A stretch of DNA of 63,839 nt, filler included, from Basidiobolus ranarum (Eukaryota), in assembly GCA_040143965.1 (NCBI GenBank). It is 29 parts of 29 records of this genome, joined end to end, with 100 filler letters (N's around TTAATTAATTAA, not from the genome) between each part and the next. Parts side by side here need not be neighbours in the genome. Positions count along the whole stretch, not along the records: positions 35,357 to 37,459 come from JASJQH010003773.1; positions 37,560 to 39,661 come from JASJQH010003774.1; 27 more parts are not named here. One strand, 5' to 3'. Within the stretch, counting starts at the first letter, position 1. Each line of letters begins with the position of its first letter. Of this stretch, positions 1 to 63,839 are shown piece by piece. The position numbers were made by a program, and so were the translations under genes. Under the pieces are notes generated by a model. That model was not told where the DNA came from. It did not search any database and worked only from the letters and a program-made list of their open reading frames with translations.

Positions 1-1
1 C

Positions 2-1330
2 AAGAGAAGCACTGTTACTGATGCCGTTTCTAAAGAGAAGACTGTAACTAAATCTGCTACTGAAGCCAGATCTACACATACCATTGAAGAGCATAAGACT
101 GTTTCAGCTGCAGAACATCCTACTGAATCTACCAATAGAACCACTGTTACTGATGCCGTTTCCAAAGACAAGACTGTAACTAAATCTGCTACTGAAGCTA
201 GATCTACACATACCATTGAAGAGCATAAGACTATTTCGGTTGTAGAACATCCCACCGAGTCTGCCAAGAGAACCACTGTTACTGATGCCATTTCCAAAGA
301 CAAGACTGTAACTAAATCTGCTACTGAAGCTAGATCTACACATACCGTTGAAGAGCATAAGACTGTTTCAGCTGTAGAACATCCTACTGTATCTATCGAG
401 AGAATTACTGTTACAGACGCCATCTCCAAAGAGAAGACTGTAACTAAATCTGCTCCTGAAGTTAAGTCTACACATACTATTGAAGATTATAGAACTGTAT
501 CAGTTGTAGAGAAAGCTAATGTACCTGTCAAGACGATCACTGTTACTGAAGCCATTGCTGACGAGAAGACTGTAACTGAATCCGTCGCTCAAGTTAGACC
601 CACTTTTACTGTCTATGTTGACGAGCCAACTGTTTCCGTTATTACTGAAACTATTAATGATTATGAGACTGTTTCAGTTGTTGAATATTCTGATGCCAGA
701 ACAATTACTGTTACTGATGGCAACGAAATTATGGCAACTCAATATGTTAATGATGTTAGACCTACTCATACTATTTATGTTACTGAGCCAACCGAAGTTG
801 AGCAACAAGGTGTTAAGACCATTACCGTTATTGCTAACGAGATTTCTGTAACCGAATCTGAAGTCAAGCCTACTCATACTGTGTATGTTGTTGAGCAAAC
901 CGAATTTCTTCCTACCGTAACCGCCGAGGTCATTGAGAGATACGAGACTATTGTAGTTGAAAGACATGTTGAGAGTCCGGTTACAATTGTTACCAACGTA
1001 CCTACAGTATATTTAGAGACTCTCACTGTTGCCCAGGCTTGCACTCCTGTCACTGTAACACCAACTGTCACAGCCGCACCTATCACCGTTACCGTTACCC
1101 AAGCCATTGCCACCGTCACATCTACCGTCACAGCATCTTTGGAGGATAGCACACCTAAACCCACAGTTGCTCTTTGTGAGAATGGTGCCTACAAATGTGT
1201 TGATTCAGGATTTTCACCACGATTCACAGTCTGTGCCAATGGTAAATTAGACGAATATCATTGTGCAGCTGGTACTGTATGTAAAGATTTCCAAGAATCC
1301 ATTGTTTGTGACTGGCCAACTACCCAGTAG
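2..1330 (+). CDS. 5'-truncated Thr/Val/Glu-rich surface protein with 44-aa tandem repeats and a C-terminal 6-Cys (CBM19-like) module
   Basis: Frame 2 reads open from the contig start (KRSTVTDAVSKEKTVTKSATEARSTHTIEEH...) into ORF 731-1330. It ends CENGAYKC...FTVCANG...HCAAGTVC...IVCDW. Confidence 0.8.
   Translation, partial: KRSTVTDAVSKEKTVTKSATEARSTHTIEEHKTVSAAEHPTESTNRTTVTDAVSKDKTVTKSATEARSTHTIEEHKTISVVEHPTESAKRTTVTDAISKDKTVTKSATEARSTHTVEEHKTVSAVEHPTVSIERITVTDAISKEKTVTKSAPEVKSTHTIEDYRTVSVVEKANVPVKTITVTEAIADEKTVTESVAQVRPTFTVYVDEPTVSVITETINDYETVSVVEYSDARTITVTDGNEIMATQYVNDVRPTHTIYVTEPTEVEQQGVKTITVIANEISVTESEVKPTHTVYVVEQTEFLPTVTAEVIERYETIVVERHVESPVTIVTNVPTVYLETLTVAQACTPVTVTPTVTAAPITVTVTQAIATVTSTVTASLEDSTPKPTVALCENGAYKCVDSGFSPRFTVCANGKLDEYHCAAGTVCKDFQESIVCDWPTTQ
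11..670 (+). repeat. 132-bp (44-codon) coding tandem repeat, degenerating 3'
   Basis: The ACTGTTAC anchor recurs at 11, 143, 275, 407 and 539. Confidence 0.9.
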
Positions 1331-2114
1331 AAGATCTATTTCATTCATATGAGGCGATTGTATCGATTCATGATTTACTTCCCAACTTGTAAATAATAAA
1401 ATTCATTTCATTTCAGAAAGTATCAAAATTTTATGTAAACTTTTCATAGATTTATTACCAATTGGTATGATTTGAATGCAGATACTGGATACTCAAGTGG
1501 CTGTATAAGGTAAATGTTCACGATGACAAATCCTAATAAAAACCCAAGAGAAGGATTAAAGATCAGTGCACCGAAAAATCCACCAATCAAATGAACGTAT
1601 ATTATCTAATGCTTTAAATGGGATTTTTCTAGGGGTCTTTTCCATTTTCCTGTGAAAGGTAAATTCATATATGAAGTACCCAGTGCTATAGGGGAGCTAA
1701 GCCAATAGAGTTCTCTACCAGGATTGAGTAAACCAATGGAACTTACCGGCACATCCATACGTCATTAAACAAAGCAGGAGGCGGAATCAACAGTCTTTAC
1801 AGATCTAGTACGTAAGGTAGAATATGGGCGAATTTTCCTCAAATGATCATAACAAGGAGTATTACTCAATCTATCTAGTACAGAACAAGGTGAGATACCA
1901 AATATGTAAATAGATAGAAGTGATCTGCGCCTTAGTATCATTAGATCGGTCAATATTCAGTGGCCCAGGATTCAATGTTTGCTATTAACAATTGATAAAC
2001 TGGTGATGGAATCCATTGAGCTGGGCGCAATTTCTAGATATTCCTGAATAAATCTCTAATTCTGGTAAATCTTTCAATTTGCTGATGTCAACAATGAGGA
2101 TATCATGAGCTTTG

Positions 2115-2214
2115 NNNNNNNNNNNNNNNNNNNNNNNNNNNNNNNNNNNNNNNNNNNNTTAATTAATTAANNNNNNNNNNNNNNNNNNNNNNNNNNNNNN
2201 NNNNNNNNNNNNNN
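2115..2214. other. Artificial contig spacer (N44-TTAATTAATTAA-N44); 28 such spacers recur about every 2.2 kb through 61645-61744
   Basis: Identical 100-bp N-padded linker with stops in all six frames. Flanking contigs decrease steadily in length, as expected for size-sorted concatenation. Confidence 0.99.
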
Positions 2215-2499
2215 AGGGCGAGCAAGAGATGTGCCCAACAAGTACACTCCTTCGTAGATAGTGTTGGCTTGGACAGCAGGGAAGATGAGTTCTTCAACAA
2301 ACTCACGTCTCAAGTCTTCGATGAACACCTTGGAGGCACCAATCTTGAGAGCCTTTTCACGGGCAGCGTCGAAGTCTTCTTCTTGGCCGACGTTGGCAAG
2401 GTAAGCAAGGACTTCGTATCCTTGTTCTATGAGCCAAACGAGAATGCAAGAGGTATCAAGACCTCCAGAGTAAGCTAAAAGAACCTTTCCTTGGGACAT
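2215..2499 (-). CDS. ARG1: Argininosuccinate synthase, N-terminal 95 aa (copy 1, runs off contig)
   Basis: [13 protein letters not shown] nucleotide-binding motif and [14 protein letters not shown] signature. Confidence 0.97.
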
Positions 2500-4042
2500 T
2501 GTTTGTGATACTTGAAATTAAATGAGATAATGTTCGAATCCTTATTCTGATGGCTGTATTTATACTATATGCGAATAATTTTATCCAGCCATCTTGTAAA
2601 ATTTTGTCAAGTTTCTTTGAAGTCTTACTTTACAAGCTTCAATTATTACTCGGGATTCATTCCGATAATCATTTGATCATACTTTGTCACATCCCCGATT
2701 TTCTCAAGCCTCTTGTGTCTCCCAAAAATTCTTTTTGCGGACATTTCTCATCCATTGTTTTCTCACATGGTTTGTGTTTTCCCAATCAGGAAGAAATATA
2801 TTTTGCAAAGATAAATCATTAATGGTCATTTAAGTTTGTCAGAAATATGCAGGCATTCCAAATTTGTTCGGATTTTTCTTTTTACTTCTACACATGTCCA
2901 TCTCTAGCTCACTTCAAGACTAAATATGGTATTCTTTTTGTTCTTTGTGCGATGTATTATTTGATCGTACCCCATAAACCGATGTTGTATGCGGTAAGAG
3001 TCATCAGTATTTATTGTGGTTGATTGTGAATGCAATCTAGAATTTGAATGTTAAGTGTACTGATAATTAATCGAATGCATAATAGTTAATTTTGGGGGTA
3101 ACGGGTAAGAATCATGAGTTCACTACAGTCCATGAGTGTAAGTTTCGAGCTTGTTAAAATCAGTACAACAGCGACTTGAATACATTATTAAGGTTTGAAT
3201 GGGACGCTTGTGGGTGCAATCCATGGGTCAGGAATCCCAGGTATTTACCATTTTCTCGGTTTATATGAGTTCTCAATTGAATGTTATGAGAATGGCTTAG
3301 ATTAGGGCGTTTTATATGAGACACAAGTTAGGAAATGTAGGCCAAGTATCCTATGGTCTTGAGCCCTGAAATTAGGGACAGATTCGCATCTGTAAGGTAA
3401 ACAAACATCCAAGAATGCGGTTCGATTGATCCAATCCTTCTTTCGTACAGCATGATCGATGTAATTAGATTGGAGGTGAAAGGTAACTCAATAACGTAGA
3501 AGAGGTTCATTAAACCGGCTTCTCTTTTGATATTGAAGTTCGCGGTTCCAAGAAGTAGGGATCCGGAATAAACTTGAAAGCTAACACTAACAGTTCTTTG
3601 TTTTTAGAAAAACGGACCTGCTTCATACTAAAGAAGTCCAGTAATTCACCCTTGGGTTCAGATCGCCATGCCTCAATGGATATTATATTGAAACATTAGG
3701 AGTTGTAGATGTCAAACATGCAACCAAACTTTCGAATTTGGTTCAATAATGAACAAACTGATTGCTCGTTTAAGACCTTATGAGTGAACTTGCACTTCAT
3801 TAATAATAAAGTTGACTCTACTTTAACCCATTACCTTGACAGTGAATGTTTTATTGAGGTAAATAATCGAGGAATTGAATCAATTGGTATCAAACGATTA
3901 ATCAACATGCCGACAATAAAATATATCTAGATACTAATCTAGCAAATGAACCAATAACCATCAACTTGACGATTCAAATGTGTATATATAAAGCTATAAT
4001 TCCCTAGTTCAAAGATCATAAACATCTCAATCATATTACACT

Positions 4043-4327
4043 ATGTCTCAAGGAAAAGTTCTATTAGCATACTCCGGTGGTCTTGATACCTCTTGCATTC
4101 TCGTTTGGCTCATCGAGCAAGGATACGAAGTCCTTGCTTACCTTGCCAACGTCGGCCAAGAAGAAGACTTCGACGCTGCCCGTGAAAAAGCTCTCAAGAT
4201 TGGTGCCTCCAAGGTATTCATCGAAGACTTGAGACGTGAGTTTGTTGAAGAACTCATCTTCCCTGCTGTCCAAGCCAACACTATCTACGAAGGAGTGTAC
4301 TTGTTGGGCACATCTCTTGCTCGCCCT
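4043..4327 (+). CDS. ARG1: Argininosuccinate synthase, N-terminal 95 aa (copy 2, runs off contig)
   Basis: Protein identical to copy 1. TATATAAA-like element near 3985. Confidence 0.97.
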
Positions 4328-4427
4328 NNNNNNNNNNNNNNNNNNNNNNNNNNNNNNNNNNNNNNNNNNNNTTAATTAATTAANNNNNNNNNNNNNNNNN
4401 NNNNNNNNNNNNNNNNNNNNNNNNNNN

Positions 4428-5555
4428 CACATTAATGGCGGAAAAATGTTGCAACTTATGAAATTTTGAGTAGCACTGACACTTGGCATAATAGCTGACT
4501 CTTGTTACCATGGACAATCAGCATATTCACTTGGACTTTGGCAAATTTCTGCAAAGAATTCCACCACAATCTCCCCAATTGACAGTCAACAAATATCCTG
4601 TCATAAATAGATATGTGACTGCTTGAACAGATTACCCCATGGCTAAAACAATAAAATTCTGTATCTTGATCTATTTAGCCACCAAGTCTTTCTTGCAGCT
4701 TGCCTAGGAATACTGTCACACTAGCTCATACACAAAATTGTCTGAAACATGGAGGTATTAACTCTGTTTCCATCAATTGACTTTTGTTACTGTTTTTACA
4801 CCCAAACAATGCAAAAACACATGAGCATATGGAAAAGAGACCTATATTCAAAGTTTAATATAGTCTGCAGTCTTCTTAGCCCATTGCATGATATCCTTCA
4901 CCAATTTTTCTGATACATTGTTCATCAGATTAGCATTTGCAATACTGACAATTTTGCACAGAGCATCATCTCACACCAGGTGTGCTCCATTGGGAACTCC
5001 TAGAATGTATTGTAAGGGCCTATGATCCCTAAGCTTTGGGTAAGAGGCAGCACAGAGTGAATTGAATACTGGCATAGATTCAGTCTATTTTCTCTAAACC
5101 TGAAATCAAGTTTTTTAAAATCCAATTAGAAAACTCTCTCACAGTTGCTGTGTCTGTCTGAGATCTGCCAATGTGACTCAATATAGTAAGAATATATTAG
5201 CAAAATCCACAAACAACTCCCAATATTGCCAGTACTGATAAGGGAGAAATCTTTTCAAGATTCCACTTGATTAAACACAAAGTGAATACTTCCAGTCCTT
5301 GCATTTAACACCTTGCCCATATGAGTAAATAATGATAGGAGTCCTGGTACAATATGATGGTATCTTGATGTTTTCAGCATTTACAATCAATTCAAACTTT
5401 GATCACATCTTGTATGGCTTATTCAGAATGAATATTTGACTATGCAGCTGAGAGTAGAGAATTGGAATGTTATTAAATAGTACAGGCATAGTGACCAATG
5501 GGGAGCTCTGGCTCCAGCTGATCCCCTTTAGCAATATAATCATAGTCTTACCTTC
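4428..5555 (-). mobile_element. Heavily decayed CMC/EnSpm (Tnp2-like) transposase fragment
   Basis: Homologous by eye to the better copies at 11065-13175 and 33153-34629 (GISWSQS.P, EFPMEHT segments). Many stops. Confidence 0.8.
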
Positions 5556-6640
5556 TAGTGGGATAGCATTGCAACCCACTAGCAGATTGACTTATTTCCA
5601 TTTCTAGCTCATAAAATTACTATCTCACAGCTTCTACTTGATTATCTATATTTGACTAATGCATATTTTCAGGCCTATCATATCACACTATTAGTACAAT
5701 AAACTATCATTTGAAATTTATCTATATTAACCCCCTTTAGCCATATTAGTTTCTGGAAATTTCTATAATCTTGAGGAATGCACCACTTGATTGTAGGAAT
5801 ATTTACTGATTATGTGAATAATCACCAATATAACTTGATTTTGCCGGAATATTCCATTAGTTTCTGAATTATTCTACAACCTTCCAGAACAAACCATTGA
5901 TTACTAATCTTATGATTTGTGATGATATCATATTTCCTAGATCCTCACCAATATAATTTCTAGGAACTTTTTGGAAATTCTCATCAGTAATTGTTTCTAC
6001 CTTCAGATATGTATTAATAGGAGCCATATTTTTTCAATAAAATCATCCTGGTTTTCAAATAACAATTACTACTGGTGATCACCCCTTATCTTAATCACCT
6101 CTTACAAGACCTTGGAAGAGGAAGCTCACAAGAGACTGCCAGAGACAATTAGAGGCTACTGTGTAACTGGAAAGGACTTGGCTGGAAAGGAAGTACTGAC
6201 TGGTAGGTGTAATATTTTTGATACTTTACATATTTTTTCCTAGGTTTTTCTGTATAGGCAAGGAACTTTTCATATCCTTAGATAAGTCGCATCTAGTGCA
6301 ACCTTGTTCAAGACCCTGCTGGCTGAGTTTTCAGTTGTTTTTGATTGGACACACTCTTTTTATCTGATCATTCTCAAAGGATGTTGAAGCCATTATATTC
6401 TTTTATCAGGCACCAGCTTGTTGTTCAACAGAAAGCTGGACATTACATTGAGGTTTATCAGTCCTTAAACATTTCTATAGGCTTGCTCCCAGTTCACAAA
6501 GACCCTAAAGCCCTAAAAAAAGTTAAAGGGATTTGATTGGNNNNNNNNNNNNNNNNNNNNNNNNNNNNNNNNNNNNNNNNNNNNTTAATTAATTAANNNN
6601 NNNNNNNNNNNNNNNNNNNNNNNNNNNNNNNNNNNNNNNN

Positions 6641-7136
6641 CACCATTTGTAAGATAAGAGAAGACTATAGCCAAATTGGCATATAATGGGGAAGAATGCA
6701 GAAGGCCAGGATGTGTCACAGCTAACAAGAGGCCCAGAGGAGGGATACTCACCAAGAGGCAAAAGCTTTATGATGAAAATTTTTCCCATGTTAAAGCATG
6801 AGTGGAACATAGCTTTAGTTTCCTAAAGAGATACAGAATTGTAGCACAAAAGTATAGAGGAAAATCATTTTGTGGGCTTCAATCAAAGTCAGGTAAAGTG
6901 GTTAACATCTTGATCAATTCTCAATACATTCATACTCAAATATATCCATTGGGAGCTCTAGACTTAAGACACTATGAATAAAGCTTTCATCATCTCTTGA
7001 ATGTGCAATAATGTTTAGATGTACTTTTCCTCAATATACCACATAAGTAAAGCTACTGTTTCTAATATGGTAAATAAAATTGTGCCAGATAGTGCCCAAT
7101 CATACAAATTTGTGCTGACACACTTTTCAACTGGCC
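6641..7136 (+). mobile_element. 3' end of a PIF/Harbinger-like element (DDE_Tnp_4 C-terminus plus terminus ...CTGGCC)
   Basis: Translates VEHSFSFLKRYRIVAQKYRG. A reverse-complement homolog lies at 61257-61644. The end is followed by TGA. Confidence 0.65.
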
Positions 7137-8752
7137 TGATCTGGCTTAATTGATTGATATTACCAATGGGTCTTCAGATTGAAGTTTGCAGATGTCTTCA
7201 TTGATTGTGCTTGAACTAGACAGAGAAAGGGCAGTTGCACTAATTTGAAGTTGGTAGTACTTCAGTAAGGAAGTATTTTGGTGGCCAAAGGCCTCATCCC
7301 CTTCTTTAGGCTGATATTCTGCTCTATGTGATAAGGCATCAGGTTTTCCATGCTGGCTACCTGGTTGGTATGTAATCACAAAATCAAAACTGGCATGAAA
7401 TAATGACCATCTTGCTTGATGATGGTTGAGAAATTTGGTTGTACTAAAATACTGAAGATTCTTGTGATCACAATAAACTGTGATTTTGAGATTTGCTTCA
7501 TCCAAGTATTGTCACCATTGCTCAAACGCAGCAATAATTGTTAATAGTTCCTTGTTATATACATCATAGTTAATTTTTGTGACAGAGAGTTTTCTTGAGT
7601 AAAAGGCAACAGGGTGCAGTAATTTGTCATCATCAAATTGTGATAGTACTGCTCCTAGAGCAAAGTTGGATGCATCAGTTTGAACAATAAATGGCTTGTC
7701 TAGCTTGGGATGTGCCAGGATTGCTGCTGAGGTAAAAGAGCTCTTTAAAGTTACAAATGCTTTTTGGCAAGATTGGTTCCAGTTGAGTAGGAGTTCTTTG
7801 TTTGTATGGTTTGTTAATGGAGCAGATATTTTGGAGTAGTTCTTGACAAATCAACTGTAAAAGCTTGCAAATCCAAGGAAAGATTGGACATCCTTAACAT
7901 TCTAGGGAATATCTCAACCAAGAACAGATTCAACCTTCTTAGTGTCCATGGAGATGCCTGATGGGCAGATGTTATATGCAAGGAAGTCAACTTGAGCTTG
8001 ATCAAATTCACATTTCTGAAGTTTAGCATAGAGCCCAGAGGTTTTCAACTTTTTTAGGACTTGGGAAACAAGAATATTAAGTTCTTCTTGAGAGCTTGAG
8101 AAAACCAAGATAATGTCAAGGAAGATTAACACAAATTGGTCAAGATACTCTCTGAAGATATCATTCATCAGGTGTTGAAAGACTGCAGAGGCATTAGTAA
8201 GTCCACATGGCATGACATTGTATTCAAAGTGTTCATAGCAAGTTCAAAAGGCAGTTTTACATTGGTCTCCTGGTTTGATTCTTACAAGATTGCTAGCACC
8301 TCTTAGATCAATCTTTGTAAACACCTTGGCTGAAGCAAGCTGATCCAAGAGTGAGTTATTAATGACAAGGGGTACCAATTTTTGACTGTAATGCTATTTA
8401 GGCATTGAAAATCAACACAGAGATGGAGGGAACCATCCTTTATTAATAAATAAGATTGGAGAGTCTGCTGGGGATTTAGAATGTTGGATAAATCCTTTCT
8501 CCACATTTTCTGCAATGTACTCTTTCCAAATGTTGAGTTCCAGCTGCAAAGGCCCATATGTAGGCCCAAATGGTGGTTATTTTCCTGCTTGTATATCTCT
8601 AGGGCAATCATATGGGTGGTGAGCTGGGAGTATATCAGATCTCTTCTTGTCAAAGACATCAGCAAAGGCTTGGTATTTGGGTGGGAGCTTATGAACCATA
8701 GGTTTTGTAGGCTTCAGCTCTTCAGCAATACTGTCAACAGATATTGGCTTTA
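7137..8752 (-). mobile_element. Ty3/Gypsy pol pseudogene (reverse transcriptase, RNase H)
   Basis: LHLCVDFQCLN, MPCGLTNASAVFQHLMNDIF, FLDIILVFS (degenerate YLDD), DASNFALGAVL, VYCDHKNLQYF. Frameshifted. Confidence 0.93.
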
Positions 8753-8852
8753 NNNNNNNNNNNNNNNNNNNNNNNNNNNNNNNNNNNNNNNNNNNNTTAA
8801 TTAATTAANNNNNNNNNNNNNNNNNNNNNNNNNNNNNNNNNNNNNNNNNNNN

Positions 8853-9480
8853 CCAAAATGTATAAATGCTTTATTTTTGGACAATATATAATTATCTCAC
8901 AAAGCTATTCACAACTCCACTTTTCTAAAGTATCCCCAAACAGCCCATATTCTCCCAATAGTTACTAGGCTACAAAACCTGTGTGACAGGCTATTCAGGA
9001 CTGTAACTATAATATCTTCATCAGGAGTAGATACTCAAATGCATTCCTTTTCATCCACTACAATAGTGACTATATTAATTAGCAAATTAATGCCTTCTCC
9101 TGGCTTCACTTTTAAGTTAAAGAATTGCCTTCTCAGAAGCATCCTGTTGGCAGCAGAACTTGTTTGATAGGTGTCTTCCAAGGCTTTCCATACCTGCTTG
9201 GCAGCTTTGGCTTGTGGACATTGAATTAGCAATCTGACTTTAACATTAAGACATATTGTTTTATAGGCACACTGTTCTTTTTTAACCTGGAGTAAAACTT
9301 AGGTTTCAGATAGTTTTGTGTTATTTTCTTCTTCTATAACAATGTGCCAGAGTCCTTTTCTTGCAGCAGCATTTTCATCTTAATTTTCCCAATTTGAAAA
9401 TTAATTCCATCCAATTATTCACAATAAGGAAAGGTTCCTTGAATTTAAGAAGCAGACAATACAGACAGTGCAAGCTTGGC
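8853..9480 (-). mobile_element. Ty1/Copia gag (UBN2-type) remnant
   Basis: AKQVWKALEDTYQTSSAANRMLLRRQFFNLK. A homologous segment occurs at 31665-31870. Confidence 0.8.
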
Positions 9481-9761
9481 ACTCATAAGCTGCTAAAGTA
9501 TTTGAGAGCCTGTTGGCAGTGGTTTCAAGGATTGGAGAAATTGGTAGTTTTCACTTGTTAATATATTGAGAGGAAAGTTGCCATTTATAGTTCTGTCAAG
9601 ATGTAAGCAAATTAATGTGTAGAATGTGTCAAGGAAAGTCCAAGGAACAAGGGTGCAAAGTTTTGGGCTTCTAACACAAGTTTGAAAAATCTGTATATCT
9701 GAGGACTTCTAAGTTGGTATAAATATTTCACATAAATTCCAATTGAGATTAATGAATATTT

Positions 9762-10362
9762 TGTTGCAGGAACTTGACATAATGGGAGCAGACTTTGTGT
9801 ATTAGATGCAGCTTAAAATAGTGTGTTTTAGCTACTTTCTTCTTAAGAGTATATGGTGACCTATATAGTAGAAAAGTTAATGAGTTGTCTGACATATTCA
9901 GGAGTTTGTGTAATATGATATAAGAGATAAGTGTGGGTAATAAGATATACTTGTAATATAGATACAGAGATATTCCTATTTAAAGTAAAGGGGCTATAGA
10001 TACATTGCTTTCTGTTTTTCATATATGTCGCAACTAGAGCTAAATAAGATATTGAACAAAGATCAATTATCCTACACCTTTCCTGTATTGTTATTCAGCA
10101 TTTTGCTTATATTCACTGATGCCTATTCCGGCTCATAACTTCTCAAAGCTTGAAGTTTTGAGTTGTTTTGTTAGCATATCTGCAAGCATATTTTCAGTAT
10201 TACAATAAATACAGTTCACTTCTTTTTCTTGAACATTCTCTGGTATAAAAGGATGTCTTATATCAATATACTTCATCCTTGAGTGATGCTCAAGATTATT
10301 GATGATCTGAATACAACCAATACTATCTTCATATATTAGGTTAGGATTAACTTGATCAGATC
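9762..10362 (-). mobile_element. Copia RNase H 3' end and LTR remnant
   Basis: Minus strand reads H.RMKYIDIRHPF...NTENMLADMLTK. The TGTTG...GACATAATGGG end recurs near 47693 and 52749. Confidence 0.7.
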
Positions 10363-10906
10363 TGTCACAATAAGGAACTGGACAAGTACTGGAAACAATG
10401 ACAAGAGGCTAGAAGGCTGGAGAGACTTGGATGTACACCACTAGATAAGACAAGACAAGACTGGACAGGGAAGATACTTTTGCAAGAATCTTGATTGGTA
10501 ACTGGTGTTGAACAAATCTCAGTCTGATCAAGGAATAAGTGGAGCTTATATAGATATTGCAGGGTGAAACATAATATACCTAAAAGGGAATATAATATGG
10601 CAAGTACAAGTGTTTGGGTGTTGGGGACTACAAGGACCAATACAAAGGGGGTGATATAAGCGTGATGTCAGGATCATCAGGTGACCTTCCATGCAAGATC
10701 TTGGTGGAAACACACTATGTGTGGGATGACATGAATGGTTAGGTTTCATGGGATGTTCCAAAGAACATGACTTCCATATAAGGTAACCTGGATGAGCTAA
10801 CATAAGATTGCCAAGAAGGGATGGCACAGCAGATATGATGTCATAATCTAATAATAGAAGAGTTCTATTTGCAGTGGATGAGTATGCCAAGGTCAGAAGC
10901 ATGAGA
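10363..10906 (-). repeat. Gypsy LTR (about 540 bp) with adjacent polypurine tract
   Basis: Homolog of the LTR at 31136-31664. Pyrimidine tract on + at about 10907-10920 corresponds to the PPT on -. Confidence 0.8.
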
Positions 10907-11064
10907 GTATCCTCTCCTTTAGTGATGGCTTCCAGACATCATAGGGCCAGGTTTTTCTGGGCAGNNNNNNNNNNNNNNNNNNNNNNNNNNNNNNNNNNNN
11001 NNNNNNNNTTAATTAATTAANNNNNNNNNNNNNNNNNNNNNNNNNNNNNNNNNNNNNNNNNNNN

Positions 11065-13175
11065 CAATATGCTTTACCATCAAACTACCAGGGTAAAAGT
11101 TGATAAACATCTGAATTTTTGAATAGCACTGACACTTTACAAATAGCTGACTCTGGTTACCATTCACAATGAGATTAAGCTCTTGGATTTTGGCAAATTT
11201 CCATAAAGAATTCCGCCAATATATCCTCTTCTTGCAGTCAACAAATATCCTGCCACAAGTAGATGTGCATTGCTGGAATAGATTACCCCATGGCTGAAAC
11301 AATAATACCACATATCTTGAGCTATCTCACCAAGAAGTCTGTCTTGCAGCTTTCCTAAAAACACTGTCAGATTTTCACACAAACAAATTAGTCCAATTCT
11401 AGAGGTGCTGACTCTGTGTCCATGGATTGGGCTTTGTTGCTGTTATTGTGCTCAAACAATGCAAAAACCTGTGAGCACATTGAAAAGAGCCCTGTGTTGG
11501 CAGGTGAATATACTCTGGAGTCTCCTTAACCAATTGTATACATCCATCACTGATTTTGCTTATACATTGTTAATTAGATTAGAATATGTTAATACTGACA
11601 ATTTCACATGGAGCATCATTTCACTGAAGATGCGCTCCATTGGAAAGTCCCTGAATGCATAACAAGGGCCTATAATCTTGAAGTATTGTGAAAGATGCTG
11701 CAGGGAATGTATTAAATACAGGCATAGATTCAGTCTATCTTCTTTAAACCTGTAATAAAGTCTTTCATATCCAATTACAAAATCTTTGCATAGTTGCTGT
11801 ATCAGCCTGAGATCTGCCAATGTGAGTTGATGCTGCAAGAATATATTAACAATATCCACAAACAACTCCCAATGTTGCCAATATTTATCAAGCCAAAATC
11901 TTTTCACAGTTCCACTTGAATATATACAAATCCATTACTTCCTATCTTTGCATTTGCATAAACACCTGGATTAGTGGATATTGATGGGAGTCCTAGTAAA
12001 ATATGATGCTATCTTGATGTTTTCAAGCATTTTCCAAATCAATTCAAACTTTGATCCTATCTTGAATGGTTCATTCATATTGAATTTTCCACTACATAGC
12101 TGAGTAAGTGGTATCGGAATGTTGTTGAATAGTAAATTCATAGTGCCCAATGGGAAGCCCTGGCTCCAGCTGATCCCCTTTAGAAATATAATCTTAGGCT
12201 TACAGCTAATACCAAGTTTGATGTAAGACTGACTATTTGGTGAATTGATATCAGTGATCATATTGAAATCTGACCGGGTTCTTGATGGTAAAATCATGGA
12301 GTTCAGTGTTGTATTTGGATAGTAGTACTGCATATGTCTCATGGAGTAAACTCCATTGATTTGACAAAATCTACAGCAAGATAGTGCATTGTGCCCATGA
12401 AACCTCCAAGTTTACCGATGGCAGGAGGGTCACCAATACATACAATGATATTAGCTTTAATAAAATATTCACCCATCTGAACCCCATTAGATTACCATTC
12501 AAATTCCACAATCAAAGTATCCAAGAGGCTATCTATAAGCACTGGTTATTTAGGTTCAGATATGATGGATAGTATCAAAATATTATGACTCTTACACTGT
12601 TTGGATGGAGGAAGATTTAAGTTGATTAAAATTATTGGCCAGCAAGCCTTTCCAATGGTATATTTGTTTTGTGACAAACCATCCAGTGCCAATGCAAATG
12701 CATGATCATACAAGTTCTCAAAGAAACCTTGACTTTTCAGATTCCAGTAGTGATATCCATCATGTATATTGGTAATACCATCAGCTTTACAGTGAGTACT
12801 TTGGTATTGGAACAATGATCTATATTTGAATGATTTCATCAAAACTTTAAGATTGGTAATCAACTGTATGTAAGCCAAATATGAACAATATTTACCTGAT
12901 TCAGTGATGTCCAATTTTGTGCAAACAGTACATGACTTTAGGTTTTTCAGATCACTGATGATAGCCACACAACCATTTGGACCTGAAGGTAGTTTAATTA
13001 CTGAAGGATCATAAGTCATACGATTGACAAGTGTTTTCTACTTGTACCAGGCCTGTGGCAAGCAACAGTTGCCAATCAACTGTGGTAAATGTGTAAGAAA
13101 ACCAATGAGCATGTAAGTTGATTGGATTGAACTCTCCACTCCTCAATAATCAAAGCTGCTTCCTTTACAGTAAGT
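11065..13175 (-). mobile_element. CMC/EnSpm (Tnp2/Transposase_21-like) transposase pseudogene
   Basis: ALALDG, CWPIILINLNLPP, IIS.PK, GD.PA, IHSLQHL, GPCYAF.DFPMER motifs, broken by stops. Confidence 0.85.
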
Positions 13176-14006
13176 NNNNNNNNNNNNNNNNNNNNNNNNN
13201 NNNNNNNNNNNNNNNNNNNTTAATTAATTAANNNNNNNNNNNNNNNNNNNNNNNNNNNNNNNNNNNNNNNNNNNNAACAACCATTTGTTCTTGGGGAAGA
13301 GCGAGAGCAACTTGGCTGAATGCAATAGCTCCGAGAACAACAGCAGTGAAAAATTTCATGTTGAAGAGGAAGAGGCGGAAGAGTAGACAAAGGTGGAAAG
13401 TAGCGGAGACTGAGCAATGGAGAGGTAAGGCTTAAAACTATCATGAGCCAACTTATATACATAAAATAATTCCGAATTTGTAGATGACAGCTAAAACAAA
13501 TATAGTCATCTGTTACATAGGAGGATATGATACATTGCCACTTTATTCGAACAACCATGATTTGTAGCAACCATGGTCATTAATATCAATAGGCTTGACT
13601 GGAATACATTTCCATGAAACAAATCACGTAAAAATATAAGTGTCACGATAATTGTTAGAAATTCCCAAACCCCTTTGTTTAATGTTTGACATCAATACAG
13701 GAACATGCCTTTGTGATTTAGTTAACTCCTTTTTCAGAGAAAGGGGGCGGAAAAGACGGGAGCATAGAATATTTAGTAATATATATATATGGGATATTAA
13801 ATTTAGTAGTATGAAACTTCATTTCACTCTCGCCATACATGGAGTGTATTTCGAACATGATGCAGTTTTGCGTCGAAGTCATGAGAGCTTGTCCAATGAT
13901 TGCAGGAAATCACGCATGAAAAAATCTCTTTAAAATGGCATATTTCACTCATCAATTACTCGTCCGCTTTCCTCAGCTCAACCATCCCACTACCCGATCG
14001 ACCATC

Positions 14007-14615
14007 ATGAAATTCATCGCTGCTACCGGTCTTTTCGCTTTGGCTCTCAGTCAAGTCGCTTATTCTGCTTCCATTGGAATAACTGAAGGTAGCGAAGAGG
14101 CCCAAGTAAACGATGAACTGAGTCTTGGTGGCGTCGCTGGTTATCTTGGCAAAAGAATTGCCACCAGAGTAGCCAGCCACGTTGGTAGTGGAATCGGACA
14201 CATCTTTGATGGCTCTGGTATCGGAGGTACCTTTGGCGGCCGTGGACACGGTGGTTTCAAGGGAAGCTTCGATGACGGCTTTGGAGGTGGGTTCGCAGGG
14301 AACTTCCGTGGCCGTGGAGCCGGTAACTTCAGAGATATCCTTGGTGGTGAGATCAAGGGTGGAGGTAAGGGATCCGGTGGACTCGGATTTGGTAACAAAT
14401 ATCGAGGTGGGTTGAAGGTGGATGCACCTAAACTAAGCTACAGACCCGAAGAGTACACCGAGGGATCGGAATGGGCTGATGGTTTTGGTGGTGGGCGTGT
14501 AAAGCCAGGTTCAATCCAGGTTGACCCTATCCCGGACAGAAAAAGCGATGGATATGGTGGTGGTGGACCTGGTTCCATTCAAGTGGATCCTATTCCGGAA
14601 ACTGCTTATGATTAA
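14007..14615 (+). CDS. Secreted glycine-rich protein with two C-terminal PGSIQVDPIP repeats
   Basis: Signal-peptide-like MKFIAATGLFALALSQVAYS at ATG 14007, G/F-rich core, intronless, expressed-gene codon usage. Confidence 0.8.
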   Translation: MKFIAATGLFALALSQVAYSASIGITEGSEEAQVNDELSLGGVAGYLGKRIATRVASHVGSGIGHIFDGSGIGGTFGGRGHGGFKGSFDDGFGGGFAGNFRGRGAGNFRDILGGEIKGGGKGSGGLGFGNKYRGGLKVDAPKLSYRPEEYTEGSEWADGFGGGRVKPGSIQVDPIPDRKSDGYGGGGPGSIQVDPIPETAYD

Positions 14616-15275
14616 TCCTTTTCGTTCCACTTTCAAGTTCGCGATGCGGTTCAACCCCTGCAATGTTAGCTAATATGCATCTAGATTGTTGTTATAATTC
14701 AAAAAAATTACTTGAAAATAAAGAGCCCAAATTATAACAGAAAACTAAACACTGCAAATAACCTTCAGATTTCATCATCAAGAATAATATCTTACTGAGG
14801 TGCTTCTTGTATTTGTGATGTTGTAGTAAACGACATACATTATTATGTGAAATTTGTATTTTCTCGAGCATATTTCATCTAGCACTCAAATACTGCATAG
14901 CTAACTACTCAACTCTTACAACAAAAGGAACTAAGGAGGCAGGATTTAGGAGTTTATAAGTTTTGGTAATAGTTATAACACAAATGTTGTAATCTTATTC
15001 TACATGTTCACTGAAATACGCTGTGACAATGGTTTTAATGGGCACTGATTATATTATAATGGAATTATGTACTCTAGCTCCAACTGTGCATTAAGCGAAA
15101 ATCTTGATGTTTCCAACATTAAAAGTGGCAAAGAGCAGACATTTGGGCATAATTGAATTAGTTTTTGATTCTAGTAATTGCACAATTATAGTTGTAGTCA
15201 AATGAGCAGTTTTATTTCTGGAACATTTTAGGGGGGAAGGAACAGAGATTGATGCATAACAGAGAAATTAGAAGT

Positions 15276-15386
15276 TTAATCGTAAGCAGTTTCCGGAACA
15301 GGATCCACTTGAATGGAACCAGGTGCACCACCACCATAACCTACGCTTTTTCTGTCCGGGATAGGGTCAAGCTGGATTGACCATGG
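15276..15386 (-). CDS. 3' end of a convergent paralog of the Gly-rich secreted protein
   Basis: Minus strand translates PWSIQLDPIPDRKSVGYGGGAPGSIQVDPVPETAYD*. Confidence 0.85.
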   Translation of the reverse strand, partial: PWSIQLDPIPDRKSVGYGGGAPGSIQVDPVPETAYD

Positions 15387-17340
15387 NNNNNNNNNNNNNN
15401 NNNNNNNNNNNNNNNNNNNNNNNNNNNNNNTTAATTAATTAANNNNNNNNNNNNNNNNNNNNNNNNNNNNNNNNNNNNNNNNNNNNATGCCTCTTGAGAA
15501 TAATGGGTAATATCTTGATGAAATATAAGATAACTAAATACTAAGCTATATATCACTATATAGATGCTTATACAATGCTAATTTCAATAGTAATATCCAT
15601 TTGCATTCAATAAATCAATTTTCATGTCACATTTTTCACACTATCTTAGTATTCTCTGTATGGTTACAGGTGTTCATTTATAAAGTTCAAGCATAGCTAA
15701 GTATATTTTGAAGTGCCAAACTTGGGAGTTGCTTTTTTGTATATTCCTCTATTTAAAGTGGAAATTTGGTATTCAGCTCTCTACAAGAGCTCTTATATCT
15801 ATTTCACTTATCACTGAGTTGTGAATATCAAAAGTCTTTTCTACTGACTTCTACTCCCAATTCACCAGATTTCAGCCCTTACTCATCTTACTGAACTATA
15901 CCATATAACCTAGAAGCTCTCAGAGTTATTACTAGTATTAAACTAATCATTTATATTACCACAGAACCTAACTAGCCTTCTATAACTTTTATTTCTGATT
16001 ATAACTTTTTTGCCAGCATGTCCTGAACAGTAGGGATTTTAGTCTAGCAAACTATCATTAGGATGATGGTCAATATATGTATTGTAAATTAAAACATCTT
16101 CTTTGTATCAACAAAATATATTGTTATCATTAATATAGAGGAATTAACTACATCCCCATTCTGCTGATTTGGTAAACTCTTGATTGTTTCATTTGAAATA
16201 TTTGATTGGTCTTGTAAGATAATATGTTGAGGTTTATTGTCCTATTTGTATTTTTATCCCTATCTTTAGGCACTTAACTATTCCCAATATCATGTTTACA
16301 TTAGTTAGTACTACTATATCAAATATGACTTGGCTGAAATACATATATTTAGTATATATATAGACTATCCAGAATTATCAATTTAATAATTATTTAAAGT
16401 CATCCAAATTTATCCCCCCATAGATTGTTTTACTCCTATGGATGTTATGAGCATAACTCATTGGTTATTTTCTGTAATTCCATCAAAACGTATTAATGCT
16501 TTATTTCTGGTTAATTAATGGATGCCGACTCCATTGCTTAAAAATCACGGAGTATTCCTTTCATTCTGCATCAAGCTACATTTCTGGCTGTTACTTCTTG
16601 ATGAGCTTATTAGATAGGAAGCAAAGAACCCTTGGTATTGGATGTACTTGAAATGAACCTAAAAGGTAAGCTGTATACCACTTGATTTTCACAATACAGC
16701 CAAGCATGATATACGATGCACAAGTCATGCAATCGATATTTAATATATGATCAGATTTGATCTTGAAACTGCAGTGATTTTCCTAGCACCAAGGGTGAAT
16801 AGGAAAACTACTTGCATTCTACCTTTATGCTACTATAAGAGTTTCAGTTGTGGTATTCACAGGATTAGATTCCATTCAACTCAATGGTTCATCGTAACTA
16901 CTGAGGCAAGTAGTGGCACAATGAATAACTTCTTTATTTCATAAGAGGCCTTCCTTCCATGCTACAAACGATTTCTGTCAATACGAGCAGATTTTACACA
17001 ATCTCAGACTATTCATTAACAACTAGAGAAATGGGGCGTAATGTCCTCCAAAGCTAGTATTTTATATACATGTTGTGGAAATGGTCTATAGCTCTATAGA
17101 ACTTGCATAGCATGAAAGCATACATTTTAAAGATTCATTTGAGCATATGAACAATGAAAAATGCAAAAATAAGGATTAAATAAATGTATCAATGAAATGT
17201 ATATCTTAATGGGTCGTTGTGAGGTAAATACGCGACCATTGATTGACAGATTTCTCTATAATCTGGTAACTTACGCACGTAACTCTGGTATCTGATCTGA
17301 CTCCCTCTTGTAAATAACTCAAAGAGATGTACTAACGTTC

Positions 17341-17597
17341 CTAGGCCGCTCTAAATGACCGTTTGACGAGCGCATCGAAAAGATGGAAACTGGCAATAGC
17401 ATCATTGGCTGCGTAGTCAATTTCTTGTCGAGTGAGATGTGTTCGGGACCAACGCTTCTTTCTCCAGGACTTGTCAAGCTCCACATTTACGCCAAATCTA
17501 CGAACGAGATCCACCAGCGAATGATGGAGCTTAGCCAAAGCAGAGCCAGAGAAGGAAGTGGAGTGAACGAAATGGATGGAGTAAGAGTTGATTGAAT
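17341..17597 (-). CDS. DEDDy 3'-5' exonuclease (WRN/EXD2-like), C-terminal fragment
   Basis: ExoIII-type motif W-S-R-T-H-L-T-R-Q-E-I-D-Y-A-A-N-D-A. Confidence 0.75.
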
Positions 17598-17899
17598 NNN
17601 NNNNNNNNNNNNNNNNNNNNNNNNNNNNNNNNNNNNNNNNNTTAATTAATTAANNNNNNNNNNNNNNNNNNNNNNNNNNNNNNNNNNNNNNNNNNNNTTA
17701 TCTTACCTGATGATCTCTTTAATTGGATGATGTTTAATAGAGTTCCAAAAGCTTTTAGGATAAACAGTGCAACAATTAGGCAACAGCTAGACTACAATAT
17801 AATTCTTCTATGTTAAGTAAAGTAAGTGGGGATGCTAAGCAAACATAATGAACAATGGTTGAGGATAATGTTGAGGTTAATATGCATTCCTTGTGATAC

Positions 17900-18871
17900 C
17901 TTGTTAGTGGTCATGGCATGTGCCGCATCACCTAGGAGTGTGACTCGCTGGTGAGGAACTTCATGGAGGGGATTTTTCTCCTGGTAATTGGTGGTGTGTA
18001 CACTCCGGATACCCCCAAGAATGATATCTTGAGCACTGATTTTATTAAATACAAAGCCTACTTCAGGATGAAAGTGAGCTTGTACTATCTGCTTCGCCCA
18101 TTCGATAATTTCAGCATCTGAAGTGGGTATTGGCTCTGTTTGAATACTATCTGGCCATGATAGCCCAAAGAACATATGGTTTTCGTCTCCTTCATCTTGA
18201 CAAATTCCCATCAGCACGCTGTATCCTGTTGGAGACATGGATCGCAACATAGCGAAGGAGAGCGACTGGTGCAATGTTGGGATCTCCTCAGGAGATGGGG
18301 CTTTGATGACAGCACCGAAATTAGAGACACCAATAGGACTATATTCAATACTGGGGACAAGCTGCTTTCGTACAAGGGACCGGCATCCATCAGCACCAAC
18401 GAGCAGATCAGCAGAAATACTAGAACCATCTTCAAAGAATGCTTCTATATAGTCCTCATGTTCCTCGTATTTGACAAACTTCTTGTTGTAAACAATGTTG
18501 ACTTCTCTTTCTAGTAGCCTGTGCAAGATTGTTCGGTGAATAATAGCAGTGGCACTTTTTGGAAGTTCCTTATTAGAAACGGGGCCACCAATTCGAAGTA
18601 ATTCTGTCAGCGTATCATCACAAACAACAAAGCCTGTAACCATGTTTTTCTCAATAGCTTTAGCAAGTCCTTCGATTCGTGCTTCTTTCAAGGACTCTAG
18701 GCCCCATTCGTTAATACCTAAGTGCCATCCTTGAGGCTTGTGGCTTGGTGACTCGATTCGCTCATAAATGGTTACACTGATTGCTGGGTTAAAGTGACGA
18801 AGGGCCTGTGCTAAATTCAAGCCACCTATTCCTCCACCAATAATAGCTACTGTTTTGATAGGTGCAGACAT
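17900..18871 (-). CDS. FAD-dependent monooxygenase (group A aromatic hydroxylase-like), first exon; C-terminus not recognised on contig
   Basis: GGGIGG Rossmann motif, DLLVGADG..S.VR, RVTLLGDAAHAM. Probable GT donor at 17899. Confidence 0.9.
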
Positions 18872-19908
18872 TGTGGGAATTTGGATCAGCGATAAGATTG
18901 GTTTAGCAATATTGAAGTTGTGCTGAGTGGCAGTTGGTAAATGAGTTGAAACTGGCAGTGTGAGTAACCTCTCCCCTTCTTATAGTCAGTGGATCAACAA
19001 CTGCGGAAATTGACCTCGATGTTTGCTGCGGATCTTATCTAGCTAATTATTGGATCTATTTCGCCCCAATCATGCTTTACTACACGTGAATGATTTACTT
19101 TAAGTATCAGAATTTCTGATAGCACCAATGGCAGCCACAGTCTAATATGCTACACTAATCTGGTCCAGAAATCCTCACAACTGTCACTTGGGAATTCTGC
19201 TAAATGTGCCAAGATGGTTTCTCAGCAGTATTAACTGCTGAGATAGTATTCATATTCCACAAACCATGTGGAAACTAGGTCTGCATGAGCTCCTACCTGT
19301 GCTTCCTTTTGAAACAAAGGACTGCAGGCACATGATCCCTATTTTATTTAAGTTGGGTAACCAAATCTACTGAGTAGCTATGTATGGAGAAATACATATA
19401 CTGTCTATTCAGCAGGTGAGGATTGTTGAAGTATCTTGGGAGTGTGCTGGGAGTGGCTTGAGGAACTAGAAGAATTGGTGGTTTTTACATATTTATTTAT
19501 TGAGCAGAAAGTTGACATTTATAATTTTGTCAAAAGATAAGCATGCAAACATACACAGTGTGCTAAGGAAGGTCCCTGGACTATGTGTGCTAAGTTTGGG
19601 TTAGGGGGGATGAAAAGCACCAGACAGTGTGGACTTTATTCAGCTTAAATACTAATCTAAACAAAGTGACAATCAAGACTTCAATCTTTTAAGATAGTGT
19701 GACAATACTGGATCATATCCATACTTAACCTGATGACCAATGAAATCAAGCTCAGAGGATGTAAATATAGTGTTAAGGGGCAAAGGTGGTAAGCAGAAAG
19801 GAAGGTACNNNNNNNNNNNNNNNNNNNNNNNNNNNNNNNNNNNNNNNNNNNNTTAATTAATTAANNNNNNNNNNNNNNNNNNNNNNNNNNNNNNNNNNNN
19901 NNNNNNNN

Positions 19909-21893
19909 GTTCAATCCAATCTTAGCAATCAGATGTTTATTGATTTTCTTACACTTTTACCAAAGTTGATTGGCAACTGTTGCTTGCAACAGACCAGATA
20001 CAAGTGGAAATCACTTGTCAATTGTATGACTCATAATCCTTCAGTAATTCAACTACCTCCATGTCCAAATGGTTGCTTGGCTTACACCAGTGATCTGAAA
20101 GACCTGAAGTCATGTACTGTTTGCACACAATTGGCAATCTCCAAATCAGATAAATAGTGTACATACTTGGCTTAAATACCATTAATCTCCCATGTTGAAG
20201 TTTTGATGAAATCACCCATATACATGTCATTGATCCAATACCAAAGTACAAACCATAAAGCTGATGGTATTACCAATATATTTGATTGATGTCACTACCA
20301 GAATCTAAAGAGTTAAGGATTCTTTGAGAGCATATATGAGCATGCATTTGCATTGGCTCTGGATGGTTTCTCATTAAACAAATATATCATTGGAAAGGCT
20401 TGCTGGCCAATAATTTTGATTAACTTGAATCATCCTCCTTCTGAATGGTATAAGAGTCAAAATATTTTGATACTTTCAATCATATCTTGACTTAAGTCAC
20501 CAATGCTTATAGATGGCTTCTTGGAGCCTTTGTTTGCTGAATTTGAATAGTTATGTAATAGGGTTCTGATGGGTGAATATTCTTCTTAAGCTAGTATCAT
20601 TTTATGTATTGAAGTCCCTCCTGACATCAGTTAACTTGAAGGTTTTTGTGGGCACAATGCACCATCTTGCTGTAGATTTTGTCAAATCAATGGAGTTTAC
20701 TCCACCAGGCATATGCATTACTACTATCCAAATACAAAACTGAGCATCATGATTTTACTTTCAAAAGCCTGGTCAGATTTCAACATGCTAACTGACATCA
20801 ATTCACCAAATAGTCAGTCTAACATCAAACTTGGGATTAGCTGTAAGGCTAAGATTATACTGCTAAAGGGGATCAGCTGGGGCCAGTGCTTCCCATCAGG
20901 CACTATGCACTTACTATTCAATAACATTCCAATACTACTTACTCAACTAAAGAGTGGAAAATTCAATATGAATGAGCCATTTTGGATAGGTTCAGAGTTT
21001 GCATTAAATGGGAAAATGTTGGAAAACATCAAGATACAATCATATTTTACCAGGACTCTCATCAATATCCACTTATCTACGTGTTTATTCAAATGCAAAG
21101 ACTGGAAGTATTGGATTTGAATATATATATATGCCTTTTTCAGTGTGCTCATGGGTTTTTGCATTGTTTGGGCACAATAAGAGCAACAAAAACCAATCCA
21201 TGGACATAGGTTAAGTAATTGTATAATTTGGACCAATTTGTTGGTGTGATAATCTGCTCGTATTTCTAGGAAAGTTGCAAGACAGACTTCTTGGTGAGAT
21301 AGATCAGGATATGCAGTATTATTTATTTAGCCGTGAGGTAATCTGTTCAAACAATAACACATCTACATATGGCAGGACATTTCTTGACTACAAGTTGTGT
21401 AAATTTTGGCTAAATCCTTTATGGAGATTTGGCAAAATCCAAGAGCTTATTCTCATTGTGAACAGTAACAAGAGACATCTATTTGCCAAGTGTCAGTACT
21501 ATTGAAGATTTCAGATGTTTAGCAATTTTCCACCATTAGTTTTCTGGTAAAACATATTGATGTTGTCACGTTATGTCTGATCAGTCAAGTATGGGGATAT
21601 GTAGGGACTAAACACACCAAGATTCTCCTATTTTTTGATTCTCATTATTGCTGAAATACAAAGGCTAAAATATCTAAATAAAGACATGGGTTTAATACAA
21701 ATTCCAAGGGCAGTAAACCCAGTTATTTGCAATTCAAAAAATAGATTTTTGCAAAAATTATCTAAAATTAAATGATGCATGTCAATTATGTGGATCAATA
21801 TTTAACAATGTATGAATACCATCAAATTACCATCAAGAAGCCACCATTACACCATCTAAATCCCTGGCTGAATGCAAGCCACAAATATTGTGA
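19909..21893 (+). mobile_element. CMC/EnSpm transposase pseudogene copy
   Basis: Same motifs (ALDGF, CWPIIL, GFCGHNA..CCRFC, GTMHLLFNN). Stops and an internal deletion. Confidence 0.85.
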
Positions 21894-22118
21894 GTGAAGG
21901 GGTCCAAGTCTTTTCGGTTCACTTTCTTTATTTCACTTAGTAAGTTTTAGGGACCTTAATTGGGGGTTCTGGGCTGTTTCCCTTTTGACCTTGAATCTTA
22001 GCACTCAATGTCTGACTANNNNNNNNNNNNNNNNNNNNNNNNNNNNNNNNNNNNNNNNNNNNTTAATTAATTAANNNNNNNNNNNNNNNNNNNNNNNNNN
22101 NNNNNNNNNNNNNNNNNN

Positions 22119-23717
22119 AGATTTCAATATGTTCATTGATATCAATTCACCAAATACCCAGTCTAACATCAAACTTGGTATTAGATGTAGGCCTATGATT
22201 ATATTGCTGAAGGGGATTAATTGGAGCCAGAGCTTCCCTTTAGGCACTATGCACTTACCATTCTACAACATTTTGATACTGCTTATTCAGCCATATAGTG
22301 GCAAATTCAATATGTATGAGCCATTCAAGTTAGGATCAAAGTTTGAATCATTGAGAAAATGATTGAAAACATCAAGATACCATCATATTCTACCAGGACA
22401 CTCATCTAGACATTTATTTAAATGCAAAGACTGGAAGTATTGGATTTGTATATATTCAAGTGCAATTTTGAATTGCTTTCTGCCTGATTAGTATTGCCAA
22501 CATGGGGAGTTGTTTGTTAATATTGTTGATATATTGTTATGGCATCAACTCACATTGGGAGATATCAGGCAGATACAGCAATTGTGCCAAGACTTTGTAA
22601 TTGGATATGAAAAACTATATTTTAGGTTTAAAGAAGATAGACTGAATATATGCCAGTATTCAATACATTCCCTGCTGCATCTTTCACAATGCTTTGAGAT
22701 TATAGGCCCTTGCTATACATTCTGGGAGTTCCCAATGGAGCACACCTGTGGTGAAATGATGCTCCATGTGAAATTGTCAGTATTACCATATGCTTATCCA
22801 ATTAACAATGTATCAGCAAAAGTAGTGATGGATGAAATACAATGGGTTAAGGGGACTCCAGAGTATATCAACCTGCCAACAAAGGACTCTATCAATGTGT
22901 TCACAGGTTTACGCATTGTTTGAGCACAATAACAGCAACAAAGCCCAATCTATGGACACAGAGTAAGTACCTCTATAATTGGATGAATTTGCTTGTGTGA
23001 TAATCCGACTATATTTTTAGGAAAGCTGCAAGAGAGACTTCTTGGTGAGATAGATCAAGATATGCAGTATTATTGTCTTAGCCATGTGGCAATATATTCA
23101 AGCAATGACATGTCTACTTGTGGCAGGACATATGTTGACTGCAAGATGGGGATATATTTGCTGAATTCTTTACAGAAATTTGCCAAAATCCAGGAGCTTT
23201 TTCTCATTGTGAATGGTAACAAGAGTCAGCTATTTGCCAAGTGTAAGTGCTATTCAAAATTTCAGATGTTTAGCAATTTTCCATCATTAGTTTGCTAGTA
23301 AAGCATAATGAAGTTGTTGAGTTACATCTAATCAGTCAAGTATCTATATATGTAGAGACTAAACACAACAAGATTCTTGTATTTTCAAGTCTCATTATGG
23401 CTGGAATACCAAGCCTAAAATATCTAAATAAAGGCATGCATGTTAAATCAAATTTCTACAGCAGTAAACTCAGTAATTTGCCATTCAAAAATTATATTTC
23501 TTTGAAAATTGCCAGTTAGTGAACGATGCATGCCAAATTTCAGGATCATTGTTTCAACATGTATGAATAACATCAAAATACCATTAAGAAACCACCATTA
23601 CACCATCAAAATCCCTGGCAGAGTGCAAGCCACCAGTGCTGTGACAGTTCTCCAATGGCTTTGCTACTTGGGAGGGTGGATCCCATCTGGATCAAATAAA
23701 TTTTGTAATTGATAGGG
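22119..23717 (+). mobile_element. CMC/EnSpm copy, 3' half with degenerate right end (...GATAGGG)
   Basis: IHSLLHL, GPCYTFWEFPME. Homology to the other copies ends at AGGG, followed by Copia RT. Confidence 0.85.
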
Positions 23718-24227
23718 CAGGTAGGTGTCTCTCCTAGTGTACCAGGTCCTGGTTGATGGTTTAAGTCCATAAAGTGCTTTTTCTAGCCTACACACATCCT
23801 CAGGGTGCTCAGGATCCATAAAACCATCTGGTTGATCCATGAATATATCCTCTTCCAAGTCCCCATTCAAAAAAGCATTTTTGACATCCATTTGATGGAC
23901 TTTTAAGCCGTGTTTTGATGCTACTGATAGTTCTGTTCTGATAGAATTAAACTTTGCTACAGGAGTAAAAGTTTTATTGTAGTCTACTCCTTCCTTTTGA
24001 GAATATCTTTTAGCCACAAGTCTGGCTTTATATCTTCCTACAGATCCATCAGCTTGCTGGTTAACTTTAAACACCCATTTGCAACAAGTCAAATTTTGAG
24101 TGTCAGGTGACTTAAACAAAGTCCAAGTTTGGTTATCTATGAGTGACTGATATTCCTCTGCCATTGCAGCACTCCAAAACTTTGTGTTGGGACTCTCCAT
24201 AGCCTCCTGTACTGATTTGGGTTCATC
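23718..24227 (-). mobile_element. Ty1/Copia reverse transcriptase (RVT_2) fragment, interrupted by the CMC element
   Basis: CKWVFKV, RYKARLVAK, QMDVKNAFLNGDLEEDIFM, LEKALYGLK. Confidence 0.95.
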
Positions 24228-24327
24228 NNNNNNNNNNNNNNNNNNNNNNNNNNNNNNNNNNNNNNNNNNNNTTAATTAATTAANNNNNNNNNNNNNNNNN
24301 NNNNNNNNNNNNNNNNNNNNNNNNNNN

Positions 24328-24434
24328 TTGTCCAGTCTTGTCTTGTCTTGTCTTGTGGTCTACACCCAAGTACTCTCCTGCCTTCTAGCCTCTTGTCGTT
24401 GTTCCCAGTCCTTGTCCAGTTCCTTATTGTGACA
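24328..24434 (+). repeat. 3' end of Gypsy LTR (...TTATTGTGACA) abutting Copia integrase
   Basis: Matches 31561-31664. Confidence 0.8.
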
Positions 24435-26435
24435 AATATACTTCAAAGCTTTTAGGCACTTTTTTTATGTTCATGGAATTAAGCAAGAAACCACTGCCAC
24501 CTATTCACCTCAACAAATGGAGTTGCTGAAAGAGCTAACCCAACTATAATAGAAAAGGCAATATCTATGATAAATGCTCTAAATGTAGCTCACAACTTTT
24601 AGGCAGAATCTGTTGCTACAGCTGTATATGTGATGAACAGGAGTTTTGCTAGAAGTGTGTCTAACTCTACACCATATCAAGCTTGGTTTGGAGTTAAACC
24701 TGATGCAAAACATTTGAAGATCTTTGGATGCATTGCTTTGCTCAAATTATGACTAAAAATTGGTCTAAGATTGATCCAAAAAGTAAGAAATGCATATTTC
24801 TGGGTAATTGTACTTAAACTAAGGCCTACTGGCTCTATGATACCAAAATTTTCAAGTTAATCAAATCCAGGGATGTTTTGTTTGATGCAAATGAAAATTA
24901 TTCACCCATAATGATCTTAGAAGATGACACATATCAATTTTCCCCTGATCCAATCATTCAAGTTTAATCAAACCAAAACAGTAAAAAAAGTACTATTCCT
25001 GTGAACCTTCAATCCAAATCTTACTTACTCTAGTGCCCAATACAATGCCAGAAGCTATAGCACCTTTATCTCTAACCAGAAGATCAAATTGGATGTGAAA
25101 TGGCTCTTATTATTATTTCAATGAGTCCCAAAATTGGGCCAATTCCTGCACAGCTCAAATACATGAGCCTCAGACTGTAAAAGAGGCCCAGAATGACCCT
25201 CACATGAAATTTTGGAGATCTGTAATGACTGATGAGTACCAGGCTTTGATTAATAATCAAACTAGGAATTAAACCAACTTACCTGATGATTTCAAGATTA
25301 AATGACTGCCAATGAATGTTTAAAGTTATATATAACTTTGAAGGCAATATAGAAAGGTACAAGGCTATAATTAGTAGCCAAAGGCTATTCCATAACACTA
25401 GGAGTAGATTATACAGAAACATTTGCTCCAGTAGCAAAGTTTAATTCAATTAGATTGATTTCAGCAATTTCAGCAAAATATCAGTTAATTATACATCAAA
25501 TGAATGTCAAAACTGCTTTTTTGAATGACAGGCTTGCTGAGGATATCTATATAGACCAGTCCAATGGATTTGTGGACTCAGAAAACCCTAAAAAAGCTTA
25601 CAGACTCTGGGAAACACTCTGTGGTTTGAAACAATCTCTAAAAGCTTGGAATTGCAAGATAGTTGCTTTTTTGGAAACACTGAAATTACAAAAGAGTAGG
25701 ATGACTATAGTATCAGCTTCAGGCCAATTAAGACAAGCATATCTTTATTAGCCTTACATGCAGATGACCATATTATAGCTATCAATGACTTGAAGACTTT
25801 GAAGAAAACCAATTTCAGAGAATCTTCCAAATTCAAAATGACTGATCTTGGTGAATTGATACACTGTCTTGGAATCCAAATTAAGATAGAAAAAACTACC
25901 AAAACAATAACTTTGATCCATTCTAAGTATATCCTGGATATACTAAAGAAGCTCAAAATGGAAGAAGGTTATCCAGTATCAACTCCAATGGAGACAAATC
26001 TTAACTTGATCAAAAGTGGCTCAAATCAGATGTTTTTGGATTCAAATGAAAGCCAGAAATTTTTTTATCAATCTATTGTTAATAGTTTGATATATAGTAT
26101 GGTTTAACACAGTCAGATATTGCATATTCTGTGGGAGGTATTTGCCAATGTCTTTAAAATTATGGATCTGATCCAATCATAGCAGTTAAGTGGATTTTCA
26201 GATATTTGAAAGGTACTTTGGATCTGTACTTAAGATACACATATTTTGGATCAAACTTTGATCTGATGGGACTTTTAGCTGCAGATTGGGCAAGAGACTT
26301 TGAAGATAGGGGATCTGCAACAATTTACTAATTGCTTTGCTTTTATGGAGCTATTTCTTGGAATTCAAAGAAACAACCTACCATAGCACTTTCAAAAACA
26401 GAAGCATAATACATGGCTGTTGGTGAGGCAATAAA
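24435..26435 (+). mobile_element. Ty1/Copia integrase-RT-RNase H pseudogene
   Basis: PQQNGVAERAN, LVAKGY, QMNVKTAFLN, MTDLGEL, ADWARD, ISWNSKKQPTIALS. Many stops. Confidence 0.92.
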
Positions 26436-26535
26436 NNNNNNNNNNNNNNNNNNNNNNNNNNNNNNNNNNNNNNNNNNNNTTAATTAATTAANNNNNNNNN
26501 NNNNNNNNNNNNNNNNNNNNNNNNNNNNNNNNNNN

Positions 26536-26749
26536 AAAAATTGCTGGTTATTGAATAACGCATGCCAAATTTGAGGATCAATATTTTAACATGTATGAAT
26601 ACCGTCAAGATACCGTCAAGAAACCGCCGTCACACCATCAAAATCCTTGGCAGAATGCAAGCCAGCAATATTGTGACAGCTCTCTGACGGTTTTGCTATT
26701 TCAGAGGGTGGATCCAATCTGGGTCAAATCAATTTTATTTTTGTTAGGG
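26536..26749 (+). mobile_element. Right end of CMC element (...TTTTTGTTAGGG)
   Basis: Homologous to 34430-34629 and 55156-55313, all ending at TGTTAGGG. Confidence 0.8.
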
Positions 26750-26858
26750 GAAATGGAATCCATAGGAGCAGGGACAAGTTAAGTCAATTGAACTGGTTTT
26801 TCTAAAAGAAAGTACAGACTTTTAAGGATTTATTTTATGTTCTAGTTTGTGCTATTAA

Positions 26859-27392
26859 TGTCACAATGAGGAACTGGAAAAGGACTGGAAACAGTGACAA
26901 GAGGTTAGAAAGCAGGAGGCAACTTGGGTTTAGACCACAAGGCAACACAAGACAAGACTAGAGACAAAGGTACCTGGGCAAGAAATTTGATTGAAAACTG
27001 GTGTTGATTAGACTGAGGTCTGCTCAAGGAAAACAGAGAGCTTATATAGTTACTGCCAGGTGAAACATGATATGCTGATTAGGGAATACATTGTGGCAAG
27101 TTCAAGTGGCAGGGTGTTAGGGACTATAACAACCAATACAAAGAGGAATGATGCAAGGATGATCAGGTGCCCTTCCTTGAAAGATCTTGGCAGAAATATG
27201 CTATGTGTGAGATGACATGATTGATCAGGTCTCATGGAATGTTCCACAGAACATAACTTCCTTATAAAGTAACTTGGATGTACAGGCACAAGATTGCCAA
27301 GAAAGGATGGCTCATCAAATGTGGCATCATAATCTATTAATAGAAGATTTCCATTTGCAGTGGATAAGTATGCCAAGATCAAAATCATGACA
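26859..27392 (-). repeat. Gypsy 3' LTR
   Basis: TGTCA...TGACA termini. Homologous to 31136-31664. Confidence 0.82.
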
Positions 27393-28210
27393 GTATCCCC
27401 TGACAAAGCTCCTTAGAGTTGGAAAGGTCTGTTGCTGGCTCCCATGATTGACCATTTGTTGAATATCCCTTCCAATCCACTAAAGATTGCAATTTATGTC
27501 AATAAATTCTGCAGTCTAGAATTCTGCTGACTTCATATTCATATTGTTCTTCTACTTGGATTGCTAGGGGTGGGTCAATGGATTGGCCCTGGAAGGTGTA
27601 TCTGCCATGTGTCTCTCCTGGTGCCAAATGGAATACATTGTGGACCTTGATATGGTCCAGGAGTTCAAGGTGGAAGGCTACTAGATTGATTTGCTAATGA
27701 TATTAAAGGCCCTAGGCTTTTACGACCAAGTTTATCACAAGGTCTATTGGTCCTCATATTTTTTTGTAGTAGCTATACATGATCTCCTGGCTTGAGATCT
27801 GGGTTTGTCTTTCTTATCTTATCAGCAAAGTTCTTGTATTGGGATTGAGAATGCTCCAACTTGGATATTAATTGTTTATGGATGACCTTAAGGAAAGTGA
27901 TGTGGTCTGAGGCAGCAGAGCAAGTTAGATTGTATGGTGGGTAAATTGTGAAACAAGGATCAAATCCATAATTTGCAAAGAAAGGAGTTTGTTTTATTAA
28001 GGTACAATAAGAGTTGTTATAAGCAAATTCAGCAAGAGGCAAGAGTTGTGTCCAATTGTCCCAATTTTGGCTAATAGTGCATTGCAAATTTTGTTCCAAA
28101 ACCTGATTGACTCTTTCTGTTTGGCCATCAGATAGGGGAAAAAAGGCAGTGAGAAGCTTTGCAGAGATACCCAAGGTTTGGAGAAGACTTTTCCAGAATT
28201 TGGAAGCAGA
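27393..28210 (-). mobile_element. Gypsy integrase core plus chromodomain (chromovirus)
   Basis: SDGQTERVNQVLEQ, LPLAEFAYNNS, and EYEVSRILD...VDWKGY...SWEP. Confidence 0.88.
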
Positions 28211-28748
28211 CCCCTTCCAGATATTTGAGAATTGTTATTGTAAGAAAGCCATCACAATTTTAATCCATTTGGGATTGACCATTTATTTACCATCATAAAA
28301 TCATCAAGTTTGATTTGTTTTAATCCACTTTTTTGTTGAAGTTTATTGTCTTTATCATATTTATTATCTCTATCTTTATACTCCTAACTATTGCATATAT
28401 CACATATAAGTTAGTTAACATTACTTAGTCAAATATCAATTAGCTGAAAATCGGAACATATATCATATATATATGTGAATAATGTGAGAATTAGCAATTC
28501 CATATTGGAAATTTCAAACTTGTGCAAATTGCCCAAAGATAGCTCATTTTACTCCCACAGATGTTCTGAACACAACCCCAGTGTTAGTTTTCTGTATTTC
28601 CACCAAAAAAGTATAAATGCTTTATTTCTGGACAATAAACAANNNNNNNNNNNNNNNNNNNNNNNNNNNNNNNNNNNNNNNNNNNNTTAATTAATTAANN
28701 NNNNNNNNNNNNNNNNNNNNNNNNNNNNNNNNNNNNNNNNNNTTTTAG

Positions 28749-29236
28749 CTCTTCTTGTAGAACAAAACCGCAAGTTCCTCAAACGTGCCTATGATGAAGG
28801 CCACCATATTGCTTCCCACACCTACACTCACATCAGTCTTGCCAAGTCATCCGAAAGCGTCATCCGCTCTGAAATGACCAAGACCTCTGATGCCATCTTC
28901 AAGATTATCGGTAAACGTCCTCAATACATGCGTCCTCCTTATGGTGAATACAATGCCAAGTCACTTGCTATCATGAAGGATATGGGTTTCAAGGTCATCT
29001 ACTGGAACGTTGACACTCTTGACTGGGAACATAAGAACCCAGCCAAGTCCCTCAAGGTGTACAAGGATGTCCTTGCCAAGGCCAACACCAAGAATGACCG
29101 CTTCATCTCTCTCCAACATGACATCCAACCCAGCACCATTCAAGCCGCTGCTGGTATTCTTGACACTGTGATCAAATCAGGATTCAAGATCACCACTGTT
29201 GCTGATTGTCTCGGTGACTCTGGTCTCTATCACTAA
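28749..29236 (+). CDS. Chitin deacetylase (NodB/CE4), last exon of the upstream tandem copy
   Basis: GHHIASHTYTH, MRPPYGE, WNVDTLDW, ISLQHD, TVADCL. Preceded by a TTTTAG acceptor. Confidence 0.93.
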
Positions 29237-29991
29237 GTGGATAGTTTTCTATCATACCAATATCGTAATCTAATACATTTGCATGCCGCCATATTAAGAA
29301 ACTAATTTAATGCAAAAATCAATAAACATTTCGACAATTTACCAGTCTCAAGAGTGTACCTGATAAGAATGTGTTAAGAGAGCCAGAACGTTCGAATTTG
29401 TTACATTATTCGATCTTGCAATTGAAAATATTCGTGATCTAATGTTAAGATTAGTACAACGTTGATGCACATTTGATCAGAATCATAAAACTGAAATAAT
29501 TTACCATGAAATGTGCTGTAGCGAGGAGGTGCTGATAAACACTGTAATTTTCACAATTCGTATCTCCAGAGATATTTAAAAAGCGAGAAGGCGAAAATCT
29601 CTTTAACAGCACAATCCTCAAGTAACTATGATAGAATGTTCATTTTCATACACAGGATCAGAATATTGTTGCATTACATCAAAGTGAGATTTCAGTTTCA
29701 AGAAATTTGAATCAACCTTCCTAGTTCTGTAAATAGGTATCACAATTATCCCTTAAAAACGCTATGAGTAACAGAAAGTAATTAAGTGCGTGGCACGATA
29801 AAGTGCTAGAGCGGTAAAAAGGTCTATTCGCAAATACAGAAAATTTATGTACTAAGTCTCAGGACATATTTGGTGTGACATGAATCGAAAGAGAATGTTG
29901 TACTATGAATGATTATAAGTTAGAGACTGATTTCGTAAACTATAAAGGTAATAGAATCCGAGTTCAAGAAAAGTATTCTCCTCAATCTACA

Positions 29992-30848
29992 ATGTACTTC
30001 TCCAAAGCTGTGCTTATCTCTATCGCCGTCTTCCTCCAAGCCACAGTCATCCAAGCTCACATCTCCAAAGATGACAGATGCGGTATGATCAAAGGAAAGA
30101 AGATCATTTGCCCAAGTGGTGAATGCTGCTCTACCTATGGATGGTATGCTGATTTCCAGCTCTTATACTATGATAATCTATATCGGAATAGCAATGTACT
30201 TACAATGCTTTACTTCTTTTCAGGTGCGGAACTAGCAAAGACCACTGTGTGGCCAATTGCCAATTCCAATGCAAGACCCCAAAGCCAACCATTACTTCCA
30301 AGCCTAGTTCCACCACCACTGTTGCTCCCAAGCCTACCCAGACTGTCACTTCTACTGATGGCTCATGCGGTTTGAAGAACAATGTGTTGGTTCAGTGCCT
30401 ACCTGGTAACTGCTGCTCCCAATATGGCTACTGTGGTAGCACTGAGGAATACTGCAAAGGCACTACTCCTCAACCTCAGCCCAGCGTAACTCCCGGCAAG
30501 CCGGGCAATGTTGTTCCTGGTAAAATCATTGAGACCTGCAGCAAGGCCGGAACCTTTGCTGTCACCTTTGATGACGGACCAAGCAAATACACTGGCAAAT
30601 TACTTGATGACTTGAAGGCCAGAAATGTCAAGGTGACATTCTTCGTTGTTGGTGAAAGTAAGTATTCTACAAACCATTAATGTTTAGTGTAGCTAATTGC
30701 CGTTTATACGACGCCGTGTGCTAATTATTCTTTCCATTTTTAGCTCTTCTTGTAGAACAAAACCGCAAGTTCCTCAAACGTGCCTATGATGAAGGCCACC
30801 ATATTGCTTCCCACACCTACACTCACATCAGTCTTGCCAAGTCATCCG
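29992..30848 (+). CDS. Secreted chitin deacetylase with two CBM18 (hevein) domains; exons 29992-30143, 30224-30657 and 30744 onward
   Basis: Signal peptide MYFSKAVLISIAVFLQATVIQA, CCSTYGWCG and CCSQYGYCG motifs, TFDDGP. GT-AG introns restore the frame. Confidence 0.93.
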
Positions 30849-30948
30849 NNNNNNNNNNNNNNNNNNNNNNNNNNNNNNNNNNNNNNNNNNNNTTAATTAA
30901 TTAANNNNNNNNNNNNNNNNNNNNNNNNNNNNNNNNNNNNNNNNNNNN

Positions 30949-31664
30949 TTCCAGAGCTTATAGACATAAGTTGCAATATTTAGTGGACTGGAAGGGATAT
31001 TCAACAAATGATCAATCATGGGAGCCAGCAACAAATCTTTCCAATTCCAAGGAACTTTGCCAGGAGTTTAATGAAGCCTACCCAGAAAAACCTGGCCCTA
31101 TGATGTCTAGAAGCTATCCCTAAGGAAGGGGATACTGTCATGATTCTGATCTTGGCATACTGATCCACTGCATATAGAACTCTTCTATTATTAGATTATG
31201 ACATCATATCTGCTGTGCCTTCTCTTCTTGGCAATTTTGTGTTAGTTCATCCAGATTACCTTATATGGAAGTCATATTCTTTGGAACATTCTATGAAACC
31301 TAACCAATCATGTCATCCCACGCATAGTGGTTTTCTGCCAAGACCTTCCATGGAAGGTCACCTGATCATCCTTACATCATTCCTCTTTTTATTGGTCCTT
31401 GTAGCCCCCAACACCCTAACTCTTAAACTTGCCACAGTATATTCCCAGTTAAATATATTATGTTTCACCTTGCAATATCTATATAAGCCCTATGTATTCC
31501 TTGATCAGACTGAGATCTGATCAATGCCAGTAATCAATAAAGATTCTTGCCAAAGTATCTTCCTTGTCCAGTCTTGTCTTGTCTTGTGGTCATACCCAAG
31601 TACTCTCCTGCCTTCTAGCCTCTTGTTGTTGTTTCCAGTCCTGGTCCAGTTCCTTATTGTGACA
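30949..31664 (+). mobile_element. Gypsy chromodomain end, PPT and complete 529-bp 3' LTR (31136-31664)
   Basis: YLVDWKGY...SWEP, then purine tract AAGGAAGGGGA, then TGTCATGA...TTGTGACA. Abuts Copia gag. Confidence 0.88.
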
Positions 31665-32240
31665 GTTCTTTTGTAACCTGGAGTAAAACTTTGGTTTCAG
31701 ATGGATTTTCATTGTTTTCTTCTCCTAAAGCAGTGTCCCAAAGTCCTTTTCTTGCAGCAGCATTTTCATTTTATTTTTTTAAACTTGATCATTGGTTCTA
31801 TCCAATTTTTCAGAAGAGGGAAAAGTTCCAAAGATTTAAGAGGTAGACATTACAGAGAGTGCAAGCTTGGGGCTCATAACCTGTTAAAGTATTTGGGAGC
31901 CTGTTGGAAGTGGTTTCGAGAATTAGAGGAATTGGTTATTTTCACTCTTTGATTTATTGAGTAGAAAGTTGACATTTATAGTTTTGTCAAGATGTAAGCA
32001 AGCTAATGTATAGAATATGTTAAGGAAGGTTCCAGGAACATGTATGCTAAGTTTGGGGCTTCTAGCGCTAGTTTGAAGTATCTATATTTCTGAGCACTTT
32101 TAAGTTGATAAAAATATTTTAAGTAAATTCCAATTGAGAATAATTGATAATATCTTAGTGAATTATGAGATAACTAAGTACTAAGCTATATATGACTATA
32201 TTGGTGTTTAGGCAATGCTAATTTCAACAATAATACCAAT
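31665..32240 (-). mobile_element. Copia 5' LTR end, PBS and gag start
   Basis: Minus strand reads ...CTTTAACA GGTTATGAGCCC, then gag homologous to 9280-9480. Confidence 0.75.
31870..31881 (-). promoter_or_regulatory. Ty5/copia-type primer-binding site (internal tRNAi-Met)
   Basis: GGTTATGAGCCC immediately after the LTR-terminal AACA. Confidence 0.75.
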
Positions 32241-32375
32241 GGTGTGATAGGATTTGGCTAAAAAAAATGTGTAAGTCAAATATGGATATTAAAATAGAAA
32301 TTGTGCAATAGTAATGATATGAGCTTGGAGTGGAAATCAGTCAACCTGCCAGTGGGTTGCAATGCTGCCCCACTG

Positions 32376-33052
32376 CAATGGAGGTTTCTTGATGGTATTT
32401 TGACAATATACATACATGTTTAAATTTTGATCCTCAAAGTTGGCATGCATTATTAAATATCTGACAATTTTTGCAAAAATATATTTTTCAAATGGCAAAT
32501 TACTGGGTTTACTGCTCTAGGAATTCAATTTACTATGCATGCCTTCATTTAGATATATTAGGCTTGGTATTCCAACCATAATGAGAATAAAAAAATGCAA
32601 GATTCTCATTGTGTTTAGTCTCTACATATGCATATACTTGATTGATTAGACATAACTCAACAATATTAGTATGCTTCACCAGCAAACTAATGGTGGAAAA
32701 ATTGCTAAACATCTGAAATTTTGAATTGCACTGACACTTGGCAAATAGCTGACTCTTGTTACCATTCACAATGAGAATAAGCTCTTAGATTTTGGCAAAT
32801 TTCCATTTAGTATTCAGCCAATATATCCCTGACTTGCAGTCAAAAAATGTCCTGCCACAAGTAGATGTATTACTGCTTGAATAGATTACCCTATGGCTAA
32901 AACAATAATACTGCATATCTTGATCTATCTCACCAAGAAGTCTGTTTTGCAGCTTTCCTAAAAATACTATCAGATTATTACACAAGCTAACTAGTTCAAT
33001 TATAGAGGTACTTACTCTGTGTACATGGATAGGGCTTTGTTGTTGTTATTTT
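32376..33052 (-). mobile_element. CMC/EnSpm 3' region copy
   Basis: LQNRLLGEIDQDMQYYCF and SQLFAKCQC, as in the other copies. Confidence 0.82.
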
Positions 33053-33152
33053 NNNNNNNNNNNNNNNNNNNNNNNNNNNNNNNNNNNNNNNNNNNNTTAA
33101 TTAATTAANNNNNNNNNNNNNNNNNNNNNNNNNNNNNNNNNNNNNNNNNNNN

Positions 33153-34629
33153 TACTATTCAACAACATTCCGATACTACTTACTCAGCTATACAGTGGAA
33201 AATTCAATATGAATGAGCCATTTGAGATAGGATCAAAGTTTGAATCAATTGGGAAAATGCTTGAAAATGTCAAGATACCATCATATTTGACTAGGACTCC
33301 CATCAATATCCACTCATCTAGGCATTTATTCAAATGCAAAGACTGCAAGTATTGGATTTGTGTATATTCAGGTGGAATTTTGAAAAGATTTCTGCCTGAT
33401 AAGTATTGGCAACATTGGAGTTGTTTGTTGATATTGTTACTATATTCTTACAGCATCAACTCACATTGGCAGATCTCAGGCAGACACAGTGCTTGTGCAA
33501 AGATTTTGTAATTGGATGTCAAAAACTTCATTACAGGTTTAAAGAAGATAGACTGAATCTATGCCAGTATTCAAAACCTTCCCTGCTGCATCTTTCACAA
33601 TGCTCAGAAATTATAGACCCTTGCTATAGATTCTGGGAGTCCCCAATGGAGTGCACCTGCGGTGAAATGATGCTCCATGCAAAATTGTCAGTATTACTAT
33701 ATGCTAATCTGATTAACAATGTATCAGAAAAATCAGTGATGGATGTAATGCAATGGGTTAAGGAGACTCCAGAGTATATTAACCTGCCAACAAAGGGCTC
33801 TTTTCAATGTGTTCACCGGTTTTCACATTGTTTGAGCACAATAACAGCAACAAAGTCCAATCCATGGAAACAGAGTTAATACCTCTATAATTGAACTAAT
33901 TTGCTTGTGTGATAATCTGACAGTATTTTTAGCAAAGCGGCAAGACAGACTTCTAGGTGAGATAGATCAAGATACGCAGTATTATTGTTTTAGCCATGGG
34001 GTAATCTATTCAAGCAATGACACATCTACTTGTGGCAGGACATTTGTTCACTGCAAGTTTGGGATATATTGGCTGAATTCTTTATGGAAATTAGCCAGAA
34101 TCCAAGAGCTTATTCTGATTGTGAAAGGTCACAAGAGTCAGCTATTTGCCAAGTGTCAGTGCTATTCAAAGTTTCAGATGTTTAGTATTTTTTCCACCGC
34201 TAGTTTGCTGGTAAAGTGTATTGATGTTGTTGAGTTATGTCTAATTAGTCAAGTATTTGCATATGTAGAGACTAAACACAACAAGATTCTTGTATTTTTT
34301 GATTCTCATTATGGCTGGAATATAAAGCCTGAAATATCTAAATAAAGTCATGCATATTAAATCAAATTTTTACAGCAGTAAACCAGTAATTGCCATTCAA
34401 AAATTGTATTTTTTCAAAAATTGCAGGATATTGAATAATGCATGCCAAATTTGAGGATCAACATTTTAACATTTATGAATATCATCAAAATACCATCAAG
34501 AAACAGCTATCACAGCATCAAAATCCGTGGCAGAATACAAGCCAGCAATATTGTGACGTGTCTCTGATGGTTTTGCTATTTTGGAGGGTGGATCTGATCC
34601 GGATCAAACTGTTTTTATGTTTGTTAGGG
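33153..34629 (+). mobile_element. CMC/EnSpm copy, 3' half with right end (...TTTGTTAGGG)
   Basis: FKCKD.KYW, SLLHLSQC, FWESPME. Terminus at 34629. Confidence 0.87.
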
Positions 34630-35356
34630 CAGCAAGAACACAGGACTAAACTGGTGAGTAGTCTTGCAATGCACTATCCACTTTGGATGGCATTAACATG
34701 CTGGAAATTAACTCAAGTAATGGTGAAGCATTGATCAATTTACTAGATGTGTTCCTTTCCAGCAATAGTGCAAGTGAAGAGATTGTAATACTCCAATTAT
34801 GGAGTATAACAATAGTTGAGTAAAGTTCTACCAAAACACTGTGAAGACCATCCAGTTCCAATATGGCCACATTGCCTACTATTGAACAACTCTCTGTAGA
34901 AACTTTGGATAGAATTTTTTTAACAAGGGATTCATAGCCAGAGCACCATAATGAATTGTATACAATCATTACTAAACTACAAAGTTGCTATAGAGGCCAT
35001 GACAAGCAATAATGCCCCAATATTGCAGTTTATGCAGCATTCTGAAGCAACTGGTCAATAGTTAGAGGGTTACTCAACAATGATACAAGATCTTCAGAAT
35101 GCTGTTCTTGAGCTTCAGCAACATGCTGCTCCCTCCATCCATTCTCATATGGGATTTCAATCAATCCCACAACATAAATATGATGTCACCATGACAACCT
35201 AGCAGAGCAGAATATATGTCAGACCATTAAGCCTACACAACAACCCAAAATTGCTTNNNNNNNNNNNNNNNNNNNNNNNNNNNNNNNNNNNNNNNNNNNN
35301 TTAATTAATTAANNNNNNNNNNNNNNNNNNNNNNNNNNNNNNNNNNNNNNNNNNNN

Positions 35357-35471
35357 TTTCCTTTATTACCTTTAGCTCTGATATTCTTTATTTCTGCCCT
35401 AGCTGAAACAAATCGAGCACCTTTCGATTTACCCGAAGCAGAAAGTGAATTAGTTTCAGGATTCAATGTGG
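35357..35471 (+). pseudogene. nad1: Mitochondrial nad1 fragment (probable NUMT)
   Basis: [38 protein letters not shown], then abrupt loss of similarity. Confidence 0.9.
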
Positions 35472-37801
35472 TTCATTGATTTTCTCAGCGGTGCTAGTGA
35501 GTGCCGTCTGCTCTCTAGGCATTATCTTCCGGTCAGAAAATCGTCGACAAAAGGCTACTCAGTATAACGTAGAGACAATTCTACCTAAGCCTAAAGTGGT
35601 GCAACAGTAATAGCTGGCCGGGTGTCCTCTTTACTTTTGATGGGACATATTGATTAATTTTTAAATACATGTTTGTTAATAATCCAAAACCTGAATTAAC
35701 TGAATGCAGATCCTCAAATATGTTTGCAGAACTAGTCGTTTGTTTCACAGTGATTATTAGAAATTGAGATGAGTGAGAGATTTTTTAATTTGATGATTCA
35801 TTTGAAATAAACCCCAATACTTTATGTACAATCGCCAGTGAAATACTCCTGATATTTCCGGCTGGTGTTATATTTCGCAAAATTTGGTAATTGGTAGGTA
35901 ATGAATCTGACACTTTGCAGATCAGATGAGCTGTAATTGTGAATCTCAATTACTCTGATTCTATAAATGGGATTGCAACATTGTGCGTAGATTGGCTATC
36001 CAATATGGAGTATAGGTCGTTCTTCTGATAACTGAACCTATCACTTGCTTGCAGTTATCATGCAATTATCTCACTCAAGCTGATGAAACATTGTCTGTCA
36101 TAAGATCTAGTAGAGTTGAGACAGCTCCAACCATTAGTAGCATAAGTTACGTGTTTGGATCTAAAATTCACTTAATGATTCAAACCGTCGTTTCTCAAGC
36201 AGCAAACAACATGTTTTCTGATTCAAGAATATAGAAAATATCATTTTTTATCTAATTGGTTCATTCTAAGCCCATATGCGCAGACAATGTTTCCATATAG
36301 TTATTGTGTTTTATACCACGAGATTCCAATATTAATTAAAATGACATGGAGTATTGCTATGTCTTAATCAGCTTAGTTCCGTTAAAGCTCTTAATTTGGC
36401 ATGCATGAGTAAAAATGTACTCCCTAGCTCCAAGCTGCATTAGCCATTAAATATTTCGCTAGTGAAAAGAGCTTTATGGTTACCTAAGTTCTGCCGTACC
36501 ATTACAACGTATTGGAGCTCAAACCCAGATAAATCTAGGGTTGCTCAGATTAGATATTGAAATGAAAGAATACCGGTCCAGTGCTTGAGATATCGAAGTA
36601 CAAGGAAAGGAAGCAGAGATACTCTTGACATTTCTAACACTTACTAGTTAGGAAGTCAAAAATAGTAGTTTTATCATATGAAAAGTAAAGTATTCATTGA
36701 CAGCTCATATGGGAGGATCGTCGGTACTCTTGAAGTACACTTTTAGAAATAATCTGCTGATGTGGTGATTCATACAAACGAGATAATTCTTGATCTAGTT
36801 TCTCATGGACACTTTGCGTATGCTCTTGAGATTCACTGGACATATACACAAGGTCTCTGCCCTAATTAAATACCAATTCACGTATAACTATTGGTTGTTA
36901 CCATTGCACCTGGATTCCTTCCGTTAGTCTTTTCAGTAGCATATAACCGAGGGAGATTTACCCAAGCCCGAGCTATTCCTGTAAATCCACCTGTAGTGTT
37001 GAAATGAGAAGGATTGAAGTCGATGGAACTGGATATTTGAGGTAGAAACTGTAGGCTCGGACTCCTGTGGGACAGATCACCACTGTCATGGATATAGTTG
37101 GTTATTTTGTCTATAGGTTTATGATTGCTTACAACTTGTTTACTTGTCCGTGGGGATAGTATACACTATGTTTTAGATTACAAATTTCTCTCAGTATGGA
37201 CACCTATCCATAAATATTCTCAGTACTGACGCTGGTGTGATTTGGACGATATTATTAGATGAATTTTATGCTAATCCTACCTGATGTGGCGAAAGAGTAT
37301 CTGAAAGGCAATTGTGAGAATAGTTTCTAGAGGAGCTCATTGTTAGTACCATATATAGTGTAATGACTTGTCTGACATGATAATCCTAATCTTGAATAAC
37401 ATGGTAACTTCTCCCAAATAGAGTAGAATGTAGATGAATTGAAAAGTGCTCTGGGGGAANNNNNNNNNNNNNNNNNNNNNNNNNNNNNNNNNNNNNNNNN
37501 NNNTTAATTAATTAANNNNNNNNNNNNNNNNNNNNNNNNNNNNNNNNNNNNNNNNNNNNTATCCAAACTTCCGTATCTACAATCCTAATCTTTTATTCCC
37601 CAAACTTCCGTATCTCCAATTCTTATCTTGTGATATCTCCCACTTATCCTACCTCTGCTCCTACTCTTTAACCACCCCTAACCTTTTAAAAAACCACATA
37701 CATGAATATATATATATCCACAAAAATTATCTACTAACTTTTCTCCCACAATATATATTATCTTCATGCAACAATAGTCTTCCCTCCCGCATATCTTCTC
37801 C

Positions 37802-38431
37802 CTAATCCCTATTCGCCAACGGAAAAGATTCTATTATTCTATCAACAAACAGCTGACTAAGTTGAATCCTAAGTCTCCCTTGGGTCTTGTCTTTGTAAGT
37901 TAACGTAAATATTACTGCCGGCCTAGTCATAGCGTTACTAATCTCACGCACATCCACCTGCTTCTGATTTGTATAAGCCGCGCTATAAATCGTACCATCG
38001 TTTGATTGTATTAATCTTGTATACAATAAAGACTTATCGTCCAAATCCACAATCGGTACCTTTATGTTCTCCACGCTTATCCCCGACATCTCTGACACTT
38101 TAGTCAAAATGCTCTCCAACAGTTTATAAAACTCTACGTGATACGGATTGTCCCCCTTTAACGTAAACATTGCCGTAGTGTGGTTCGTCTCAACCCTCTT
38201 CTCCCCTTGACCAAATTTCTCCTTCTCTACACTCTTACAAAAAATTAGTCCCTCCTGATTCCTTAATGTTGTAATGCACAAGTCTTTAGGATCAGAATGC
38301 CCATCATATGTATACATCACAGATCTACGCATATATGGCCCACCTGTCGCAACCGGCTCTGACAAAAACACCTTAGAACTATCAAACGATTCTGGGGTAA
38401 CCCAATTAATAGATTGTATTTTTGGTAACAT
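37802..38431 (-). CDS. 209-aa intronless protein, putative viral-type ssDNA-binding protein (DUF2738-like)
   Basis: Intact ORF. The pattern FDSSKVFLSEP...L.ITT...LYTRLI...LRIQLSQLFV recalls nucleocytovirus SSB-like proteins (from memory, not searched). Divergent from an RNAP gene. Confidence 0.5.
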   Translation of the reverse strand: MLPKIQSINWVTPESFDSSKVFLSEPVATGGPYMRRSVMYTYDGHSDPKDLCITTLRNQEGLIFCKSVEKEKFGQGEKRVETNHTTAMFTLKGDNPYHVEFYKLLESILTKVSEMSGISVENIKVPIVDLDDKSLLYTRLIQSNDGTIYSAAYTNQKQVDVREISNAMTRPAVIFTLTYKDKTQGRLRIQLSQLFVDRIIESFPLANRD

Positions 38432-38573
38432 GATAGTTTGTCTTTATACTACTAAACCAAGATTAGTCCCGGTTTGAATTTATTTGTTTCAACTCATTAC
38501 ATTTCAACACATTACTTTGAATTTAATCCCATCCCCCATCCCTCAAGCTACCAATAATATACATCAAGAAACT

Positions 38574-39661
38574 ATGCATCCCAATTTGTTTGAGGTCCAA
38601 ACTAATCTTTTAGAAAAATTCTTTGACAAATATGGTTTTGATGCCAACATTTGTAATTCCCACAATTACGTCTTACAAAAATTTTTATCCAAACTTCAAG
38701 ACAAATTTGGTCAGGACATAAATTTCGTTCCTCCAAAACTAAATTACGTTGATGCAATAATTAAACGTAAAACTTATGAAGGACATTACGAACACGGTAA
38801 TGGCAAAGTAGTCTGCAAAATCCCCCTCTTAAATGACAAAGGCTATTACATCATCAATGGCATCAAACATGTCCCCCTGATTCAAGAATTACAAAATAAT
38901 TTTATTCCCTATGTCTCCCAAGATGATAATGTTGTCTATTGCAAAACTAGGTTCAAGGGAGCCCTCTTACCATTAAGAGTCTGCGTCAAAAACTCTGTCG
39001 ATCTTTATCTAGATGTCTCATCAACTCACAAAGATCTTAATGGAATGAAATATATGTCTGTATATTGGATCCTTAATAATTTTGGTTACAACTTTGGTAA
39101 AATATACAAAATCTTTGCTTTTCTTATTGCCAATAGATATGACTTTAATGCCTTCCTCACCATCTTCCTATCCTCTGTTACAGAATCCAAAAATACCATT
39201 ACCCCCAACAATTTACAAATCTTGGAGTCTAAACATTTCCCGTCACAAGATAAAAGAAATGTTGCATACACACTTGGCTTATTATCATACATGGCCCTTA
39301 TGACTTCCATGGATATTGTTCAGCCTATGGACCAAGACGATTATGGAAACAAAACTGGAAAGGCTTTGAATATTCTTTTAGATCAGATTTTAAATCGCGC
39401 CATTAAGCTATCAGATACAGAAAATTGTCTGCAAACTTGTTTGGATGACAAACTTCTTACCATGCTTAAAGAGGGTCAACAAATTATACACGGAAAAATA
39501 GATTCCAAAATGGTAAACTTAGTCTTGCAAAAATCTGTCACAGATGAAGTCTCTATGGTTAGAAAAATTATCATACCTTGTGACAAGAACACTTCAAATA
39601 TCCATATGCAAGCTATTCATCCCAGCCAGTTGGGATACGGGGGTTTGTGTGAAACCCCAGA
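38574..39661 (+). CDS. Divergent, compact RNA polymerase second-largest subunit (RPB2/beta-like), N-terminal part, virus- or plasmid-like
   Basis: KIP...GYYIINGIKHVPLIQE (cf. GYFIINGSEKVLIAQE), DQDDYGNK (cf. DRDHFGKK), SMVRK...QAIHPSQLGY..LCETP (cf. SHLRR...RQLHNTHWG..CPAETP). No introns. Confidence 0.85.
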
Positions 39662-39761
39662 NNNNNNNNNNNNNNNNNNNNNNNNNNNNNNNNNNNNNNN
39701 NNNNNTTAATTAATTAANNNNNNNNNNNNNNNNNNNNNNNNNNNNNNNNNNNNNNNNNNNN

Positions 39762-40000
39762 CTATTACTTCAGTCCAAGCTATTTACGTCCCAGCTGATG
39801 ATTTGACTGATCCTGCTCCTGCTACCACCTTTGCCCATCTTGACGCCACCACTGTGTTGTCTCGTTCCATTTCCGAGTTAGGTATTTACCCAGCTGTCGA
39901 TCCTCTTGATTCCAAGTCTCGTATGTTGGATCCTCGTATTGTCGGTGAAGAGCATTACGATATCGCCACTGGCGTTCAAAAGATCTTGCAATCATACAAG
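39762..40000 (+). pseudogene. ATP2: Internal fragment of mitochondrial F1-ATPase beta subunit, truncated at a chimeric junction
   Basis: [34 protein letters not shown]...VQKILQSYK. The expected SLQDIIAILG continuation is absent. Confidence 0.9.
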
Positions 40001-41862
40001 GTTCAAAATAATATTATGTTTTCAAATTATATCGATCGTACTTCGTTGGCCACAATTGATTGATGCTGTATATCACAAACATGAATACGTTACTGATCAC
40101 ATCGGATACACGCGTTCGGAGGTTGCTCCTCCAACTGAGGGGAGTATGGTAGATAGTTTTCCTTCGTTAGGAACTCAGAATCTCATTCAACAAACACCAA
40201 CTCCTACTGCTGTTCCTTCCTCAGCATCATTCCAGCCTGGAGACCCTTGTGATACTGGGGAAGAAGCATGTTATGGGGAAAATGGCTATCTTCTGTGTTT
40301 TAACGGAATTTGGGTTTCGGACAACTGTTCTCAAGGATTTTCTTGCGTTGCTGAAACAATTCAAGGAAAAATTAAATGTACATCGGAATCGATTTTTTCC
40401 TCCGACGTTATTATCACAAACACTGAGCAATCAACAGTCTTCCAGACTACTTCTATAAGTTACACGGGCCCCGTTAACCCCCCCGCTACAGAGGCTTCGA
40501 GTTACTACAAGCCCGGTGGACTCTGTAATGAAGGTAATGAGGTATGCTATCCAAGTTTTAGTTATCTGTATTGCTTGGGCTCTGCTTGGTTAGAAGTACA
40601 ATGTGCCAACCCACAACAAACTTGTAGCTACATAGGACCTTATAACATTGAGTGTGTATACACCTCAGGATATACCCGCGAAATTGTCACATATCCTTTT
40701 AGTGTTAATCCCCCAGGCTCAGAAGTAACCTCACTAGTCACCCAAGGTGGACCGTGCAATTCACAAGATGGTATTTGCTACGGCACCAAAGGTGAGTACT
40801 ATCAATGCTATCTTGGAGGATGGCAAGTAGGACAGTGCAATGAAGGATCATCCTGTGCTTATCTACCTGACCTATCTTACTATGCATACTGCGCTGAATC
40901 ATCAGCTATAACATCGTCAATTGTGAGTACACAATCATCTGAATACATCCCTGATATACCAATATCTGGCGGTCCCTGTGTTGAAGGTTACGTGTGCTAT
41001 AATGATGGTATCTTCAGATGTGCACCAGAATCCACTTGGTCATATATAAACTGCCCTTCAGGCAACAAATGCGTACAACAACAATTAACTGCATTTTGCA
41101 CTTCCGAGAGCACCTCATCGTATGTCAGTGGCAGTGAATCTAATATTACATCCACCACTACGAACATTACAGAACCATCATCATTAACAACTTCCACCAT
41201 AGATGCGTCAAATGAATTATCAACGTCCAAATCCTCTTCCATAGAAGTCTCCAGCTTACCTTCTACCTCCCCATCAGCTGCCACTGAGAGTTTCAGTGAA
41301 TCATCGACGATTACTTCCTCTTCCCCCTCTTCGTCGACCGAAAGCTCCAGCGAAACAATGTCAATTGCTTCATCTTCAGAAAGCAGCAGTCTCTCTTCTG
41401 CCGTTTCATCCGCCGAAAGCTCCAGCGAAACAACGTCAACCACTTCGCCTTCAGAAAACTCCAGCCTCTCTTCCACCACTTCATCTGCTGAAAGCTCCAG
41501 CGAAACAACGTCAATTGCTTCATCATCAGAAAGCAGCAGTCTCTCTTCTGCCGTTTCATCCGCCGAAAGTTCCAGCGAAGCAACGTCAACTACTTCATCG
41601 TTAGCAGGCACTGGTCTCTCTGCCACCTCTTCCTCATCCCAAAGCTCCAGCGAAACAACGTCAATTGCTTCATCATTAGAAAGCACCAGTCTCTCCTCCA
41701 CCTCTTCATCAGCCGAAAGCTCCAACGAAACAACGTCAACTACTTCACCATCAGAAAGCCCCAGTCTATCTTCCACCTCTTCATCCACCGAAAGCTCCAG
41801 TGAGCCTACACCCACTTCCTCCACTGAAAGTTCTAACGAATCATCCGCAAATACTTCAATAA
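39999..41862 (+). CDS. Cell-surface mucin-like protein with four 6-Cys modules and a Ser/Thr-rich stalk; start codon apparently lost, 3' end off contig
   Basis: [23 protein letters not shown] resembles a signal peptide. Four G.pC...C...C..g.W....C.....C........C units precede the Ser repeats. Confidence 0.75.
41341..41830 (+). repeat. 75-bp (25-aa) Ser-rich coding tandem repeat with alternating A/B units
   Basis: AAAGCTCCAG-like anchor at 41341, 41416, 41491 and onward. Confidence 0.9.
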
Positions 41863-43199
41863 NNNNNNNNNNNNNNNNNNNNNNNNNNNNNNNNNNNNNN
41901 NNNNNNTTAATTAATTAANNNNNNNNNNNNNNNNNNNNNNNNNNNNNNNNNNNNNNNNNNNNGGATATCAAAAATCCCAACATCGCCCATGCGCAAACGC
42001 CTCACCAGGTAAATACATGGATATAAATATCTGCAATTCCATAGAGGATAACCCATTTTGTTGGATGAAGAACAATTCACTCATGACAACACCGGTTTCG
42101 CTTAGCCTGCAGCAATGTCCAGAGACGGTAGGTTACTTCAATGTAAATACTGCTTTAATATTCTGTGGCAATATTCCATATTAATGCTCAGTGCATAGAT
42201 GATTCAGAATCAGACACAATATTAAGGACGTGAAGTGAGTTTTTGCAGGAGACAGGGTTTGTGAAGTCAACTGACGATACGACATCTGGACGTCAGCATG
42301 ATGCCTAATTAATATGTAGTTGTAGTTCGAGGCTATTATCATTTGCAGTCGTTGTAAGTTCTCTGTTCCTTGCATCATTTCCACCACCAAAGCTTGTCAC
42401 CTGTTGATGTGGGTCCTATACAATGTCGGATTCCCAAGCCCTTTTTTCATGTTGATTTTCTTCTTTTTAGCAATTCTACCCTTAGAAAAGTAGACACGAT
42501 TCACCTCTTTCTAATAGTGCATACTGCTCACTTTTTTGTATCTCAAGTTTCTATATATAAATTGCTTGATGTAAGCTGTTTGCCTGATCAACTGATATCG
42601 ACACTGGTGTTTATTAATATTTGGGTACGTACACCTAACTGATTCTTGTGTTTCCTGCTCGATATAAGCACCACTCCTGGAGAGAGAGTAAAATAGCATT
42701 TCAAGACAAGCAAGGCATTATTCAATGCTTGTCACGGTAGAAAACCATAATATCAATTTATGCTACACATTGGCCTCAGGAGGTTTGAAAGATGATTGGT
42801 TTTACTAAGCCGCAGAGCAATTGTTTGTTATGAGCAATTGACAGTCTCCCATCCCTTGGTTTTACATGCAGAACCCAAAAATCGGATCTGCATATTGGCA
42901 TTGATATATTGGACTTATTAAGCCATATACGCCTTTGCTCAGATCACAATTCAGTTAATAATAGATTCTATTTCGTTTATTTATTGAGTGCTTATCCTTT
43001 GTAAATGCATCTACATACTCTTTGAACTTGCCAATGGAGAATAATAATTAGTATAGAAAGCATAAATAATTGTATGCATGAATAGTGAAGGGGGGAATAT
43101 CAAGTGTCTTGGATAAAGAATGAGGGGCATGTTTCTTTCAGAGGCTTAACTATAGTGACTCAGAAGAAAAGGGGATCGGTTACGATCAAGGGTCAGGCC

Positions 43200-44063
43200 T
43201 CAAATCTGAACAGGCTTATTACCCACAGCACATTTTCTTCGGCGCATATCGTTCTTGGCGTTGTGGGTGAAGATTTTCTCCAGATATTGATCAACATCTG
43301 GTACTTGATGATAACGTAAAGACTCAAAGCACCAGTCAATATGTCCTTTGATCCAGTTCTGGTAAATGAAGATGTGACGTCCAAGCGCATCACATACTTC
43401 CTTGGTGTAATTTTCTTGAGCCCAGGCTTGAAGGGTATCCTGTGTCTTGACGAAATTTTGGATCTCCTCATCCAACATATTGCTAGCTTTATCAGCAGCA
43501 TCTTGGAAGGTGCATTGTAATGAGTTTTGTAATACAATAACCAGGTTATTGATGTCCCCATGCGCATATTCCTTCTCAAAAGAAAATAGATCGTTGGTCC
43601 AGCAGACGATATTGATGATTTCTAAACGTAACTTCTGAAAATCAGAAGATTCATAGATCTCCTTAGGTAATGGTGCTTGTTCGGTGAATTCGATCACTTC
43701 CAAACTCAACAACATCCCACCCGCATCTTGACGATTGCGAATATAGGTTTCAACATCCGGAAACCCTTTAGCTTTACGCATCTCACATTCCTTGAAGTAA
43801 GAGCTAAGGTAACGTGCGAAGTAATGGGATGTACGTTCTTGCAAATCTGGATCAGTAAAGCGACAGTAATCCCGCCATAATTCCGCCAAGGAAAGACAAA
43901 TTGGGGAAGTAAGAACAGCTTGAATTTGGTCTGCATACATGGCTAATGGATCTTCTCGTAGTGAGAAATTGACTGATTTGGTACTCTTACAACTTACAAT
44001 GCTAACCAATTTCGCGACAATTTTCCAAATTGGCGACCGCTTTCGCATACTTTTCATCATCAT
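43200..44063 (-). CDS. Class I terpene cyclase, microbial type (5'-truncated)
   Basis: Effector Arg (RQDAGG), NSE/DTE motif NDLFSFEKE, C-terminal WCFESLRY (WxxxxxRY). DDxxD motif not in the visible frame. Confidence 0.92.
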   Translation of the reverse strand: MMMKSMRKRSPIWKIVAKLVSIVSCKSTKSVNFSLREDPLAMYADQIQAVLTSPICLSLAELWRDYCRFTDPDLQERTSHYFARYLSSYFKECEMRKAKGFPDVETYIRNRQDAGGMLLSLEVIEFTEQAPLPKEIYESSDFQKLRLEIINIVCWTNDLFSFEKEYAHGDINNLVIVLQNSLQCTFQDAADKASNMLDEEIQNFVKTQDTLQAWAQENYTKEVCDALGRHIFIYQNWIKGHIDWCFESLRYHQVPDVDQYLEKIFTHNAKNDMRRRKCAVGNKPVQI

Positions 44064-45621
44064 NNNNNNNNNNNNNNNNNNNNNNNNNNNNNNNNNNNNN
44101 NNNNNNNTTAATTAATTAANNNNNNNNNNNNNNNNNNNNNNNNNNNNNNNNNNNNNNNNNNNNATTAAACCAAACTCACCCCTTTTCTCTTTCGATCCCC
44201 CTGGTATGAAAAGGGTTGCCCATCAAGAAAGAGCCTTTGCAAAATGAGAATTTTGGCTTTGAAGGTAGGTTTAACAACATAAACTTCACCTTTCTATGTC
44301 TATTTAGAAAGAACGCTTTGATTGTAGATAGTGATGAAATATTTGCTCAAATGGCCGATACGTACGAGTTTTTTGCAAATCGCTCTAAAGAAACTGACAC
44401 ACCAGGGTTTGAACACACTTTGTATGTAGTTCAATAATTAGAATTGGACCAGAATTTCTTCCTCATCTATGTATACTCACTTGTAATAGTCAAATTGAAA
44501 GAGAGACGAGGTCTACAAGTAAGCAACCTATGAATACACTTTCCAATAACGCCGCGAGCATCAGTATATCTGCAAGTATTCAAAAACAGCCTAATCCCAG
44601 CAATATGAGAACATTCTCAGGATGTTATTCAAACACAACTGAGGAGTTGAGTTCTACTATATGTACTCCTATCCAGAGTAAAAGCACCAATCTAGACAAG
44701 ACGGTAGATTTAGGAAGCCATACACGCTGCCTTACTCCAACATTGACTATTCCAATCACGTCAAATTTGGGTAGGTCCAAATTTATTTCAGAAGGGATTT
44801 CTACCTCTTCTGTTAGCAACAATGTAAGGAGAGCGGTCGATTCTTTGTCGAACCCAAAAACCCAGAATGGCCCTGGCGCTGAGGGTGAAGCCTCTAGTGG
44901 AGATTCTTTACATTCACATTTACCGTCAAAACAGGGGTCAAAAAGGCAACATGGGCGGAGAGTCCCGTTTTTTCGCCCACCCTTGAAGTAACCATACATA
45001 GTTCATTTTGAAACTTCAATGCTATGAAGTACCTCTTAAATATTAGCACACCATTCCTCAATCGTGGTGGAAATGAGATTCCCTCGTCAGCATTGAAGCC
45101 AATCAAGAAATTGCCAATGACTATCTGTTGAATTTGAAGTTTTCGAACGTAGAAGTACCATTTCAATCTGATGCATTTTGCTCTAACCATACTCGAAACA
45201 AAACCATTCAGTCCATTTTGACGACTAACCATCAATTGGTTACTAAGTGAAGAGGGACCATTTTTTTGTAAATTATTCTTAGAATATATGTTATTCAAAT
45301 TCATTTCCTGCTGGCAATCGCAAACCTGCCTGGCTAATTTATGTTGACTGCACATGAATAATCAATTGTTACGTGACTGCACAATAAGATTGGACTAAAA
45401 TCATCATTAAAATTGTAGTGGTGATCAATAAATGTATACATATATATGTTTGATTATATAAGAGAGGGCTATATATACAATTAGATTGGGAATTTTATAT
45501 GAAGTAGGAGCCGACAGCAATTTAATTAATTTCTGGTAATCAGAAAACCAACTCACGAAAATACTCTAAAGAGGAAGAGTGAAGACTACTCGTTTCTTTC
45601 TTAACTTCCTTAATTTTAAAC

Positions 45622-46152
45622 ATGCATCCAAATAGAACCTTATACAAAGGAAAGAATGTAACTCTAAAATTCACAAATACATGTTTATCCATTTTTCAGC
45701 CACTTTTTGAACAGAACTTGCTTCATTTAACCAAAACTTCAAGACAAGTCGATGTGGAGCTTTATAATCTTCTTGCACTATTATTACGCGATTTTGTTTT
45801 GACTTGGTACGATTCAATATCCCAGGATCCGGAATTCCTTTTAGAAATTGTGTATACCTTTAGTAATATTACGCAAGAAATTGAAAAACGATGTACAAAG
45901 GTATTTACTTGAGTTCTTGATTCCTTTAAATCAATTGTTTTTGGAAAATACTTGTTTTCTAAAAAAGTAACACTTTCCTTCTCTCTCATTTAGATTGATT
46001 GGACTAAACTAATTGTCTATAACTTTGCGAACATATTAAAAAGACATTACCAAGATTTTCGTTTATGCCAAACGAAAGTTGGTACTTCTCAGGTTGGTTA
46101 CGCTTCCTTCGAAACCTTATTTCATGGCATTCAGCCACACTTTGCACTCTCC
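45622..46152 (+). CDS. PXA-domain protein (sorting nexin/Mdm1-like), spliced and truncated
   Basis: LLRDFVLTWYDSISQDPEF, intron at about 45901-45993, then IDWTKLIV...HYQDF...QPHFAL. Confidence 0.8.
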
Positions 46153-46156
46153 ATAG

Positions 46157-46263
46157 CAACGTCTTTCCCAAGAATTAGAAAGGATAACCCGAAGCATTAG
46201 TGAGAAAGAACAAGAGTTGGCTCGGGTAACTCCTGAATATGAGTCTGCTGCCCGAGAGGAATC
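46157..46263 (+). other. Coiled-coil exon fragment resembling SMC3, unrelated to the preceding PXA gene
   Basis: After ATAG it reads QRLSQELERITRSISEKEQELARVTPEYESAAREE. SMC3 resemblance is from memory only. Confidence 0.45.
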
Positions 46264-47692
46264 NNNNNNNNNNNNNNNNNNNNNNNNNNNNNNNNNNNNN
46301 NNNNNNNTTAATTAATTAANNNNNNNNNNNNNNNNNNNNNNNNNNNNNNNNNNNNNNNNNNNNTATTTTGTTGGGACTGAACGCAACCACTGCGTAACAA
46401 TTTGGGAAATGCTTTGATACACTGGTAATGATAGTCACTGTAATATTTCAATCGGTGTTATAAGTTTATTTGGCGTATATTCCAAATTATGGAGCATATG
46501 AATCTATATCACATGATGAAAGTTAGTGAGCCCCTTAATGTCATGACTCACTAAATATAGGAGACAACAATCGTCGTATCTATCTTGGAGCTCAGATTAT
46601 ATTCAGCTGAATCACATAATCTCGATTCGTGAGATAGATAATCTATGGTAGTTCGTTAGGTTTGGCCCCATCCTAACAGGATTCCGTCAAGATGGTTGGG
46701 TTCTTGTAAATTTAGTAGCCTGTGTCACATAGCTAAGCCTGAAGCTATCTCTTAGCCAAATCAATGAAAGTGTGGTAATCAATATACCGAATGGTAGAGC
46801 CCAATTTGGACTGATGGGTTTGGTTTCTAGCTACCGAAAACTGTGAGCACAATAGAGTTTTGTCGCGTATCTGGATTGAAAATCGATGATTTTACATCCA
46901 CCTAGTTGGTTGTTTTATTGTTACAGCATCATGGTTTATACATGGAGTAGATGCTATGGAAGCACTGCATCAGGTGATCAATAAAATATTACTAAACTCG
47001 CGTATAGAAGTTCATCCTTACTGATTCACTATTTTCCATGCAATTTAATAAATTGAGAAATGACGACATAAAGCATTTTCCAACTTTGTGAAAGAGTTTA
47101 TAGACAACTATGTAATGGTACTCAAAATGAAGTAGAGGCAGCTAGACAGAAATTTGAGAAATTTAGACCTTTGTTAGGATTAGTTTATAGGACTATTTAG
47201 TTGAGGGAGAGTGCTGAAATTAGCATTGCCTAAACACCTATATAGTCATATATAGCTCAGTATTTAGTTACCCTATATTCCACTAATATATCATCCATTA
47301 TTCTCAAATGTAAATTACTTAGGATATTTATACCAACTTAGCAATTGTTGGATATATAGATTGTTCAACCTTGTGCTAGAATCTCCAAACTTTGCACACT
47401 TATTCCTGGGACCTTTCTTAGCACATTATATATGTTGGTCTGTTTACCCTTGAAAAAACTATAAATGTCATCTTTCAACTCAATAAATCAATAAGTGAAA
47501 ACCACAAATTTCTCTCATTCTCCATGCCACTTCCAACAAACTCCCAAATACTTCAATAATATTGTCTTTGCAAATAACTGTTTCTTGGCCTTGGATATTT
47601 TTGCTGATATTCACATGGCCTACACATTGATATAGTCATATGTATCTTGCTATTTAGTTATTTCATATTTCACCCAGATATGACTCACTATT

Positions 47693-48462
47693 TGTTGGAG
47701 GATCTTGATATAATGGGGATAAAATTATACACTGCAGGTTATGTATGATAGTGTTTTTAGTTACTTTATTCTTATGAGAATATGGTGACTAATATAGTAG
47801 AGATGTCAATTCACAGTTTGAGATATTCAGGAGTTTGTGTAATAAGAAATAATATATAAATGGGGGTAATAAGACATACTTGTCATATAGATATAGAGAT
47901 ATTCCTATTTCAAGTATAGGGACTATAGATACATTGCTTTCTGTTTCTGATAAATGCATCATAGCTAAAGTTAACTAAGATGTTGAATGAAGATTAATTA
48001 TCCATTGCTTTCCCTTAATTCTTATTCAGCATTGGGCTTATGTTCACTAATGCCTATGCATGCTGTTAACTGTTCATAGCTTGAAGTTGAGTGGTGTTGT
48101 TAGAATATCTGCAAGCATGTTTTCAGTATTGCCATAAATAAAGTTCACTTCTTTGTCTTGAACTTTCTCTTATAAAAATTGATATCTTATGTCTGTTAAA
48201 GTATTTGGGGGTGTGTTGGAAGTAATTTGCAGAATTAGAGCAATTGGTGAAATACACTTATTGATTTATTGAGCAGAAAGTTGACATTTATAGTTTTTTC
48301 AAGATGAAAACAGACTAATGTGTAGAATGTGTTAAGGAAGCTCTCAGGTGTGGGAACACCAAATCCAGCTTATCTGCCAAATTCAAAATGACTGATCTTG
48401 GTGAACTGATGTACAATCTTGGAATCCAAATTAAGATAGATAGAACTACCAAAACAAAACTT
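47693..48462. mobile_element. Nested Copia LTR, RNase H and RT remnants
   Basis: Homologous to 9762-10260 and 31882 onward. FKMTDLGEL segment at about 48380. Confidence 0.7.
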
Positions 48463-48562
48463 NNNNNNNNNNNNNNNNNNNNNNNNNNNNNNNNNNNNNN
48501 NNNNNNTTAATTAATTAANNNNNNNNNNNNNNNNNNNNNNNNNNNNNNNNNNNNNNNNNNNN

Positions 48563-50084
48563 TTGAAATTTTCAGATGGTAAACTTGGTGTAATGAAATT
48601 GCTTAGAAACAGCTTATAATAAATCAAAATTGCCATCCATTACCGGAAATATCTTGTAAATCCCCTGATGACTTGTCTGTGTCACTATCTCAGAATCAGC
48701 TGATGATATTGATGGGCTATACCTAAAATACCACCCTTATGTAAGAGGTAGTCAGTTTTCTACAAAATCCTTCTTATACTGCAACACAAATGTTTAAAGA
48801 AGCCTTGCGATTGTTGTCACTAATCTTGTGCTATCAAGCCAGACGCTTCATAAAAAAATAAATACAAGCATGGTCACTCTACAAAGCCCTCAGCTGCACA
48901 AAGCCAGGTGCATATTAACAGTCATAAGTGCGCAAAAATTGACTTTTGTTTTGCCCACTGAGTCCACTGGCTGTGCTTTGCCTCAAAGTTTTGGTAACAC
49001 TGCCAAAAGTCAAGATACTGTGGAATTACCACAGTTATATGACCAGAATGATGTAGGTGGAAATATAACTTTGGTCAAAACAGTAAGTCCAGACCACCTT
49101 GAGGACATGCTGCCAGATGTTGATCTCAGTGGTTCCAACACCAATTGTTGAATATCAGAAGTTGAAGAAGGAGACAATGGTTTTGTTTGGACTCTTTATT
49201 ATTGGCAAGCATTAGTCCACTCATAATACTTACAGTAAAGGAAGCAGCTTTGATTATTGAGGAGCAGCAAGTTCAAGCCAATCTTAACAGTCAGGTGTTT
49301 ATTGGTTTTCTTACACTTATACCACAGTTAATTTGCAACTGTTGCTTGCCGCAGACCTGCTACAAGTGTAAAAACACCAGTCAATTGTATCACTTAAAAT
49401 CTTTCATTACTTAAACTATCTATGTATCCAAATGGTTGTTTGGCTGTCACTGGTGATCTGAAAAACCTGAAGTCACGTACTGTTTGCACACAATTGGCAA
49501 TTGCTGAATCAGGTAAATATAGTTCATATTTGGCTTACATATCATTGATTCCCTATCTTAAAGTTATGATGAAATCACTCAAATGTAGATCAATGATCCA
49601 AACCAAAGCACTCACTGTAAAGCATATGGTATTAACAATATACATGATGAATATCACTACCAGAATCTGAAAAGTCAAGGTTTCTTTAAGAACATGCATA
49701 ATCATGCTTTTGCATTGGCTCTGAATGGTTTCTCACTAAACAAATATACCATCAGAAAGGCTTACTGGAAATAATTTAATTAACATAATTCTTCCTCCTT
49801 CTGAATGGTGTCAGAGTTATAATATTATGATACTATCCATCCTATCTGGACCTAAATCACCAGTGCTTATAGATAGCATATTGGAGCCTTTGATTACAGA
49901 ATTTGAATGGTTATCTATTGGGTTCAGATGGGAGTATACCTTATAAAAGCTAATATCAGTGTATGTATTGGTGACACTCCTGCCATCAGTAATCTTGGAG
50001 GTTTTTGTGCACACAATGCACTATCATGCTATAGATTTTGTCAAATCAATAGAGTCTACTCTTTCAGGCATATGCATTACTACT
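48563..50084 (+). mobile_element. CMC/EnSpm transposase 5' part (pseudogene)
   Basis: PNGCLA..DLKNLKS.TVC, ALNGF, IGDTPAISNLGGFCAHNALSC.RFC. Cut at HYY by another element end. Confidence 0.82.
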
Positions 50085-50660
50085 TCCTAATAGGAATTTG
50101 AGGATTGATATTGTAGGAAACCATCAAAATTTTAATCCATTTGGGATTGACTGTTTACTTACTGTCATAAAATCACCAAGTTAGATTTGATTTTAATCAA
50201 TTTTTTCAGTTTCAGGAGTGAAATTTCAAGATCTTGCAAAATAGTTGCACATGATTGGCTACAATCTCAGATACCTATGGATCAACACATCTGCAAAAAA
50301 CATAACTCAAATTTTACACAATTACCACTTGAATCCTATTTGTCACCTTCAAAATCCCTTGTCTCTTTGATATATTCCCCTGAATATTTTTATAGAGTTC
50401 TTCATGTCCAAGGTTTAGCTCATATCCAACACAAGTTTGTATCAATATCTCCATCAAAACACACCATTGTATTGACGTTGCTGAATTAACATTCTTTCAG
50501 TCATCTGGTGGATACCCTGCAATATTTTGCCACTCTGTATCAAGTTCTTCCCAGATATCTGCATGGTCAACACCAGACTGAATGTCAAGTTGAATGTTCT
50601 TCTTCTGAAGCCACTTTCTGTGTACTTGCACTGCAATATTCCCTTCATACTTTTGAAAAT
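50085..50660. mobile_element. Putative left end of CMC element with second-ORF remnant on the minus strand
   Basis: TCCTAATAGGAATTTGAGGATTG matches the ends at 58283 and 59000. Confidence 0.65.
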
Positions 50661-50760
50661 NNNNNNNNNNNNNNNNNNNNNNNNNNNNNNNNNNNNNNNN
50701 NNNNTTAATTAATTAANNNNNNNNNNNNNNNNNNNNNNNNNNNNNNNNNNNNNNNNNNNN

Positions 50761-51132
50761 AAGATGCATACAGAAACATCTTTATCTTCGAATATTCAAC
50801 CTCTAACTTTAGTCAGTCCTGATTCCACTCATTTTCCGGACACTCTTTCACATATTCAAGCTCTACTTCCTACCTCAGAATCCAAGCAAAATAATATTGG
50901 TCCATGTTCTGGTGTAAAGAACCATGCATGTAACGTAACGGGATGTAATATGAGGTTTAAGCGATTAGAGCACTTGAAACGACATCTACGTGTTCATACA
51001 ATGGAACGTCCCTATGCCTGTACTTATACAGGATGTCGTAAGACCTTCTCACGACGAGACAACCTAGGCCAACATTTAAGAACCCATCAACGACAAGAAG
51101 CCAAAGCACACTCCCGACAAGACTCTATGTAA
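50761..51132 (+). CDS. C2H2 zinc-finger transcription factor C-terminus (two fingers, SteA/Ste12-like finger sequence)
   Basis: [26 protein letters not shown]...[17 protein letters not shown]. Confidence 0.9.
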
Positions 51133-53327
51133 TTCAATCAGTAGTTGCGAGAAATAGACTAGTTTATTGAAGAAAAGTACGTGGAAATGTTAAGAGTTGT
51201 TTCCTAACAACGCTGGTCGTACACTCTATTCCATCAATCAGCAAGTTCTACTTGAATAAATATACTCTCCCTAATTTAGAACTCTGTTCGGATGTTGATT
51301 GCAATACGGAGACTTGGGATGTTCCTTGGGTAATTCCTACCATTTGAGGAAACAGTGGACGATGACGTAGGGACCATTCAAGATCCAAGTTACTAGACAC
51401 TCCCAATAAAATGGATTTTTTTGAAGATCCCAGGTTGAGAATACTCCCTAATTTTATCCCTAAACCAAGGTGAAATTATGCATCCTCGTTGGTTTGCTAC
51501 CCTTTCATCCAATGCCCAGTGGTGCAAACTTCCACAAACTCAATTAGGAATGTTGTCACCTAAGATAATTCATCATGTGGGATGAACTGGACTCAGGATT
51601 CCTTATTCAGTGATACCCAGGTAAACGTGATAGGCTTCTTCCGCGGATACTCACCAGCTCCATTGATAATCCTGAACATGAAGTCAACCCTAAAGCGTGT
51701 TAGAACGGATCCTTCTTAAATGTTACTGGAACTCAGCACTGCAATTGCGATGGATTTAACTACTCAGATAATTCGTACGACGAGAAACACTTGCTGGCTC
51801 TATGGGACAAAGTTGGATGTTGAAAACCTTGTGTATGCTCAACTGTAACTTGTTTGACTGGTAAGGATTCCTATGCAGGCACATTGTCATAAACCACTAA
51901 GGCATCCATCAGTCAGATGTAAATTCCCAGTGGGATAATGTGTTTTGTTACTTTCATTCTACAGAGATACCTACCGTAGATTCGCCATACATTCTTCTTT
52001 GAATCAAATGGTAACCAATAATTATGCGAACGTGACTCTCCATTTGTTCACAGACGTCAAGGTAAAATCATTGATACACAAATGGTAATATCAAGCATTC
52101 ACATCATTAATTGGAGGATACACAACGGATTGCTCAAACGGTACATCAGCACAGCACTGATCATACTAACAGTGAACTCAGACTACTGCAGTGCTTGTGG
52201 GGTGTCTCCTCAAAACCGGTATTATGTATACTTCAAACGCCTTGAATCTTTAATTTAGGTTTACCTGGATAAGCCTATAATTTACTTTACCCATTTGTTA
52301 CCAGTGTTCTACTTTTTGGAACAGTGTAAGCGCCAACAAGTTTTCAACGTATTTTTTACTTCTTATGTAGTCGCCACTAGTCAGTCTCAAGTTCAGGGTG
52401 TACAACTATATCATGGTTATCAGCTATGTACATCATTATCTATATCTCATATCATCTAATACGCACCAATATCTAAAACTGTGTTACTTATGCTAGCCTT
52501 ATCCCACCTACATAGTTGTTTAGCTAAACTCAAGATTCAACAGATTATATGACTATATCAAAAGATCATATATTTTCTATACAAAGATCCAATCAGTATT
52601 CTCTATTACTAATTGGAGTTTTTTAGTGGCAATCACATTATCTTTTCATCTGAAATTTTTGTTTTGATATTTTTTCTAATGTACATGATACTGTTATTCA
52701 CACAGTGTTCTCTCCTAGGCCTAGTTGTTGAGCTCTTAGAGAATATCTGTTGGAGGATCTTGACATAATGGGGGTAGACTTTGAGTATTAGAAGCAACTT
52801 ATGATAGTGTGTTTTTAGTTACTTTATTCTTAAGAGTATATGGTGACTTATATAGTAGNNNNNNNNNNNNNNNNNNNNNNNNNNNNNNNNNNNNNNNNNN
52901 NNTTAATTAATTAANNNNNNNNNNNNNNNNNNNNNNNNNNNNNNNNNNNNNNNNNNNNGCTAGTATAGGCCTATTCATGAAACATCTCAAAAATGTACGC
53001 AATTATCAACTTGGAAAAGAAAGAAAAGCAGCTAAAGAAGTATTGAAGGAGCAGGAAGTTAGTAAACCCAAGGGAAAAGCAAAGGAGCCAGTGAGTTTAG
53101 ACTCTACTCAATTAAGAGCAAGTATCGTTGCCAGGCCAATTTAAAAGAGCCTCAGGAGCTTTCAATCCAAACCTGGTATAGATTGATCTTGGTGGACTAC
53201 ACCACCGCCCTCAGATTCCTGACTAGTTTTGATTTTTTTTTGTTACGCGTAGCCTTATTACTTTATCTTAAATCCTTCCTTTCGCGGTGTAAACTTGTAA
53301 TATTTTCAACACATAGAGGTATACGCT

Positions 53328-53999
53328 ATGGCAAGAACTAAGCATACCAACCAACGACCTATGTTGGCTGCGAAGTCCACAAAAAAGTTCCCTTCTAAAT
53401 CTATTCAACAAACTCCTACAAGGACAACTTCAAAAACCATTCCCGGTGCTAAGCGTACTCCTACTAAAAGTAATTACTTCTCTTTCACTCGTTTCATTTG
53501 CACACTTCCTGATCTGTATCTTTAGGTATCAAAACCCCTGGTACTACCAAGACAAGAAGATATCGTCCTGGTACTGTAGCTCTTCGTGAAATCCGTCATT
53601 ATCAGAAAACTACAGATCTTTTACTTAGAAAACTTCCTTTTGCTCGATTGGTACATCCATTCATGTTATACTTTTCTTTTTATTAGTAGCTAATCGAGTA
53701 TCCTTAATAGGTGAGAGAAATTGCTTCTGAATATGTTTTAGGTGAATTTAGTCAAGAACAAGTTGGCCTTCGCTGGCAAAGTCATGCCATATTGGCACTC
53801 CAGGAAGCAACTGAAGCTTTCTTGGTTCATTTATTTGAAGACGCGTATGTATTTTACTTTCCAAATGTTTATGCTTGATTTCAATACTAATGATTTCTCT
53901 AGCAATCTTTGTGCTATCCATGCCAAGCGTGTTACGCTCATGCAAAGAGATATCCAACTAGCTAGACGTATTCGTGGTGTATGGGGAGGTTTAGGTTAG
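53328..53999 (+). CDS. CSE4: Centromeric histone H3 (CENP-A/Cse4); exons 53328-53469, 53526-53650, 53711-53844 and 53903-53999
   Basis: Spliced product has MARTK, a divergent tail, [27 protein letters not shown], an extended loop 1, LRWQS and [20 protein letters not shown]. All three introns are GT-AG. Confidence 0.9.
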
Positions 54000-55155
54000 A
54001 GATGCCGTGTTAATATTCTATGATTAGATATTCTTTGTCTACATTCTTTATTGATTTTTGTTGTACGGGTTTTCCTATTTTTTCGATTTTGTCAATCAGC
54101 ATCGTTAAACCAAAGGTGCATATAGATAATTTAGGCTATTTCGTTTCACACCATTTTGGTCTTTACGTATAAAGGCATTTCTTTCATTAAAAAATATCCA
54201 CCATCAAATAAACATGAAATACTTTTTGATTCCTTGGATTGTGAGCTTGCACTTGCCTAGATTCCAAGAGGTAGCAGCCCCATTACCATTGAGACTATAT
54301 TATCTCTATTACCAAGTAGATCCCTTGTTTTTACTCAAATTATTCATTCAAGTTTTTTTTTTATTGTTTACATCTCCAAAGGTATTTGAGTATATAGAAA
54401 GATTCGTAGAATGCTTAAATTGAACAGAATTCTGAATAAGGAATGCAAAAAATTCCAAGTTTATTATCCAATTACCAGGAGATGTTTAAGAATGGACATC
54501 TTGAAAGTTACATGGTGTGTAATGTACTGAATGCTTGTGAATTGGCATTCTTCGAGGTTTTTTTTGGGGAGATTTTATCAATTGAGTGATATGGTATAAC
54601 ACAAACATGAAAATTTCATTACCAATAATACTGTCTATTACAAAAACAGCTGCGTTGGAGGTTATTTGAAGGACAAGAAGAAAGATATGATAGGTTTTTG
54701 TTACAGTACCTATAGCAGAGGTTGGAAGGTACTTTAAAGTTGTGGATATGATTTGTCCAAGCTTGAAGGTTCTTGTTATTTCCAAATTCTAATCAAGTTA
54801 TATAGAGCATTTGTACAGCTATAAATATGTTCTATGCTTACAAATTGAAATTGCAATGACCAAAATTAATGGGTCGCATCACTTGCTTGCCATTCAATTA
54901 AACACCTGACGAATTAAGCATCAGGGGTGAGTAGAATCATGATCAATAGAGTCACGTGGTCTCTCGAATATCACAGTCTTGATAGTGACTTGTAAAAGTC
55001 AATCAAGTTGAATAATAAATATTTCTGGTGCAGTGTGTTAAGAGGTGAATATTTANNNNNNNNNNNNNNNNNNNNNNNNNNNNNNNNNNNNNNNNNNNNT
55101 TAATTAATTAANNNNNNNNNNNNNNNNNNNNNNNNNNNNNNNNNNNNNNNNNNNN

Positions 55156-55313
55156 TGTATGAATACCGCCAAGATACCGTCAAGAAACCGCCGTCACATC
55201 ATCAAAATCCCTGGCAGAATGCAAGCCAACAATATTGTGACGGTTCTCTGACGGTTTTGCTATTTCAGAGGGTGGATCCGATCCGGATCAAATTGATTTT
55301 ATTTTTGTTAGGG
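55156..55313 (+). mobile_element. CpG-rich (least decayed) right end of CMC element
   Basis: Ends GATCCGATCCGGATC...TTTTTGTTAGGG. Confidence 0.82.
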
Positions 55314-57252
55314 ATTGTAAGGCCAGGTTTCTCTTGGTAGGCTTCATCAAACTCATCACAAAGTTCCTTTGAGTTGGAAAGATTTGTTGCTGGCTCCAAT
55401 GATTAATTATTTGTTGAGTATCCCTTCCAGTCCAGTAAACATTGCAATTTATGTTAATAAATGCTGGAATTTAGAATTTTGCTAACTTCATATTCAGGGT
55501 TTTCTTCAACTTGAATTGCTGGGAATGGGTCAATGGACTTGCCTTGAAAGGTATTTCAGGAATGTGGCTCCAAGAGAGTAACATGGAATTCTTTGTGGAC
55601 TTTGAAATGGTCTGGGAGTTTGAGGCAGAAAGCTACTGCAATATTTGCTGAATAATTTTAAAAGGGCCTAGTCTTTTATGATCAAGTTTGTCACAAAGTC
55701 TAGTGGTCTTGATATTTTTACAGATTAGCCATACACAATCTCCTGGCTTGAGCTCTGGGTTTGGCTTTCTTTTCCTATCAGCAAAGTACTTGTATTAAGA
55801 TTGAGCATGCTCCAACTTGAATATTAGTTGTTTATGTAAGTCTTTAAGGAAAGTAGCATGATCTGAGACAGCAGGGCAAGGTTAGTTGGATGTGGGTGAA
55901 CTATAAATCAAGGATGGAATCCAAAATTTGCAAACAAAGGAGTTTATTTTGTTGAGGTATAATCAGAGTTGTTGTAAGCAAATTCAGCAAGAGGAAACAA
56001 TTGTTTCCAATTATCTTGATTATAGTTAAAAGTGCATTGCAAATATTGCTCCAAAACTTGATTGACTCTTTCTGTTTGGCCATCAGATTGGGGATGGAAG
56101 CTAGGGGAGACATTTGCAGAGATACCCAAGGTTTGCAGCAGACCTTTCCAGAATTTAGAGGCAAACTGAGGTCCTCTGTCAAAGATGATAGTTTCAGGGA
56201 GTCCATGTAGATAGAAGATATTTTGAGTTACCAATTCTGCTGCTTGTTCTGCATCAATTGACTTGTTGCAGGGCACAAAGTAGACCATCTTTGTTAGACA
56301 ATCAATAATTTCCAGAATTGAGTCATATTTGGCAGACAAGGGTAGATCTGCTATGAAATCCAGAGTTATGGATTTTTACCCCTGTTCAGAAATTGGAACT
56401 GGCTGTAGGAGGCCATAGGCCTGATATCTTGGAGGCTTCACTCAAACACAAGTATCACAGGTGAAAACATAGGTTTGACAAATACAAAGATTTTGGGCCA
56501 CCAGTAATCCCTGGATGCCAACATATATAATATGGTAATACCAAAGTGCCCTGCAATAGAAGAGTCATGTTTTTCCTGCATGATTATGAGTCTGGAATGT
56601 CGAGGTGCATCTTATAAAACTAGAGACCATCAACAATAGCAAAATGGCAGTACATGTTCCAGCTTGAGAGGCCTTTGGGTGTATTCTGGGCTTTCTTCAT
56701 AGATATAACCAATTGGTCTTCAGATTGAAGTTTGCAAACATCTTCAGGGAATGTGCTTGAACTAGGCAGAGAAGGAGCAGTTGCATTAATTTGAAGTTGG
56801 AGGGGCTTCAGTAAGGAAAAATTTTGTAGGCCAAAGGCCTCATCCCCTTCTTTAGACTGATATTCTGCTCTAAATGATAAGGCATTGGGTTTTTGTTGCT
56901 GGCTACCTGGCCAATACGTAGTCACAAAATCAAAATTGGCAAGAAATAATGACCATTTTTCTTGATGGTGGCTGAGAACTTTGGTTGTACTGAAATACTG
57001 CAGATTCTTATGATCACAATAAACTGTGTTTGCACAAGTTGCTCCATTGCAGTATTGTTGCCATTGTTCAAAGGCAGCAATGATTGCTAACAGTTCCTTG
57101 TCATAGATGTCATTGTTGATTTCTGCTGCAGAAAACTTTCTTGAGTAAAAGGCAACATGGTGCGGTAAGTTGTCACCACCATACTGTGATAGTACTGCTG
57201 CTAGAGCAAACTCAGATGCATCAGTATCAACAATAAATGGCTTGTCTAACTT
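55314..57252 (-). mobile_element. Chromovirus (Gypsy) RNase H, integrase and chromodomain pseudogene
   Basis: DASEFALAAVL, HDSSIAGHFG, IIFDRGPQFASKFW, HPQSDGQTERVNQ, EYEVSKILN...DWKGY. Confidence 0.93.
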
Positions 57253-57352
57253 NNNNNNNNNNNNNNNNNNNNNNNNNNNNNNNNNNNNNNNNNNNNTTAA
57301 TTAATTAANNNNNNNNNNNNNNNNNNNNNNNNNNNNNNNNNNNNNNNNNNNN

Positions 57353-58282
57353 TATCAGGCAGAAATCTTTTCAAAATTCCACTTGAATATATACAAATTC
57401 AATACTTCCAGTCTTTGCATTTGAATAAACGCCTAGATGAGTGGATATTGATGGGAGTCCTGGCAAAATATGATGGTATCTTGACATTTTCAAGCATTTT
57501 CTCAATTGATTCAAACTGTGATTGTATCTCAAATGGCTCATTCATATTGAGTTTTCCACTATATAGCTGAGTAAGTAGTATCAGACTGTTGTTGAATAGC
57601 AAGTGCATAGTGCCTAATTGGAAGCTCTGACTCCAGCTGATCCCCTTTAGCAATATAGTCTTAGGCTTATGGCTAATACAAAGCTTAATGTTAGACTGAC
57701 TATTTGGTGAATTGATATCAGTGATCATGTTGAAATATATCTGGGCTCTTGATGGTAAAATCATGGAGTTTAGTGTTGAATTTGGATAGTAGTAATGCAT
57801 ATGCCTGATAGAGTAAACTCCATTCCTTTGACAAAATCTACAGCAAGATAGTGCTTTGCACCCACAAAAACCTCCAAGTTTACTGATGGCAGGAGTATCA
57901 CCAACACATGCAATGATATTAGCTTTAATAAAATATTCACCCATCTGAACCCCATTACATAACCATTTAAATTCCTCAATCAAAGGCTCATAGTAGCAAT
58001 CCATAAGCACTGGTGATTTAGGTCCAGATATGATGAATAGTATCAAAATATTATGACTGTAATACCATTCAGAAGGAGGAAGATTTAAGTTAATTAAAAT
58101 TATTGGCCAGCAAGCCTTTCCAATGGTATATTTGTTTAACAAGAAACCATCCAGAACCAAAGAAAGTGCATGATCATAAGTGTTCTCAAAGAAACCTTGA
58201 CTTTTCAGATTCTGGTAGTAATATCTATCAAGTATATCAGTAGTACCATCAGCTTTATGGGGGGTACTTTGTTATTGGATCA
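57353..58282 (-). mobile_element. CMC/EnSpm transposase core (longest open piece, 253 aa)
   Basis: LDGF, CWPIILINLNLPP, IISGPKSP, VGDTPAISKLGGFCG...CCRFC, GTMHLLFNN. Confidence 0.9.
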
Positions 58283-58999
58283 CCCTAACAGAAATTTGAG
58301 GATTGTTATTGTAGCAAACCATCACTATTTTAATCCATTTGGGGTTGACTGTTTACTTACCATCATAAAATCATCAAGTTAGATTTGATTTTAATCAAAT
58401 TTTTCAGTTTTGGGAGTTAAATTTCAAGATCTTGCAAAATAGTTGCGCATGATTGGCTACAATCATAGAGAACTGTGGATCAACACCTGTGCAAAAAACA
58501 TAACTAAAATCTTATACAATTACCACTTGAACACTAATTTGTTGCCTTCAAAATCCCTAGTGTCTTTGATATATTCCCCTGAATATTTTTATATAGTTCT
58601 TCATATCCAAGGTTTAGCTCATACCCAACACAAGTTTGTATCAATATCTCCATCATAGCCCACCATTGTATTAACGTTGGTGAATCAACATTCTTCCAGC
58701 TATCTGGTGGATACCCTATGATATCATGCCACTCTGTATTAAGTTCTTCCCAGATATCTGTATGGTCAACACCAGACTGAATGTCAAGTTGAATGTTCTT
58801 CTTCTGAAGCCACTTTCTGCATACTTGCACTGCCCTTTTCCCTTCATACTTTTGAAAAAACTCCTCAAGCACTTTGACTATTTTTGTATGTCCTTGTAGT
58901 GTGACACTACTCAGGGTACTCTGTGGTGTTTGTGTGGCTTTTTGCTTGCCTTTACCTTTGGGGCTAATTTCAACACTTTGAAAAGTACCAGTTGAGGTT
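58283..58999. mobile_element. Putative CMC left end (CCCTAACAGAAAT...) with second ORF (58534-58872, minus strand)
   Basis: Sharp junction inside the transposase. The ORF WEELNTEW...GYPPDSW...QWWA recurs near 50450 and 59300. Confidence 0.7.
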
Positions 59000-59448
59000 C
59001 CCTAACAGAAATTTGAGGATTGTTATTGTAGGAAAACCATCACAATTTTAATCCATTTGGGGTTGACTGTTTACTTACCATCATAAAATGGTCAAGTTAG
59101 ATTTGATTTTAATCAATTTTTTCAGTTTCACAAGTGAAATTTCAAGATCTTGCAAAAAAGTTGCATATGATTGGCTACAATCTCAGAGAACTATGAATTA
59201 ACACATGTGCAAAAAACATAACTCTAATTTTACACAATTACCACTTGAATGCTAATTTGTCACCTTCAAAATCCCTAGTCTCTTTGATATAATCTCCTGA
59301 ATATTTTTATAGAGTTCTTCATACCCAAGGTTTAGCTCATACCCAACACAAGTTTGATTCAATATCTCCATCAAAGCCCACCACTGTGTTAATGTTGCTG
59401 AATCAACATTCTTCCAGCTATCTGGTGGATACCCTACAATATAGTGCC
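59000..59448. mobile_element. Second putative CMC left end nested in the first
   Basis: CCCTAACAGAAATTTGAGGATTGTTATTGTAG, identical to the start at 58283. Confidence 0.72.
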
Positions 59449-59548
59449 NNNNNNNNNNNNNNNNNNNNNNNNNNNNNNNNNNNNNNNNNNNNTTAATTAA
59501 TTAANNNNNNNNNNNNNNNNNNNNNNNNNNNNNNNNNNNNNNNNNNNN

Positions 59549-61230
59549 TATTGACAAACAACTCCCAATGTTGCCAATACTTATCAGGCAGATATCTTTT
59601 CAAAATTCCACTTGAATATATACAAATCCAATACTTCTAGTCTTTGCATTTGAATAAACCTCTAGATGAGTGGGTATTGATAGGAGTCCTGGTAAAATAT
59701 GATGGTATCTTGACATTTTCAAGCATTTTCCCAATCAATTCAAACTTTGATCCTATCTCAAATGGCTCATTCATATTGAATTTTCCATCCTATAACTGAG
59801 TAAGTAGTATTGGAATGTTCTTGAACAGTAAGTGCATAGTGCCTAATGGGAAGCTCTGACTCCAGCTGATCCCCTTTAGCAATAGAATCTTAGGCTTATG
59901 GCTAATACCAAGTTTGATGTTAGACTGATTATTAGGTGAATTGATATCAGTGATCTTATTGAAATCTGACTGGGCTCTTGATGGTAAAATCATGGAGCTT
60001 ACTGTTGTATTTGGATAGTAGTAATGTGTATGCCTGATAGAGTAAACCCCATTGATTTGACTAAATCTACAGCAAGATAGTGAATTGTGTCCACAAAAGC
60101 CTCCAAACATATTGATGGCAGGGGTGTCATCAATATATACAATGCTATTAGCTTTAGTTAAATATTGACCCATCTGAAACCCATTAGATAAATGTTCAAA
60201 TTCTGCATTCAAAGGCTCCAAGAAGTTATCTTTAAGCCCTGGTGATTTAGGTCCACGTATGATGGATAGTATCAAAATATTACGACTCTTGTATCATTCA
60301 GAAGGAGGAAGATTTAAGTAGAATAAAGTTATTGGCCAGCAAGCCTTTCCAACAGTATATTTGTTTAGTGAGAAACCATCCAGAGCCAATACAAATCCAT
60401 GATCACACATGTTCTCAAAAAAATCTTGACTGTTCAGATTATGGTAGTGCTATTCATCAAGTATATAGGTAATACCATCAGCTTTATGGTGAGTACTTTG
60501 TATTGGAGCAATGATCTACATTAGGATGATTTCATCAAAACTTTAAGATGGGGAATCAACAGTATGTAAGCCAACTATGAATGATATTTACCTGATTCAG
60601 TGATTGCCAATTGTGTGCAAACAGTACATGCTTTTGGGTTTTTTAGATCACCAGTGAAAGCCAAACAACCACTTGAAGATGAAGGTAGTTTAATTACTGA
60701 AGGATTATAAGTCATACAATGCACAAGTGTTTTCCACTTGTATGAGGTCTGTGGTAAGCAACAGTTGACAATCAACTGTGGTAAAAGTGTAAGAAAACAA
60801 AAAAATGCCTGGTTGCTAAGATTGGATTGAACTCTCCACTCCTTTGATAATTAAGACTGGTCACTTTAGAGTAAGTGTTATGGGTGGACTAATGTTTGCC
60901 AATAACAAAGAGTCTGTAACAAAACTGTTGTCTTTTTCTTCAACTTCTGATATGCTACCATTGGTACGGGAATAACCAAGGTCAATAATCAAGGCTGCTT
61001 CATTTACAGTCAGTGTTATGAGTGAACTAATGTTTGCCAATAACAAAGAGTCTGTAACATAACATTGTCTTCTTCTTCAACTTCTGATATACTAACATTG
61101 GAACTGGAATAACCAAGGTCAACATGTAGCAGTAAGTCCTCAAAGTTGTCTGGACTTACTGGTTTGATTAAAGTTGCATTTCTACCTACATCATTCTAGT
61201 CAAATAACAGTGGTAACTCCACAATAGACT
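59549..61230 (-). mobile_element. CMC/EnSpm transposase pseudogene copy with an internal 138-bp duplication
   Basis: IIRGPKSP, DTPA, GFCGHNSLSCCRF, PLGTMHLLF. Confidence 0.85.
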
Positions 61231-61256
61231 TGTTCCATTTTATTGAGCCATAATCA

Positions 61257-61644
61257 GGCCAGCTAAAAAGTGTGCCAGCACAAATTGGCATGATTGGGCA
61301 CTATCTGGCATGATGTTATTTACTGTTTTGGAAACAGTTTATTTACTTATGTGGTATATTTAAGAAAAGTACTTTTAGACATAATTGCACATTCAAAAGG
61401 TGATGAAAGCTTTGTTCATAGTGTCTTAAGTCTAGAGCTCTCAATGGATATCTTTGAGTATGGATGTATTGAGAATTAATCAAGATTTTGACTACTTAGC
61501 CTAACTTTGATTGAGGCCCACAAAATGATTTTCCTCTATATTTTTCTGCTACAATGCTATATATCTTTAGGAAACCAAAGCTATGTTCTCCTCTTGCTCT
61601 AAAATGTGAAAAAATGTCATTATAAAGCTTTTTGCCTCTCTTTG
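61257..61644 (-). mobile_element. Harbinger-like element 3' end (terminus GGCCAG..., preceded by TCA)
   Basis: Reverse-complement homolog of about 6750-7136. Confidence 0.65.
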
Positions 61645-61744
61645 NNNNNNNNNNNNNNNNNNNNNNNNNNNNNNNNNNNNNNNNNNNNTTAATTAATTAA
61701 NNNNNNNNNNNNNNNNNNNNNNNNNNNNNNNNNNNNNNNNNNNN

Positions 61745-62292
61745 CTCCCTGGATGTGGCCCACTAAACCAAATGATGTTTCCTTCCAAATCTGTCAAAGC
61801 CTGGAACTTTACACAGTGGGCTTTGTACTTGCCAGAATAGAATAGCTTTTGGTTGAGTTTGTGTCTGTTAATTCTGACTGGAAATGTGTCAAGAATACTT
61901 CTGATATGAACTCTATTGGGAAATACTCCAGGAAATGGAAGGAAATTAGAGTCTCTAAATCTTTTGTCCCAGGCATCTTCAACATCATTCATCACAGAAG
62001 CTAGATAATTCTCACTTACTTGAAGCCTGGTATGGAAGCTTCTCCCACTTTTGCTACCATTAATAGTGCACTGAAATCTGATTGGACAATAGTTTTTGTA
62101 GTAACAAAACAAATTGACTAGCTGCTTTCTGGTAGGTATTGGAGTATATGAGCTACAGTATTTCTCCAATATAGCTTCTAGGGTGGTGATAGAAAAGCCA
62201 GTAGTTGCTTTTGGATTAATGAGGAATGACCATTTAGAGTAGATAGAGAGCATGATAGTAATCTTGTATTGAGCTGGCATGATACTGATCAA
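61745..62292 (-). mobile_element. PIF/Harbinger transposase (DDE_Tnp_4), N-terminal part
   Basis: ILDTFPVRI, FYSGKYKAHCVKFQALTDLEGNIIWFSGPHPG. Confidence 0.88.
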
Positions 62293-62673
62293 TCTGGCAC
62301 ATGCAAGTTATTTATCTAAGAATTTCAATTATCATGGTAAAATTCCATACATTCTGTATAATAAAGTTTCTGTTTGCATTTATTATCCTAATTATTTCAA
62401 TTATGTGTAATTGCATAGAAATTATATAATAAACTGCATCAGCAAAGTTAATCATAGTTTGATCAGAATCAATTTATTTAGCGTACATATTAAAATGGCT
62501 CAAAGTGGAATGTATCATGCTTGATCACACTATAGGAAATTAAGTTTGACATTTTAACCAATAATATAAAAAGATCCCTAATTCTGATTGAAACCAACAC
62601 AGTCTAACATCATAGATATATATGATAGGTACATATCTTATCAAAACAGATTATTCCTGATTCACAACCTACT

Positions 62674-63839
62674 ATGGTACAGGAAACCACCACTTCCAAA
62701 ATTCTCCATGCATGGTCAAATGAAGGTGTGGGTGGTGCAAAACAGCATGTGCCTGATGATTTTACAGATTCCCAGGTATCCACTTTGAATTCTTGCTTTG
62801 ATATATGGAAGTTATTGATAAACTTGACAGAAGCTGGGGAAGGGGGCATCAGACAAAAGTGGAAGCAACTTTTGACTCTGCTTTGGCGCAAATACTATAT
62901 AAGTTCACAAGAAATTATACAATAAGACTCGTGAGGATAGAAAGCGTAAATTGAGAAATAGGAATTTCAATTTTGAGTCTGCAAAGACACAATTCCAATT
63001 GCGTTTTTGCTTGTATGGACCGGAAGCAACCATTGCACCCTCAACTTTAGAGACAAAAGATGTTCCAAGTAGATATCTACTACTACTCAATGATACTTTG
63101 CAGCAACTGTTGATGGAGGCTGCAGAGTTCAAAACAACATTACAGGACACTATGGCAAGAGTAATCAACATAGGTACAAAGAGAAAAGCAAGACAATTCA
63201 TTGAATCAGAAGATATACCCAAAGGCAAATTGGAGCAGTCTAGACTGTTGCAGAGATGTAACAGATCACTTCAAATCAAAGAGACTCCTGACAAGGTATC
63301 TATTCCACAAGAAGAATCTACACAACTCACCACTAGAATTGAGGTAACACCTCCAACATGGGCAAGAGCCCAGCAAGTTGGTTCATCAGCCAGTAGTACA
63401 CATTGACAGCAACACCAGCTTGGAAGAGTCCATGATGTTTCTCCCGTTTTTGTTGAAGAGCAAGCAGTTGATAAAGAACCAGAAAGAGGATGGCCTGCAT
63501 TCTCATGCATTGTAGCACACAAATTACCTGATTCAACCAAATCAACCAGTGAGCTTTTTACATCTGCAGAAGAGTCAGCTCCAAAGCGCATATCACCAGA
63601 AAGTCATACTAGTTTCATGCGTACTAACACGTGACAGCAACAATGGCCAAATACAAGAATTATTGAACCTTCCACTTTGTTTGGATGAAGGTCTGACACC
63701 TGAGAGCGATCTACTAAGACAGCAATCCATTACAACATGTACCCCCAAAAGACCAAGACAACAGGTGTTTGAGAGAGATATTCAAGCTCTTCCTGCGCCG
63801 GAAGAAGTCCCAACAGTCAAACACAACCCTCACGGTAGA
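62674..63839 (+). pseudogene. Putative Harbinger accessory ORF2 (Myb/SANT-like), disrupted
   Basis: Divergent from the transposase. IRQKWKQL resembles the Myb/SANT third helix, and a low-complexity tail follows. Internal stops. Confidence 0.4.

Follow-up and report, generated by a model that had tools for sequence, protein, structure and literature searches.

A 2,102-bp contig from the genome assembly of the fungus Basidiobolus ranarum carries an RNA polymerase gene next to a gene for a putative viral ssDNA-binding protein (SSB), and raises the question of whether this pair comes from the fungus, a plasmid, a contaminant or a virus. The original prediction saw a virus-like cassette, part of a possibly undescribed element of an early-diverging fungus related to nucleocytoviruses or to pGKL2-type plasmids. 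The contig is one of 29, each about 2.1 kb long, that are concatenated via N44-TTAATTAATTAA-N44 linkers into the window, i.e., the whole stretch of 63,839 nucleotides that was analysed.

Two divergent ORFs on a single contig

The contig spans positions 37560-39661 as a single entire assembly contig (GC 36.2%, CpG o/e 0.65) and is the sole physical unit of the finding. Artificial linkers divide it from the preceding contig (37460-37559) and from the following, unrelated one (39662-39761). As it is one member of a concatenation, it has no physical linkage to anything beyond these coordinates. The contig after the second linker bears a fragment of the ATP synthase alpha/beta family. By blastn, none of the window's 28 other contigs proved similar (best E 0.39), and tblastn of 11 proteins gave no match in the window beyond 37560-39661. 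GC and GC3 lie inside the range of the host contigs and do not separate the contig from them. Its left end, downstream of the SSB-like gene, holds a 30-nt direct repeat on the plus strand, with two copies 37 nt apart that are 90% alike (37563-37629).

Two intronless ORFs had been predicted to diverge about 140 bp apart, and the two ATGs are indeed separated by 142 bp. The minus-strand ORF, P0002, covers 37802-38431 and is a complete frame of 209 aa plus stop, whereas the plus-strand ORF, P0001, runs from 38574 to 39661 and comprises the first 362 codons of a longer gene. The spacer between them (38432-38573) has 32% GC. The sequence TTTGAATTTA has only two copies in the window, both within the spacer (38473-38482 and 38516-38525), and this pair is a candidate shared promoter element. 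Scans with consensus promoters and terminators remained at chance level, and the VLE promoter motif ATNTGA has 0 matches on both strands of the 142-bp spacer, with 0.70 expected by chance.

A compact RPB2-type polymerase subunit

P0001 starts at the ATG at 38574 and stays open through 39661 with no stop and no intron needed; it stops at 39661 because the contig ends there, not the gene. The cut falls directly after the CETP motif and leaves approximately the front third of the subunit, i.e., the protrusion, the lobe and the start of the fork. The RPB2/beta motifs are present in the predicted order, with KIPLLNDKGYYIINGIKHVPLIQE at residues 82-105, DQDDYGNK at 253-260 and SMVRKIIIPCDKNTSNIHMQAIHPSQLGYGGLCETP at 327-362, and the frame ends in HPSQLGYGGLCETP, the point where Pfam Rpb2_3 begins in relatives. 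A Foldseek check had been proposed for this ORF, and with the AF2 model of the 362 aa (pLDDT 86), 50 of 50 among the PDB matches listed were second-largest RNA polymerase subunits, with E from 4e-10. Superposition by VIA gave Z 13.6-15.1 over residues 1-360, which align with residues 25-531 of yeast Rpb2 (Z 14.2), 22-518 of mammalian Rpb2 (Z 15.0), 20-489 of Pol III (Z 14.9) and 2-460 of archaeal Rpo2 (Z 14.6). The yeast alignment bears out the claim that the ETP motif is reached after about 360 aa as against about 520 in yeast.

Curated profiles do not recognise this front part by itself. A Pfam scan of P0001 returned no Rpb2 family at E<=1 and only chance-level rows, and the best match in a PDB sequence search was plastid RpoB at E 0.96. 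The family membership of P0001 therefore rests on its full-length relatives and on its fold. The ESM Atlas returned viral RNAP-beta-like clusters from phages and nucleocytoviruses, which we did not use for taxonomy. P0001 represents the N-terminal protrusion/lobe region of an RNA polymerase subunit of the RPB2 type, and a very divergent and compact one.

Searched by phmmer against 1.84 billion representatives, P0001 had 36 matches at E<=1e-3, 21 of them at <=1e-10, the best being the 963-aa protein P0005 (E 9.4e-71). Among ten of these matches, Pfam found Rpb2_6 and Rpb2_3 in all ten and Rpb2_7 in eight; in P0005, Rpb2_6 covers residues 536-869 and Rpb2_7 residues 871-954. The hybrid-binding domain (Rpb2_6) and the C-terminal clamp/zinc ribbon (Rpb2_7) would lie beyond the point at which P0001 is cut. 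Four near-invariant cysteines mark the C-terminus of the full-length relatives. The resulting compact clade holds 83 proteins of 811-1,032 aa with more than 380 bits to P0005, and P0005 scores 420-746 bits against compact-clade proteins. By comparison, P0005 reaches 305 bits with archaeal chains, 262-292 with Pol II, 272-274 with Pol III, 227-240 with Pol I, 189 with ASFV and at most 313 with the giant-virus RPB2 ORFs of IMG/VR (about 1,140-1,340 aa), which fall outside the clade.

A phylogeny with cellular, NCLDV and pGKL2 ORF6 sequences had also been proposed. Our FastTree tree of 82 rows, run without pGKL2 ORF6 rows, places 39 of 40 compact rows on one branch with support 100, apart from the archaeal, eukaryotic and 22 IMG/VR rows. 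Within the branch, P0001 groups with P0041 of B. ranarum (support 100), then with P0005 (99) and then with P0007 (100). Since the tree has no labelled pox-, asfar-, irido- or pithovirus rows (and no fungal Pol I/III rows), the position of the compact clade within Nucleocytoviricota is taken from published work.

Close named relatives come from B. ranarum, where P0041 (284 aa) is 78.5% and P0008 (120 aa) 80% identical to P0001; these close relatives are annotated in a genome assembly, one of them on a 21.3-kb contig. P0015 is a member of the clade from Linnemannia elongata. Other relatives lie on contigs from metagenomes, up to 137 kb in size, and the IMG/VR contig L089 combines a compact RPB2 (891 aa) with a 610-aa N-terminal piece of RPB1 and a SNF2-type helicase. 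Searches of metagenome contigs gave 8 loci with P0070 (32-42% identity) and no match with P0047, while no match was found for P0002, P0047 and P0014 in viral contigs or for P0001 in a plasmid collection by tblastn. P0001 thus belongs to a distinct compact clade whose named members are from B. ranarum and Linnemannia elongata.

A putative viral ssDNA-binding protein

P0002 has no internal stop and needs no intron. It had been predicted to be a putative viral SSB, with DUF2738 named among the families to check, and structural comparison points the same way. In the ESM Atlas, P0002 has a feature score of 0.96 to nucleocytovirus clusters including 'P31K', and these clusters carry DUF2738/DUF5871 and, by features, Pox_I3. 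The Atlas model of P0002 (pTM 0.78) superposes on nine nucleocytovirus clusters with TM 0.67-0.76 by query, and on the 'P31K protein' cluster with TM 0.74 over 192 aligned residues; in three of the nine, the aligned parts reach the bar for DUF2738 or DUF5871. The Foldseek check proposed for this ORF gave a divided answer. Against BFVD, 47 of the 50 matches listed for a low-confidence model (pLDDT 56.6) are named nucleocytovirus proteins and three are unnamed, but the same model has no PDB row at E<=0.001. A PDB sequence search with P0002 was also empty, so these searches gave no link to a solved SSB fold. For the four SSB-like proteins P0002, P0003, P0004 and P0157, Pfam had only chance-level rows and no match to the P31K, DUF2738 or DUF5871 models at E<=5.

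P0002 therefore resembles the nucleocytovirus P31K/DUF2738/DUF5871 family by predicted structure only, and ssDNA binding is a putative function. The ranavirus P31K homologue is described as binding ssDNA in EMSA and as part of the replisome (PMC8734342). Compared with this ranavirus vSSB (P31K; ADRV-85L / RGV-27R / FV3 25R; DUF2738), on whose cluster its model superposes, P0002 is shorter (209 aa versus at least 261 aa) and has no significant Pfam match.

The pairing of the two genes appears to recur in three compact-clade lineages, as judged by equal recorded contig sizes: a contig of 19,807 bp is recorded for both the SSB-like P0004 and the RPB2 P0007, and one of 3,815 bp for both the SSB-like P0157 and the RPB2 P0005. 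Profiles for an SSB-like ORF matched none of 2,618 ORFs in 80 IMG/VR loci below E 0.35, and nothing in L081-L089 below E 1.5. The pair is thus unseen outside the subclade of P0001 itself.

Uneven CpG content of the two genes

The two adjacent genes differ in their CpG content, with a CpG o/e of 0.44 in the RPB2 part and 1.00 in the SSB-like gene. All host gene contigs (0.31-0.77) lie below the SSB-like gene, and the transposon-bearing contigs, 15 of the 29 in the window, have values of only 0.01-0.19. Polarised from protein alignments only, 28 replacements in P0001 are derived, and 14 of these are compatible with CpG>CpA/TpG. The G>A changes are preceded by C in 13 of 14 cases, where the background is 0.186 (p 4e-9). 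The CpG-type replacements include R254Q, E338K, E124K, E98K and R346Q, the last at a position that is invariant in 83 of 83 family members, and eight of the 14 fall in columns where 65-100% of the family has the ancestral residue. Such mutations at family-invariant residues suggest that this RPB2 copy has probably ceased to encode a working polymerase subunit. An apparent strand bias among the CpG-type changes (13 G>A versus 1 C>T) was discarded as an effect of codon position; TpG is as elevated in the RPB2 piece (o/e 1.38) as CpA (o/e 1.13).

At family columns that are at least 85% conserved, P0001 retains 36 of 52 residues and P0041 98 of 116. For P0002, 71 of 75 conserved columns are retained and none of ten derived changes is of CpG type. 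Differences between P0002 and P0003 are mostly conservative (64% BLOSUM-positive), as are those between P0001 and P0041 (56%), and neither P0001 nor P0002 has a frameshift or stop. Two odd residues in P0001, V356G and C357G, lie within a G run at most 20 nt from the contig end and may be assembly errors. The B. ranarum relatives P0008 and P0013 are clearly decayed; between them they show differences of which 22% are BLOSUM-positive, a gap of 23 residues and truncation. The CpG contrast between the two neighbours is the new detail of this locus, and the unmutated, conservatively diverging SSB-like gene fits a recent or still active element.

Origin of the contig

Our preferred explanation, to which we assign a probability of about 0.7, is that the contig is a fragment of a small NCLDV-like element from a lineage with a miniaturised RNA polymerase, likely endogenous in the fungal nucleus. 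In the source virus, both genes would be read outward from the common 142-bp spacer. Judging from relatives, the SSB-like gene would supply the ssDNA-binding protein for replication, and the RPB2 gene the second-largest catalytic subunit of a multisubunit RNA polymerase that the virus encodes itself. The viral subunit would be about 150 residues shorter than cellular Rpb2 ahead of the fork motif, with a total length of about 900-970 aa. We consider it most likely that the present copy is an endogenous viral element within the nuclear genome, and its RPB2 part has been struck by the CpG-to-TpG/CpA process that stripped the host transposons, with the adjacent SSB-like gene still intact and unmutated. 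No host-virus junction or host flank occurs on the 2,102-bp contig, so we infer integration rather than see it. Instead of a self-contained cassette, the piece is a contig fragment whose RPB2 part shows signs of decay.

An unlikely alternative is a virus of the same lineage, either free or persisting as an episome, whose DNA was sequenced along with that of the fungus and whose two genes are both in use. The two open ORFs, the pristine state of the SSB-like gene, the missing host flank and the occurrence of relatives on large metagenomic contigs and in a viral collection (L089) would all suit such a virus. However, the 14 CpG-type replacements in RPB2 follow the pattern of the host's transposon contigs, the contig shares its GC and GC3 with host contigs, and the B. 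ranarum relatives are annotated in a genome assembly, with P0008 and P0013 decayed. Contamination, be it by an unrelated organism or by a virus of that organism, is very improbable: despite the short contig and its lack of linkage to host genes, proteins 78-80% identical are annotated in another Basidiobolus genome assembly, the RPB2 CpG signature equals that of repeats in the present genome, and the composition is within the host range. A fast-evolving host paralogue of Rpa2/Rpb2/Rpc2 could account for intronless ORFs with host-like GC, but we regard it as extremely improbable. P0005 reaches nearly the same score with each of the three enzymes of yeast (262, 272 and 240 bits), below its archaeal score and far from the values inside the compact clade. 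The clade also stands apart in the tree from the one eukaryotic RPB2 row and the Puccinia row, and the adjoining gene belongs to a virus-only family. This agrees with the earlier view that the plus-strand ORF is too divergent for host Pol I/II/III.

The pGKL2-type cytoplasmic linear plasmid, a yeast-type virus-like element, had been named as an option beside the nucleocytoviruses, but its architecture does not fit; we consider it highly improbable, marginally more so than contamination. With its ORF5 (SSB) and ORF6/ORF7 (RNA polymerase), pGKL2 likewise represents a fungal, capsid-less element with an SSB gene and a shortened RNA polymerase gene of nucleocytovirus ancestry. Such elements are reported from Zoopagomycota and Mucoromycota, where they carry YKP5 and YKP6 (PMC13348850), and the 963-966 aa of the P0001 relatives come near the 974 aa of pGKL2 ORF6. 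We compared the described architectures using full-length relatives rather than the cut copy in the window. K2ORF6p is a fusion whose beta regions fall between residues 1 and 693 and whose beta' regions fall between 754 and 974 (PMC6211774), whereas the relatives P0005 and P0007 are whole beta-type subunits with no Rpb1 domain. In addition, the spacer lacks ATNTGA, which in such elements lies 20-40 nt ahead of each start codon, the contig GC is 36%, and the SSB-like protein matches nucleocytovirus families.

Relation to known elements

An NCLDV-like fragment of this sort would match in kind the Physcomitrella NCLDV-like regions and the relics termed 'fundsalphavirus' that occur in Basidiobolus, Mortierella and further fungi. 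Such NCLDV-like relics of non-zoosporic fungi were published in 2020; RPB2 is one of the genes that they share, and the 'fundsalphavirus' hosts include Basidiobolus meristosporus, B. heterosporus and Mortierella (Linnemannia) elongata (Gong, Zhang and Han; PMC7017919). P0001 shares its clade with RPB2 proteins of B. ranarum and L. elongata. On the other hand, an SSB is not listed among the six shared genes in that report, nor is a CpG contrast between two genes among the features described there (PMC7017919). The likeness is one of kind, and we do not equate this locus with any published one.

The NCLDV-like regions of Physcomitrella patens are described as containing SSB and RPB2 among 20 gene families, together with a split RPB1 (RP1n/RP1c), RPB5, a SNF2 helicase, D5 and DNAP, and as lacking genes for a capsid and for a packaging ATPase (Maumus et al. 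2014, PMC4083422). L089 resembles them in having the N-piece of a split RPB1 and a SNF2 helicase beside its compact RPB2. They differ in that the host is a moss, and the homology of their SSB and RPB2 to the window genes is inferred from descriptions. The Mycodnaviridae are also fungus-associated nucleocytoviruses, but these are reported to have capsid genes and zoosporic hosts and to be allied to Algavirales and Imitervirales; the same source reports no capsid gene in 40 non-zoosporic genomes (PMC13533422).

Compact clade membership and the SSB-like fold thus uphold a nucleocytovirus-like element of an early-diverging fungus. The term 'possibly undescribed' does not hold, given the moss set of 2014 (PMC4083422) and the fungal elements, Basidiobolus included, of 2020 (PMC7017919). 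The contig is a real viral relic of a kind that is already known. We think it rather unlikely, though less so than the plasmid or contaminant explanations, that the SSB-like gene is more than a fossil, i.e., that the fungus keeps or has co-opted it or that the element is active, perhaps in a virion-less, semi-autonomous lineage. A lineage with a miniaturised polymerase might persist in this way in terrestrial fungi, as a semi-autonomous element without virions.

The contig adds one more relic of a small NCLDV-like lineage where fungal relics are known, and leaves that picture unchanged. The apparently recurring divergent SSB-RPB2 pair offers a compact marker for finding such elements. A CpG-mutated polymerase gene beside a pristine neighbour, in turn, gives a handle on repeat-directed CpG mutation of incoming viral DNA, and on whether the fungus keeps any viral gene.

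Two divergent ORFs on one contig

The window consists of 29 contigs of 2,095-2,114 bp placed in descending order by size and is not a continuous chromosome. All 29 contigs are separated by linkers of the form N44-TTAATTAATTAA-N44, of the six-frame stop type, and as these are artificial joins, any feature that seems to cross a linker is an artefact. The span 37560-39661 is exactly one contig of 2,102 bp. A complete 209-codon ORF lies on its minus strand (37802-38431; protein P0002), and a 142-bp spacer separates this from a plus-strand ORF (protein P0001) that starts with an ATG at 38574 and remains open for 362 codons through the contig end at 39661. The same start methionines are used in the homologues P0003 and P0006. 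The RPB2 motifs listed in the original prediction were found within the plus-strand ORF in the order claimed, and the original observation is confirmed. Nothing resembling it was found elsewhere in the window by protein-level and DNA-level searches.

Within the spacer, the sequence TTTGAATTTA occurs at 38473-38482 and 38516-38525, 43 nt apart. These are the only two copies in the whole window, across which 0.93 occurrences are expected, and the pair is a candidate promoter element, noticed after the fact. The extreme left of the viral contig (37563-37629) holds two 30-nt direct repeats that are 90% alike and 37 nt apart. Among the other contigs, the gene-like 41963-44063 carries an ORF piece of 287 aa that matches Terpene_syn_C_2 strongly (E 2.5e-38). 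The contig at 39762-41862 starts with a fragment of the ATP synthase alpha/beta family, followed by an open frame of 670 aa in which Cys-containing modules recur and which has a long tail of Ser/Thr-rich repeats; the opposite strand is likewise open, which is a low-complexity effect.

The plus-strand ORF as the start of a compact RPB2

Homologues and predicted fold identify the plus-strand ORF as the first third of an RPB2 of compact type. P0001 matched no relevant Pfam family, and its sole match in a sequence search of the PDB was plastid RpoB (E 0.96), at the IPLxNxxGxFIxNG motif. When 1.84 billion representatives were searched exhaustively with phmmer, 36 matched at E≤1e-3, 21 of them at E≤1e-10, and the top match was the 963-aa protein P0005 (E 9.4e-71), with residues 9-362 of P0001 aligned to 8-359. 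When ten of the matches were run against Pfam, all had Rpb2_6 and Rpb2_3, and eight had Rpb2_7. The domain positions in P0005 (Rpb2_3 at 315-374, Rpb2_6 at 536-869 and Rpb2_7 at 871-954) indicate a whole beta-type subunit ending with the clamp, and four C-terminal cysteines are near-invariant across the family alignment.

The structural model of all 362 residues of P0001, built from an 82-sequence alignment, is confident (pLDDT 86, pTM 0.72), and every one of the 50 PDB matches listed by Foldseek is the second-largest subunit of an RNA polymerase (E from 4.2e-10). With VIA-align, residues 1-360 of the model were placed on residues 22-518 of mammalian Rpb2 (Z 15.0, rmsd 5.2, 321 aligned), 25-531 of yeast Rpb2 (Z 14.2), 20-489 of the Pol III subunit (Z 14.9) and 2-460 of archaeal Rpo2 (Z 14.6). 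These ranges uphold the earlier estimate that the ETP motif is reached after 360 residues against about 520, and the protrusion/lobe region is some 100-150 residues shorter than in the cellular enzymes.

The compact proteins form a distinct clade that has fungal members. Among the best 120 of 6,830 matches to P0005, proteins of about 750-1,030 aa made up a block that scored 366-746 bits and whose precomputed Pfam sets had no lobe and external domains; beneath it, again within the best 120, came ordinary RPB2 of 1,070-1,215 aa and archaeal RpoB at no more than 335 bits. In the whole set of proteins compared, those of at least 800 aa with more than 380 bits to P0005 numbered 83 and spanned 811-1,032 aa. 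In 80 giant-virus loci from IMG/VR, the RPB2 ORFs were about 1,140-1,340 aa long and reached at most 313 bits, while solved structures scored 305 (archaeal), 262-292 (Pol II), 272-274 (Pol III), 227-240 (Pol I) and 189 bits (ASFV).

A FastTree phylogeny of 82 rows comprised 40 compact proteins (every third member plus 11 chosen, with the window RPB2 and B. ranarum included), 22 from IMG/VR, four named archaeal, two eukaryotic and 14 unlabelled. A single branch (support 100) holds 39 of the 40 compact rows, the exception being the borderline protein P0033, and within it the window RPB2 pairs with B. ranarum P0041 (100), then with P0005 (99) and then with P0007 (100). This tree is to be read with the caveats that long branches are readily joined, that the root is arbitrary, and that labelled rows for pox-, asfar-, irido- and pithoviruses are missing from it, as are rows for fungal Pol I and Pol III. 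Only three clade members are named, two from B. ranarum (21.3-kb and 1.8-kb contigs) and one from Linnemannia elongata (36.7-kb contig); the two from B. ranarum share 78.5% (284 aa) and 80% (120 aa) identity with the window RPB2. One member comes from a viral collection, L089 (1-22652), part of a 51.7-kb IMG/VR contig, which encodes an RPB2 of 891 aa and, two genes away on the opposite strand, an N-terminal RPB1 piece of 610 aa that covers Rpb1 domain 1 through the beginning of domain 5. It also encodes a SNF2/ResIII helicase, a DUF5757 protein and a GNAT acetyltransferase, and several of its ORFs (170-837 aa) have no match in Pfam.

The minus-strand ORF as a putative viral ssDNA-binding protein

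P0002 had no match by Pfam or by PDB sequence search, and its only relatives in 5.8 billion clusters are P0003 (84% identical), P0004 (50%) and P0157 (50%), which align with it end to end with 71 invariant columns. The exact P0002 sequence is in the ESM Atlas, where its model has a pTM of 0.78. By Atlas features the 30 nearest clusters are all viral, mostly nucleocytovirus (score ≤0.96), and by Atlas structure there are nine matching nucleocytovirus clusters, with a TM by query of 0.67-0.76. The aligned parts of three of these nine qualify as DUF2738 or DUF5871, and one is named 'P31K protein'. An AlphaFold model from three sequences was poor (pLDDT 56.6); it found nothing in the PDB, and the 50 matches listed for it in BFVD comprised 47 named nucleocytovirus proteins and three without a name; 24 matches had E≤0.001. 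The ranavirus homologue of P31K, ADRV-85L, is reported to be plentiful on nascent DNA and to shift single-stranded phiX174 DNA in EMSA (PMC8734342). As the modelled fold resembles the P31K family, whose ranavirus member binds ssDNA, it is a reasonable inference that P0002 is a putative viral ssDNA-binding protein (SSB).

The pairing of SSB and RPB2 appears to recur among the relatives. P0004 and the RPB2 relative P0007 are each recorded on a 19,807-bp contig, and P0157 and P0005 each on a 3,815-bp contig; since the recorded sizes are equal, each pair probably shares one contig. Profile searches of L089 and the other IMG/VR loci detected no SSB-like ORF.

Linear plasmid, relic or live element

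Recent work reports killer-plasmid-like elements carrying YKP5 and YKP6 from Zoopagomycota and Mucoromycota (PMC13348850), which makes a linear plasmid a rival worth testing. The yeast pGKL2 polymerase K2ORF6p is described as a fusion in which residues 1-693 hold the beta regions and residues 754-974 the beta' regions (PMC6211774). The full-length relatives of the window RPB2 have no beta' part, and K2ORF6p's published description sets them apart from it. Plasmids of this type carry the promoter motif ATNTGA 20-40 nt before each start; the 142-bp spacer contains none, with 0.70 matches expected by chance. The absence of the beta' fusion in the relatives and the ATNTGA-free spacer make a yeast-type linear plasmid very unlikely.

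The GC content of the viral contig (36.2%) lies within the range of the other contigs (33.6-44.6%) and GC3 is similar, so that neither is informative on whether the element is a relic or live. CpG observed/expected (o/e) is bimodal over the window: 15 of 29 contigs lie at 0.01-0.19 with TpG and CpA raised (e.g., 4428-6540, 6641-8752, 22119-24227 and 57353-59448), and five of these 15 carry transposon domains by Pfam (RVT_2, RT_RNaseH, Transposase_21 twice, once below cut-off, and DDE_Tnp_4). The remaining 14 lie at 0.31-0.77, including the four ordinary-gene contigs that were scanned, at 0.35-0.74. A strong process of CpG mutation or methylation, directed at repeats, appears to operate in the host. 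Overall the viral contig is gene-like (0.65), but its SSB-like gene has a CpG o/e of 1.00 (23 CpG) against 0.44 in the RPB2 piece (14 versus 32 expected), where TpG o/e is 1.38.

Amino-acid differences between P0001 and P0041 were polarised, from proteins only, with P0005, P0007 and the family majority. Of 28 differences derived in P0001, 14 are reachable by a single CpG>CpA or CpG>TpG transition in the present context, and 13 of 14 G>A changes are preceded by C (background 0.186, binomial p 4e-9). Eight of the 14 CpG-type replacements fall at columns where 65-100% of the family has the ancestral residue (E98K, R107Q, E124K, D213N, R254Q, S318L, E338K and R346Q), and the R346 column is invariant in all 83 family members. 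Family columns conserved to at least 85% are kept at 36/52 in P0001, 98/116 in P0041, and 88/131 and 35/58 in the evidently decayed B. ranarum copies P0008 and P0013. P0002 keeps 71 of the 75 columns where its three relatives agree, all four departures being conservative, and none of its ten derived changes is CpG-type; 64% of its 33 differences from P0003 are BLOSUM-positive, versus 22% between P0041 and the decayed P0008.

The RPB2 paralogues from B. ranarum and other sources are in differing states. P0041 lies near the consensus of the family. P0008 shares 91% identity with P0041, but its changes are mostly radical and its C-terminus is scrambled, and P0013 has a gap of 23 residues. R346Q and E338K are common to P0008, P0013 and the window copy even though P0008 is otherwise nearer P0041, a pattern suggesting that CpG sites have been hit repeatedly among the RPB2 copies.

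The likely course of events is that both genes were mostly under selection, as virus genes, when they diverged from their relatives, that the viral copy later came to lie in this fungus's genome, and that the CpG mutation which the host directs at repeats has started to erode the RPB2 part but has spared the SSB part. A recent or active element instead of an eroding relic would also fit, and the pristine SSB-like gene speaks for it. Erosion of a relic is further weakened as an explanation because the contig shows no junction with host DNA, because both ORFs are free of stops and frameshifts, and because the polarisation rests on proteins only. In addition, V356G and C357G are odd residues in a G-run within 20 nt of the contig end and may be sequence errors, which weakens it as well. 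The boldest reading still standing, in which the SSB gene is being retained or the element is still active, seems unlikely.

Relation to published viral relics

Gong et al. (2020) screened 1,006 fungal genomes and reported 87 NCLDV-like sequences in 15 of them (PMC7017919). Their 'fundsalphavirus' group, a Pithovirus ally by DNA polymerase, is described from hosts including Basidiobolus meristosporus, B. heterosporus and Mortierella elongata, with D5, SNF2 helicase, SAM methyltransferase, RPB2, RPB5 and a split RPB1 as shared genes (PMC7017919). A gene set of the same kind was described from moss by Maumus et al. (2014), with 17 copies of an SSB family, 13 of RPB2 and a split RPB1, and this set is presented there as one without capsid and packaging ATPase genes (PMC4083422). 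The Mycodnaviridae paper reports a capsid gene in 0 of 40 non-zoosporic fungal genomes (PMC13533422). Our literature search found the term 'fundsalphavirus' in Gong et al. alone, which was also the sole paper found linking Basidiobolus to NCLDV terms, and no paper joining 'Basidiobolus' and 'Nucleocytoviricota'.

The original prediction was thus right about the kind of element, a nucleocytovirus-like polymerase with an SSB, but not about its novelty, as such relics have been published. The contig piece is a further example of this published kind of viral relic, and its added value is modest: a recurring SSB-RPB2 pair and an uneven CpG erosion.
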